From assembly GCA_965644265.1 (NCBI GenBank), contig OZ286469.1, positions 58,776,001 to 58,840,000 of the forward strand: a stretch of DNA of 64,000 bases, written 5' to 3'. The notes below the pieces were generated by a model. That model was given only the letters and a program-made list of their open reading frames with translations, did no database searches and was not told where the DNA came from. Made by a program: the position numbers and the translations under genes. The stretch is from Glycera tridactyla (lineage: Eukaryota). Positions 1 to 64,000 of the stretch are shown here, in pieces. The first letter of the stretch is position 1. The number at the start of each line of letters is the position of its first letter.

Positions 1-689
1 CGGCCATCTGTATTTTTCGCATTGGTGCTTGCTACGAAACAATTCATTATGATTGTGATTATGACGTGTATACCCAGACATAGTGTTCGGTGAATGCTGT
101 CTGTGCCCATCTAGGAATGTATATCATTATTTTGCAACAATGCATATACTGATCCCACAGCATGTAACGTATGGTGCCCTAATATCGTCACCACCTTTAT
201 TCTGCACTTTGTGGTCATTTCTGTGTCCATTGTAAGTCGGGTGTCACACATTTACATATAAATTTCATCTCTTTTGAAGAGATTGCTTCGAAAAGCAGCC
301 TTTTATCCATCATAGGAGCGACTTGACAGCTTGTCAAAGTTAGAAAGTCAAATGTGACGATATTTGGACCCCAGGTACATATTATCGTCATGGAGGGAGT
401 CCTAATTACGTCAAGGGGCCATAATATCGTCAGCTATTTTAAAAAGGGTGTCCTAATTGCGTCACTATGTGTATATTTGTCGCCAGAGCATTAAATTTGG
501 GCAAAATTCAATTTTCTGGTCACCCAATTCGCATAATTATTCCATAGACTAAAAACTATCTCACTACAATATGCACAAGTTATTCTGGCATATATGTTGA
601 CCGATTGAACACACATTTTACCCCACTAACTGAACATCTGCGCACAATATGAAAATCACAATCCCAAAGGCTATCTTATGGAATAATAT

Positions 690-1410
690 GAATTATTACT
701 ATCATTTGAGTGTTTTTCTTCTGAGAAAGAATGGAGGATGTAGCACACTCATGTCCCTCTTTGATGAGCTTGACTTCATTATTCAAGGATCGGAACTACT
801 TGAACAGAAAGGCCCTAGGATATGTGAATACTTAGATGATCGTTTCATCAAAATTAGTTCAAAGGATGTTTCGCTAAACAGCATCAAAGTCATCAAGGTC
901 ATTATCAAAACCATTTCTCACATCGTATATCCCAAGATCCTAACAATCAGGAGGTAACTTTCGTTATAGAGGACCAGCTGCATGGAACTTTCTGTGGGTG
1001 AATATGAGGAGTTTGACAGTATGGAAAGCAAGTCATACAGAGAACGCCTGCAAAAGCTCATTTTTAATTTCCAATCAGGTCAATGTCAAGTGTTGTTGTA
1101 TTTTCAGCTTGAAATATCTTTGAAAATGAAATCATATCTTCAGATGACTCCAAGATCTTTCTGCAATTTGCCACTATTCAACATACATAGATGTGCCGGT
1201 TAATATTGTGATATTCTTGTAGATTCTCTTCTTACTTGCTTTTATAAGTCATACCATACTAACACACATCTCATTTCATCTGATATGGCACGATTATATT
1301 TTTCTTTGTATGTATTTTGACAGCGTGGGAACACTCTGTTCATTGGAATATCAGCTATTCATATGTTTTGTACAAGACGAATTCAAATAAAAAAATAACA
1401 AACAAACATC
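690..1410 (+). mobile_element. Decayed 3' fragment of an L2/Crack-type LINE
   Basis: Bases ~955-995 read NFRYRGPAAWNFL, like the SFxYxG..WNxLP end of L2/Crack RT. An AT-rich UTR follows, ending in AATAAAAAAAATAACAAACAAACA at ~1386-1410. Confidence 0.45.
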
Positions 1411-2339
1411 AAACATACATTTCATTATTATAAGTGTTGACAAGGCTCTCATAGCAGGGAATTGTTGAAGCAGCAACTGCGAGCTATTCAGGATAGGGGA
1501 TGGGGTGGGCTTGACTGACTGGAAAGCACTTTTATCAATTTGTCCATTTTATCTATTTTATGACAGCTGTCTTCGCCTGAATAGATAGTTTTCCCTAATG
1601 TCTACACAGCCGAAAAATATCCTGGAATTCATTTTTCTCCATCAAAGATGGGCGTACATTTAGTGCATTGAAACTACTGAAAACATCAAAAAAGTCAAGA
1701 AAGCCACTACTGAAAATGACCCGGAACTAATGAAATCTGAGTAGGGCCCTAATGAACAGCGTGTCTCAAGGTTGGCAGGTATGCCAATTTCCACAGTCTG
1801 AAAAGCGAAAATGTATGCTTATGGTGACTATCCCGTCATTGAATACCCGACAAGTCAGAAGCAACATCATTATAGGGGAAAAGATTGATATGTAATCACA
1901 GAAGAAAACAAGATTGAACAATCTAAATAGTCTCTTTTGACAGTAACTCTGAACTTTATAGGAAGCATATTTGTTCCACTCACAGGTAGCAAGACATTCT
2001 TTGCCATGGTTTAGTTTGACATGTGATCCATCGACTCCACATACTTGGGTGAAGACAAAAAGGCAAACAGTCACCAATTCGAAGTTTCTGCAAAACACAG
2101 AGAGACAATAACACAGGGGTATCAAGTAGACATATGAGGCTTTCAAAAATTACATTAGAACCAACAAAATGCGCAGAATAGATAAGGTGGATTGCACTGA
2201 GTATTTTCAAAAACTGTCTTGACAATTGCAGGGAAGTGTTGCTTTGAAGCCCACGACTCACTTCCCAACATTTTCACCTGATGCATCGACTTTCACAACT
2301 CGGATTTCAAGGTCCTGGAGATTCCTACATCCAGTGGCT

Positions 2340-2890
2340 GTAAGATATCCGCAAGATTTGATGGGAGGCACAGTAGAATGGCATCATTTGCCAGTGCCAG
2401 ATCAATGTGTTTTGATACACCTGAGAGCAACATTCTGAAATGTCTTTAGATTGACGCTTTCCCGTTGAGATGAACAATTAAAGGTGATGTCAACATAATC
2501 AAATAGTGGTAAAATCAAAGATTTAAACAACAGGATAGCTGTGTCAAGATTCAGAACAGTTCGCAGATGTCCCAAGACACCGATCTGTTTTCGACTGAAT
2601 GTGTGCTACATGGTGTTTAAGACTTAGCACGAGATCCAGACAGACCCCTAGATTTTCATGCAGTCTACTTTTTTGAGTTTAACATCAGATACTTTCGAGT
2701 CTATTTCTGTAAATTTTCTTAGATAGTGAGGAAGACCGAACATCATATAATGTGTCTTCTTAAGATTCAAGGACAGTCTATTCATCTGCATCCAAGTCAT
2801 AACAGATTGGAGTATACTATTCAGTTTGCCAGTCATTTGTTCCATTGAGTCTGACGATATCAGGGGCACCTCACATTGATGGCTCCTAAA
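2340..2890 (-). pseudogene. Degenerate LINE RT C-terminal fragment, related to the 5.1-8.1 kb LINE
   Basis: ORF 2648-2905 (KLNSILQSVMTWMQMNRLSLNLKKTHYMMFG), then LGVCLDLVLSLKHHVAHIQSKT and LFKSLILPLFDYVDI...FQNVALRCI, align by eye to the large LINE RT C-terminus, with frameshifts. Confidence 0.8.
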
Positions 2891-2911
2891 TTCGTCATTT
2901 GCCATCTTTTA

Positions 2912-3274
2912 GGGGTCCATATATCGTCATTTCACAGGACCATGGAATTCTCACAATTACAGATCCTCAACATCTGACTATTATAGTTGATAATGGAGGT
3001 GTTGAGGAATGTATTGTTAAGTTGATTATACACAAGGGAACCAACAGAATCGAGAGAAACAATGCGCAAGTAGAGGGTAACAAAAATGCTACGTTTTCAG
3101 GGTCTTCAACTTTGACACGTCATATCTCAAGCATATTTCTCCTCATTTATAGGGTGTTTATTATGAAAATCAAGGGAATTTTCTATACTTTCAGAAAAAA
3201 ATAACATGCATGCAACATGTTGAGATCCCGGTTGATACGGGAGCATCAAATTTTCATGACGATATTAGGACCCT
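2912..3274. mobile_element. MITE-like element with ~18-bp inverted ends
   Basis: GGGTCCATATATCGTCAT (~2912) versus ATGACGATATTAGGACCC (~3256-3274), 16/18 complementary. The same ATATCGTCA motif recurs several times at 176-470. Confidence 0.4.
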
Positions 3275-4144
3275 GCCGATATTAAGGGACCTTACGTTAC
3301 GACTAGCTTGTGTGAGAAACGACAGTAACCTTGGAAACCCGCCGTATTATCACTTGTTTTATCTGTCTGTATTTTGTTTCTGTATCACGTTCCCAGTGTG
3401 TATCTTGCATTTATGTACCTGTGTATATGCGTTGTAATGTTTGATGAGATGGAAATGAGGAAGTTTTTTTTCTCATCTTCAACAATAAAATTCGTAAAAC
3501 TCTTGAAACTCATAGCACAAAGAGTGACGGGGGAGGGTGGAAGAGAGAGAGAGGGGGGGGGGGGGGGGGTGTCCACCTGTCTGAATGGATCACAGTGGGT
3601 CAGAGGTGGCCATTATAGACAGATTTAGTTAGAAAGTCAAACATGTACAATAAGACCACCTTTGGCCGTATGGGAATTGGTCTTTATAAAGAGGTTGTTC
3701 ACTGTAGAAAGTATTATAACGGTCTTGGGTAGGTACATATCTTATTATCTTCCTCTGAGTACAAAAATGCATGGAGATTGGGTCCAATGAATGACATCCC
3801 ACTTGGTGATCCTGCAATGTGACCTCAGAAAGCCCTCATTATGTACTTACGTGGGGCTTATTTTGTATGAGCAATGGCACCATTCAAAGAAGTTGCAATG
3901 TTCAGTAATCGGCACCAAAAACGGAGCTCCGATGATCATTCGCTCAATTTCAATGATGGATAGAAATGTTTGGAAACATCAGAATAGATACAAGTACCAC
4001 AAAGATCAGTTCACATTGATGGAATGTTCATGGCAGTGTTCAGATGGTGTCCATTTCGCAAAATAAATCGACGAAGATAGCATAAGAGAATGTGTAGGCA
4101 GATTGCATTTACGCGAAGGTGATCCTTGCATAGATTTGGTTATA

Positions 4145-4321
4145 CAGTCGAACCTCTCTATAAAGACCGCCTTCGGTCGCATCAAAAAGTGGTCTTTATG
4201 AGGAGGTGGTCTTTATAGGAGGTCATTTACTGTTGAAAATACTACCATGGTCGCAGATCAGGGTGGTCTTTATAGGAAGGTGGTCTTTATAGAGAGGTGG
4301 TCTTTAGAGGAGGTTCGACTG
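4145..4321. mobile_element. Tc1/mariner(pogo)-type MITE, 177 bp
   Basis: TIR CAGTCGAACCTC...GAGGTTCGACTG, flanked by TA on both sides; internal GTGGTCTTTAT repeats. Confidence 0.9.
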
Positions 4322-4525
4322 TACTCTCAGTTGATCATACTTCATATTCAGCTGGTAGGTCTTTGTATGGAGGAGGTCTCTCGAGCAGGTCCGACTGCAC
4401 TTTCAGTTGAGAGCATGTCATATTCGAAAGATAGGTTTTTGTGTGAGGGTGGTATCTCGAGCAGGCCATGCTGTACTCTGTTGAGTATACGTCATAGTGG
4501 GAAGAATTGGTCTTTGTATGGAGGT
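4322..4525. repeat. Decayed tandem copies of the MITE right end
   Basis: GGTCTTTGTATGGAGGAGGTCTCTCGAGCAGGTCCGACTG-like units recur 2-3 times directly after the MITE. Confidence 0.55.
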
Positions 4526-4529
4526 TTGT

Positions 4530-7500
4530 TTTTGTTTTTAACAGTTTATTTAAATTCGTTATTTACAATTACGTGCACAAGGCAAACATCTTCAGGATGA
4601 CGACATGAGTAACACACAATCAAATACGAAATGATGGATGGATGTTGAATATTTACAGATGGAAGATGGATGAGATGAGATGACGATATGAGGATGGATG
4701 AGTTTGACCCTTATGTATGCTCTTGTCTTAAATTGTATATAACATTGATAGTAGGACGATTAAATGCTTACAAAAACAATCCATTACCTCAGAAATTTTG
4801 TTTCACAGGATAATTTCTACGTGCAATATCAAGATGCGATTTCAGATAATTCGTTGTTACAGAAGTCACAGAAACTGAGCACTATAAATCAACAAGGTCA
4901 ATATAGTCAATATAATCAATGAAATCATTCTGGTCAATATAGTAAAATGGCAAAATAGCAAAATAGCAATATGGTAAAATGGTAAAATGGCAGATGGCAA
5001 AATGGCAAAAATGGCAATGTGGCAAAGGGGCAACGAAATCTTCAGGAATTTGTGGTGACATTATATCATGGTGACATTATTTCAAGAATCTCAGTTCCTT
5101 CATGAATTTCTTGAAGGCCTCCATATCAAGGTCAGAGCTCTCTGGGTACAAAGTGATGTGAGCATTCCACGAAATTGCTGCTTGGACTCTGAAATTTCTC
5201 TCGCTCATGCTATATTCCACTTTATGATGACGGATATATGATTTTGACCTTGATCTAGTATTATAAAGATGGTCAAAGTCTGCGATTTCACAAATTGGTT
5301 AAGAGGTGAAACTTCCAGATAGCTCTTTCTTGACGTGAAGGATTTCATGTTCACATCTCCTTTCTTTTAGGGTCTGAACCCTCAAATCAGAATGTAGGCG
5401 AGCGGTGCTATACCTTTTAGGACGTTTGTCAATATATCGTAATGCCAAGTTTTGTAGTTTTTGTAGTTTGAATGCATCCCGCTGTCCTAGGCTATCGGAA
5501 ACGATATCCCCATAATCAAAGAGTGGGAGAACCAGGGTTTTGTATAACATCAAGGATAACTCTTTGCTCACCATGGGACGCAATCGTCCTAGGACCCCTA
5601 TTTTGCCGATTGTCTTACTACGAATATGCGCAACATGGTATTTGAAACTCAGGACCGGGTCAAGTACAATTCCAAGATATTTTATAGATACGGGTCTGCT
5701 CAAGGGGGTACCATCTGATGCAACATTTATAGCAGTATAGTTCCTCACATGATGGGACTGACCAAAAACCATATTTGATGTCTTTTTCAAATTAAGTGAG
5801 AGGTGGTTCATACACATCCATGAAGATACTGACCCTAACAGCACATTTAGTTTGGTCTCAAGCGAGATCGGACATGTTTCAGATATGCTGATGGCTGTGT
5901 CGTCAGCGTATAATTTTGTGGACAATCCCAGGGTAAGGGTCACTTCGTCCGGTGTGGCGTTCCTCAAGAAATGATGCTGGTCATTTATATACATGCTAAA
6001 CAGTAATGGGCCTAAGATTGAACCTTGAGGAACGCCGCACCTGACCGCTAGTTTGGTAGATGTGTGTGATGCAACTCTCGTTTCACAGTACCTGTTTCTC
6101 AGGTAGTTACCTACCCACATACATGTCACTCGATCCAATCCGTAACAAGACAGTTTCCTTAGTAGGAGCACATGGTCTACCGTGTCGAAGGCCTTTTTCA
6201 AGTCAAGAAAGATCGTTCCAGTGACACTCCCCCACTCGACCCCCTGGTAAATATTATCAAAGAACTCGAGCAGGCAAGTGCCAGTGGAACGACCCTTCCT
6301 AAAGCCAGACTGCTCCCGACACAGCAGACACATGCGCTCAATATACCCATACAGTTGTTCATGAACAATTCTCTCTAATAATTTACTAGTGGAGGAGAGA
6401 AGACTGATCGGTCTGCAATTACTGGGGGAAGCATGGTTGCCTTCCTTAAATAGTGGTACAACAGTCGCTGTTTTCCATAAATTAGGAAAGATACCTTCAC
6501 TAATACTTCTGTTAAATAGGTATAGAAATATAGGAGCTAGACTGCGTCTACATTTTGAGATAACTTTGGAAGGCGAACCATCCTCACGTCCAGATTTGTT
6601 GGTATTCATTCTCTCAATGGATTCTGGCACAATACACAAATCTACTGTTTCGAAGGCAAATGTATCACATAAAGCAAAGGGGAAATCAGTTAGCGGATCA
6701 ATACTAGATGCAGGGATTGTACTTGCTAATTTGGTACTGACAGAGGCGAAATGCTCATCCATTAATTCTGGAATGAGCACAGGTTCAGTCGTGTCATTGA
6801 TTTTATTGATTGCAGAAGTTGAGTTGTTACCTTTCCGGAAATAGCAAATAGTTTTCCAAATCGATTTGCTGTCTGACCCTGCTTCTTTCAACTTGTCTTC
6901 AACATATGTCTTTTGTAAATGTGATTCTAGATTAGAAGTTTGTCTTAATAGATTCTTTTTTACAGCCTCATTTTCTGACGATGGACCCAGTCTAAAGTTA
7001 TTACTAGCCGTTTCCCACTCGCATACCAAATCCAAGTACTCTCCCGTTATCCAGTCAGGGGCTCCCTCACGAACTGTGTATCTTTTGATTGGGATACATT
7101 TGTCAGCAATTTCACATATTTTTGAAAAAGCATCCTCTGTGCACTGGTTCAGATCATGTGTATCATCTAGGTAAATTGACCAATCAACTCCATCCAGTTC
7201 ACGTTCTATTTCTTCAAAATCTGTCTTTTTAAAATTACGCAGGAAAAGATACTTCCCTTTATTCGAGTGTCTAGCCTTTTTGCGTGTAGTGAATATTAGG
7301 GCATGATCTGAAAGACCTAAGTCGACAGCACCTGCAATTCTATAATTGGATGGATTCGAGATATAAATATGGTCTATGTTTGAACTACATGTGGCAGTGA
7401 CTCTGGTCGGGACCTCAATGAGCTGTTTCAGTTGGTTTGCAGAACTAAATTCATTCACTATGGTTTTTGATGTGCCTCGTTTTGAGATGTCTAGATTATC

Positions 7501-8200
7501 ATCACCAAGTATCACTATGTCGCTGCAACCAATATTGGTGATATCTAGAATTTTATTTTCTAAAATCTCAATTGCGTTGCGTGCATTGCCAGAAGGAGGG
7601 CGATACATTCCGCATATATATGTAGGTCTTGTATGTGGTAAATGTAATTTCATCCATAGGCATTCTATGTCACTGTTACTCAAAGACCACTCCTACATTG
7701 TCTCGTGGACTCGGTCTTCTCCATAATATATCATGAGGCCATCTCCTCCTCTATTTCCACTCCCGCCATCACGATCAAGACGCTCAAAGTTGTATCCAGG
7801 GATTTGTAACTCTGCATTCGAAATGGAATAGTTTAGGAACGTTTCTCCCAGGATTAAAATGATAAGGCCACTTTCTCTGAGCAATAATTCAATGTCGCTA
7901 ATTTTTTGAGTAATACTTCTGATGTTCAGGTAGCCGATACTGATGCCATTTAAAAGTTTCAGATCTTTTGAATTTTTTACATTATTGGCGGTCGCTGGAG
8001 TAATGCGTGGCATATTTCGTGGGAGGCGATGGGTTCTGGGAACAGATGCGTTAACTGGATTGAGTTGGTTGGTCGTGCGAACATACTCAGGGTCTGATGA
8101 TGATGAGTGATGAGATGAATGCATGAAAAATAAGCTGACTTAGTCAGCAGCACAAGAAAATAACAGTAATAATTACAAGAAAAAACAGATTAAATTAAAC
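4530..8200 (-). mobile_element. Non-LTR retrotransposon, CR1 group (L2/Crack/Daphne-like)
   Basis: APE+RT ORF2; 3' UTR with 8-bp GGCAAAAT repeats (4940-5030); minus-strand AATAAA near 4545-4550 followed by an A-rich tail. Confidence 0.85.
5299..8124 (-). pseudogene. LINE ORF2 (APE endonuclease + reverse transcriptase) with one in-frame TAG
   Basis: APE motifs YLNIRSI, LGETFL, GMYRPPS, ILGDDN, SNIDHIY, SDHALI. RT motifs FLDLKKAFDTVDH, GVPQGSILGPLLF, YADDT, KYLGIVLD. ORFs 7693-8124 and 5299-7683 are in one frame, separated by TAG at 7693-7695 (HETM*EWSLSNSDIECLW). The C-terminus continues frameshifted to ~5085. Confidence 0.95.
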
Positions 8201-8856
8201 GTATTTGCTAAATTGAGCAACTAAGGTAGCTTTTGACAAATTTTTAGACATGGCCTTTCGTTACTAAGTCTAAGTCATAGGTTAGTTGGTTTCACTTTCA
8301 AATTGAAAATGCACAACATAAAACAAATATTTTTTGAATACTGATCTGTGTATCCTTTGCAGTACTTCCTGCGCGTGTTCAATTCATCTAAATCACCTTT
8401 GATGTATCCGTAGATATGATGCAGTGCAACCTGTGGGCGGGCAACATTGATCAGTCAGGTATCCAAGTTCGCGAGAACAGCCTATTATGATCTCACGCTC
8501 CCACACACAGGTTGCACCACACCCACCCCAAGGCATACGAATCGGTTTGAAATAAAATAAAATAAAATAAAATTAGAATTTGGACCAGTCTGATCAGCAA
8601 CATCCAGGACAAGTGGCGTTCATTTCAATGAGTTCACAGTATTACTCAGTTCCGATGTTGAATGGATCAATCGGGTATCCATTAACCAAGGACAGCCTAT
8701 TATGTTCCATTCTTGATTTTTGGTGGAGTAAATTATTTCTACCTGACAATGAGTTACGCCAGTTGTCCTGGGTCAACACATACCACGACGACTGTTTGCA
8801 CCTCTCACTTTAAGTAACCTGGCATACATTCGAGATTCCTGCGACAATCGAAATAT

Positions 8857-9290
8857 TCAATCACCGGAAGTAGAAGGAGTAATAGATGAAGTTGACGTAG
8901 TAGCATTTCTGCGAGTGCGTCTTGACTTGGGCTTCACCAGTTTGTCAGCATTAGATTCTATCCAGTTATCAAGTACAACACCAACAAAGCATGTTACCAA
9001 CATTTCATACCCTGTGTCACTTAGGTGGATTTTATCTTCATTCACGAATCCATACAAGATGAAACCATATCTTCGACGCCTGTTTCCATGTTTGGGTTTC
9101 TTATGGAAGCCCGACAAACTACCCTCATTTTGGTACATTTTATGGTATAACATATGAGTGTGCATGAAGCGGATTGTGCCTGGATAGTCAACATTGCACT
9201 CTGACCTGATGAAGCCATCTATGCTTATTGCAACTTGACGAGTTGGTTTCTCAGGCAAGTTTGCCTGTGCTTTCCAATGACTGTGCGTCA
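8857..9290 (-). pseudogene. SGNH/GDSL esterase-like fragment, possible retroelement ORF1 relic
   Basis: IDGFIRSECNVDYPGTIRFMHTH...FVNEDKIHLSDTGYEMLV resembles SGNH block V (DxxHLsxxGY). Interrupted upstream by a MITE right-end fragment at ~9295-9335. Confidence 0.55.
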
Positions 9291-9699
9291 TATTGGACAG
9301 GTGGGTCTTTGTATGGAGGTGGTCTCTCAAGTGGGTTCGGTTCATTCCACAAATAATCTGACCTGGTAGATTGCCACGATTATGAGACGTTCGGCCCGCC
9401 AATCATATCTAATATTGCTCGAGATTCTTCCTTTCTATAATTAGCATCCACAGTTGCGTCCTGGTGGGAGTACACTGCTTTCCTATTTTTGGCGCTATTA
9501 TTGGATGTCACAATTGTATGTGTTTTGTGTGCACCTGCTGCGAGAGGCCGCCAGTATGTGTGCCTTACTTGCTTTTCTAAAATTACCAGCAATGCTGACT
9601 AGGGTGTGGGTGGCGTTTCCGCTTCCGATCTCATAGTAGTCCAAACCTTGCAATTTGTGGTAACAATCACTTCTCTGCATTTTTGAGCAATCTAGACCA

Positions 9700-10030
9700 T
9701 GTAGTTCAAGAATCCATCAGGTGGTAATGATCACCCACGCTTAGCATTTTCAGAATCCAAGATGGCCGCCAAATCACATATTGGCCATAACTTTTGAACC
9801 ATACCACATAGTATCATCATTTTGGTGCTTAGGATAGGGTTTTAGGGGTCAAAGAATCCATCTCTGGTGTCAGAATAATCATTCAACTACCTTACTTGGT
9901 CCAAATATAAGTCAGTTGATATGATGACTCAAATCAGGAAAACGCTCGTAGCATTTTCGAACTATACCAAAACAAATTTAATTTTCAGTGTCTAGGATAT
10001 GTTTTAGGGGATCATGGAATCCATTTTTTA
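9700..10030. repeat. Interspersed DNA-transposon-like repeat with TCCAAGATGGCCGCC motif
   Basis: TCCAAGATGGCCGCC...GGCCATAACTTTTGAACC and a twice-repeated TAGGATA..GTTTTAGGGG.TCA..GAATCCAT motif (9830 and 9995). Confidence 0.45.
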
Positions 10031-10102
10031 TGTTCAAATATGGATGTATAAGAAAACTGATCATTACCAGATGCTGCAATGTCAGGTGCTGCTGCCACTG
10101 GA

Positions 10103-10135
10103 TCATAAAGTGGACTTCCTCAAACCCCCTCCTTC

Positions 10136-10203
<68 letters not shown>

Positions 10204-11800
10204 TATCATCAGTTGACTTGGTAGTAGTGAATTTGTTCAAACATGACGGGATGGGATTTGGCGACCTGTGCACCCATAGTTCCCCCGCCAGTCGGATCCT
10301 TCTCGCTTCATCGATGTTGTTTCGATGAACTGATCTGACGGAACACCATTCCACAGCCCTTCCATGTGATGGAGAATCTGCTTCCCATGAAGGAACTGCT
10401 GCTCAACTTCAGATGGGAGCCAAGTCCATGAGTGACAGAAGAAAATACCATACTGTGCATAGTTGTGTTTGTGAGCAGCAAAAATGTATGGCAGCATCTT
10501 GTTCATTGTGGTCATCAGGTGGGCATAGTCAGGCTCATGAGTTGTTCAAGTGAACTACATACTGAGCAGTGTGGGCTTATTCACTAGCTCAGTCCAAGCC
10601 ATTGTTGTTCGACCTTAAATAGGGAGACCAGTCAGTAAGTTTTCCAGTCCAGCCATATTGTTCAACTAATAGTTCTCAATGATTAGATGTAGCTGCTCTT
10701 CAGTGAGATGGCTGAGTGCCCAGATATTCTGAGGATATTACTTCTCCTTTAGCATCATGTCCACTGACTTGAAGGTTCCACACAGTATGGTCTTCAGACC
10801 ACTGTTAGCCATGAGTATACCAATGCAGGATACGAAATCCATGAGGAAGTGCATGAATGGGTATCACTTTTTCATGTGATCAGGAGTGGTTAAGAGAATA
10901 TCGACAATGACCTTGTAGATTTGCTGTTCTGCTCTCATGACAAGGTACTCTTGATTTGCTTCTTGAATGATACACAACCCATTGACAATGGCTGTGTTCA
11001 CTGTGTCTGAGTCAGCTAACTTCATATATAGCAAAGGCATGTGGCACACAGCAGATTTGCAGGCGGTTATCATTCCTGCTTCCCTACAGATCCGAGTGTC
11101 GAACCTGTTGTATTCCGGTGTACTTGCTTCCTGAGGCACACTCAATAAGAAGTTGAAATCCAGCTGTCTTGCTCTGTTCAACAAAATTGGTAGTTCAAGT
11201 TCTTCAGATGAGTCCCTCTTCTCCGATAATTCATCATCCAAACATCTTTTGGGACTACAAGTCTCCTGCCTGCAGCCTAGATACGAAAAGTTTTTGGTTG
11301 CCCAGCCACAAGGAATGTCGTAGGATAGTAAATTAAGCCTAGTCCCACTTGGGCGTGGGCTGATGTATATCCTGTGACATTTCTATGTCACTTGTGCTAA
11401 CATACCCACCCAACCCAACCCGTATGTTAGCACTATTACCAGGACTCCATCCTGGACTCCTGGTCGTACCTAGGCTGCAGGCAGGAGACTTGTAGTGCCA
11501 AAAGATGTGTGGATGATGAATTATCGAAGAAGGGGGACTCATGTCATCAAACCGTTAAGTTTAAGTCATATGTTTTTAGGGCATCAGTCAGTGGGGCTAG
11601 GCTTAATTTACTATTGCTGGCACCTTTTCACTCTGGCAGAAGCCAATTCACTCTCCCCGGGAGTCGGGAGAGTGGCTGAATTCGAAGACTGTAAAATACA
11701 GATGCCTAGGAGAGTCTGTTCACCAAGAAGGCCAGCCCTGTATCTTTTGAAGTTATTGTCCAGAAACCGTTTTGACCATTTTGCACTCAGTGACCCTGAC
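10103..11800 (-). pseudogene. Academ-type (AcademX-like) DNA transposase relic
   Basis: Collinear frameshifted segments: FLDNNF...TLLGICILQ; PEYNRFDTRICREAG...MPLLYM...DTVNTA...EQQIYKVIVDIL; MHFLMDFVSCIGILMANSGL; SRTTMAWTELVNKP; MLPYIFAAHKHNYAQYG...GLWNGVPSDQFIETT. These match the motif order I recall for Academ transposases. Confidence 0.75.
10137..10209. repeat. (CAT)n microsatellite inside the transposase relic
   Basis: About 24 near-perfect CAT units. Confidence 0.95.
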
Positions 11801-12429
11801 ATGTGACTTTGTAGCAGTCGGGGTTTCGCTCGTTTATGCCATCACACGTGTCGCCGGTTGACTCACTGCACTGCTCAATATAGCCCATATTGTACCCAAA
11901 AAAAAGGAGAAAAATAACCAAGCAGACCCTAAACTTCACGAGGTGATTTCTTATGCCATCATGGTCTTCACGAAATTGCCATCGGCTGAGCGCTGTCATG
12001 AACACTTTATCGACATGAAATGTCCTTTGTGGTACCTGTAGCTAGTCTGAAGTGTCAAATGAATTCTATCCATCATGGAAATTGTGCGAATGGGCAATTA
12101 AAACAATTCAATCCACTGATCATCTCGTTTTTGGTGCTGATTACCAAACAACACAGTCATTGCTCATACAAAATAGAGTCCTCATGAGATCCCATGATAA
12201 GATCACCACGTGGAATAAGACTCATTCTATTTAATCTTCATTCAATCTTGCCTCCATACCAGAGATAAATCGTATTTGGACAGTTTTTTTTCTACAATTA
12301 GTCGTCAGTTTTCACATGCTATCTCGGCAGATTCGCCTCATTGCATAGATGCAATGAAATCAAGGCGAGACCTTTTAAAAAAACGCGCAGGCTATCCTAA
12401 ATCAGGTTAGATTGTCACTGGAGGTGTCA

Positions 12430-12705
12430 CACAATCCAGTTGAGGCTTCCAAATATTTATCCATACGAGGTGTATATAACTGTGTGTGTGCATGAAGAAT
12501 ACGAGATTATTTATTTAGGATATGAATGTGTGTGAAAGACTAAGAAACCTCATCAATGCCTGTACAAATCCTGTATATATGTTTTTGATGTTCTTACTGT
12601 TATTTCTCGTGTGTGCTGTATAAATCCATCTGGATAATTGCACTTTGTACATTTTCGTTTACTAACGAAAATAAATAAAGTTTATTGAATTGAATTGAAT
12701 TGAAT
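12430..12705 (+). mobile_element. LINE 3' UTR fragment with (ATTGA)n tail
   Basis: AAATAAATAAAG followed by ATTGAATTGAATTGAATTGAAT at 12683-12704. Confidence 0.5.
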
Positions 12706-13106
12706 ACACATCACCCGTTCATACGGTGCTATACATTGCAGACAGCGGATTGTTCCTTGACAATAATACATCATATAGTTCATAAGGCAAACTATATGAC
12801 TTCGATGCTCATGGAGTACCCGATTTCGATACTCACTGAGTATCATTTGTGTTGAAGAAACGTAGATCGGTTGCAGAATGCCAGCTTTCGTGAGTAGTAT
12901 CCCCAACGATTTCGACTGATGAATTTCGGCTGTATACGGAGTACTTCCACTTCAAGATCAAGACGATCTCTAGCGATTTCTCCACCTCTCGTTTTACAAG
13001 ACACCAAGATTATCAGTTTACCCAAACTGACTTCTCTTTACAAAAAGAGGGCTTTTACACCAAAATACAATCACCACCGATACCATCCAATCAGAGCCCG
13101 CTATGG

Positions 13107-14266
13107 AAGCGTTGAAGTGCCAAATTGAAGAAGTGAGAAAAGTTTTTTTATCACCTACGTAGGACTTACTATCATCACCTATGTAGGACTTATTATCACC
13201 TACATAGGACTTAATTGTCACCTACGCAGGACATACCATCACTTACGTAGGACTTACACTATCATTCATTCTGGACGGACCATAACTACCACTATCGTTA
13301 CTGCATCAACATCTTGTATTCAGGTGCATGCTGACTGGGATATCAAAGGTCGAGTGTATGGGAGTCTTTACCTGTATACATGTAAAAGAACCACTGCTGT
13401 CTCTCACAAAGAGTAGGGACAGCCCCAGCAGCAGTGCCTCTTTTCTTCAGCATTTTCGGTTTTTCAGTCCGATATAACCCAATGTGGTAGAGATGGCGTT
13501 GAGACGTGCAATCAAACCTCAAACAAACCGAACCAAACTAACTGTGAGATATTAGACTGTCCCAGCACGAAACTTCTTCAGAATTTGAACAGATGTCTTG
13601 CATGTATTGAAAACTGTGAATGTATGCCCGTCCTCCACTAGATGTTGACCAAGAGGTGATGTATGGTGGTGCTCACTGCTTCACAGATAACGTATATGAT
13701 AAAGAAGCAATACTACAGATAGTTCGTTCGATAATGTTTGGGGACCACCCTACTATCAAGAGCCCAGCATTTTAGCAAATCACTTGAGCATTAAGGCACA
13801 ATATATGAAATGGGAGATGGATAGTATGGAACAATCTTTTACAATACTCCATTGGAGTGTACGAATTACATTCTCAGAAATCATCATGGATAATCTATGA
13901 GATGATGGGGAACCAACATCCAAAAATAAAGTATGACTGCATGCTAATTGAGTTCACGATTCCAGGTGTGGGAGGAAGCGGGAGCTTATGTACTATGTCA
14001 ACTCCTACGTAAGAGACAAGTCTTACAAAGGTGATCATGAGTCCTAAGTAGGTGATCATAAGTCCTACGTAGGTGATCATGAGTCCTACGTAGGTGATCA
14101 TAAGTCCTACGTATGTGATAATAAGTCCTACGAAGGTGATCATAAGTCCTACGTAGGAGATAGGTAAGTCCCACGTAGGTGATAATAAGTCCCACGTAGG
14201 TGATAATAAGTCCTACGTAGGTGATAAAAATAATTCTCACTATTTTAATTTGGCACTTCAATGCTT
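13107..14266. mobile_element. Foldback/MITE with TIRs containing 21-bp tandem subrepeats
   Basis: Left AAGCGTTGAAGTGCCAAATT..AGTGAGAA..TTTTATCACCTACGTAGG mirrors the right end. Unit TCACCTACGTAGGACTTATTA occurs ~5x at 13150-13258 and ~9-10x inverted at 14025-14228. Confidence 0.85.
13322..13540 (+). mobile_element. SINE family A (core GCACGTAAAAGAACC-like), nested in the foldback element
   Basis: GTGCATGCTGACTGGGATATCAAAGG...TAAAAGAACCACTGCTGTC...TCAAACCTCAAACAAAC; shared with 19775, 35078 and 35705. Confidence 0.75.
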
Positions 14267-14899
14267 GCCCACTGCTCTCAACTTCACTAGATTCTGAAAT
14301 CACATTGCATGGCACATCTCTTTGCTGACTTCTCCAACAAAAAAGCCCTATTTCCTGCAAGATGACACTGCATATACCTGCACAGGTTTAGATCGGGAGA
14401 ACGAACGTCAGCAAAAAATAGGTTGGTGTCACTCAGGTAGTCAATCGCATGATGGACAAGTTGGAATTCACGTCTCCGCTAGGTGTTTACTCACACAAAT
14501 GTCTTGCTCTCAAACTTAAGCTTGTTTTCCTTGTATGTTTTGAACAAGTTTGGGAGAGTGAATATATTTACGGCAGAGTGATTTTTCTAGCCTGCTCTAC
14601 CGATGGGAGAGTGGCTGGAAAAGATTTTTGTGGAGACTGATTTCACCATAATTTGTTTGATTCGGCCAAGTGGGGGCCCGTGAACGTATCCCATGTTCAC
14701 TGCCCATTACAGTGGCCAAGAATAACTGTCCTGTGGACGTCACACTATATGCGTTCTTGTTCAAGATAAGAAGAACTTGTTTAGCCAAGAACTATGTGCG
14801 GATGTGCGCACAGAAGATGACAGTTTCTTGAAAATGAAGTGTTCACTGCTGCTTGGTCATGTTATGAAGGGGTCAGGCATGTGACTCTACCAGCTCCTC

Positions 14900-15300
14900 A
14901 TACTTGATTGGGTGAATGTATTGGCGATTTGCAGCAAGAAAATCAGCCTGGTGAAAATCCACATATTACCAATTTCACCAATTCAGATTTCTTTCTGAAA
15001 ATGTTTGGCTGGTGACATAAGTGTTTCTTGCTTTCATTCAATAGAACACTTCATTATACAACTTTTGAGGAAAAAATTAGGGTAATTCTCGGATAGATTC
15101 ATGATCTATGTGCAAAATACTGCTGAAAATACTGCCTTCTTTGCTCTAGATGACTCAAGATTCTGGCAATTCTTTCATACAAGAAATAGCCCTCCATAGT
15201 CATATACTTACCCAAAACCATTCCTCATCATGTTCACCAAGAAAATCTTGGTTTATGATTTTTTGAAATTTTTATTCAATTTCACTCATTTTCCCACATT
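14900..15300. repeat. Interspersed repeat family E
   Basis: TTGGCGATTTGCAGCAAGAAAATCAGCCT is shared with 32336-32365. TACAAGAAATAGCC.TCCA.AGTC.TATACTT.CCCAAAACCATT is shared with 34488-34535. Confidence 0.6.
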
Positions 15301-15572
15301 TCTGGTATTTTCAATGGATCATAGCACAAGAATGAGCCTGGTAAGGGTATTTTTCCAAAAGCCTATTGCAGTCAGCATGCAATTCTGAGTAAGTGTGGGA
15401 AATTATTATGAAATTCTTGCAGGGAAAGTCTCACCTCACAGCCACCTCAATTGATTGGACATGGTACTGGGGTTCAATCTGCATGCAATTAACCTGCTCG
15501 AGGGACCACCTCCATTACTATCTCCATCTGACGTGTGTCAGAGTGCATCATGATAGCTCATATCATATATTG

Positions 15573-15785
15573 ACACTTGGGGAAGAAGTCGTGAATTTCA
15601 GACTATTATGACGTGTTACTGACGTCATACACACTCAATGATCGATTAGCATACCGAACTGTAATCATCGAGAGACACTTGGGGAAGAACTCGTCAATTG
15701 CCAATTTCGGACTACTATGACGTGTTACTGACGTCATACACATTCAATGATCGATTAGCATAGCGAACTGTGATCATCAAGAGGA
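15573..15785. repeat. Tandem direct duplication, ~105 bp x2
   Basis: GACACTTGGGGAAGAA...TATGACGTGTTACTGACGTCATACACA.TCAATGATCGATTAGCATA.CGAACTGT.ATCATC occurs twice. Confidence 0.85.
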
Positions 15786-16129
15786 CCAATTAGGGAGGAG
15801 CTCGCCAGGTGCGAAACATGCTCTCAAATGACCTTTCAAAATCCATACTCTTCCATGACACGTGCTCATCATTTTTGCGGAGCTGGTCTGAAGATGGCAG
15901 TCATAACTGAACAGATTGGTGGAGTATTTTCCGTACCTGACAAATTTTATTGTCTCCACAATCACCTGTTTTCTCGGACATCTAGCGACTTCTAGGCTAC
16001 TAGGAATCTGATCTGGTCAACTAGAAAATGTACTGTTGGTATAGAGCTCAACTTGTCTCAAAGCTGGTTTGAAGTTGACAACTCTCAAATGATCACAATA
16101 ATTATGTATTTTCAGAAACTATTTTATTT

Positions 16130-16942
16130 ACTTGTTTGAAGTACTACGCTTTGCTTAAAATTAAGTGGGTATGGTGGGAGTCCAGGGTCTCGGTAGAAGG
16201 CAGCCACCAGCTGGCGAGGGTCGTTTTCTTTGAAGTGTTGCCATCGGGGATGATGTGGCCTAGATGTAGCATCATCCCTTCTCTTTTTCTCAATAGTTTT
16301 TTGGTGTAGGGGTTGAATGAAAACACACCTTCAAATTTTCTGTCATCTGTCTTTAGGCAATTTCTACCAAAATTACACTATCACCATGGTTTCTTTCTCT
16401 TCACCACTTTTCTATCACTCTATGCTCCTTCTTATTTCTTCAGCGAAATGGTCTCCAGTGTAGGTAGCTAACAGTTTGCCTGTTGCAGATATTGTCACTA
16501 TGCAAAAAAGCGGGTACCGAGCATACCAGTTCTGGGTTACTAGGGCTGATGACTAGGTTACCAGGATGTGTGATGGAATCGTACTGCGAGTATAGGACAT
16601 GGAATTATTGTAAAGCTGGTTTGAAGTTGGCAGTTTGTAATTGAACACTTCGGTTGAGTATACTCCTAACCTAATGCTTTTCTATGTGTCAAGTGCTGCG
16701 CTTTGCAAAAAAAAAAATGCCATCCTAGGTTTATTGTGTATGCTCAGATTAGGTAGAGGTGTGTTTGAAGTGTCAGCTACTTTCACTTGACAACCTTTCA
16801 GGTTCCCATCATCTTGTGATCAGGGTTTGTGAGAGTGATGTCTGCAGAGGAGAGAACATCTAGCTTTCGTCAACCAGGAACACACAGCATAAATAATCCT
16901 ACGGATTGATACATGCCGTTAAGCCTCAAACAAACAATAGCT
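16130..16942 (+). mobile_element. Long copy of retroposon-like family B (tail GATACATGCCGTTAAACCTCAAACAAAC)
   Basis: Reverse complement matches 38545-39230, 47300-47575 and 50565-51030; non-coding; ends in a SINE-type (CAAA)n tail. Confidence 0.75.
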
Positions 16943-17089
16943 TAGAATTGAGGCAATGCTATAAGACAGAAGTAAGCGTCAGCTTCTATCGAGTTAGATG
17001 GTCAGATACGCCATCATTGAAATTGAAAGAGACTTTATTAAACTCTGGATTGGAGGGGTCAACAGCGACCATATTTCTCCATTAGCTTC

Positions 17090-17275
17090 ATCAGGCTAAC
17101 AGAAGAGTTATGGACGTTTGTCTGAACTGCTGTCTACTTCCAATTAAGAACCTTTCTAACCTCCATTATTCTGTGTTCAAGGTTTGTGAGAGTGTCATCT
17201 GCAGGGAATAGAACATCCAGCTGCCATGGATCAGGAACACGTGACATACACAATCCTTTGAATTGATACACGATA
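17090..17275 (+). mobile_element. Family B fragment
   Basis: TGTGTTCAAGGTTTGTGAGAGTGTCATCTGCAGGG...AACATCCAGCT...GAATTGATACAC. Confidence 0.65.
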
Positions 17276-17701
17276 GAAAGATAATTCTTTATTTCTATCA
17301 CAAAATTCACAAAATGATGTACAATTATCCCCGGACAGGCGATATTCACAAATACAATCTCTTCCAGTATTTTTCAATTAATAGGTTAGTGATGATATGA
17401 AATGAATCGATGGCTAGTTTGAAATATGGTTTCATGTAATTGATACATGATGTAAGACTTCAATCAAATCTATCACTCCAATGGGTCATCTCGATTCCGA
17501 GGGTATATAACCCGCTGCTCCCCTACTCGGATATCCAACCAGTATACTATTTAGCTACTGAGTTGATGAATTTTGCAAACAGGGCACAGGTGCAATGCGG
17601 TATACCAGAGCTTCGACTAGATTTACTACAAATAGTGATGACTTTGTACTGCAAGTCTAGGACATATCCGTGAATAGTTTCATCAGGTTGGTATCGGACG
17701 A

Positions 17702-18040
17702 TGATTGATGTAGATATCTTCTCACAACCAAGTTGAACGCTTACCGTTTGTTTACGTTTCAGCTGTCATCGGCAGCCATCTTCAGAACTGTATCCCGCTA
17801 GGTGGTGACGCAGGCAGACAGGTACCAAAGATGGATAAGAGAGGCTATCTGGATAAGGAAGAGCGCACCGACCATGAACCGGGACGAGGGGGCATACAAC
17901 CTGAGTCACGTGTGGACAGGCCTTGTCCCTGCGTCACCACCTAGCGGGATACAGTTCTGAAGATGGCTGCCGATGACAGCTGAAACGTAAACAAACGGTA
18001 AGCGTTCAACTTGGTTGTGAGAAGATATCTACATTAATCA
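17702..18040 (+). mobile_element. Truncated Penelope-like element: inverted pLTRs flanking the GIY-YIG C-terminus
   Basis: 113-bp arms at 17702-17814 and 17928-18040 with one mismatch. The centre reads DRYQRWIREAIWIRKSAPTMNRDEGAYNLSHVWTGLVPASPPSGIQF*. Confidence 0.9.
17950..17995 (+). ncRNA. Minimal type I hammerhead ribozyme motif (mirror copy at ~17747-17792, minus strand)
   Basis: CTGAAGA (17957-17963), stem II GGCTG/CAGCT, GAAAC (17982-17986), GTA triplet; short stem I GTT/AAC. Confidence 0.7.
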
Positions 18041-18329
18041 AAGTCTAGGGCATAGGATTAGCTGCATTGGCACAGAATTAACTGCATGAGCTAAGTACTC
18101 TACGATCACCATCGCTGCCTACGTTCACGCCTGGAGTGATGAGGTAGAGGGGTTCCACTCAGTCACCTCTACACAGAGGTGGCTCCTGTGTGAGAAGATC
18201 TGTGATTGTATAGATCTGTGTAGTGTTGCAGGTACGGTATTGAATGGTCAACCTTTTCCATTTTGGTCACCCACCCAAGGAGGAGCCTTGCTCACTGTTA
18301 TCGACAATGGAGATGATGTGAAACTGGAG

Positions 18330-18560
18330 TGATTGCATCTAACTCGCTACTCATATGATGTACACGTGTCTGAATTGTCAGCTACTTCCACTTTCAATCT
18401 TTCTGGTTCCCTACCATCTCGTGTTGAGGGTTTGTGTGAGAGGTACCGCGAGGGAGGGGGCACAGCATCCATCTTTCATAGGTCAAGAACACAAGGCATA
18501 CATAGTTCCTTTTGGGTTGATACAATCCGTATACTTCCAATCAACCAATCAAACATTAAC
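18330..18560 (+). mobile_element. Family B fragment
   Basis: GTCTGAATTGTCAGCTACTTCCACTT...GGGTTGATACA, then a (CAAT/CAAC) tail. Confidence 0.65.
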
Positions 18561-18649
18561 GATTGAATTCAAATTCAAGAACAGAGAGAAAGTTGGGAGC
18601 TACATAGCAGATGAGGAAAATGCCTTCACTGGAGATGACCGAAAAGCCT

Positions 18650-18900
18650 GTAACAAGAGCGCCAAGGCACGTTTTGCAGAATTCGCTCGAACATCTCCAT
18701 TTCCATGCATGAAAATATATTCAATGTTCAAAATGAAGCTACTCAGCCTCATTGAATGAGTATCTGAATAGGTCCAGCTCCACTTGGAGATGGGGCATAA
18801 AACTAGTAGTTTCTGTATTCATACATCCCTTGACAGCGCTACTTCTGGTCAATCGGATTTTGCCCAGAGACAATACCCACACATGATTTGTCGGGGGGGG
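18650..18900 (+). repeat. Family F element starting AACAAGAGCGCCAAGGC
   Basis: Shares ACAAGAGCGCCAAGGC...CATGAAAATAT...TGTATTCATACA.CC...GATTTGTC with 26148-26450. Confidence 0.6.
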
Positions 18901-19774
18901 GGGGGGGGGGGGGGGTAAACAGCGAGATTATATGAAGATTGATGACCAATTCACACCTTGTTTCGACGTCGTCGATGACGCCGACGACGTCGACGGTAGT
19001 TGAGTGACTTAATGACGTACGATTAGCGCCATCACGCAAGCATTCACACGCACCCGTACGTCAGTCCAGAGAAGATTGGTAGGATGATTAGCGGGTAAAA
19101 TCAGCACGTGGCGAGGGGAAACGTTCACAGAACGTGAATGCAGACTATCCGATACACGCTATACCCGAGTCTTGACAGCAGACAAATCTTCACATATGGC
19201 TATATTTGTTCATATGACTATTGAGATATACGTCAGGTATTGTACGCTATATTATGTGCTGATGGAGAGAGACGATATATTCNNNNNNNNNNNNNNNNNN
19301 NNNNNNNNNNNNNNNNNNNNNNNNNNNNNNNNNNNNNNNNNNNNNNNNNNNNNNNNNNNNNNNNNNNNNNNNNNNNNNNNNNNNNNNNNNNNNNNNNNNN
19401 NNNNNNNNNNNNNNNNNNNNNNNNNNNNNNNNNNNNNNTTGCACAGGATCATTCAGTGATAGGATGATTGTCTCGCTAGTGACGGAAATAATGGAGTTCG
19501 CAAGAAACTAATCATGTCGAAATGCCGAGCACAATCAACATCTATTTTGGGTTGACGGTGCGAAGTAAGGGCCCTCGGGGGAGAAAGGTTGCAGAAAATT
19601 ATTCATTTCTATCATAAAGATGACCAGGAATGCTTGTAGGAGACAATGCCGGAATCAGATGTGGTGACTTCTAACTGACAGGTATGACTTCATAGTACGT
19701 ACAGGCTTGTGTGGATAGACCCTTATAGAATACACAACATATAGCGAATCGGTAACGGTGTAACTCTATGCGTA

Positions 19775-19945
19775 GAAACCCAGTGCATGCCGAATGGGAT
19801 ATCAAAGGCCGGCCGTGTGTATGGGAGTCTATTCCTGTATGCGCGTAACAGAACCGCTGCTGTCCTTTGCAAAGAGTATGGATCCAGTTTTTTCAGTCTG
19901 ATAAAACCCGAAGAAGATTGAAGGGACGTTAAACACACACAAACA
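19775..19945 (+). mobile_element. SINE family A
   Basis: CCCAGTGCATGCCGAATGGGATATCAAAGGCCGG...GGGACGTTAAACACAC. Confidence 0.75.
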
Positions 19946-19947
19946 AC

Positions 19948-20134
19948 TATCATATGAGGAAAGACTGAGGAAGCTTGAGATGCCGAGGCTTGCTTACAGA
20001 CGTCTGGGAGGGGGGACATGATAGGGACATTCGAAATTGTTAACAACGAGGGCGGGTATGAGGACCGAGTAGCAGTTGGTCCGCTCAAACCTAGCACAGT
20101 CACACAGACGAGGGGACATCGCTACAAGCTAGAG
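19948..20134 (+). pseudogene. CR1 RT C-terminal fragment, left part
   Basis: YEERLRKLEMPRLAYRRLGGDMIGTFEIV...TQTRGHRYKLE, typical CR1 ORF2 end motifs (one slip in a G run). Confidence 0.85.
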
Positions 20135-21385
20135 CAGTATGGAAAGCCATCGATGTCATATTTGGATTTCTATACACGTTACAATGCTAACGCGTTAGCA
20201 TGCCAACGCGAGAGAATGCTATGGAAAGCCATCGATGTCATATTAGGATTTCTATACACGTTAGCATGCTAACGCGTGAGAATGCTAACGCGTGAGAATG
20301 CTAACGCGTTAGCATTCTCACAGTTGACTATTTCAGCCAATGAATGGTCTCCATTTTGAAAATGAACCAATCACATAAGCGTGAGCATTTGTAGGTTCCT
20401 ATGAAGTCACACGTTAGCAATTTGCTAACATGCACCCATGGGTGTGTGGCAGCTCTTCTTGAAAGCCAACATGTAGACACCATATTTTGCTAACACGTTA
20501 GAATGCTCACGCGTTAGAATGCTCACGCGTTAGGATGCTCATGCGTTAGAATGTTGACACGTTAGAATTCTAGCGTATGACAATGCTAACGCGTGACAAT
20601 GCTAACACGTTAGAATGCTAACACGTTAGCATTCTAGCGCGTGAGAATTGTCACGCGTTAGCAATATATGAATGCACTGCCCATATCAGCATATTCAAAT
20701 TCGCTGTGATTATGGTGATTCATGCATTTTACCATTTAGTTTCCCTACCACCCCCCCCCCCCAACAATGGGCATGGACTAAGTGGTCAATGTCATTATTG
20801 CTCACACGTGACTTTTCATCGCTAACACGTTAGCATTCATTGCCTACGCGTTACTCTTATTGCTAACGTGTTAGCAATAATTGCCTACTCGTTAGTTTCA
20901 TTGCTAACGTGCTAGCAGTCATTGCTCACGTGTGACCTTTTATTGCTAACGCGTAGGCTTTAATTGCTAACGCGTAGGTTTTAATTGCTAACGCGTAGGT
21001 TTTAATTGCTAACGCGTAGGTTTTAATTGTTAACGCGTAGGTTTTAATTGCTAACGTGTAGGTTATAATTGCTAACACGTAGGTTTTAATTGCTAACGTG
21101 TAGGCTTTCATTGCTAACGTGTAGGCTTTCATTGCTAACGCGCTAGCAGTCATTGCTCACGTGTGACCTTTTATTGCTAACGCGTAGGTTTTAATTGCTA
21201 ACGCATAGGTTTTAATTGCCAACGCGTAGGTTTTAATTGCTAACATGTAGGTTATAATTGCTAAACGAAGGTTTTAATTACTAACATGTAGGCTTTCATT
21301 GCTAACGTGTAGGCTTTCATTGCTAACGCGTTAGCAGTCATTGCTCACGTGTGACCGTTTATTGCTAACGCGTAGGTTTCAATTG

Positions 21386-22465
21386 CTAACCAACCAACCA
21401 ACCACCCATTCAACCAACCAATCATGTAACCAACCAACCAACCACCTAACCACCCACCCATCCAACCAACCAACCAATCACCCACTCAACCAACCAATCA
21501 CGTATCCAACCAACCAACCACCCACCAACCAACCAACCATGTAATCATCCATCCAACAAACCAGCCACCCACCCAATCAGCCAACCACCTAAGCAATCAT
21601 CCAACCAACCACCCACCTACACACTCAACCACCAATCCAACCATGTAACCAACCAACCAACCATGTAACCAACCACCCAACCAACAACCCAACCACCCAA
21701 CTAACCACCCAACCAACCGCCCACCCATCCAACCAACTACCCACTCAACCAACCAATCACGTAACCAACCAATCACCCACCCAATCAACAATCCACCTAA
21801 GCAATCATCCAACCACCCACCCACCTACACATCCACCCAACCATGTAACCAACCAACCAACCATGTAACCAACCAACCAACCATGTAACCAACCAACCAA
21901 TCAACCAACCAAAAAACCAATCAACAACCCACTCACCCATCCAACCACCCACCCACCAAACCAACCACCTAACCAACCACCCAACCAACCACCCACCCAT
22001 CCAACCAACCAACCACCCACTCAACCAACCAATCATGTGACCAACCAACCACCCACTCAACCAACCACATAACCAACCACCCAACCAACAAACTAACCAA
22101 CCACCCACTCAACAAACCAATCACGTAACCAACCAACCACCCACTCGACCAACCACATAACCAACCAACAAACTAACCAACCAACCACTCAACCAACCAA
22201 ACACCTGAGCAATCATCCAACCACCTAAGCAATCATCCAACCAACCACCCACCTACACACCCACCCACCAACCCAACCATGTAACCAACCAACCAACAAC
22301 CCAACCAACAAACCAATTAACAACCCACCCGCTCACCCACCCAACCAACCAACCACCCGCTAACCAACCAGCCAATCAGCCAACCATCGAACCAAACACC
22401 CAACCACCACCCACCCACCCAACCACTCAACCAACCACCCAACCAACCAACCAACTAACTACCAT
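21386..22465. repeat. (CCAA/CCAC)n degenerate microsatellite tract
   Basis: About 1.08 kb; a short inverted counterpart (TTGG/TAGG)n lies at 23370-23478. Confidence 0.95.
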
Positions 22466-23370
22466 GTTCATCTGCATGCCGCTCACCATTTCAGGCCTAC
22501 AGGCCTAGTTATCAGTTGAAACAATACATGCAATGGTGGTTTGGTCCATTATTGTTGAAGGGGGTATAGGTTTAGCTGTATAGCAAGAGGTACCAGGTAT
22601 GCAAATGGAAATACATATTCATGGAGATGAGGTGACAGGTCGGCTAATATATTATGTATTCATTCAAATGATTGTGAATCATTAATGAATATTCATTAGT
22701 CAGACATCAAACACCCAATGCTAACGCGTTAGCATGCTAACGCGGGATGATGCTCACACTTTACTGTTCTCACGGGTTAGAATTCTAATGCGTGAGAATT
22801 CCTACACGTTAGAATGCTAACGCGTGAGAATTCCTACACGTTAGAATGCTAACACGTTAGTATTCTCCCGCGTTAGCATGCTAACGCGTTAGCATTGTAA
22901 CGTGTATAGAAATCCTAATATGACATCGATGGCTTTCCATAGAATGCTAACACGTCAGCATGCCAACGCGGGAGAATGCTGACACGTTAGCATTCTAACA
23001 CGTAGGAATTCTCACACGTTAGAATTCTAACATGTGAGAATTTTAACGTGTGAGCATTATCACGCGTTAGCATGCTAACGCGTTAGCATTGGGTGTTTGA
23101 TGTGTGACTAATGAATATTCATTAATGATTCACAATCATTTGAATGGATATACATCATATATTAGCCTACCTGTCACCTCATTTCTCTACAGTTACATCA
23201 TCTCAATGAATATGTATTCTCATTTGCATACCTGGTACCTCGTTGCTATACAGCAAAACCTATACCCCCTTCAACAATACTGGACCAAACCACCGTTGTA
23301 TGTATTGTTTCAACTGATAACTAGGCCTGTAGGCCTGAAATGGTAAGCGGCAAGCAGATGAACATGGTAG
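22460..23370. repeat. Inner palindrome of the foldback element
   Basis: 22460-22740 is the reverse complement of 23080-23370. The centre holds TGCTAACGCG subrepeats and an extra TIR copy (~22880-22942). Confidence 0.9.
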
Positions 23371-23516
23371 TTGGGTGGTTGGTTGGGTGGTTGGTTGGGT
23401 GGTTGAGTGATTGGTGGGGGGGGGGTGGCTAGGTAGGTAGGCAGGTAGGTAAGTAGGTAGGTAGGTAGGTAGGTAGGTTGAAAGGTCATGCGTGAGCAAT
23501 GGAAGCCTACACGTTA

Positions 23517-24327
23517 AGGCGCCTTTACATAGGGCGGGCGAGGGCAGGCGCCAGTCTGCGACTTCGCGCGATCTTTTTTTCGACCAAATCCGTGTGAATG
23601 CCGTGCGATTCTCACGCGATCCGGGTGGTCCGGGCTGATTTGGCGCCAAGAGGCGGCTTTCCCGCGCAAACACACGGCGTTCCCGCGCCCGCGCGCGGCT
23701 GCATGCGACGACAGGCGACAACGCGCGACTACGCGCGGATTTATGCTGGCGATTTCGCGCGACTTCGTGCGACTGCGCGCGGCGGTCCCGCGGCGTTCGC
23801 GCGACTTCCCGAGACTGCCCGCGACAACGGGCGACGTTCACACGACTGCGGGCGATCTGAAGCGGGGGAGGGGTATAAAAAGGCTGGCGTGGCGCGCATC
23901 GGCCTCATTCCATTCCAGTCTTTCACTCGGTGTGGACGTGTTTTGCTCTCGCTGATTTCTCAGTTTGGATTTTACTTTTGGCTATTTCGAAGCTTTCACG
24001 AAGCTCTTGAGATGGCACCCCACACCCAGCAGACATCGCCCTTCAATGCGACCGCGCGCGGCATCCGTGCGGCAGCCGCGCGACTGCCCGTGACTGCTCG
24101 CGCCAACTCGCGACTCCGGGCGAATTAATTCCAGTCGCGCGATCGTGCGCGAAAGTTTTGAACATTTCAAAACTTCCGCGGCGGCCCCGTAGACACAGGC
24201 GACGGCTCGAGACTTCGTGCGACGACGGGCGACTACGCGCGACCACGCGCGGATTTCTTTGCGACGACGGGCGGATTTGAGATCGCGCGAAGTCGCGCGT
24301 AGTCGCCCGCCCTATGTAAAGGCAGCT
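23517..24327. mobile_element. PIF/Harbinger-type MITE, 811 bp, GC/CpG-rich
   Basis: TIR AGGCGCCTTTACATAGGGCGGGCGA / TCGCCCGCCCTATGTAAAGGCAGCT. TTA duplicated at 23514-23516 and 24328-24330; removing it restores a host-element subrepeat. Confidence 0.9.
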
Positions 24328-25312
24328 TTAGGAATGAGAGCCTACACGTTAGCAATTAAAACCTGCGCGTTAGCAATAAAAAGTCACACATGAGCAATGA
24401 AAGCTAACGCTAATGCATATTATGGAAGCCTACGCGTTAGCAATGAAAAGTCACGCGTGAGCAATGAAAACCTACACGTTAGCAATGAAAGCCTACGCAT
24501 TAGCAATCAAAACCTACAAGTTAGCAATAAAGGGTCACGTGTGAGCAATGACTGCTAACGCATTACCAATGAAAGCCTACGCGTTGGCAATTGAAACCTA
24601 CGTGTTAGCAAAAAGTCACGCGTGAGCAATGATTGCTAACGTATTAGCAATGAAACTAACTCATAGGCAATTATTGCTAACACGTTAGCAATGAAAGGTC
24701 ACGCGTGAGCAATAATGCTAATTATGATGTTGACATTGACCACTTGGTTCATGCTCATTGTTCTGGGGGGGGGGGGGATGGTAGGGAAACTAAGTTGTAA
24801 AAGGCATGAATCACCACAATCAGAGCAAATTTGAATATGCTGATATGGGCAGTGCATTCATATATTGCTAACGTGTGACAATTTTAACGCGTGACAATTC
24901 TAACGCGTGACAATTCTAACACGCAACAATTCTAATGCGCTAGAATGCTAACGTGTTAGCATTGTCACGCGTTAGCATTGTCACATGCTAGAATTGTCAC
25001 ACGTTAGATTTCTAACGCGTGAGCATTTTAACGCATTAGCAAAATATGATGTCTATACGTTAGCTTTCAAGAATAGCTGCCACACACCCATGGGTGCATG
25101 TTAGCAAATTGCTAACGTGTAACTTCATAGGAACACACAAATGCTCACGCTTATGTGATTGGTTCATTTTCAAAATGGAGACCGTTTATTGGCTGGAATA
25201 GTCAACTGTGAGAATGCTAATACGTTAGCATTCTCCCGCGTTAGCATGCTAACGCGTTAGCATTGTAACGTGTATAGAAATCCTAATATGACATCGATGG
25301 CTTTCCATAGTG

Positions 25313-25350
25313 CGGCAACGAGCCCGTTTGAACGTCCGGAAATTTTCTTA
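25313..25350 (+). pseudogene. CR1 RT C-terminal fragment, right part
   Basis: CGGCAACGAGCCCGTTTGAACGTCCGGAAA = RQRARLNVRK, continuing TRGHRYKLE in frame. Confidence 0.8.
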
Positions 25351-26147
25351 TGGCGTAGATGGTGTGAATGCGCAGCTGTAATCGGGCGCTAAACTCTGTC
25401 AAATCTAATTGTGGCGGGTACGTTTCACACGATAAATTCGCCAAGTCTGGTCTGATCTGACTTTCAATGGCACGAATATATTGTATAAGTCTTCCGGTGA
25501 TTATCGAACCCGGTTTTAGCCAGACTTCATGTTTTAGAAGAGGATGCGCCATAATCTCATTGCATTTTTTCAGCGAATCCCCTGGCATTACCTGCGAATA
25601 TTTGTAAGTGAAACAGTGGAGATACGACCGCAGCACTTACCACGAAACCAGCGTGAAATTGACATATTTGGCTATCTAAGGTGAACTATACACGGGAACT
25701 TCAACGAGATTATATTTCTAGTCGCCGGAGATGTCAACAAAGCTTGTCACCGAGTTTTACTTCAATCCGATGCGAATTCGTTATGCTATTGGGGAAAAAC
25801 CTACCCGCCACGATTAAACCTCACAGACTTTACCACCCAACCGACTGACCAACTAAAATCTGTCAACAAGTTGGATTTGATTGAAGGTTGATATTAGAAT
25901 CATTGCCAGCTGCCCATCCCCCACTTGTGACACGATGTATTTCCTTGATGGCCCATCCCACGCTCAATTAACAGATATACATACCCCATACCATAGTTAG
26001 CGACCGCCCTCAGCCTGTGACGTGTGTACATTCCAAGAAAGGACCCCCCTTCTCCCAAGCCTGTCACATACACATGTCAAGATATACACAATCACCCACG
26101 GTGTGTGAGTACAGAACCTCATTTACCGATCCGATCCCCATATTAAA

Positions 26148-26460
26148 TGACAAGAGCGCCAAGGCGCATATTGGAGAATTTGCACAATCAACTATCTCAA
26201 ACACCTGCATCCCCACACATGAAAATATGTATAATGCTCATGTTGAAGCTGTTCTACCTCAAAAGAGTCACATTCTTTTATTTGACGATCATTTGGATGA
26301 CTACGCCTCCAGAATGAGTGAACTGCGTCAGTACTGTTGGAGGTAGGACATATCACCAGTAGAGTTTGTATTCATACACCCACTGAGAGCCCTATTTCGA
26401 CTCAGATTGTGCCCGGAAAAATTGCCCGTGCACGATTTGTCTGTGATGAAACAGCACAAA
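26148..26460 (+). repeat. Family F element
   Basis: ACAAGAGCGCCAAGGC start; similar to 18650-18900. Confidence 0.6.
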
Positions 26461-26684
26461 TGCATGGGGAATGAGTGGAATGAATCATAATTCGATTAGT
26501 AATCCTGCCACGTGATCTAGTAATCTTGCCACGTGATCTATCAATCCTGCCACGTGATCTCATAAGGCCCCAATCATGCAGACATGAGCGGACTATTTTG
26601 TATGAGAAATGACACTATTTGAACAAGGCATAAATGCACAAACGGCTCGCATGCACGCCGCTCGTCGAAAGGGGACACATCTGT

Positions 26685-27430
26685 GTGTGTGCCCCACCAC
26701 CCCACCCTTACCCCCACACACCCACACATCTCCCCAAACCCCCACCCCGGCCCCTGCCCCGCCCATCCCCAGCCCCTACCTCCCTAACCCCACCTCCAGA
26801 CCAACCCCACCAATCCCCCACCCCCAGACCCACCCTTCCCACACCCCACCCTTCCCCTCACACCCACACCCCCTCCCCATATCCACACACCTATCTTCCC
26901 GACCACCACCCCGGCCCCTACCCCCACCCATCCCTGGCCCCCACCCCCACCCCCGGACCCACTCAACCAATTCCCCAACCACCCCCACCCCCACCCTTCC
27001 CCCCACCCCGGCCCACCCCCACCCTTCCTCTAACATCCCCACCCCCATATCCATGGCCCACCCAACCCATCTTCCCCACCCCACCCCAGCCCCTACCCCC
27101 ACCCATCCCTGGCCCCTGGCCCCCAACCCCCACCCCCGGACCAATCCCACCCAACCAATCCCCCACCCCAACCTCCCCCACCCCACCCTTCCCCCACCCC
27201 CGATCCACCCACACCCCCACCCCATATCCACGGCCCACCCCACCCATCTTCCCCACCCCACCCTGGCCTCTACCCCCACCCATCCCTGGCCCCTACCCCA
27301 CCCCCGGACCCACCCATCCAATCCCCCACCCCAACCTTTCCCGACCCCACCCTTCCCCACCCCTACCCCCATATCCACGGCCCACCCCCACCCAGCCCCT
27401 ACCCCCACCCATCCCGCCCCCCCCCCCCCG
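26685..27430. repeat. C-rich minisatellite with higher-order ~150-180 bp period
   Basis: CCCATATCCA(C/T)GGCCCACCC and CCCACCCATCCCTGGCCCC recur 3-4 times; the overlapping ORFs are low-complexity artefacts. Confidence 0.9.
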
Positions 27431-27799
27431 AATGAGGTCCATCTATCTATACTGTGCTCGAGGGATTAAATAAATGGATATGCATACTAGTGTATGTATG
27501 AGAAAGTGAACTTAGGTCCATCTATTTATACTGTGCTTGATGTAGCAGTTGGTACATGAAACTGATTAGGCATTTATGTAATACAGCCAAGAACAACAGA
27601 GTTACCGGGAGAGCCTTCCCCAACAATGAAAGGACAGGCAGAGAATGGTGTACATTTCCTTGTTGTCTTATGCAACTCAGACAGAATGAATGGCTTCAGC
27701 TGTCTCAAAGAATTCCAAACTCACAAATAAAAAGGCTTCTTTTCCCTCAAAATTTCCCAACTATATGAGATGGATTATGAAAAAGAATGCTCCCACTTT

Positions 27800-28005
27800 G
27801 TTGTCCAACAACTGATGCATGTGTATACCAAATATCAAGAATGTAGGTGCAATATTAGCTGAGTGAGGCTTCAAAGAAAAACTTTAACTAAAACTTTAAC
27901 CAAAACCTTAACCTCAGACCTTCACGCCGGACAGACGGCCGGACGGTCTGACCAACTGCGTGATTACAAAGACTGGCATTTAGCTTCGTATGCAAGCCAA
28001 AAAGC
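27800..28005 (+). mobile_element. 3' part of a Helentron/HINE-like non-autonomous element
   Basis: Short tandem AAAACTTTAAC and GGACAGACGG units, then an imperfect terminal stem-loop TGGC...AGCTTCG...GCCA followed by AAAAA. Confidence 0.4.
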
Positions 28006-30254
28006 CGCATGGTTTGGTAAGCAGCATCATGAATTACTTCACATTTGCTCTATTTTTACGATGGATAGAATTGGTTTGACCCATCATACTGGATACAGGT
28101 ACCACGAAGATCACTCCACATCGATAAAAAGTTCATGACAGCGCTCAGACGGTAGACATTTTGCAAGGAACAAAATTGACGATAGCACCATAAGAGAATT
28201 CGATAGGAAATTCCCCCCAAAACAACGTGTATTCATTTTTTGCGGGCGAATAAAGATCACTCGCATGCATGTAGAGTTAAGCAGTGGTATCAAAGAAGGG
28301 TCGTCGAGCTCTGAGCCATGACTTTCAGACAGGTACAGTTGACGTCAGATGGCTTGCCGAGCATTGAGCCATGGGCATACAAGAGCAGACTGCCATACAC
28401 ACAGCCCGTCTTTGATATTCCAGTCATCATGCACTGGACTCCCACTTAGTTGCCTGTTACACACGGAAGCCCTAGTCTCCTCCTTTGACAGGCCAAAGGT
28501 CCCGGGTACCTCGCGGTGATCATAATTGAGTGATTTGTAGTGATTTGTATGAATCTTGAAATATGAGTATTTTGTTACACTTGTCCTCAAACAGGCGAAC
28601 GAGAAGTAGAGCGGCAGTCCAAGAAGATCGGCCATGAGAGGAAGGGCGGGCGTCTGGCATATCATGGGTAACAAGTAGGTCAAAATTGGCTAGGGGAAGT
28701 GGGGACCAGTCTATTTTAGGAGACGGACGTGGGGTGGTGTCACCCATCGTCACCACAGCTCCAGAGACTCCTGCTCATCCGGAACTCTCCATCGTTCAGC
28801 CTAGGCGGACTGCTGCTCTATGGATCTTCACTCCTTGCCGGGACCCTGCGCGTGTGTAAATCCAATACAGGACTACTTGGGAATACCAATCGCTGGGTTC
28901 AATACCGGTGTACATCAAGTACCTTGCAGTCCTGGAATAGGGGTCGCTGACAACTGCCCGGAGTGGAGGATTGGGGCAGCTGTTTGCCGGGACAAGTGAC
29001 AGAGGGGCTCGCTTTTCGGACCTGGGAGTCCTGCGGCCCGTAACATACGGGACATCATCATCATCCACCATCCAAATTCTTCTCGGTCTTCATGCCATCT
29101 CCACTGACGATAATGGGCAGAGGTAACGTCGCTGCCAGGGGGTTCCTTAAGGGGCCTGACCTCCCGTCAGAGGAGGCAAACCTACAAGACAGAGGTGTCA
29201 GGCCTATCCGAGACAGGGGCCAGTCAGCCACACCGATGACTGGGGTTCGCCCCCGGTCGATGGTGAAGTGTCGCCGGTGGATTATAGCCATGTGGTTGCC
29301 ACGACTTTACTTAATTACTTACTTACTGGATAATGTTAGGATCACATTGTTAACTAGTCGGAAGCACAACCCACATTCGGCGAGGAATCTCTACAGGCAG
29401 AACAAGCGAAAATAAGACTGCTATCTCATGTGACCTCAGCTGGCGTGGGCTCTCTGTCGGTAATTACGGAAAATATTGTTGTACGCAATTGTGACCAGAG
29501 GGCGCTGTTTAATTGGGGGCAGATCGTGAGTGGCTTCCGTTGATCTCAATCTCTCCCACGAAAATGCCATCACGCATCTCCCACCTACTTGAAATGATAC
29601 ATACCCTCCAGAAACACACACGATCTGGTTCAGTTGAGGTTTAACAACATGTATCAACTCGGAGGATTATGTTTGCCATGAGTTCCCGATCTATGAAAGC
29701 TGGAAATGAATTAAATCTACTTCTATAGTCTACCCAAGTCTGTAGGTAACTGGAAAAGAAATGAATCTACTTCCATATTCTACTAAGTCTGAAGGTAATT
29801 GTAACACAAGCAGGTAGGATAACCCTGCATCTTGTATTGCACATAACTCTGAATAAGATTGCTCTATATTCCCTGACTGATGATAGTCCTTCCTTGTTAA
29901 ATTGTCTTCGTTTATTGATAATGAACTGTGTAGATAGTCAAGTATGTTGTATATATGGTATTTTGTTTTTGTCATCAGCGGAGAAGCTCTGCTGCTGGGG
30001 TAATTCTTGCTGACGAATTAAAATAAAGTTATACAAACAAACAAACAAACAATAGTAAGAGTCGGATTGTATTTGTCATTGTTCGTATTTTTCTGTTTAA
30101 TTGCTTGTACGAATGCTATATCGACCAAATAAGTGAATACCCATCGAAAACTTAAATTTATTCCACATCGCATGTTGTTGCTAGATTGGTGGTTCATTTG
30201 TTTGTTTGCATAAGCATGTGATTCAACCCCTGTGGTCTCATGTAATTTGTTGTT

Positions 30255-30440
30255 TACCTCATGCATCAAAAGATATCTTGTCTCATCTGTGCTCTGAAAG
30301 TATTATTTTCACAAACCCTGAACACCAGTTGATGAGAAGCAGAACAATTGTGAAGTGGGCGTAGCTGACTGTTCAGACACACCACCGACCTGATGAATCT
30401 AAAGATGGCACACATCACTGTGTGTGTGACTGGAATATGG
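30255..30440 (-). mobile_element. Family B fragment (another B tail at ~29635-29705)
   Basis: CACAAACCCTGAACAC...GCTGACTGTTCAGACAC...AAGATGGCACA...GTGACTGGAA. Confidence 0.6.
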
Positions 30441-30593
30441 CACGCTAGACTTAAAGTGCTTTTATGTTGTGCTGGGATACGTGAACGCGGTGTATAGACG
30501 ATTTTAAGCCACATGTGGCCAGTGCAAGAACGCGAATTTTAACACAAATCTATGGTGTACGACACACTGCATGGGTCGTGGTTGTAGGTTTTT

Positions 30594-30965
30594 GTGCAGG
30601 AGATCAAAGAATGGAAAGCAGAAATGATAGTGTTGAAATCACTAGAGGACTACCCAAAAACAGAACTAGCAGGGAGAGAAAAATACCTAGATGACTCTGA
30701 AGAGAGCAAAATAATGACCAGACTATGGTTAAATAATGTACACTGGAACAACCAAAGGGGTGAGCAGAAGTTGTGTAGAGCATGCTCACAAGAGAAATGT
30801 AGCATTAAATATATGCTACTCGAATGTACAGTAACGGAGAAACTTCGTGATGATGAAAGGAATGAGAGAAGCAATGGGATACAGAGGAGCATCAAGATGA
30901 TACTGTCAGATAAGTCAGAAGGGAATAAAAAAATACTTAAAAGATATCTACAGATTATGGGATGA
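30594..30965 (+). pseudogene. Non-LTR retrotransposon ORF2 C-terminal fragment (zinc knuckle)
   Basis: KSLEDYPK...KYLDDSEESKIMTRLWL...LCRACSQEKCSIKYMLLEC gives Cx2Cx8(H>Y)x4C; followed by an (AG)n tract. Confidence 0.55.
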
Positions 30966-30993
30966 AGAAGCAAGAAAAAGAGAAAAGGACAAC

Positions 30994-30997
<4 letters not shown>

Positions 30998-31064
<67 letters not shown>
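30998..31064. repeat. (AG)n microsatellite
   Basis: About 33 units. Confidence 0.95.
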
Positions 31065-31066
<2 letters not shown>

Positions 31067-32819
31067 AAAGAAAAAAGAAGAAAGGAGAAATATCAAACAG
31101 GGACAAGACCAAGCCTCCCATGAGGGTTGAGGCAGTCAAATAAACAGGGAGGGCAAGTCAANNNNNNNNNNNNNNNNNNNNNNNNNNNNNNNNNNNNNNN
31201 NNNNNNNNNNNNNNNNNNNNNNNNNNNNNNNNNNNNNNNNNNNNNNNNNNNNNNNNNNNNNNNNNNNNNNNNNNNNNNNNNNNNNNNNNNNNNNNNNNNN
31301 NNNNNNNNNNNNNNNNNNNNNNNNGTCCACAGGGACAAACGCATGATACACGTGACTTCGCCGTTTATCTACACGTCAAATTCTTGAAAATTGAGGATGA
31401 TTGTCGCGTGAATTTTCACATCCAGAAATAGCAACTAAATGAAAGGCGCATGGCCATCACAAAGGAAGTGCAAAACAGGTGAAACCGGTAGTAGTCAAGC
31501 CCCTTTCCCCAGGGCGTGATTTCTGCGGATAGAGGCATCCAAGAAATAAGTGCCACTCGAATAAATCGTGTATCTAAATAGAGCCAGAAATGACGACGTT
31601 ATGTTGTTTGGTTGTAACGTTTCTCGGATCATGATAGACGGCGTATACAGAGCAAATAATAGCGCCCATGTTGAAAAAAAATTGCGATTCGGTAAATTCG
31701 AATCGAATCAAACCAAATAAAAACATCACGTTTCTGCATCATACTCATGGCGAAGTGCCCAGGATTGCTTGGAATGACGACGACAAAATATGTATACTGG
31801 ACTGTAATACCCAACCTCTAGTGTGGTTGGTTGGTTGGTTGGCGTTTAATTGCGCACATCGACCTGTAGGACTGTGTATGCAGCGTGTTTCTGATGTGTT
31901 CAGGTTGGGTGTTCTGTCCCCTATAGGCATCATTCTCATGCTCCCTGAACACCAGATGTTTTTCGTGGGTTTTGTTTTAAAACTCTTATTTGAGATCGCC
32001 GAAACATTCAAACACAATAATAAAGTGTTTCTTTCTAGGTTGACGATTTCAAAGATAAGATCTCAACTACGATAATTATATGAGGTAAATATATTCAACG
32101 AAATGGATATTTGAGATGAATGAGATGAGATGAACTAAATGAAATACTAAATGGCAGAGCATGGTGTCAAAACGGTTTCCGGACAATAACTTCAGAATTT
32201 TGAGGGCTAGCCTTCTCAAAGATAGTGTGCAGACTCTCCCAGGTCATAGCAAGACAGCTAAAAATTTTGGGGCAGCCATCTGGAATTCCAAGGTCACTGA
32301 GAGCAAAAAGGTCAAAATTAGCTCTGGTGGATGTGTTGGCGATTTGCAGCAAGAAAATCAGCCTATTGAGATCTTCTTTCTACCATCTAATGATATATAG
32401 ATTTATGAAAATCGTGAGAGAGAATGATGAGGAAAATCCGTGAATGTGTCGATGACCTATGAAGGAATTGCCATTGAAAATCGACATTTTATCGATTTTT
32501 TTCTGCAAAATTTAGGTCGGTGATATGGGTAAATTTTGCTATCATTCAAAAGAAGACATCAATACCCAACTTTTGAAAAAACTAGGCCTGTAGGCCCCAA
32601 AAGAATGGCAGCAATACCACAGCATGACTCCTGTCACTGAATATGAAATTAACACAAAACATCAATCTCACCAATTGATACATAAATGATACAATTTAAT
32701 CGAATGTTGTCTCATAAAAACAACCTGAAGATCGACATGAGAGAAGTACCTATGCAAGTCAACATCATCTGTAACTCTAAAATTGAAGCTCATTGGAACC
32801 TTTTTCTGGGGAGTTACCT

Positions 32820-32975
32820 TTCATTGATGTGTATTGATTTCATAAATTTTCACCTTCTGTTACAGACCCAGAAGGAGAAGTCTTTGGTCCCACCCATGCC
32901 CATTGCATGGGGGTCACATTATAGCTCAGGTGGAGCTGATGTGACATTAAACCCCCAACAAAACAAACAAATCAA
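32820..32975 (+). mobile_element. SINE/LINE-tail family D
   Basis: CCCATGCCCATTGCATGGG...GGAGCTGATGTGACATTAAACCCCCAACAAAAC; inverted copies at 55655-55830 and 58150-58345. Confidence 0.7.
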
Positions 32976-33435
32976 ATATCTTCTCAACTGATCATGAACC
33001 AAGAGCCATCTTTCTATAAAAACCACTGATGCATCCAAGTGGTCTCCATTCACATATCTCACTTTAACAAAATCGCTCTCAGCCTGTGTTATATCAGGGA
33101 CATCAGCACTCAAAAGTCATTTTTAGATGATCTCATAACAAGATCTATAAATCTCTCAGCAAATTGAAGAAAATCATACCTACTGGGAAACTGCTGACAT
33201 GCGAAACCCCATTCAACAGGATGCAGAACAGCTTTCTTGTTTGGCATAGATAACTTTACCTTTGATGAGGGACCACTTTTTAGTGACATTTAGGGCAGTC
33301 ATTGGTCACTGACTTCACTGTAATTGATTTGATTAAAATGGCATAGCTATGATTTTGCAATCGATGAAAATATGTGTAGTGAAGACCCTCGACGGCAAGG
33401 CCATCTGTCATCAATATCATTTGAGACAAAATACT

Positions 33436-33617
33436 GTAGTGAAATATGCAATGAGGGACCACCCTAAATGTTAATTAAAAGAGGTCTCCCAAAAGTGGTC
33501 TCTCATTATAGGTACAATATATTTGACTATGTCAAATAAAGGAGCTGCCCTGAAAAAGTGGTGTCCCCTCAGGGGTGGTCTATTGTCAGAGGGTCTCTCA
33601 TCACAGGCTCCACTATA
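33436..33617. mobile_element. Degenerate Tc1/pogo-type MITE
   Basis: TAGTGAAATATGCAATGAGGGACCACC ... GGTCTCTCATCACAGGCTCCACTATA; internal AAAAGTGGTC repeats. Confidence 0.55.
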
Positions 33618-34878
33618 AAACTATAACGCATGTGGAGGGACCAAACAAGATAAGAGATTGGGGTCTGTGCGAACGGGAGGGGGATGGGGGAGAGCACTAT
33701 CAGTACATCTAGGTCAACTGATAGATCCATAGCCAGTGATGTGTGGTTGCTCTGCTAGTTTAGTACAGACCTCCACTTCCTCCCACCTGCTCAACACCTA
33801 TAGTTAGGTCCTGAATATGATGGCAGAGGGACAGCATATGGTCGGGTGAATACTTCAGAGTGCTGTCGTTTTGACAGACCCATCTTTTGACTGTTTTTAT
33901 AAAGTGACACAGTGGTGACTGGCAGAATTACACTAACATTTCATATTTTGGGCTAGCTTTCATTAGCCAGCTTTTTGATTTGTCTCACATTGTTTCTGCT
34001 TGCTCATGATGGGATGATCTTTACTTTATATCACATACTGCATTCAGTTATGTGACAGTTCAAAGGATGTGATGAAAGTTTGTTAATGTATGTCACCATA
34101 GCTATTTTATGATAATATCTCCCATCAGCAGCAGCATGACTCTTCACTCCCCTGTTGGAGGATTAATATGGTGCAAACCTCAAGTCATTGCACTCATTTA
34201 TCATCTCTTTCATAGCAAATTCTCCAACCTAGAAAACTGTTTGATACATCTATATCCATTTAGGCCTCAAACACCATCTCTCACCTGACGTGAGGTTTCT
34301 TATCCATAGCATTCATGAGGGGACTATTTTCTCAGTGAGCACACACTGAATACATACAGTTTTGGGGCCTGCTGTTGCCATTGCTTCTGTGTGATTGCCT
34401 GCATAAAGCCTGGCATAGCCATTCTTAAAAATAGGGAAATTCTTTGATAGATTAATGATCCATGGGCAAAACACTGCAGAAAATAGGTACAAGAAATAGC
34501 CTTCCACAGTCCTATACTTGCCCAAAACCATTTCTCATCTTATCCACCAAGAAAAACTACGTTGATGATATTTTGAAATTTTCCGTCAATTTCACAAACT
34601 TTATTGGGTAGAGGTCAAAANNNNNNNNNNNNNNNNNNNNNNNNNNNNNNNNNNNNNNNNNNNNNNNNNNNNNNNNNNNNNNNNNNNNNNNNNNNNNNNN
34701 NNNNNNNNNNNNNNNNNNNNNNNNNNNNNNNNNNNNNNNNNNNNNNNNATGAGGTGTGTGCATGGTTTTCTGGAGAGTTCAAACCAGCAGATGAAATCAA
34801 AGAAAACTCTTCGTCGAAAAATTTTGACCTGACTGAGAACTTCGTGCCAGACAGATGGACAGGCTGCCCGACGGCCAG

Positions 34879-34975
34879 GGACAAGTTCGGCTCAGTGACA
34901 ATAGTCGATAATATCACGAGTCGAACGCAAGATCGCCGACAATAGTGGACGATTGTCACTGAGCCGAACTTGTCC
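34879..34975. mobile_element. 97-bp mini-MITE, 24-bp perfect TIR, CAG TSD
   Basis: GGACAAGTTCGGCTCAGTGACAAT / ATTGTCACTGAGCCGAACTTGTCC; CAG at 34876-34878 and 34976-34978. Confidence 0.8.
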
Positions 34976-35077
34976 CAGATCAACCACGTGATTGCGAAGA
35001 CTCGTATGCGCTTCACATGCGATGTGCGCAACTTGGGTAAAATGCGGCTCTGCAGCTATCGCATGCTATCACCAATT

Positions 35078-35295
35078 GTTTGTTTGTTTGTTTGTTTGAA
35101 TTTAACGTCACTTAAACCTACATGGGTTATATCGGACTGAAAGAACTGAAAATGCTGAAGAAAAGAGTCACTGCATGCCGGGGCAGTCCCTACTCTTTGC
35201 GAAAGACAGCAGTGGATCTTTAACGTGCGTCAAGGAAAAGACTCCTATCAACACGGCCGGCCTTTGATATCCCAGTCGGCATGCACTGGGTTAGC
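35078..35295 (-). mobile_element. SINE family A
   Basis: (TTTG)n tail, then TTTAACGTCAC...CTTTGATATCCCAGTCGGCATGCACTGGG. Confidence 0.8.
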
Positions 35296-35704
35296 ATGCA
35301 TACGATTCACATTTGTCTAAATATTCCCAATTCGTGCAAATACTCAAATATGTGTGTTGGATCGACTTTCGTGAAAAGTTGTGTCATATTTTCAACAGTG
35401 AAATACTTTACTTAAAATATATTGGCATTATAATGAAATGCTTCAACACCAGTGGCGCACGGATCACCGCTGCAGGTGCAAGGAGCATGGGTGTACATGA
35501 CAGTCTTCTGGATGCGGAATGCCTGTCTTGTGTAACTTGCAGATGAAGTCGGGGGAGAGGCGGAAGTGGGATATAATTAGGCGGCCCAACTTGTTTTTGT
35601 TTACCACGAGCATCTGTCGAGGAACAGGTTGATGTGACATGAGTTCTACAACGTTCTCTGACGTCATACAGTCTAATGCACAACCATGAATATGGTCGTA
35701 TTGT

Positions 35705-35905
35705 GACCCAGTGCATGCCGACTGGGATATAAAAGACTGGCCGTGTGTATAGGAGTCTTTCCCCGTGCGCACGTGAAAGAATCACTGCTGTCTTTCGCAA
35801 GGAGTAGAGCGGCCCTCGGCAGCAGTGCCTCTTTTCTTCAGTCTTTTCATTTTTTCGGTACGATCTAACTCAAGGTGGTTGAAAGGACGTTAAACTCAAA
35901 CAAAG
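35705..35905 (+). mobile_element. SINE family A
   Basis: CCCAGTGCATGCCGACTGGGATAT...GAAAGGACGTTAAACTCAAACAAA, followed by (CT)n at 35922-35970. Confidence 0.8.
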
Positions 35906-35915
35906 CTCTATCTCT

Positions 35916-35973
<58 letters not shown>

Positions 35974-36229
35974 CTCCTCCTATTTCTGCGTCCAAACAGG
36001 TTAGGGAAAATCCATGAAATTCACAGATACTCAAGGTATCTTTCCTGATCACACAGACAAGGTAGAGGCGAACATATGCCCTACATGATTAAACGCAAAT
36101 GCTAAAACACTGATTTCTAGAATGGTCTAGCTTAGACTGGAACTCATCAATTTCCGTCGGAGAAGAAACAGACCGCTGTAAAAACAAGCGAGGCAACCCG
36201 AGACGGCGGGAAACTAATCTGTTACGTGC

Positions 36230-36423
36230 GTATGAGCACGTACTCTTGTCACGCACGCACACGCACACGCACATGAGAATACAAACACAGGCACGTGCAC
36301 AATCATGTGCACACAGATATAGATTGCATGATTGAAATTCAGACACGCGCCTGCACACGCACGCACACGTACACGCACACACACGTACACGCACACACAT
36401 ACACACACATACACACTCGTACA
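36230..36423. repeat. (CA)/(CACG)n low-complexity tract (similar tracts at 47750-47910 and 48160-48235)
   Basis: Direct reading; abuts an N-gap. Confidence 0.9.
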
Positions 36424-37464
36424 NNNNNNNNNNNNNNNNNNNNNNNNNNNNNNNNNNNNNNNNNNNNNNNNNNNNNNNNNNNNNNNNNNNNNNNNNNNNN
36501 NNNNNNNNNNNNNNNNNNNNNNNNNNNNNNNNNNNNNNNNNNNNNNNNNNNNNNNNNNNNNNNNNNNNNNNNNNNNNNNNNNNNNNNNNNNNNNNNNNNN
36601 NNNNNNNNNNNNNNNNNNGTTAGTAATCAGTGACCCCCTCTTGGGTCGGCATATATTATCCAGGCTTGTGACGTCAACGCTGCTAAATATAGCATCATAC
36701 CTGACAGAGAAAGATCTATGGCGCCCAAAATAGAGCCAGTGTCCCAAAAATAACTGCACTAGTCATAAAAATAGCCACCTCCGGTGATCATTTAATCCTT
36801 CCTACCGCGGAAGATAGCTACAAATAGCAACAATAGTTCTACACATTCTCCGATATTCTGGAAGGATCTACACCTCACAAACATTCCTCTCATAGAAGCT
36901 GAACACCAGATGATAGGAGGCAAAAAAATGAGTATGGATAGTTGACAGCTGAAACACACACCTACTCATGTACAAAAACGATGGGGTCATCTCTGACATA
37001 TCGAATGATCTGACTGGCTGAAATTTGACACTCAAGCCCGAGAGAATGCTTACAAAGTGCAGTGATCATAACATAGCCTTCACTGAAGGCGGATCTCGCA
37101 TTGGTGAAGCTGCAAAACATCCCTTACTTAGGGAAGCATATTTTCCTGAAATTTATTAGCGCATTACCACGCTGCTGCTTCAATGATGGGTGCATACACG
37201 ATTCTTGATATACTGGACGATGTGAATACAGAATACAGTATCGGTGAAGGCCCTGGTTGGCATTCATTAGTGGATGATATGAAATGCCTCGGTCTCAAGT
37301 TTGGCGTGGTTGGGCACAGGAGCAATCACTTGGAGCATTTGTTTCTGAAAAATAATTTCCCTCAATTGAATGTGACTGATTGAAAGACCCCACACATGAT
37401 TGGCGTCCATTTAGGGATGCTATGAAGTACCCCTGTATCATGCAAACACGTGGTTGGAGGTATG

Positions 37465-38710
37465 CACCATTGCTGGAAAAAATATTTATGAAATCAACCA
37501 GGATCGTGTTGGAAGACGCCATACACACCTGATATTCATTAGGGAATGCTATGAAATAACTATATACCATGTCGGATGTTGCTAGGGACTGGCATGATTG
37601 CTGGAAAGATAGATGTGTGAGGAGTATTTTCGGCCTCAAAACTCAGAATGACTTAATGAATCCAAGACACATCCGATGTCCCAACTTTGCAGATGCCAAT
37701 TTCTCTTAGCTCACCCAAGATCTAATCATTCCATCTAGATATATTTGTAGTCTGAATAAGTTGGTTCTAAATGTGATGACTCATCGAAATCAAATAAGTT
37801 CTGAAAATACTTGAGTTGGGAAGTTTGCAATCAATCATCCCAGAACACGATTACATCTTGTCCCATCTTTGAATATCTCTGGTGTAATATGTAGAAATAT
37901 GGTCACATCATAAGCGTTCGGTCGATACGCCATCATATCCGACTCCTGAGACGCCTCTCAATCGAGATGAAATATTGGTTTTTAGGTGCACAACATAGAA
38001 AGATGATATTGGTAAACCTACAGAACAGAATCCTTTTATTCAATATGGGTGTTTTGGAATACAATTTGGAATACAATGAATAACCACCATGTCTGTAACC
38101 AGCATGACGGTAATTGCTGATTGCTTGATTGCTTGATTAATTGAGTGGTCGATGTTCAATGGCATGTATCAACCCAAAGGAATATGTATGCCGTGTGTTC
38201 CTGGCCAATGAAAGCTGGATGTTTTGCCCCCTTTAGAACCCACTTACACAAAACCTGAACACAGAAACCACTTATATAACACCTGTAATGCAGGGGATGG
38301 ACTCACCCACGTGCCCGACTCAATATATCTTGAAAACCTGGAACTGGTGATTTGGCAGAAAATGTTACCATGAACCATGGTTTAGTTTACATATATGCGA
38401 TATATATCATCTGCATATGTGACAGAATCTAGTTTATCATAACATGCAGGTATACGGCATCAGTCTTGAATATTCACCACGGATCACAGAAATACCCCAG
38501 ATGTCATTCTGTATCAGAGGCACCAATCTTTGGAATCGGTTACGATTGTTTGTTTGTGGTTTATCGACATGTATCAACCCATATGATTATGTATGCTATG
38601 TGTTCTGGTCAGTGAAAGCTAGATGTTCTTTTCCCCTGCAGGCACCACTCTCACAAACTGTGAACACAAGATGATGGGGAACCTGAAAGTTTATCAAGTG
38701 GAACTAGCTG
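37465..38710. repeat. Local duplication copy 1 (block X 37465-37738, block Y 37890-38710)
   Basis: X matches 41250-41512; Y matches 40472-41235, with long exact runs and a few indels. Confidence 0.9.
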
Positions 38711-39230
38711 ATGTTAACATAATGAACCTGGAAGTGACATATCTAAGTATGTAACTGGCAGGAAGCTAACACACAAGCCTGATAGCTACGTTTTTTTTAG
38801 CGAAGCACATCACTTGAAACAAGGAAAGGCATCAGGTTTGGAGAATACTCATCCATTGTGTTCAATTACAAACCGTCAACTTCAAAGCAGCTTTTACAAT
38901 TATGGGCACCCCATGCTCACAGTACAATAGCATCACATAACCCAGTGAAACTTGTCACAGCCTTAGTGACCCAGAACTAGTGTGCCTGGTACCTGCCTTT
39001 TGCATAGTGACAATATCTGCTACAGGCAAACCATCAGCCACCTTCACCTGAGAACATTTCACTGAATAAGAAAGAGCATAGACGGATAGGGTGTAATTTT
39101 GGTAGAAGATGCCTAAAGACAGATGACAGAGATTTTAGAAGGTATGTTCTCATTCAACCCCAACACCAAAAGATATTTAGGAAAAGAGAAGGGATGATGC
39201 TAAACCTGAGAATGCGATACTTCAAATAAC
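38545..39230 (-). mobile_element. Long copy of family B
   Basis: Reverse complement of 16260-16940. Confidence 0.75.
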
Positions 39231-39989
39231 TGTAGTACATGTTAGTCATTGGATCAACAACAACTTTTGGTAACTCACCACTACCAAACATGGAACTCAA
39301 CTCTGACTCAGAGAGGCTAAGATGAGTTATGATAGACTCTGAATTGGAAATTGTTAGAGTATATGTCCATCACCAGATTCTCGTGCTCATTGACAAGTTG
39401 CTCATACCCACTACAAAGAAAATCAAACACTTCCAGGAATGAGTCATACCAAGTATAGAGGCGTTCTTGATCCTTCCTTTGCAACTGCAAATACTGCGTG
39501 GATGTAGAAAGGCAGGAACACTTCCACACTTCGACCTGCAGTGTATTGTAACCGATGTACTTAGCATTGTTATCATCATTATCTATAATGTTCTAAATTG
39601 AATATCTTATGTATTGCAATGTTATGTTAGTAATGTGTATTTTGTCGATTGTAATATGTTATGGACCCTAATCTCCAATCTGAGAGAGAATCTATGCAAA
39701 CAGATTTTTCAACTGATTCATTAGAAAATAACTATCCTCTGTCCCACTTGAAGAGACCGTCAATCATGAATGAATTCTGTCAATCCTCTTTAAAGTGAAT
39801 GTCACTGTAAACACCAGCGCTCGGCATTCACATGTTTGCATTCCCTAGATGTATACGGAATCAGATGTATCATGTTTTTCGCAATGTTCCTGCTATTTTC
39901 CTACTCCGGTGAACAAACAGTGGGTGCTTCCATGCACTGCAGAAAAGCAACAAATCACAATTTGAGCAGTGATAATGGATATGCATGCA

Positions 39990-40470
39990 TGCACGTGTGT
40001 GCGCGTGCGTGCGGTCTTGCCATTATTGCGTTTCGCTGCCAACACTACCAATAAAACAACCTATACCACCACCACCACCATCACCATCGATACCACCATC
40101 AACATCACCGCCAAAACCACAGCCGTTACCAACACCACCACTAGCACCACAAGCAATAACAATAACATCTACACCACCTCCTCGACCACCAACAATGATG
40201 ATGACCATCATCATTACCAACACCATGTGCCACTGCTACTGCAACTGACACCACCACCACAACCATCGACACCATTTCACTCTACACCGTCACCACAACT
40301 AACATCAACATCAATAACATCCTCACCACAATCATTACGATAACGACGATGACCACCATCGTCACTAACACCATTACCAAGTGCCGCCACGGCCATCACC
40401 ACACCCACCAACTAACTCTACACTACCATCACTACCACCACCGCCAACAACAACAACAACAACAACAACG
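39990..40470. repeat. Mixed (CAC/AAC/CAT)n trinucleotide tract (similar at 41510-41588 and 41890-41965)
   Basis: Direct reading. Confidence 0.9.
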
Positions 40471-40471
40471 A

Positions 40472-41512
40472 TATGTGGAAATATGGTCACATCATGAGCA
40501 ATTTGGTCGATACGCCATCATATCGGACTCCTTATGTGCACATAATAGAAAGATGATATTGGTAATTCTACAGAACGGAATCCTTTTATTCAATATGGGT
40601 GTTTTGGAATACAATGAATAATCACCATTCCTGTAACCAGCATGACGGTAATTGCTGATTGGTTGATTGATTGATTGATTGATTGGTCGATGTTCAATGG
40701 CATGTATCAACTCAAAGGAATATGTATGCCGTGTGTTCCTGGCCAATGGAAGCTGGATGTTTTGTCCCCTTTGAAACCCACTTACACAAAACCTGAACAC
40801 AGAAACCACTTACATAACACACCCCCACGTGCCTGACTCAATATATCTTGAAACCCTGGAACTGGTGATTTGGCAGAAAATGTTACCATGAACCATGGTT
40901 TAGTTTACATAGATGCGATATATATCATCTTCATATGTGACAGAATCTAGTTTATTATAACATGCAGGTATACGGAATCAGTCTTGAATATTCACCACGG
41001 ATCACAGAAATACCCCGGATGTCATTCTGTATCAGAGGCACCAATCTTTGGAATCGGTTACGATTGTTTGTTTGTGGTTTATCGACATGTATCAACCCAT
41101 ATGATTATGTATGCTATGTGTTCTGGTCAGTGAAAGCTAGATGTTCTTTTCCCCTGCAGGCACCACTCTCACAAGCCGTGAACAGAACACAAGATGATGG
41201 GGAACCTGAAAGTTTGTCAAGTGGAACTAGCTGATGTTCAAGACACACCTCTTGCTGGAAAAATTATTTATGAAAAATGTTTTCGTCCCCCTGGATTGCG
41301 TTGGAAGACCCCATGCATACCTGATATTTATTAGGGAATGCTATGAAATAACTATACACCATGTCGAATGTTGCTAGGGACTGGCATGATTGCTGGAAAG
41401 ATAGATGTGTGGGGAGTATTTTCGGCCTCAAAACTCAGAATGACTTAATGAATCCAAGATACATCCGATGTCCCAACTTTGCAGCTCACCCAAGATCTAA
41501 TCATTCCATCTA
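40472..41512. repeat. Local duplication copy 2 (order Y then X)
   Basis: See copy 1; ORFs 38444 and 40962 are near-identical translations. Confidence 0.9.
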
Positions 41513-42099
41513 ACGACGATGACCACCATAATCACCAACACCTCCACCCGCTGCTGCTGCAACTGTTGCCACAAGCGCATCGACTTACNNNNNNNNNNNN
41601 NNNNNNNNNNNNNNNNNNNNNNNNNNNNNNNNNNNNNNNNNNNNNNNNNNNNNNNNNNNNNNNNNNNNNNNNNNNNNNNNNNNNNNNNNNNNNNNNNNNN
41701 NNNNNNNNNNNNNNNNNNNNNNNNNNCAAAGCAAACTAATACTCATTGTACATCACCAAAAATAACAATATCTGCTCACTGTACACCTTCAACTCGACCA
41801 TCCCAATATAATGACAAGGACGATGACCACCTTCACCATCACCGGCCACCGCTGCTGCCGCCATCACATTTCACTTTACAGTGCCATTAGGACCACCACC
41901 ACTACCACCACCACCACCACCGCTACCACCACCAGCCTTTTCACCACAATCACCACTACCACAAAATGATCCCATAAGTCGATTGTTTTTCGGTGAGCCA
42001 TATTCCCAAGCTTCTCTTTTCGTTTTTCTTCCCGTATGTTTCATATATAAAATAGCTCAGTGCACCAGCGAGTATGCTCAGCGTTGCGGGCGAAATAGA

Positions 42100-43065
42100 T
42101 GATTGATTGATTGCCTGTCGTTTAACGGCATGTATCAACTCAGAGGATTATGTATGCCATGCATTTCCCCTTGGAGATATCACTCCCACAATCCCTGAAC
42201 ACAAGGTGATGGAGAGCCAAGTGGAAGTGGCTGACAGTTCAGACACACTACCAAATATCCAACATGAATATGGTGAACCTCAATATGGCATATCTGTAAC
42301 TGACTGGAAGCTGACACTGAAGCTTGGTAGCAATCCTTCATTTTAAGCAAATAAATTGATAACGCCAGTGCTACAGTGATCAATTTCATGCGAGTCATCA
42401 GCGAGGATGCTATATAGGGCCTGGTTGCTATTATACAGGAGCGACCGCAATGCGAATCAACAGAGAAGGTCCGTATTCATATCAACCGTTGTTCAGATGT
42501 CACCAGGGACCATCTCGCAAACATATAGGCCTCTTTGAACGGATGGGCGCTACCAATCGCTACGCTCTCCACTGCAATTAACATAGATTTGGAGTGTATT
42601 TCGACATGTTTGAGATGATCCCCGGGTGATTTCGCAATAAGCAACTATTGAGCGAGCTCATTTCGAGCGCTTCGACCGACGTCATGGCGAGCGAGCATAG
42701 ATGTGTTACAATCACTAATCATGGGCCATTCGCCGTTATGTGGCGCCTGGTTCACCATAGGCTAGCAGCAATATAACCAATATACAAGGACCTCCAGTAC
42801 TCGTGCACTCACCCTACCTGACTACTATTATGGCGTTTATTTGCGAGTGCGTCAGCGGCGGATTTATAGCAATGAGGCCTTCAACCAAACATACAATTGT
42901 TTTGTTTGTTTGTTTGTTTGAGGTTTAACGGCATGTATCAACCCACGGGATTATGTATGCCGTGTATTCCTGGTTAATGAAAGCTAGATGTTCTCTCCCC
43001 TGCAGACATCACTCCAACAAACCCTGAACACAAGATGATGGGGAACCTGAAAGGTTGTCAAACAT
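42100..43065 (-). mobile_element. Two family B copies (42100-42335, 42900-43065)
   Basis: Each begins with a (GATT)/(GTTT) tail + TTTAACGGCATGTATCAAC. Confidence 0.75.
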
Positions 43066-43146
43066 ACAAACTCAAAACTAGACCTTTGTCACAGAGGTGA
43101 CTAAATATACCCCCGCCGCTTTGATACTAAGACTGTATGCAGTATG

Positions 43147-43330
43147 GCCAAGATATAGCCCACCTGTCTATAAAGGCTACCGACTGTCACCAAAAAGTGA
43201 CCTTTGTAGACATGTGATTTTAATAGAGGTCATTTACCGGTGAAAAACGTATCATGGTCGCAGCTCAGGGTGACATTTATAAGCGGGTGGTCTTTATGGA
43301 GAGGTGGTCTCTCAAGCAGGTTCGACTATG
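43147..43330. mobile_element. Degenerate copy of the 4145-type MITE
   Basis: ATGGTCGCAGCTCAGGGTG...GGTGGTCTTTATGGAGAGGTGGTCTCTCAAGCAGGTTCGACT. Confidence 0.7.
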
Positions 43331-43539
43331 TGAGTGCATCCATGTGTGCGTATTTGTGTTGTGGGTCTGTTATGTAATTGTGGAGAGAGCAAAGGAATGG
43401 ACGACTGTCATAGAGCAGATCAGTAGAAGCACGTCTATCACCAGAGAATCTTACATAACCATGAAAGGAAAGCCAAGGGGAGTGTGAGAGGCCTTACACC
43501 ATACAGACAATTAATGAGTCTCGTTGATTACGCTGTCTC

Positions 43540-43833
43540 AATGAATTCTAAACATACAGATACAACCAAATATACAGATACAAACAATTTTACTTTTTCT
43601 TGAATAACTTTTGAATTTGTTGACCAATCTGCATGAAAATTGTGTCTTGCATATCTACACTTCATGGTGATGACATATGCAAAGTCACAATCCAATAGCT
43701 TAAGAAATGTAGGAGTAGTTCGAGGGACAATTTTTTGTGGACAGACCAACTGACCAACCGCCCGCCCGACCGACCAACCATCAGAGTGACCCCAGTATAC
43801 CCCCTTCCAAACTTCGTTTGGGCGGGGGTATAA
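43540..43833 (+). mobile_element. 3' end of a Helentron-associated (HINE-like) element
   Basis: (GACC/CAAC) microsatellite, then terminal stem-loop TATACCCCC-TT-CCAAAC TTC GTTTGG-GC-GGGGGTATA (43796-43832). Confidence 0.6.
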
Positions 43834-44689
43834 CAAGCGAACGAAGGGGTCTAAGTGAATCATAAAAAAAAACATATTACCAATTGGATACAGATATATA
43901 TTGTGTAGGTTTGAATATTTAACCGAGCGGTGGGCAAAGGTTCTTTATCACATGGATGTGACATTTTTATAGAAGTATCAGGTGTTGAGTATGGCGTGTG
44001 ATACCTCACAGCTGGGCGAGAACTACTTTTTGATGAAATATCCCCTAATCCATTTGATGAGATCCGCTGTGAATTTCTCGAGGTGTTACCCGGCCTCTGG
44101 CCTCGTGACATCTGGTGAGATTCACACCTCGATTGGTATTGCGTTTTCACTTCACGGCCATATAGTCTTGCTATAATACTCAAAGACAATGTCATTCCGA
44201 TGCAACAAAAGGAGGTAGTAGTTGTCTTTACTGGACAACACATACCAATGGTGTAATCACGAACATCTAATTCCACCTTTTCCTCCAGTCTGGCTATGAT
44301 TTCGATATTCTGCATTATCAACTTCTCGAATGGAGTGATTGGCCAGAATCAAGAAGTCGGGCCAAGCTCCCAGGCAGTCACACTTCACCCACATACACTT
44401 ACATTCAACTACCGGAATCCTAAGACTATTTGTGGGGGGGGGGCACATCACGCATGGTAGTGGGGGGGGGGGGGGGCATTGCCAGCTGTATCAGTGGGGC
44501 AGTCAGAACAATGGGATTCATCTCCTTGATTTGCCGATGCAAACTAAATACGTCCATCAGTGTAGTGGACACAATGGCAGAGCACTGTCACTGGACCAAT
44601 GACTCGAACTGACTACTTGTTTCTTGGATGATTGGTGTCTTCAACCACAGGAAAACTAAGTCTTAATTAAAATGTAAATGTAGTGGTTT

Positions 44690-44900
44690 ATAGTCTAGTA
44701 TCCATAGCAAGTTCACCCGACTTTACAAATACCTTCCTTGGCAGGCCTATTCAAGCTTGAGCCTTTCCCATCTCCCTGGGGAGTATACAAGCACAGACAC
44801 ACAGGGTTAACTGCATGGGCTAAGCACTCTGCAATCACCATCACTGCCTATAGCCAAGTACCCATTCACACCTGGTTGAAGTGAAGTGGTGGAGTACAGA
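44690..44900 (-). mobile_element. SINE with L2-like tail (related fragment at 18075-18160)
   Basis: Minus strand CCAGGTGTGAATGGGTAC...ATACTCCCCAGGGAG...TGTAAAGTCG...TATAAA. Confidence 0.5.
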
Positions 44901-46649
44901 GGTTCCACCTCCACACAGAATGCCTCCTAATGTGTATCGCAGATCATACAGATCTGTGTAATGGTGGATACCTGATTGTGTTGAGAGAATTAACTGGGGG
45001 TCAAAACTGATTGTCTGACAAGATTGGGCCACACATGATGGATTGTCAGGAGTGGTGGATTAGACTTCTTTCATTATACATGTCGAGCAGCTAGGAATTA
45101 TACTGGATGCCTGGATGTTCTGTGAGATGGAAAACAGATCAGAAGCAGCAGACAGCTATTTCCATGAAAATAAGGGTCTTTACCACAAGTGTACCCACAT
45201 AGAGGTTTGCAAGATAGGGCCAGTTTGCTGGACCCATGGTCTGACCAGTAGTCTTTTAGACTACAGAAAAGTCAGAATAACAATCTGTCAGATCTGACAT
45301 AAACATGATGACCTTAGAAGATGGCATATCTAATTATATAACTGACTGGAAGCTAACACTCAAGCCTGATACTATTGTTTTCATTATGAGCAAAGCTCAT
45401 CCCTTGAATGGAGGAAATACCCAGATGAGAAATTGCCGGGAGGCAGTGTTGTTCATTTGACAGGTGGCCCGTTGAAGTCTGGCCCACCAGCACACTTCCA
45501 TCTCTAAGGAATGCCCACCTCATGCCTGCCATGTGATTAGATAGATATGATTTGCTTCCATCAAACACAGAGTAGCATGTGGCTGGTTACTTCCTATCAA
45601 CACAGACTTGTTGTTTTAACTCAAGGTTTATATCTACGGAATGTCAACGATGCTGCCAGTTCCAATAATAGCCTAGGTACTGATCATGTTGAGGGTATTT
45701 TCTGAAGAAAATCCATGATAGTGTAATTCCACTACATATTTGGGATTATTATTCTTCTGAGTCGTGAGTAGGGTGAAAAGTCATGTCACAGTGATATTAA
45801 TAGTGAAAACTGGTGAAAACACCAGAATTTTAGAAGCTAAGAATCCATGAGACTCAGTTGCATATACGTTCTACCACCTGGAGAAAAATGGCAGTTTGAA
45901 ATAAAGGTAACAAAACTAAATATGTTGAACAGTGTGTTTGGCTTCTTATTCTGGAGACCACCTCATCATGGATTAAACCCATGAATCATTGAAGGATGGA
46001 GACGAAAACAACTACCAATGGGCGGGGTAAGGTGCAAATTGTCTTATCTAAACGGATGTCTTTGATGTATCACTTCACTCGTCACTATTATTGACTTAAT
46101 GAAACTGATCTCAGGTGTGCAGATCGGCTTTTCTCCATGGTTGAAAAGTCGTTTTTCTCTATATTTTGGTGGTATTCACAATTTGCCGTGTTCAATCAGC
46201 AAAATCATGTGGTCAGCCTATATGCGAGACATCGACTGAATCCCGACTTTTGGAGGCGGAATCGTACCCCTGTGCTTATATACAAGTATATACGGTACTG
46301 TACTGTTACATCAAAGATAAGATGAGATAAGATAGATTTTATTTAAAGTCGCTCCATTTACAAACAAAAAACATTAGCTATAGAGCTATTAGGCGACTGA
46401 CAAGTAGTCAAATAAAAGAACTGAAAGATGGGAGATGAAAGCAGTACAATGATCATGAGATGATGGTCGAATACTTTTACACACTCAAGCACACANNNNN
46501 NNNNNNNNNNNNNNNNNNNNNNNNNNNNNNNNNNNNNNNNNNNNNNNNNNNNNNNNNNNNNNNNNNNNNNNNNNNNNNNNNNNNNNNNNNNNNNNNNNNN
46601 NNNNNNNNNNNNNNNNNNNNNNNNNTATGTATCATAAAAGCCAAAGTAT

Positions 46650-46845
46650 GTCACTTGGCACCCTGGTTCCTAAAGAATTTATGCCATGTGTCGTAGTTCT
46701 CACTTTAGCCTGCAGAAGTTGTCTGCCACCTCTCATTCTATAAACACTGGCCTTTTCATTGAACTGGTCAAACATAAAAGGAGGGCTCATCTTATTGATG
46801 CATTTGTAGGTCTCAATTGCAAGAGATCTCATCGCAGCTGCGGGC
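46650..46845 (-). pseudogene. L2/Crack RT C-terminal fragment
   Basis: MRSLAIETYKCINKMSPPFMFDQF...YRMRGG...KVRTTTHGINS resembles the ETFKILNKLSP...RTTxYGxNSF tail of L2/Crack ORF2. Confidence 0.75.
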
Positions 46846-47299
46846 CTCGTTTTTGTTTTTTTATCTATCTTTTTCGGGGGGGGGGGGGGGGAGGGGGGGG
46901 GAGGGGTCAGAGTTTCATCAACTATGGACAATAGACCATACGTCGGACACCCACGCGATTATCGAATGTGTCAGCAACGCCATCACATCTTTGCTACGTC
47001 AGGATGTTCATCTCGTTCTGGGAGAGAAAATCATTCCGTTGCCTGGACGACAAGATCATTACATTTTCCAGTGAAGGGTCCATATTTGGAACGCCAAGAT
47101 TGAACGTCAGGGTTAGGTAAAAAGATATTGTCGACATTCAACTGCAAATATCATTCTATAGGAGCTCACCTTGTTGTATCCTGATGCTTTTTAGGGATCA
47201 AACAAAAACTAGAGTAACCACGACCAATGCGATGACCATAGTGAAGATTTGGATAAAGGTCTCATCAGACAAGACCGCTTCTGACTTATCTGAGAAAGG

Positions 47300-47575
47300 T
47301 CTGTTTGTTTGAGGTTTGACGGTATGTATAAACCCATAGGATCATGTATGCCTTGTGTTCCTGGTCAATGAAAGCTAGATGCTCTCTCCATTGCAGACAC
47401 CATTCAAACAAACCCTGAACACAAGATGATCGGGAACTTGAGAGGTTGTCAAGTGGAAGTGGCTGACAGTTCAGACAGGCCTCTAACTCCTGAGCATGAA
47501 CATAATGAACCTGAAGATGGCACATATAACTATGTAACTGGCTGGAAGCTGACACTCAAGCCTGATAGCTGTGTT
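47300..47575 (-). mobile_element. Family B copy
   Basis: GTTTGTTTGAGGTTTGACGGTATGTATAAACCC...GGAAGCTGACACTCAAGCCTGATAGC. Confidence 0.8.
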
Positions 47576-47929
47576 TTTTGCCACTCTGAGAATTATAAAA
47601 TGTTGCTATGGAGATGATTTGGCTGAATAGTTTGAGCGATGTGACATCAAAGCTTAAGGTTTTCTGAGAGTTGAGTGTGTCCATGTGGCCCATCAACTAG
47701 AAATATAGACATCCACGTGTGTAGCTCATGAATACATGGATGATACAGCAAGCTACACATGCGCGCACGCACGCACACACATACACACACGCGACCCCTC
47801 ACCCACCCACATACACATATACACACACACACACATGCACCCACACCCACACGCACACGTATGCACACACGCACACACACAACCACACACACACACACAC
47901 ACACACACAATTTTTTTTAGTGATAGAAA

Positions 47930-48095
47930 TCATGTCAGAGACATATTGTACTGGCAACAGGTCCATGAAATGTGTTCCAAATGCCCAAATTATTTTTTGG
48001 CTTGTATGGGATTTGAACCATCAACCTTCCAGTTTGGCACCCTCGCCAGCAACAAACTGCCAACGCTCTTGTCCTCTGCCCCACGGCCAATCCAC
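47930..48095 (-). mobile_element. tRNA-derived SINE head
   Basis: Minus strand TGGCCGTGGGGCAGAGG (A-box-like) ... GATGGTTCAAATCCC (B-box). Confidence 0.5.
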
Positions 48096-48459
48096 AAAAA
48101 TGGATCTGCAATGGAGGCAGTTAAGCCAGAGCGCTGGCAGTGTGTTACCCCCAGAGGTCCCACACCCCAAACACACACACACAACCACACCCCAAACACA
48201 CACACACACGCACACAAACACGCACACACACACTGGCCACATGTCAAGATGATGGGTCATCACCTGTTTATCGATGGTGAATGGGAACATTAAAGCTGGT
48301 CCCATTGACTAATGGCAGGAGATAATGGTGAACCGAAAAGGCAAAAATTGGGACCGAGTGCCCGGGCTCACCAACAAGCTCTGGGACATCCCTTCTCTTC
48401 TTCACGAAAGATTTCGATCTGGGTGGTTGAATGAAATCACATCTTTCTATCGGCTCTTC

Positions 48460-49992
48460 GATTGTTTGTTTGTTTGTTTGAGGTTTAACGGCATGTATCA
48501 ACCCACAGGATTATGTATGCCATGTGTTCCTGGTCGATGAAAGCTAGATGTTCTCTCCCCTGCAGACATCACTCTCACAAACCCTGAACAGTTTCAACTG
48601 ACAACTATTTTGGTAGTCCATCGATACCATTAACTTCGTGGCCAGGTCCAATGAAATTCTGAGGACACCATGAGCGTCATCAATTTAATCTCACCTCCTC
48701 CTCCTATGTCCTTATTGAAAGGTAAAAGTTTTATGAACTGGACACACACTCAAAATGTCATTTGAGGACTCGCACCTGGCGACTGGCTGACATTAACTTC
48801 TGAACTCGACATCTCTATACGGGTTCATTGCGCAGATTTATGGGATTATTGACCAGCAGGAGTTCGTACTGCTCCTGATTTGCAATCTTGTATAGCATAC
48901 GGCGATTGTTTGTTTGTGACATTGCCAGGGTTCATAATCTTTCTGGGAAGTCAAACTCCATACAATTTCCATACCATGACCATCACAAACACAGGCTCTC
49001 TCTCTTTCTGTCTCTCTCCACTTCATTCATTTTTCCCTTTAAATTACCACTTCTCCACTGTAAATCGACGACCATTCTTCTTTTTGAAGAAATTTCTTGT
49101 TTACCATATCACCCGTTGGTCACTCCTCGTGAACTTTGAAAATGTCAGTACATTCATGATCTGTAACTGCGACTCACTGTGAAGTATGAACCCACAATAG
49201 ACTGTAGCAAGCTGCAGAACCATTCATGTCTCAGCATCCAACAGATTCACAACATGTATCTTGGCAGTGATCGGTAATCTCACTTCATTGTTCCCACAAA
49301 AAAAGAGCTGATTCTATGCTGGTTATCACAAAATTCCATACATTTTCCAGGTATGGAAAATGTTGCAATCAGATTCGGTACATTTGAAAACTTTCCAAAC
49401 CGACTATGAGCCCTGCTTAACGGCATGTGATACCCCAGAGGATTATATAAGCAGCTCCTCGTCAATTAAAGCTGGATGTTCTGTCCCCTGCAGGCATCAC
49501 TTAGACAAGCCCTGAGCACAAGATGATGGGAAACCTGAAGGAGAGTCAATTGGATGGAAGAAGCTGACAGTACACCTCTACCTACTCAACATGGACATAT
49601 AAAACAGAATGAATGCATATATAACTATGTGACTGGTTGGAAGCTGACACTCAAGCCTGACAGCAATGCTGTTCAATTACGAAGTGCCAACTTTAAACCA
49701 GCTTTACAATCATTGGTGCCCTTTACTCGCCGGACAACCCCTCACTATTCACCGCAACATGTAGCGTACGTTTAACCATGCAGGCAAAAAGGTTCAGAGT
49801 ACCCAAAGCATGCATTACTGCCCATGTCAGGCCGGCTCCCCATGACAGCACGATCGAAAGGTAATCCAATAATGAAAGATCTCAAATATAACTACATCAT
49901 TGGAATTCTCGATAGTCGCCAAGCTACTTGAACATACTATGCACAGACACTTAATCAAGTCAGACCAGATGCGAGTTTGGTTGGAACGTTGG

Positions 49993-50025
<33 letters not shown>

Positions 50026-51030
50026 CGTTTCGCTTCCCGTGAACTCTGTCTGGGTATATTTAGGCGCACATGCGATGGGCAAGTTGAATCGAATGGAAGA
50101 CCTGTTCAATCTCTCAAGTTGTCAACTTCAGCTTGACAATCAATCCAACCAGCGCCACGTAGTGGCCTCTTGGCGCGCAGAGATGGCGATTCTCCTAGGT
50201 GTCGCTAATGCATAGGCCGATAGCGCGCTCTAGACCGGAACAATTTGGTCCGTGACGGTCTGTAGTCAGTGCGGCTTCTGTTCCAAAGTTAGGAGGTCCA
50301 ATATTGGTCGCAAGTACCGGAGGGTTCGTAGATCATGCATAAAATGTTTTATTCAATGCTGGATCTATATTATATACTAGGTACCAGTGCGTTGATGTTA
50401 CTACATTGTTCCACGCCATGCTTTCCCCGGCATGCTTTGATACCCAATGCAGGTTCGTGTGTGTGTGTCCTCTCAAGCTCCTTGAGACATATCGGACTGA
50501 AGAACTGAAAAGCTGAAGAGAAGAGACAACACTGCCGAGGACACCCCCCCCCCCCCCCTCTCCCTGACATGATGATAATGAACCTGAAAATGGCATATCT
50601 AACTATGTAACTGGCAGGAAGCTGATACTCCATCCCGATACAATGTTTTCTTTTTTTTTTCTTTTTTCTTTTTCAGCAAAGCACAGTATTGAAACAAAGA
50701 AAAGCATTAGGTTATGGGAATACTCAGCCAATATGTTCAATTACGAGCAGTCGACTTCAAACCAGCTTTACAATTATAGTTGCCCTATGCCATCACCCAG
50801 CCCAGTGGACCTAGTCACACCCCTAGTAACCCAGAACTGGTGTGCCTGGTGCCCGCTTTTTAAATAGTGGTAGTATCAGCTACAGGCAAACCATCAGCCA
50901 CCTCCACCTGAGACCATTTCACTAATGAGATAAGAAAGAGCATAGAGAGATAGGAAAGAGGGAAAGGAAATAATACCTGGCGATAGTGTAATCCTGGTAG
51001 GAAATGCCTAAAGACAGATGATAGAGAATG
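48460..51030 (-). mobile_element. Three further family B pieces (48460-48590, 49410-49710, 50565-51030)
   Basis: Same diagnostic motifs, all minus strand; unrelated sequence lies between them. Confidence 0.7.
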
Positions 51031-53649
51031 CTATAAATGTGGCAACACTGTCCCGCGCCCATCACCATGCACATGGCTCGCATGTCGCCACCAGGTGGTT
51101 GGTTGGTTGGTTGGTCGGTTGGTTGGTTGGTTGATTGGCTGGTTGTTTGCTTCACTGATTTACGTTTCGTGAATACTAGCTGGGCTGTATTTTAACTACC
51201 ATGAAATGGACATAGGTGGGATCATTCAAGCCCGCTTCGGAGTCCCCAACGGAAGGTGAAATGTTCGTAGTAGCTTATTGAATGGATTGAATACTTCCAT
51301 ATCATTAAAATTCAGATAAAATGCAACCCGTTCATATAGACACCAGGTAGCATTTGAGAGACAATCAAAATAAATTATATCAACAGTAATTCCCAATGAA
51401 GATGAAAGAGAAGGGAAACCGTCATTTGAGAAGGATTGATAACGTCGAGTTCGAAATTGAAATTCAAGAAGTAACTGGCCTTCTCATACAAAATGTAGGG
51501 ACAATACACTGGCCAAGTAATAAATCAAAATAGGCCTATGAAATTGCACTCAGAAGATAAGATTCGTTCACTAGCATCACTAGTCTCATACATTAAATTA
51601 AGTATATAAATCAATAATATCCGGCGGTTAGCTTTTACCCTATAATCAACACCGAAAATCCAAATAGTTTGTCTTCCGTCAGAAATCATTGATATTCACA
51701 AATGACATATTTACATCATACAAAACATTCACAAAACGTAACAAAAATGCNNNNNNNNNNNNNNNNNNNNNNNNNNNNNNNNNNNNNNNNNNNNNNNNNN
51801 NNNNNNNNNNNNNNNNNNNNNNNNNNNNNNNNNNNNNNNNNNNNNNNNNNNNNNNNNNNNNNNNNNNNNNNNNNNNNNNNNNNNNNNNNNNNNNNNNNNN
51901 NNNNNNNNNNNNNNNNNNNNNNNNNNNNNNNNNNNNNNNNNNNNNNNNNNNNNNNNNNNNNNNNNNNNNNNNNNNNNNNNNNNNNNNNNNNNNNNNNNNN
52001 NNNNNNNNNNNNNNNNNNNNNNNNNNNNNNNNNNNNNNNNNNNNNNNNNNNNNNNNNNNNNNNNNNNNNNNNNNNNNNNNNNNNNNNNNNNNNNNNNNNN
52101 NNNNNNNNNNNNNNNNNNNNNNNNNNNNNNNNNNNNNNNNNNNNNNNNNNNNNNNNNNNNNNNNNNNNNNNNNNNNNNNNNNNNNNNNNNNNNNNNNNNN
52201 NNNNNNNNNNNNNNNNNNNNNNNNNNNNNNNNNNNNNNNNNNNNNNNNNNNNNNNNNNNNNNNNATCTTTAAGGTCAGTGGTGGTTTGAAAGGGGATCCC
52301 TCTCCCAAGAATGACATTTAGCATTGTCTTTGTGGGTGAAGGGCAACAGTATTCAGTTCCCGACTCTCCACCAGGGTATTTCACTGTATTGACACAAGGT
52401 GGCACTCGCAGTGAGGTGACTTCCACTCCTATCTCTATTACTACCACAGGGATTTTCTTGCTTGGGGATATGTATGGGTCTTTTGGGCACATTGATGCAG
52501 ATTTCATGTGCCATTTCGGATTTGTGTGTGCTTCAAACCATGTAATCATATCAAACTATGGAAAATTCCATGTGCCCTCTGGGCACAAGATATATGGTTT
52601 AATGTGCCCTTTCAGAACTTTGTGCCATTTGCCACAGGGCACAGCGTAAAATTATCCGGGCTACCATAGGACTGAATGCTGAATATAACTCATGTTGCTC
52701 CTCTGCAAACACTGTGATATGCTCAATTTGATAAGTTGTTATTATCATCATCATGTGTCTAATTGTCTGATGAAGCACATTTTTTCCATTCATTCAAACC
52801 ATTCAGCGTCCCACCCGGACATTTACCTACCCAACAAACCCACCCACCCACCCACCCACCCACCCGCCGATTCACCAAAGTGCAAACCTATCCACCCCCT
52901 ACTCGCTAACTCACCAATTCAATTCCTACAAAAAAGAACCACCTTTGCGTTGCTGATCTTTGGTTACTGAGGCCCACATGAGAGGTTTTGCATATAATAC
53001 TGATGGTGGATGGTACATCAAATATCCAGTGAGAAAATAGTAATATAATACAGCTTTACTGACTACAGGAACAGCTTCACTAGCCACAAAAACAATGAAC
53101 GCAACACCGGAATCAACTGAATTCCCTGAAACATCAAAATGGCTAAGATGTGGCTTTGTCATGGCTCATAAAATCAGTGTTATTTTCCTTCCACCCCTCT
53201 ACACGGGGTATCAACTGGATCAAACAGTCAACATAGCCCACTCTGGGACAAAAATGACACAATAGTCATGGTACACAACAGCTGATTGATTGGTTGATTG
53301 ACTGATTGATTAAGTGAGTGAGTGGGTCAGTGAGGGATACGGTCTCTCCACACCCACGTAGGAATATGTTGTCTCCCACCATGTGAAATCCCCATCCCAC
53401 TCCATTTGCCCTCTACACCGTCTGTCATCTTATTCTTTTGATTCTTGGCAAAAATGAGACTCCTCCCTCGTGAGATATTGCTCGTCATGTCGCTTGGTCT
53501 TCGGTCCACGAAGGTCTACGTAAAAAAGCTTGGGTCCCCTAAGGAACCTCCTACGTAAAAAAAGTCTGGTGTTGACTCAAATACGATAAAAGTAAATTAC
53601 AAACGGGGGACTAGACAATCTGGGCAAATTTCTTTCAGATTCGACACCG

Positions 53650-54753
53650 TTATGTGTTGAAAGGCAAATTGAGCGAGCGACTGAGATCACGTAATTCGTG
53701 CTCGTCATTGACGAAGACGTAGCCCAGTTTACGCATTACGTCACCGCAGGCGTTCTGGACGACCCTCACCACCGGCATCGTCATCTGCGTCCGCCAATTC
53801 ATGCTCGTCGCCGTCGCGTTACGTCGATACGTCAGTAGTTTATGCTCCTTCTTATTGGTGGCGCTGTGACCTCTCCCGCTGATACCGTCCTCTGTCTCAT
53901 CAATCCAGTCCAGCAACTGCTCATCGGGTTCGATATCGATAAATTCATACAGGTTCTCCATCATGTCGCGCGGGCGGGCGGCGAGGTCTTCATAACGGGC
54001 AATATAATAGTTGTCCGTGAATGACGTCACGTTTTGCTCAAACATCTTGGTGACGTAACGTATATCCTGAGCAATATTGGTGCAGTAGATTCGGGCATCG
54101 TTGTACATGAACATAAGCATGTCTTCGTTGACTTTGTTGTAATTAATTTTGCCCATGGTGGCGCGAGAATTGAGGATCCCACGCGGATCGCGGATTAATT
54201 GAACTACTTTATATCCCTCCACCATTAGTGGATGCACTTGTTCGACTTCGTTGATTCGGATTGATTTGATCACGCGTGTGTTGTACGACTGGCAGTCCCC
54301 CGCGATGGCCTTTAAAGGACGCTGTGAACATTTCATGTCCTCTGCATATTTCCAGCAGAATAATCTTTGTCGCCAACTATGCAGTAAGTTACGACCCTTG
54401 CCATCGCGAAATTTGGGATTAGCTTCGGCGATGCCCCAAGTCCTTTGGAATTTGCAGTCAAAGAGATCACGAAAGAGGTCCAGTAACCTGGCAGCAACGT
54501 CACTGAAAGGCACTAAAAAGAAAGGCTCGTACATGTAATAAATGTCATTGTTTTTGAGGAAGAAGTCACTAGTAAATGTAGAGCCAGTGCGGAAAGCGCC
54601 ATGGATAATGATTTTGGTGACGTCGTCTGTTTTCGCCCTCTGGTGTTTCTTCTCGGAAGCGAGTTTTAGAACATTGTCCGCTGCCATCTCTGTTGACGCA
54701 CGGTAGCGCACGTTGATTTCAGGGTCAACTTCCACACCTTCCAAACATGGCGT
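53650..54753 (-). CDS. Carbohydrate sulfotransferase (CHST1/3/4/5-like, Gal/GlcNAc 6-O family), catalytic exon, 367 aa
   Basis: 5'-PSB IIIHGAFRTGSTF; YYMYEPF; VIKSIR; 3'-PB QLIRDPRGILNSR; RYEDLAARP; W-x4-T and C-terminal CGDVMRKLGY. Acceptor TTCTTGTTTTGCAG immediately upstream, phase 0. Confidence 0.93.
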   Translation of the reverse strand, partial: TPCLEGVEVDPEINVRYRASTEMAADNVLKLASEKKHQRAKTDDVTKIIIHGAFRTGSTFTSDFFLKNNDIYYMYEPFFLVPFSDVAARLLDLFRDLFDCKFQRTWGIAEANPKFRDGKGRNLLHSWRQRLFCWKYAEDMKCSQRPLKAIAGDCQSYNTRVIKSIRINEVEQVHPLMVEGYKVVQLIRDPRGILNSRATMGKINYNKVNEDMLMFMYNDARIYCTNIAQDIRYVTKMFEQNVTSFTDNYYIARYEDLAARPRDMMENLYEFIDIEPDEQLLDWIDETEDGISGRGHSATNKKEHKLLTYRRNATATSMNWRTQMTMPVVRVVQNACGDVMRKLGYVFVNDEHELRDLSRSLNLPFNT

Positions 54754-55136
54754 CTGCAAAACAAGAAATAGGTTCATTGTTCAGTATGTCATAGGCTACC
54801 GCAAGACATCACCACCTCGGTGTCATTCTGCGTACATGGGCTCATAATGGCTAGTCGATACACTGGATCGGGCATCACAACCAGACACATTTCACATTTA
54901 CTGACTGTAGTGTATGGGGAAACTTACTGGTCAAATGATTGAGCCATCGAAAAATCGTACTTTAGTTTGCTGGTTCGTGGGTTGGTCGTTTTATGTCCAA
55001 TGGACACCATCTGGGATTCATTGAGACGCTCCTGCAATGGGCTTTGGTGAGGTCACTCAAAATTCATCATTCTGGGTCCATTCCATTGTCGGCTTCATTG
55101 ACTAGAAAATCGTCCTCAATTAGAATATCTCATGTA

Positions 55137-55296
55137 CAGTCAAACCTGTCTTAAGCAGCCACCCTCCGGGAAGGCAAAAAGTGGCTGCTGAGAGCAGGTG
55201 AGTTCTAGTGGAAAACTCCCCAATGGGAAATTCAAAAGTGGCTGCTTAGGGCAGGTGGCTGCTTAGTACAGTGGCTGCCTAGGGAAGGTTAGACTG
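55137..55296. mobile_element. Tc1/pogo-type MITE, 160 bp, intronic
   Basis: TA|CAGTCAAACCTGTCTTAAGCAGCCAC ... GGAAGGTTAGACTG|TA; internal GTGGCTGCT repeats. Confidence 0.8.
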
Positions 55297-55654
55297 TATT
55301 CAAATTCTCAAGTGCCAATAATGTGAATAGGATTTGGAGTTACTATCCACCTGATGATGAGGGATTCCACTAGATGCGGCCGCACAGCATGAATCCAGCC
55401 GTGCAAACGTGCAGTGACAGCGAAATGACATCCTTGATTCACCAATTATCACCAATTACACCAAGTGACGAGGAACAGTGAGAACCGGTGGTGAATCTCT
55501 TAAAGGCTGATCGAAGGCAGTGTGGCAACTGTGGACATGCTGAAGCCCATTATGCTATTGAGATCAGAATGTGATCATAGATCACGGAGCTATGATGAGA
55601 AGTATGATATAAAAGGTCACAATGGACAGAACTGTGTCTCGGAAGTCATCCAAA

Positions 55655-55830
55655 AGAAGTCGGTTGGTTCTGGTTTAACGCCACGTCAGAGCCATATGTG
55701 TGTCATGTGAAGCCAATGCAATGGGCATGGGTGTGATCATTCAACAGTCCCCCCTCCCGTATCCCAACCGAAGGTGGAAAATCGATTATGAAACTCACAG
55801 ACACTCAAGGTGCCATCCCTATTATATCAT
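55655..55830 (-). mobile_element. Family D copy, intronic
   Basis: GGTTTAACGCCACGTCAG...CATGCAATGGGCATGGG...CAGACACTCAAGGTG. Confidence 0.7.
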
Positions 55831-56902
55831 GTCAAGGGTTTTTAACATGGGGTAGCCATCAAAAGGGTTCGAGTCACACCCAAATGTAATGCGATTATGG
55901 GATGATGCCGACCATGTGCAGCGCCTCCTATTTTGTGCAGGACCCTTGACCTGGTAGGATGGCTGAATATCACTCCCGAAATCATATAATCGGACATACC
56001 CCACCATATGCTTAATACCATCAGGGTATTTGCCTCTTGGAAACCTGACCTATCCCTCTCCGTTCCATCTGTACTGTAGCATGGATTTTGAAGATGTCAG
56101 CATTTGGGAATTCTGAATGTTAAGATAGAATAACAGACATGTCTACATAGGTTCATTGGCTCCGTATGATTCATCAATGGACAGAAATACAATTGTGAAT
56201 TAGATATATCCACCCTAAATATAACCAATTCCTCCGTCATAGTGATACTGCTGCAAATATGTTAGCCTGCATTCCTGGAAGAGTGTCATATCTAAGAAGT
56301 GTCAAACTATCGCGGGATTTTCGATGAGTTGTGAGCCCCGTCTTTTCGCCACCCATATCTCTGGATGTCCTGATGTCCTGTTCGGCCATCTATATAGCAA
56401 CCATAGTCTCAGCATTATCTGTACATGTTTGAATATTCAATCATTGCTCACTGGAATCTAGAGTGTCATGAAAAAAAAACCATCAGATTTTGTTCCCTTG
56501 AAAGTCTAGTGATCAGTACTGTATAAAATACACTTTCTAAGAAAATCATGGGGTTGATTTTTTATAGTTCCAGGCAATCTGGTGATTCCCTTGGGCTGTA
56601 ATACTGTAATTGTCCATGCAATGATGTGGTGCCTCCAACCTTTTCCACAAGCAATTCTATGTCCGCCACACTTTCGCGAATTTCCTTGGACTATGGTTCC
56701 TCCACGGGTAGCTACTTCGCTTGTTAATGGACTGAATAACAGGCTAACTGGCTGACTGACTAACTGGCTGACTGACTGCCGGTTGACTCATAACTGTGCT
56801 TCTAGTTTGGAACCGGCAATCAGACTCGCGCGCTATGTGCTATATTGTGACGCCCATGCAATGGGCAAGTTGTTATGGTCAGCGTTTGATGCAGTTACCT
56901 AC

Positions 56903-57007
56903 CTCAAACAGTCGCTGTAAAACGGTGTAAACAATGATGGTAGTAATCACAGCCAGAAGAGTACCGCCATTTTTCGACCCGCCCGTCCTGCTTGCGAAGG
57001 GCCACAT
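56903..57007 (-). CDS. Sulfotransferase first coding exon (type II membrane signal anchor), 35 aa
   Basis: TCTCCCTTTCTAG|GTGCA ATG ... MWPFASRTGGSKNGGTLLAVITTIIVYTVLQRLFE|GTAGGT: good acceptor, phase-0 donor, hydrophobic stretch; splices in frame to 54753. Confidence 0.85.
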
Positions 57008-58149
57008 TGCACCTAGAAAGGGAGAGAATAAAATGAATGTTGTGAGAAAATTGTGAGTCACTAGGGGCACGGGAGCGATAGGATAAAAGATTATGATCAT
57101 AATACAGCTCCCAGGAGAGAATGAAAGGGAGAAGGGATAAGTGGGGGAAATGAAGACAGCATGGGTGGGATTATTCAAGACTTCCCCTCCTTCAATGTCT
57201 CCAGCGAGAGATGATAATATGAAATTCATAAACTCTCAAANNNNNNNNNNNNNNNNNNNNNNNNNNNNNNNNNNNNNNNNNNNNNNNNNNNNNNNNNNNN
57301 NNNNNNNNNNNNNNNNNNNNNNNNNNNNNNNNNNNNNNNNNNNNNNNNNNNNNNNNNNNNNNNNNNNNNNTATGACAATACTGGGCTACTAGCACAAGCT
57401 CGCGGGACAATAATTAACACTGCATTGTATTTGGCACGTAGATATTTGACTCAGTGAGGTTCTGTTCATGAGCACGCAGGGGATCATCAGCATTGACGCT
57501 TTCGCGAGTTGAGATACGTGAGAGCTTGGTTGCTCCTGGCCAGTAGGTTGGTATGTTGGCTCACATCCCGTGTGAGCACCATCTGGGCTATAGTGGGACG
57601 CCCAAGCAAGGGTCATGGGTAGTATCAGGCGAATGAGTTCAAATCATCCTTGCCTCACAAAACACTTGTACATGGGATAAAACAAGCGAAATGTGTGTTC
57701 CATCCAGGGTTTTTCTTTCGAGTTAATCAGGGTTTGGTACATTCTCCGGCAGGAATATTCCCAATGGAAAGTAGATGAATCAAATATGTGTTATGACAAA
57801 TTGAGAATGTTTTCAGCACGATAATCGTGACAATGGCAGTCATATGCGTCACCAAGCTAATGGAATTGATTGATTGATTCGTCCATTCATTAGAGCTTGA
57901 CGATATGTATCAACCCGAACGATTATGTATTCCACTTCAGTGGTCCCCATCCATGGCTGGCATTCAGAGGGGTGCTATAAAGTGCATCTGCCTCAAGTCT
58001 GGTGAGGCCAAGGACAGTCACCATCTTCAGGAGAATCTATTACTGAAAAATCAACCAGGTCTGTTGGAAGACCCCATCCATGGTTGGTATTCAATGGGAA
58101 ATGTAATGAAATGCATTTGTGTCAAGTTTGGTGAGTCTGGGTATTCGGT

Positions 58150-58345
58150 ATAGGGGGTGATTTTTTTGTTTTGTTGGAGGTTTAACGTCACGTCAGCTCC
58201 ATCTGCGCTATATTGTGAGGCCCATGCAATGGGCATGGGTGGTATCATTCAAGATTCCTCCTTCTGTATCCCCAACAGAAGGCAACAATTTATGAAATTC
58301 CCAGACACTCAAGGTGTCATATGTCTGAGACGGTATAGGGGATGA
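58150..58345 (-). mobile_element. Family D copy
   Basis: Reverse complement of 32820-32975. Confidence 0.7.
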
Positions 58346-59499
58346 AAATACCTATGAAGAATCAACAGCATATTTGGGTTATGAGAAATGGCCCCCTGGT
58401 GGCAAGGCGTCATTTCATAAAATCCAATGTCTAGCCCGAAATCAATCAAGTGATTACACTAGTAAACGTACTAATGCATATACATGACAAGTTCCAAAGA
58501 GCTAGACTCCCTAGTTGCTGAGCAAGTGGGCTTTAACATGGCATCAGCATGATTTCGACGTGTGATCCAAACACAGCTGTTGACACGGACGCCGACGCCA
58601 GCACCGGCACCGGGGCGACCGCAATACCTTCTTCAACTGTGTTGAGGCGAAGTAGCCTGCAAACCACATGCAGGTATTCGCTACGACACAACACAACCTT
58701 CATCACGACACCATTCAATCGATATATTACGTACCCAACTTGGCGAAACGTCCTCGTCGCCCAAGAATGCCCATGTGTCGAAATGTAGAATAAACCACCG
58801 TATACAATGGACGATATAGGCTGCAACTATCCGTTCAGCCTGGTCATTGCATGTAGGTAACCCTGGCCAAGAATTATAGAGTGATCGAAGTGACGTGGAC
58901 AGAAGGCCGGAGGTCCTGATCGGTCTCATGCTCAGTGAAGCGTGCGCTTCGACCAATGCTGTGCTAAATCCGTCCAAGCAGAACCGATAACCTTTCCATT
59001 TGACGCCATTGTAAATGCTCGTATATTAGAGCCTACTCCCAGGAGAAGGATTGAGCAGGGGTCACCACCTGCTGTTGAGACATTATACACTTATAGTCTT
59101 GTCAATCTTGTGTTCGTCCGTCTGGGTGGTTGTTTGTTGCGTGTTCCTTACCAACGGGCCATCGACGCAACACCATCAAAACCTGCTGGTTTCTCAGGTG
59201 TTCATGTTTGAGTGCGAAGGAGGGAGTCACTTCTAATCTTAATGATCGTTGGTTGGACTCATTCTTTCCCATGTCGACATCACTAAATGGGCTATATTGG
59301 GGCGCCAATACATTGTAATGATAACTAAAGCACATCAGAATATCGATCCTCTACTGTGCAGCTCTCACACACTTCTTTGATCGAATATATTTTTTAATTT
59401 AGTTCTTTATGTGGGTGAACCCACGATCTCCGAGAAAGGTACCAACCGCCACCAACACCACATTGCTCTGCCTGTCTGTGTGCCCCCCCCCCTCCACGC

Positions 59500-59501
<2 letters not shown>

Positions 59502-59592
<91 letters not shown>
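59502..59592. repeat. (CT)n microsatellite
   Basis: About 45 units. Confidence 0.95.
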
Positions 59593-59594
<2 letters not shown>

Positions 59595-60755
59595 AATTCG
59601 AGAAAAGGAGGCAGTTCTACACAATATTTCCAAGAATGAGTTTATTCAGTATCAAAAATCAAAAATAGCAGTCTCCTTGTTGATTTGTAATAGGGGTGCA
59701 CAGTCGTTACAATGTGAAAATTACCCCCATGTCCCCTCCAGATGCAACCCTGTCCAAAGTCGTCCTCATGACATGAAACGTCAAAGTTCGAACCAACCCA
59801 ATGCATGTGTCCTATGAAGGCACATTCAGTGAGCATGAAGGATGCAGATGCAACAGTTTATGGCTGGTCGGTTGTTTATCATCTGGCGAGCAACAACTTG
59901 GCTATATTGAGATGTCCCTACAATAAGCATGAATGAGGTCATTCAAGACCCCCCCCCTGTCTGTGTCTCAAATGGAAGGTGAAATGATATGAACATCACA
60001 GACACAGTGATGTTGAAGAGAATCCATGGATACTACCCAGGCTATCCATATCCAGTGGACCGGCAGGCGAGGCTGAGTTTTCCTTTCAGATTCTGGGAAT
60101 GAAGATTCACTCTCCCGCAATCCATGAAGGAAAATAAGCTGAAACTATCTTGAAGGCAAGATACTCTTGTAAGTGAATGGCTATCCATGGCACGATGACA
60201 AACCAGTTGTTTTCTTCAGAATCGTACATTTGGTATATGCTCAGCCATCTCATACGGAATAGGGTTTGTTGTCGATGGGAGTCAAAATCATGTTGTTTAT
60301 TTCACAGCAAATCAATCACTTTCTCGTCAACTGATAAATCGGTGGGAGAGTGAGTTTGGTCGTTTCCCCCTCCCGAAATCAAATTCACTCTCCCTGGGAT
60401 TGGGGAGTGGCTAAATTCGAAGACAGAACAGTTCAAAACTTATCTCACATGTGGGAAATTACACGAAGATCACACTGGGGCAGCGCTGATTGATACAGAG
60501 TGACCTCCCGCTCCATCGACATTTACCCACCGAAGCGCGACGACGACGATGACGAACGTCCTGAAATCGCTCAAGCATTGCTGCTATTTCTACCATCATA
60601 ATGTACCTGAAACGGAAGCAATGAAAGTGGTGTATCAGCGGAATCTACCAATAAAATAGCATAAGTGATTATTGAATTTATCGCCTCAATCACTGATTTT
60701 TGGTATGACAAGTTCATCCTTTTTGCCACTTGCATGTGAGTCATCAATTCAAATA

Positions 60756-60933
60756 CAGTCGAACCTCTCTATAAAGACCGCCCTCGGGCGCATCAAAAAG
60801 TGGTCTTTAAAGGGAGGTGGTCTTTATAGAGAGGTCATTTACTAATGAAAATACTCCCACGGTCGCAGCTCAGGGTGGTCCTTATAGGGAGGTGGTCTTT
60901 ATAGAGAGGTGGTATTTAGAGGAGGCTCGACTG
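60756..60933. mobile_element. Tc1/pogo-type MITE, 178 bp, same family as 4145-4321
   Basis: TA|CAGTCGAACCTCTCTATAAAGACC ... GAGGCTCGACTG|TA. Confidence 0.9.
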
Positions 60934-61351
60934 TACTCTCGCTGCTCTCCGTCCAGGATCGAATATTAGATTTCGAGTGCACTCCAATCATCAAAACTCT
61001 CCTGTTATATGGCCAGTTATGAACAATGCCATGAACCCAGGGACAGGTCTATTTGATATTCAACAGCCTACCGGTACCTAGAAATTATCATGTGCAGTCT
61101 GTATAAACGAAGTATTCATCATCTTCCACAAATCCTATGGCGAAATTAAAAATCAACCTTCCTGCCTGATATATCTTTTATCCACGGGGCAGGGGGTACC
61201 TATTTGAAATAGATCCAATAAGGAGTTATCATGCAAGTGATCGGTTCCTTACATATTTTCTGTCATGAAGATATGTTCACTGCCACCTAGTGGTCGACTT
61301 CGCGAACACTCAGTGCTGCCACCTGGTATTTGGAACTTACTCCCAGTCTAA

Positions 61352-61478
61352 TAACTTGGTTTCCTCGTCAGATATCGTGTATCTACTGGTTCAGTTGGAC
61401 TGGGAAAGAGTGCTACCAGTCTAACTGAACCAGATAGCACTCTTTCCCAGACGCGTATCTGACGAGGAAACCAAGTTA
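61352..61478. repeat. 127-bp inverted-repeat element with interleaved internal repeats
   Basis: 23-bp perfect TIR TAACTTGGTTTCCTCGTCAGATA / TATCTGACGAGGAAACCAAGTTA. Confidence 0.8.
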
Positions 61479-61960
61479 CTGAACCAGAGGGCACAAAGTT
61501 ATGTCCACCAGGGGTGCTGCATGAATACAACCGCATTTATTGCAAGATCAGTTGAACACCTCTGTGATGACCACCTCGGTCTTAACGGAAAGTGATCGTC
61601 GCGGTTGATCACAGACATGAAGTTCCAAGTGTGGATTTGATCAATTTTCACCTTCCATTGGAGACCCAGGATCCTACACATGTCCATTGCATGGGCTTCT
61701 AGAAATGTTTTTTCATGCAGTAATCTGCTCAAAGCCATCATTACGGTAGGTTGGATTATTGGCCCTACAGTGGTTAGCCCTGTGAACATTCATTAGCTAC
61801 ATGAGTTTTATTATCAATTTAATAAACTGTAAATCTATGAGCCCCGTTCCCACTTACACGACCTCGGTCACGAATGCAGCCAACTTCATCTGACACAACT
61901 GATGACCTATTTTTCTAGAGTTTGACGACTTTCTCACAATCTCAGACAACCGCCAAAAGA

Positions 61961-62146
61961 CTTTCTGACAACTTGGACACAACCACACACAACTAATCAT
62001 GCATTCAGACACAACCTTCCATGAAAGTCGGCGCCAAATCGCCGAGGTGGCCACTTTCTGACAACTTGGACACAACCACACACAACTAATCATGCATTCA
62101 GACACAACCTTCCATGAAAGTCAGCGCCAAATCGCCGAGGTGGCCA
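61961..62146. repeat. 93-bp tandem duplication in the Harbinger subterminal region
   Basis: 61961-62053 and 62054-62146 differ at one base. Confidence 0.9.
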
Positions 62147-62493
62147 CAACCTCCACACAACCACAAATGACAGACACACAACCTAGAGACAACCTCTCCC
62201 AACCAGCTCACAACTGCACACGACCAGTCGTGATTTGCACCCAACCTCCACGCAACTGCTCACAACCTCTGAACAACTGCTCACAACCTCACACAACGGC
62301 ACACAACTGGGGGCGAGGTTGTGAGTGTATGCACAACCCGAACAATATAAAAGCAAGCTATCTCACAACTATCTCCTCACTTTGGAGTTCACTCTTGAAG
62401 AAAGCACATCAGTCCACGTTGCTGAAGACTGCTTAGAATACTGCTAAAGTTCATCCTCGAAGATTTCTGAAGATCTGTGAAGTAGAGCTGATC

Positions 62494-63794
62494 ATGTTCC
62501 AGCCAAATGTCCAAAACCTGCATCTGCTGCAGCTTTGGCTCGAGCAACAAGAACACCAAGCTGACCGAGATGTTGCTATGCTCCAGTACCTTCGTCACCA
62601 ACAAGATGCCCAAAGACCAGTACCCAGACAACACTGGACGAGAGCCTGGCGCAGCCAAACGTTTCGTGAAGAAGTAGGAGCCTACCACCGTCTGATGAGA
62701 GAGCTTGAAAGACATGACCAAGAATCGTTCAAGAATTTCCAACGTATCTCACCGGCCATGTTTCATGAACTACAAGACAGACTCAGACCATGGCTGGAAG
62801 AAAAGAGGACAAAGTTCCGTAAGCCTTTGGATGCAGGGGAAAGACTGGCCATCACCCTTCGTTACCTTACTACAGGGGATAGCTACAGAACCCTGGGGTA
62901 CCACTTCATAGCTGGCCACAATACCATATCCAAGATCGTGCCTGAAGTCTGTGAGGCAATAATTGCTGAGTATGCTGATGAAGTCATCAAACCACCAATA
63001 ACACCCGAAGGTTTGAGGGAAATTGCAGAAGGCTTCCAGGAGAGATGGAACTTCCCACATGTCTGTGGAGTGCTGGATGGAAAACATGTGGCCATACGTT
63101 GTCCTCGTCGTGTGGATCCATTTACTACAATTACAAGAACTACCACTCTATAATCCTTATGGCACTTGTCGACTCCAATTATGTGTTCAGATGGGTCGAT
63201 GTCGGCAGAAATGGGTCATGCTCAGATGCTCAAGTGTTCCAGCATAGCGAACTCCGTGAAGTTCTGGAAGATGGAAGCATCAACTTCCCACCAGCAGAAC
63301 CTCTACCGCATGACACCGAGCCAGTGCCGTACTTCATTCTCGGAGATGAGGCTTTTCCGCTCAAGACATGGCTGATGAAGTCTTTTGCCAAGAGAAACCT
63401 TCAGCACGATGAGAGGGTATTCAACTACCACTTGTCAAGGGCACGAAGGGTGGTTGAGAACTCGTTTGGCATCATGTGTTCGAAATTTTGCTGCCTGCTT
63501 CACACCATGGAACAAGATCCTAATAACGTCATCAGCATTGTCCTTGCCTGCATCTGCCTGCACAACATCATGCGAATCCGTTACCCTGACCACCACATTG
63601 GAGAAGTGGACACCGAGGATCAACATGGACAACTCAACCCTGGAGCTTGGCGGAACCATGGAAACTTGGATGACATTGACCCGTGTCGTGGTGGAAATTG
63701 GGCAACAGTTCGAGCTAAGAGGCAACGCTTGCTGCTGAAGCACTATGTCAACTCAGCAGTTGGAAGTGTTACATGGCAGGATGACAAGGCATGA
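62494..63794 (+). pseudogene. Harbinger (HARBI1-like, DDE_Tnp_4) transposase with a single frameshift
   Basis: FKNFQRIS..F..L; ERLAITLRYLTTG; WNFPHVCGVLDGKHVAIRCP; YYNYKNYHSIILMALVD; LGDEAFPL; LSRARRVVENSFG. A 1-bp loss at ~63112 joins ORFs 62494 and 63045. Confidence 0.93.
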
Positions 63795-63879
63795 ATGTCC
63801 TTCAAAATGTGACAGAATCACCAAAACTTTCGTGCCCTTTTCAGGGCGCACAAATCTTCCAAGAACAGATGAGTAAAAA

Positions 63880-64000
63880 CTGACTGACTGACTGACTGAC
63901 TGGATGGATGGATGGATCATCTATGAATGGATGGGTGGATGGGAGGATGGATGGATGGATGGATCATCTATGAATGGGTGAGTGGATGGGAGGATGGATG
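63880..64000. repeat. (GACT)n/(GGAT)n microsatellite
   Basis: Direct reading. Confidence 0.85.

What the first reader, a model, noticed from the sequence alone, without database searches (positions are those of the whole stretch)
20135..25312. 5.2-kb Russian-doll giant palindrome that splits a CR1 with frame-perfect junctions
With the nested MITE removed, the whole element reads arm-(CCAA)n-U-centre-U'-(TTGG)n-arm'. The centre is made of the arm's own subrepeats and an extra TIR copy; another TIR copy sits at ~20218. Joining the flanks gives AAG CTA GAG|CGG CAA CGA GCC CGT TTG (KLE RQRARL), restoring the CR1 frame. So the ends are either CACTA-like with no TSD, or one base shorter with a 2-bp GC TSD. 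Insertion order is readable: CR1, then foldback, then Harbinger MITE. There is no coding capacity. Microsatellite length differs about 10-fold between arms.
Basis: seen in the sequence. Interest (0 to 1): 0.75.

Follow-up and report, generated by a model that had tools for sequence, protein, structure and literature searches.

The report
Two nested copies of one transposon
The 5.2-kb "giant palindrome" is not one element: it is two copies of a young, non-coding DNA transposon family, one inserted head-to-head inside the other, which is an ordinary nesting event except that this family lands in its own repeat arrays unusually often.

Summary

- **Family:** other genomic copies are 2-4 kb, and the 41-nt end occurs exactly 184 times. 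All end TATGG...CCATA. 15 of 15 copies with both ends have a perfect 6-bp target duplication.
- **What a normal copy matches:** only window 20220-22941.
- **Inner copy:** 20220-22941, flanked by a perfect GAATGC duplication.
- **Outer copy:** 20138-20219 plus 22948-25309, in the opposite orientation. Its duplication has decayed (GAGCAG / GTGCGG, 4 of 6).
- **Proof of nesting:** removing the inner copy and one GAATGC in silico restores a normal outer copy that aligns without a gap to 15 other copies.
- **"Frame-perfect junction":** an artefact.
- **Nested MITE:** 23517-24327 with a TTA duplication, confirmed.
- **Recurrence:** a second, independent double element exists elsewhere (7.5 kb).
- **Self-targeting:** 6 of 30 sampled ends sit inside another family copy, always in the 6-bp spacer of the family's 16-mer repeat.
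- **Superfamily:** TA..TA ends, 6-bp duplications and about 100-nt inverted repeats match IS3EU/GingerRoot. No transposase-encoding partner was found.
- **Earlier notes:** this scan had already noted the family on other DNA of this genome (s1-312454, s1-347632).

The parts
19982..20137 (+). Decayed 3' tail of a LINE ORF2 (left part), ending ...TRGHRYKLEQ. The last two codons, 20132-20137, are the left copy of the outer element's target duplication (GAGCAG).
   Evidence: Translation. Six-frame matches at about 51% identity, aligned over query residues 10-52, lie in open frames of up to 1092 aa elsewhere in the genome. The clade (CR1) is not verified.
20138..20219 (-). Outer copy O, terminal 82 nt of its short arm, starting TATGG. 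Positions 20214-20219 (GAATGC) are the left copy of the inner element's target duplication.
   Evidence: Joined in silico to 22948 onward, it aligns gap-free with the short-arm ends of 12-15 other copies.
20220..22941 (+). Inner copy I, 2722 nt, a complete canonical family member. Layout: about 102-nt TIR; 16-mer arrays (20266-20309, 20488-20661); 21-mer array (20797-21390); CCAA-type microsatellite (21388-22459); unique segment U (22460-22716); 16-mer array (22717-22866); TIR ending CCATA at 22941.
   Evidence: Aligns end to end with L044 (2654 nt, 84%) and over most of its length with other copies. Arrays. TIR 94/102 identical.
22942..22947 (.). Right copy of the inner element's 6-bp target duplication, GAATGC. 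It is also host (outer copy) sequence.
   Evidence: GAATGC lies on both sides of 20220-22941.
22948..23516 (-). Outer copy O, continued: 16-mer array (22948-23090), unique U' (about 23100-23365), short TTGG/TAGG microsatellite (23366-23478), then the start of the 21-mer array. Positions 23514-23516 (TTA) are the left duplication of the MITE.
23517..24327 (.). Nested 811-nt MITE with 20-nt perfect terminal inverted repeats and a TTA duplication (23514-16 and 24328-30). The 3-bp TWA type of duplication is typical of PIF/Harbinger.
   Evidence: two TIR matches, 0 expected by chance. (at least 1049 candidates; 40 scored, 94-98% identical, nearly all aligning over exactly 1-811).
24331..25309 (-). 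Outer copy O, long arm: 21-mer array (to about 24721), G-run, unique segments, 16-mer arrays and a TIR ending CCATA at 25309.
   Evidence: The alignment to L044 crosses the MITE excision point. This arm differs from the family consensus by 5.3%, against 2.3% for the inner copy.
25310..25381 (+). LINE ORF2 tail (right part): VRQRARLNVRKFSYGVDGVNAQL followed by a stop codon. Positions 25310-25315 (GTGCGG) are the decayed right copy of the outer element's target duplication.

Best explanation
**Shown**
- The region holds two copies of one non-autonomous cut-and-paste DNA transposon family.
- Family features: ends TATGG...CCATA, about 102-nt terminal inverted repeats, a 6-bp target duplication, and an interior made only of 16-mer and 21-mer arrays, microsatellites and short unique segments.
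- An older copy O inserted into the tail of a LINE ORF2.
- Later a second copy I inserted 82 nt inside O's short arm, in the opposite orientation. It duplicated GAATGC, the 6-bp spacer of O's 16-mer repeat.
- Because the two copies face each other, the pair reads as a 5.2-kb palindrome. This is the same geometry as maize 'double Ds'.
- An 811-nt Harbinger-type MITE also inserted into O.

**Inferred**
- The family belongs to the IS3EU/GingerRoot superfamily and is mobilised in trans by an integrase-like DDE transposase encoded elsewhere.
- The 16-mer units (a 10-bp palindrome of the TAACGCGTTA type plus a 6-bp spacer) are the transposase-binding sites.
- The same arrays are also a preferred integration target, which is why such doubles recur.
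For: **Family ends and duplication**
- The three bases outside TATGG vary among about 30 copies.
- 15 of 15 copies with both ends have perfect 6-bp duplications.
- The 41-nt end has 184 exact genomic hits against 0 for the control.

**Nesting in the window**
- Canonical copies match only window 20220-22941, and L044 matches it end to end.
- GAATGC lies on both sides of the inner copy.
- After in-silico excision the outer copy aligns without a gap across the junction to 12-15 copies and regains a 92/102 TIR.
- Age order: over the terminal 300 nt, O differs from the consensus by 5.3%, I by 2.3%, and most copies by 0-1%. This fits O's decayed duplication (4 of 6; chance of 4 or more matches is about 0.04) and I's perfect one.

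**Recurrence and self-targeting**
- A second independent double, L049: outer 7485 nt with GACCTC, inner 3859 nt with GAATTC at position 162.
- 8 of 54 ends abut family 16-mers, all in the same phase.

**Superfamily**
- The literature gives IS3EU as 'always TA..TA termini, TSDs usually 6 bp' (PMC10045372).
- GingerRoot has a 6-bp TSD, 100-150 bp TIRs and GC-rich TSDs (PMC6839031).
- Here the duplications are 54% GC against 43% for the window.
Against: - No autonomous partner or IS3EU-type transposase was linked to these ends. The fetched loci hold none.
- IS481-model hits in the genome are mostly long retroelement-size frames, and none lies near a listed TIR.
- No more genome sequence could be cut out.
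- The outer duplication is imperfect (4 of 6).
- The empty site could not be shown from a paralogous LINE copy.
- No long read spans the structure, so the assembly rests on internal consistency only.
Confidence: 0.85

Rival explanations
1. One reading: one 5.2-kb foldback transposon with ends at 20135 and 25312, CACTA-like with no target duplication or with a 2-bp GC duplication.
For: The right end read inward begins CACTATGG. Removing 20135-25312 keeps the LINE frame.
Against: - The bases outside TATGG vary between copies.
- 15 of 15 copies have 6-bp duplications next to TATGG/CCATA.
- Canonical copies equal only the left half.
- The inner copy has its own perfect duplication.
- The frame is kept because 3 + 3 bases of a 6-bp duplication were removed.
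Confidence: 0.02
2. The double element formed elsewhere and then transposed into the LINE as one unit, using the outer ends.
For: L010, at a different locus, has the same junction, including the rare GAGAGAATGC variant followed by TATGG, 82 nt from an outer end. Outer ends of a double element should still be usable by a transposase.
Against: - The outer duplication has decayed (2 changes in 12 bases) while the inner one is perfect, the reverse of what unit transposition predicts. The numbers are small.
- L049 is a clearly different, independent double.
- The far side of L010 could not be fetched.
Confidence: 0.08
3. Assembly artefact: a palindrome created by a chimeric long read or a collapsed or misjoined repeat.
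For: Palindromes are a known artefact type. No spanning read could be obtained, because the runs are short Logan contigs only.
Against: - The arms are only 86% identical and have very different microsatellite lengths.
- A MITE sits in one arm only.
- Every junction carries the duplication expected of real insertions: GAATGC twice, TTA twice, and GAGCAG/GTGCGG.
- A second locus has the same kind of structure with perfect duplications.
Confidence: 0.03
4. The family belongs to a superfamily other than IS3EU/GingerRoot: hAT, P/Galileo, Mutator-like Foldback, Dada, Polinton or Ginger2.
For: No transposase was linked to the family. A few hAT families have short duplications.
Against: - The duplication is 6 bp in 15 of 15 copies. 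From general knowledge, hAT gives 8, P gives 7-8 and FB/MuDR give 9-10.
- Dada has no TIRs and targets small RNA genes (PMC3706591).
- Polinton ends are AG..TC and Ginger ends are TG..CA (PMC6839031).
- TA..TA ends with a 6-bp duplication are stated to be the IS3EU/GingerRoot signature (PMC10045372).
Confidence: 0.12

Closest known systems
IS3EU / GingerRoot DNA transposons (non-autonomous derivatives)
   Same: TA..TA termini, a 6-bp target duplication, terminal inverted repeats of about 100 nt, and duplications richer in G+C than their surroundings (PMC10045372, PMC6839031).
   Different: No transposase-encoding partner was found here. The interior is built wholly of tandem arrays and microsatellites. 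The papers I read do not describe the marked self-insertion into its own 16-mer arrays.
Maize 'double Ds' (one Ds inserted into another in inverted orientation)
   Same: One copy of a non-autonomous element sits inside another copy of the same family in opposite orientation, giving four ends in a ++-- layout. Nested Ds elements are reported to break chromosomes (PMC3260210 for the context; the classic structure is from my own knowledge).
   Different: - Different superfamily (hAT, 8-bp duplication).
- Here the two copies are 14% diverged and old, so the structure is probably inert.
- It recurs at other loci, whereas no double Ds was found in the B73 reference (PMC3260210).
Classical foldback elements (Drosophila FB, sea urchin TU)
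   Same: Long inverted arms made of short tandem subrepeats, with no coding capacity in most copies.
   Different: - Those give 9-bp (FB) or 8-bp (TU) duplications (my own knowledge, not tested here).
- Here the canonical element has only about 102-nt TIRs.
- The long arms of the window's structure come from nesting, not from the element's own design.
Self-nested MITEs in plants (Tourist-in-Tourist type nesting)
   Same: A non-autonomous family inserts into its own copies far more often than its genome share predicts (my own knowledge of the plant MITE literature).
   Different: Here all 8 events fall in one exact phase of a 16-mer subterminal repeat, which points to a specific site or protein-bound target rather than a general AT-rich preference.

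Membership tests
IS3EU/GingerRoot | 6-bp target site duplication | tested here: met
   15 of 15 two-ended copies have perfect 6-bp duplications. So do the inner copies of the window and of L049.
IS3EU/GingerRoot | 5'-TA...TA-3' termini | tested here: met
   All copies begin TATGG and end CCATA, and the bases outside vary. The criterion is from PMC10045372 and PMC6839031.
IS3EU/GingerRoot | Terminal inverted repeats of about 100-150 bp (GingerRoot) | tested here: met
   94/102 identical in the inner copy and 92/102 in the restored outer copy. Similarity is lost beyond about 102 nt.
IS3EU/GingerRoot | Mobilised by an IS3/IS481-like DDE transposase that lacks the HHCC zinc finger | tested here: inconclusive
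   - No such ORF is present in the 300 kb of fetched loci or in the window.
- The one rve ORF found (L045) has an H2C2 finger and lies in a foreign insertion.
- None of those hits lies near a listed TIR.
   The 'CAC/CAG' bases are flank and vary between copies. The duplication is 6 bp.
Dada | No TIRs; insertion into tRNA or snRNA genes; 6-7-bp duplication | tested here: not met
   The family has about 102-nt TIRs and dispersed, unrelated targets. The criteria are from PMC3706591.
Foldback (FB/Mutator-like) and hAT/P | Duplication of 9-10 bp (FB/MuDR) or 7-8 bp (hAT, P) | tested here: not met
   The 7th and 8th flanking bases do not match between the two sides. The family lengths are from my own knowledge.
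PIF/Harbinger MITE (the nested 811-nt element) | 3-bp TWA duplication and TIRs; a DDE_Tnp_4 transposase partner | tested here: inconclusive
   A TTA duplication and 20-nt perfect TIRs are shown. A DDE_Tnp_4 ORF lies at window 62982-63791, but the MITE's TIR is not found beside it.
CR1 LINE (host of the insertion) | CR1-clade reverse transcriptase / ORF2 | tested here: inconclusive
   - Only a decayed tail of about 75 aa remains.
- About 51% identical tails lie in frames of up to 1092 aa in the genome.
- phmmer against 1.8 billion proteins found nothing, and the Atlas gave no named family.
- 'LINE ORF2 tail' is supported. The clade is not.

The most novel reading that the evidence does not exclude
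The family homes to itself. Its transposase integrates preferentially into the 6-bp spacer between the 10-bp palindromes of the family's own 16-mer subterminal repeats, which are probably its binding sites. Double, palindromic and potentially chromosome-breaking elements would then be a regular by-product of a recently active IS3EU-like transposon in an animal genome.
Probability: 0.35. Interest if true: 0.5.

Novelty: new member of a known kind. Interest (0 to 1): 0.3.

Why it matters
- **Corrects a misreading.** An apparently exotic structure (a giant foldback with no target duplication) is two ordinary nested insertions, and the family's real ends and duplication are now fixed.
- **Documents a young family.** Most copies differ from the consensus by 0-1%. 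The family has IS3EU/GingerRoot-type hallmarks in an animal genome, and this superfamily is little studied.
- **Raises one testable point.** About 20% of sampled ends are inside another copy of a family that makes up well under 0.1% of the genome, always in one phase of a 16-mer repeat. That suggests target choice guided by the element's own repeats. Inverted doubles of this kind can destabilise chromosomes while the family is active.

Tried and rejected
- **Autonomous partner.**
  - ORFs in the long or unpaired loci L031, L035 and L045 are an MFS gene fragment, low-complexity frames, and an H2C2+rve integrase in a foreign insertion.
  - All ORFs of 180 aa or more in the fetched DNA are LINE RT/endonuclease, a sulfotransferase, a thioesterase, a PDZ domain or a PIF transposase. 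None is IS3EU-like.
  - The genome-wide IS481-model search gave mostly retroelement-size frames.
  - No listed TIR lies near the mid-size candidates.
- **Empty site from LINE paralogues.** A gapped pattern across the junction gave 0 hits. The left flank has only three partial DNA paralogues. The right flank has none once a neighbouring high-copy repeat is left out. The 23-aa right peptide matched only itself.
- **CR1 identity.** phmmer of the 52-aa tail gave 0 hits, and the ESM Atlas returned only unnamed clusters below the recognition level.
- **Long-read check of the assembly.** Only two runs were offered, both kept as short Logan contigs. No record spans the region.
- **Joined protein search.** I did not search the LINE tail joined across the insertion, because it has no reference. 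The two pieces were searched apart.
- **Hairpin or replication origin of the palindrome.** Rejected because of the separate target duplications and the 14% divergence between the arms.
Full report
**1. Observation**

The region is strongly palindromic.
- Inverted repeats: 20219-20762 vs 24767-25310 (544 nt, 86%), 22363-22586 vs 23243-23466 (224 nt, 82%), and 22647-22866 vs 22941-23160 (220 nt, 86%).
- Four copies of the terminal sequence: two on the + strand starting at 20138 and 20220, and two on the - strand ending at 22941 and 25309.
- Tandem Repeats Finder reports 16-mer arrays, 21/42-mer arrays, a degenerate CCAA array of 1072 nt (21388-22459) and short GTTG/TAGG arrays of about 113 nt (23366-23478).
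- No credible ORF lies inside. The four ORFs of 90 aa or more are microsatellite or GC-rich low-complexity frames.

**2. True ends and target duplication**

The 253-nt right end has at least 377 first-look candidates in the 2.04-Gb assembly, and the scored ones are 94-97% identical. The 41-nt end has 184 exact copies, against 0 for the reversed control.

- Across about 30 loci the sequence is constant from TATGG inward, while the bases just outside vary.
- In 15 copies with both ends, a perfect 6-bp direct repeat lies immediately outside TATGG...CCATA, for example CCAGAC, GAACAC and CATACT.
- In the window the element therefore runs 20138-25309, with duplication copies GAGCAG (20132-37) and GTGCGG (25310-15).
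- These match at 4 of 6 positions (chance of 4 or more is about 0.04). One of the two differences is a CpG-type transition.

Removing them deletes exactly one duplication's worth of sequence, which is why the LINE frame seemed "perfect". "CACTA-like, no TSD or 2-bp GC" is refuted.

**3. It is two elements**

- Other copies are 1.7-4.1 kb and match only window 20220-22941. L044 (2654 nt) matches it end to end at 84%.
- That segment is flanked by GAATGC on both sides, at 20214-19 and 22942-47.
- I removed it and one GAATGC, and also the MITE and one TTA, in a script. This leaves a 1630-nt outer copy.
- The long arm of that outer copy aligns to other copies across the MITE excision point.
- Its short arm aligns without a gap across the inner-copy excision point to 12-15 copies.
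- The restored outer copy also regains a normal TIR of 92/102, against 94/102 for the inner copy.

The "Russian doll" is therefore outer copy O (20138-20219 plus 22948-25309, minus orientation) carrying inner copy I (20220-22941, plus orientation) 82 nt from O's short-arm end.

- The "extra TIR copies" are the ends of I.
- The 10-fold microsatellite difference is the difference between two separate copies. Element length varies widely in the family, mostly through its microsatellites, and some copies carry a second, GTGA-type one.

**4. Order and age**

Over the terminal 300 nt of the long arm, 14 copies differ from the majority consensus by 0-1%. I differs by 2.3% and O by 5.3%.

- O is therefore the oldest copy sampled, which fits its decayed duplication.
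- I has a perfect duplication.
- The MITE is 98% identical to its closest relatives.
- Order: LINE, then O, then I and the MITE, in unknown relative order.
- The family as a whole was active very recently.

**5. The nested MITE**

It spans 23517-24327 (811 nt), with 20-nt perfect TIRs and a TTA duplication. At least 1049 genomic candidates exist. The 40 scored are 94-98% identical and nearly all align over exactly 1-811, which confirms the boundaries. The TWA duplication fits PIF/Harbinger. No partner was identified.

**6. Recurrence and self-targeting**

L049 (C10:23177394-23184878) is an independent double.
- Outer copy: 7485 nt with a perfect GACCTC duplication.
- Inner copy: 3859 nt with a perfect GAATTC duplication, 162 nt from the outer short-arm end and inverted.
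- The outer copy is restored by in-silico excision.

Among the 30 ends that seeded the loci, 6 abut another family copy. Among all 54 ends in the fetched DNA, 8 do.
- Every one of these duplications is GAATGC, GAATTC or GCATTC.
- That hexamer is the 6-bp spacer between the 10-bp TAACGCGTTA-type palindromes of the 16-mer unit, always in the same phase.
- Four of them lie 82, 114, 130 and 162 nt from a short-arm end, positions that differ by multiples of 16. The rest are in other 16-mer arrays.
- The family makes up well under 0.1% of the genome (a few hundred copies of about 3 kb), so this is an enrichment of a few hundred-fold.

The 15 non-self sites give a weak palindromic target profile, G at -4, A at -1, S at duplication positions 1 and 6, T at +1 and C at +4. 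The 16-mer spacer fits this profile at all six positions. The motif alone is too common in the genome to explain the enrichment. Transposase bound to the arrays, or local hopping, probably adds to it. That last point is inference.

**7. What it is**

TA..TA ends plus a 6-bp duplication are given as the signature of IS3EU ("always TA..TA termini; TSDs usually 6 bp") and of GingerRoot (6-bp TSD, 100-150-bp TIRs, GC-rich TSDs) (PMC10045372, PMC6839031). Here the ends, the duplication and the roughly 102-nt TIR all fit. The duplications are 54% G+C against 43% for the window.

- Dada is excluded: it has no TIRs and targets small RNA genes (PMC3706591).
- Polinton (AG..TC) and Ginger (TG..CA) ends do not fit (PMC6839031).
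- hAT, P and FB/Mutator give longer duplications (my own knowledge).
- The defining transposase was not found, so membership rests on structural hallmarks only.

**8. Host sequence**

The flanks translate to a decayed LINE ORF2 tail...RGDMIGTFEIV...TRGHRYKLEQ on the left and VRQRARLNVRKFSYGVDGVNAQL-stop on the right. Tails about 51% identical lie in frames of up to 1092 aa elsewhere in the genome. The CR1 clade could not be verified. No paralogous empty site could be recovered.

**9. Assembly**

Only short Logan contigs were available and none spans the region. An artefact is unlikely for four reasons:
- The arms are 14% diverged.
- A MITE sits in one arm only.
- Every junction carries its own duplication.
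- A second locus has the same kind of structure.

**10. Verdict**

This is an ordinary nested insertion of a new, young, IS3EU/GingerRoot-like non-autonomous family, misread as a single giant foldback. The one feature of some interest is the phase-exact self-insertion into the family's own 16-mer arrays, which repeatedly produces double-Ds-like inverted doubles. Earlier notes of this scan on other DNA of this genome had already recorded TATGG ends with a 6-bp duplication (s1-312454) and IS3EU-type ends (s1-347632). A 7.46-kb foldback note (s1-333444) may be the L049 locus.

Noticed in passing
G000:C10:90503917-90507262 (not fetched): Four exact copies of the 41-nt element end, all on the + strand, spaced about 1.1 kb apart. 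This looks like a tandem array (satellite-like amplification) derived from the element.
   Followed up: no
L011:1388-1750 (C1:77395293-77395655): A 363-nt mini derivative made of two long-arm ends facing each other, with a perfect GACCTG duplication. This is a true small foldback/MITE form of the family.
   Followed up: partly
G000:C18:58470734-58482174 (only L023 fetched): A pair of exact ends 11.4 kb apart, with a further copy nested inside at 58473115. It is either a larger nest or a candidate for a long (autonomous?) element.
   Followed up: no
window 62982-63791 (+), with a further ORF at 62437-63150: A PIF/Harbinger-type transposase ORF (DDE_Tnp_4, E 4e-30). The nested MITE's TIR is not found beside it.
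   Followed up: partly
window 5302-7692 (-): A 797-aa open LINE ORF with endonuclease and RVT_1 domains. It is a different LINE from the one split by the insertion.
   Followed up: no
window 53653-54780 (-): A 376-aa open frame with sulfotransferase domains (E 5e-13), probably a host gene exon or an intronless gene.
   Followed up: no
window about 25390-25470: A short high-copy repeat just right of the LINE tail: 2281 first-look candidates at 88-90% identity.
   Followed up: no
L032:860-1900 (C10:97525680-97526720): Some family copies carry a second microsatellite of about 1 kb, of GTGA/GGTGA type, that is absent from both window copies. Much of the size variation in the family comes from microsatellites.
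   Followed up: partly
window 22700-22960: The short arm alone folds as single-stranded DNA into a long nested hairpin (-71 kcal/mol, z = -12.5), because adjacent 16-mers are mutually complementary.
   Followed up: partly
L045:10-1749: A 579-aa ORF with an H2C2 zinc finger and an rve integrase core, in a foreign insertion that interrupts a family copy within its microsatellite. It is retroelement-type, not the family's transposase.
   Followed up: partly
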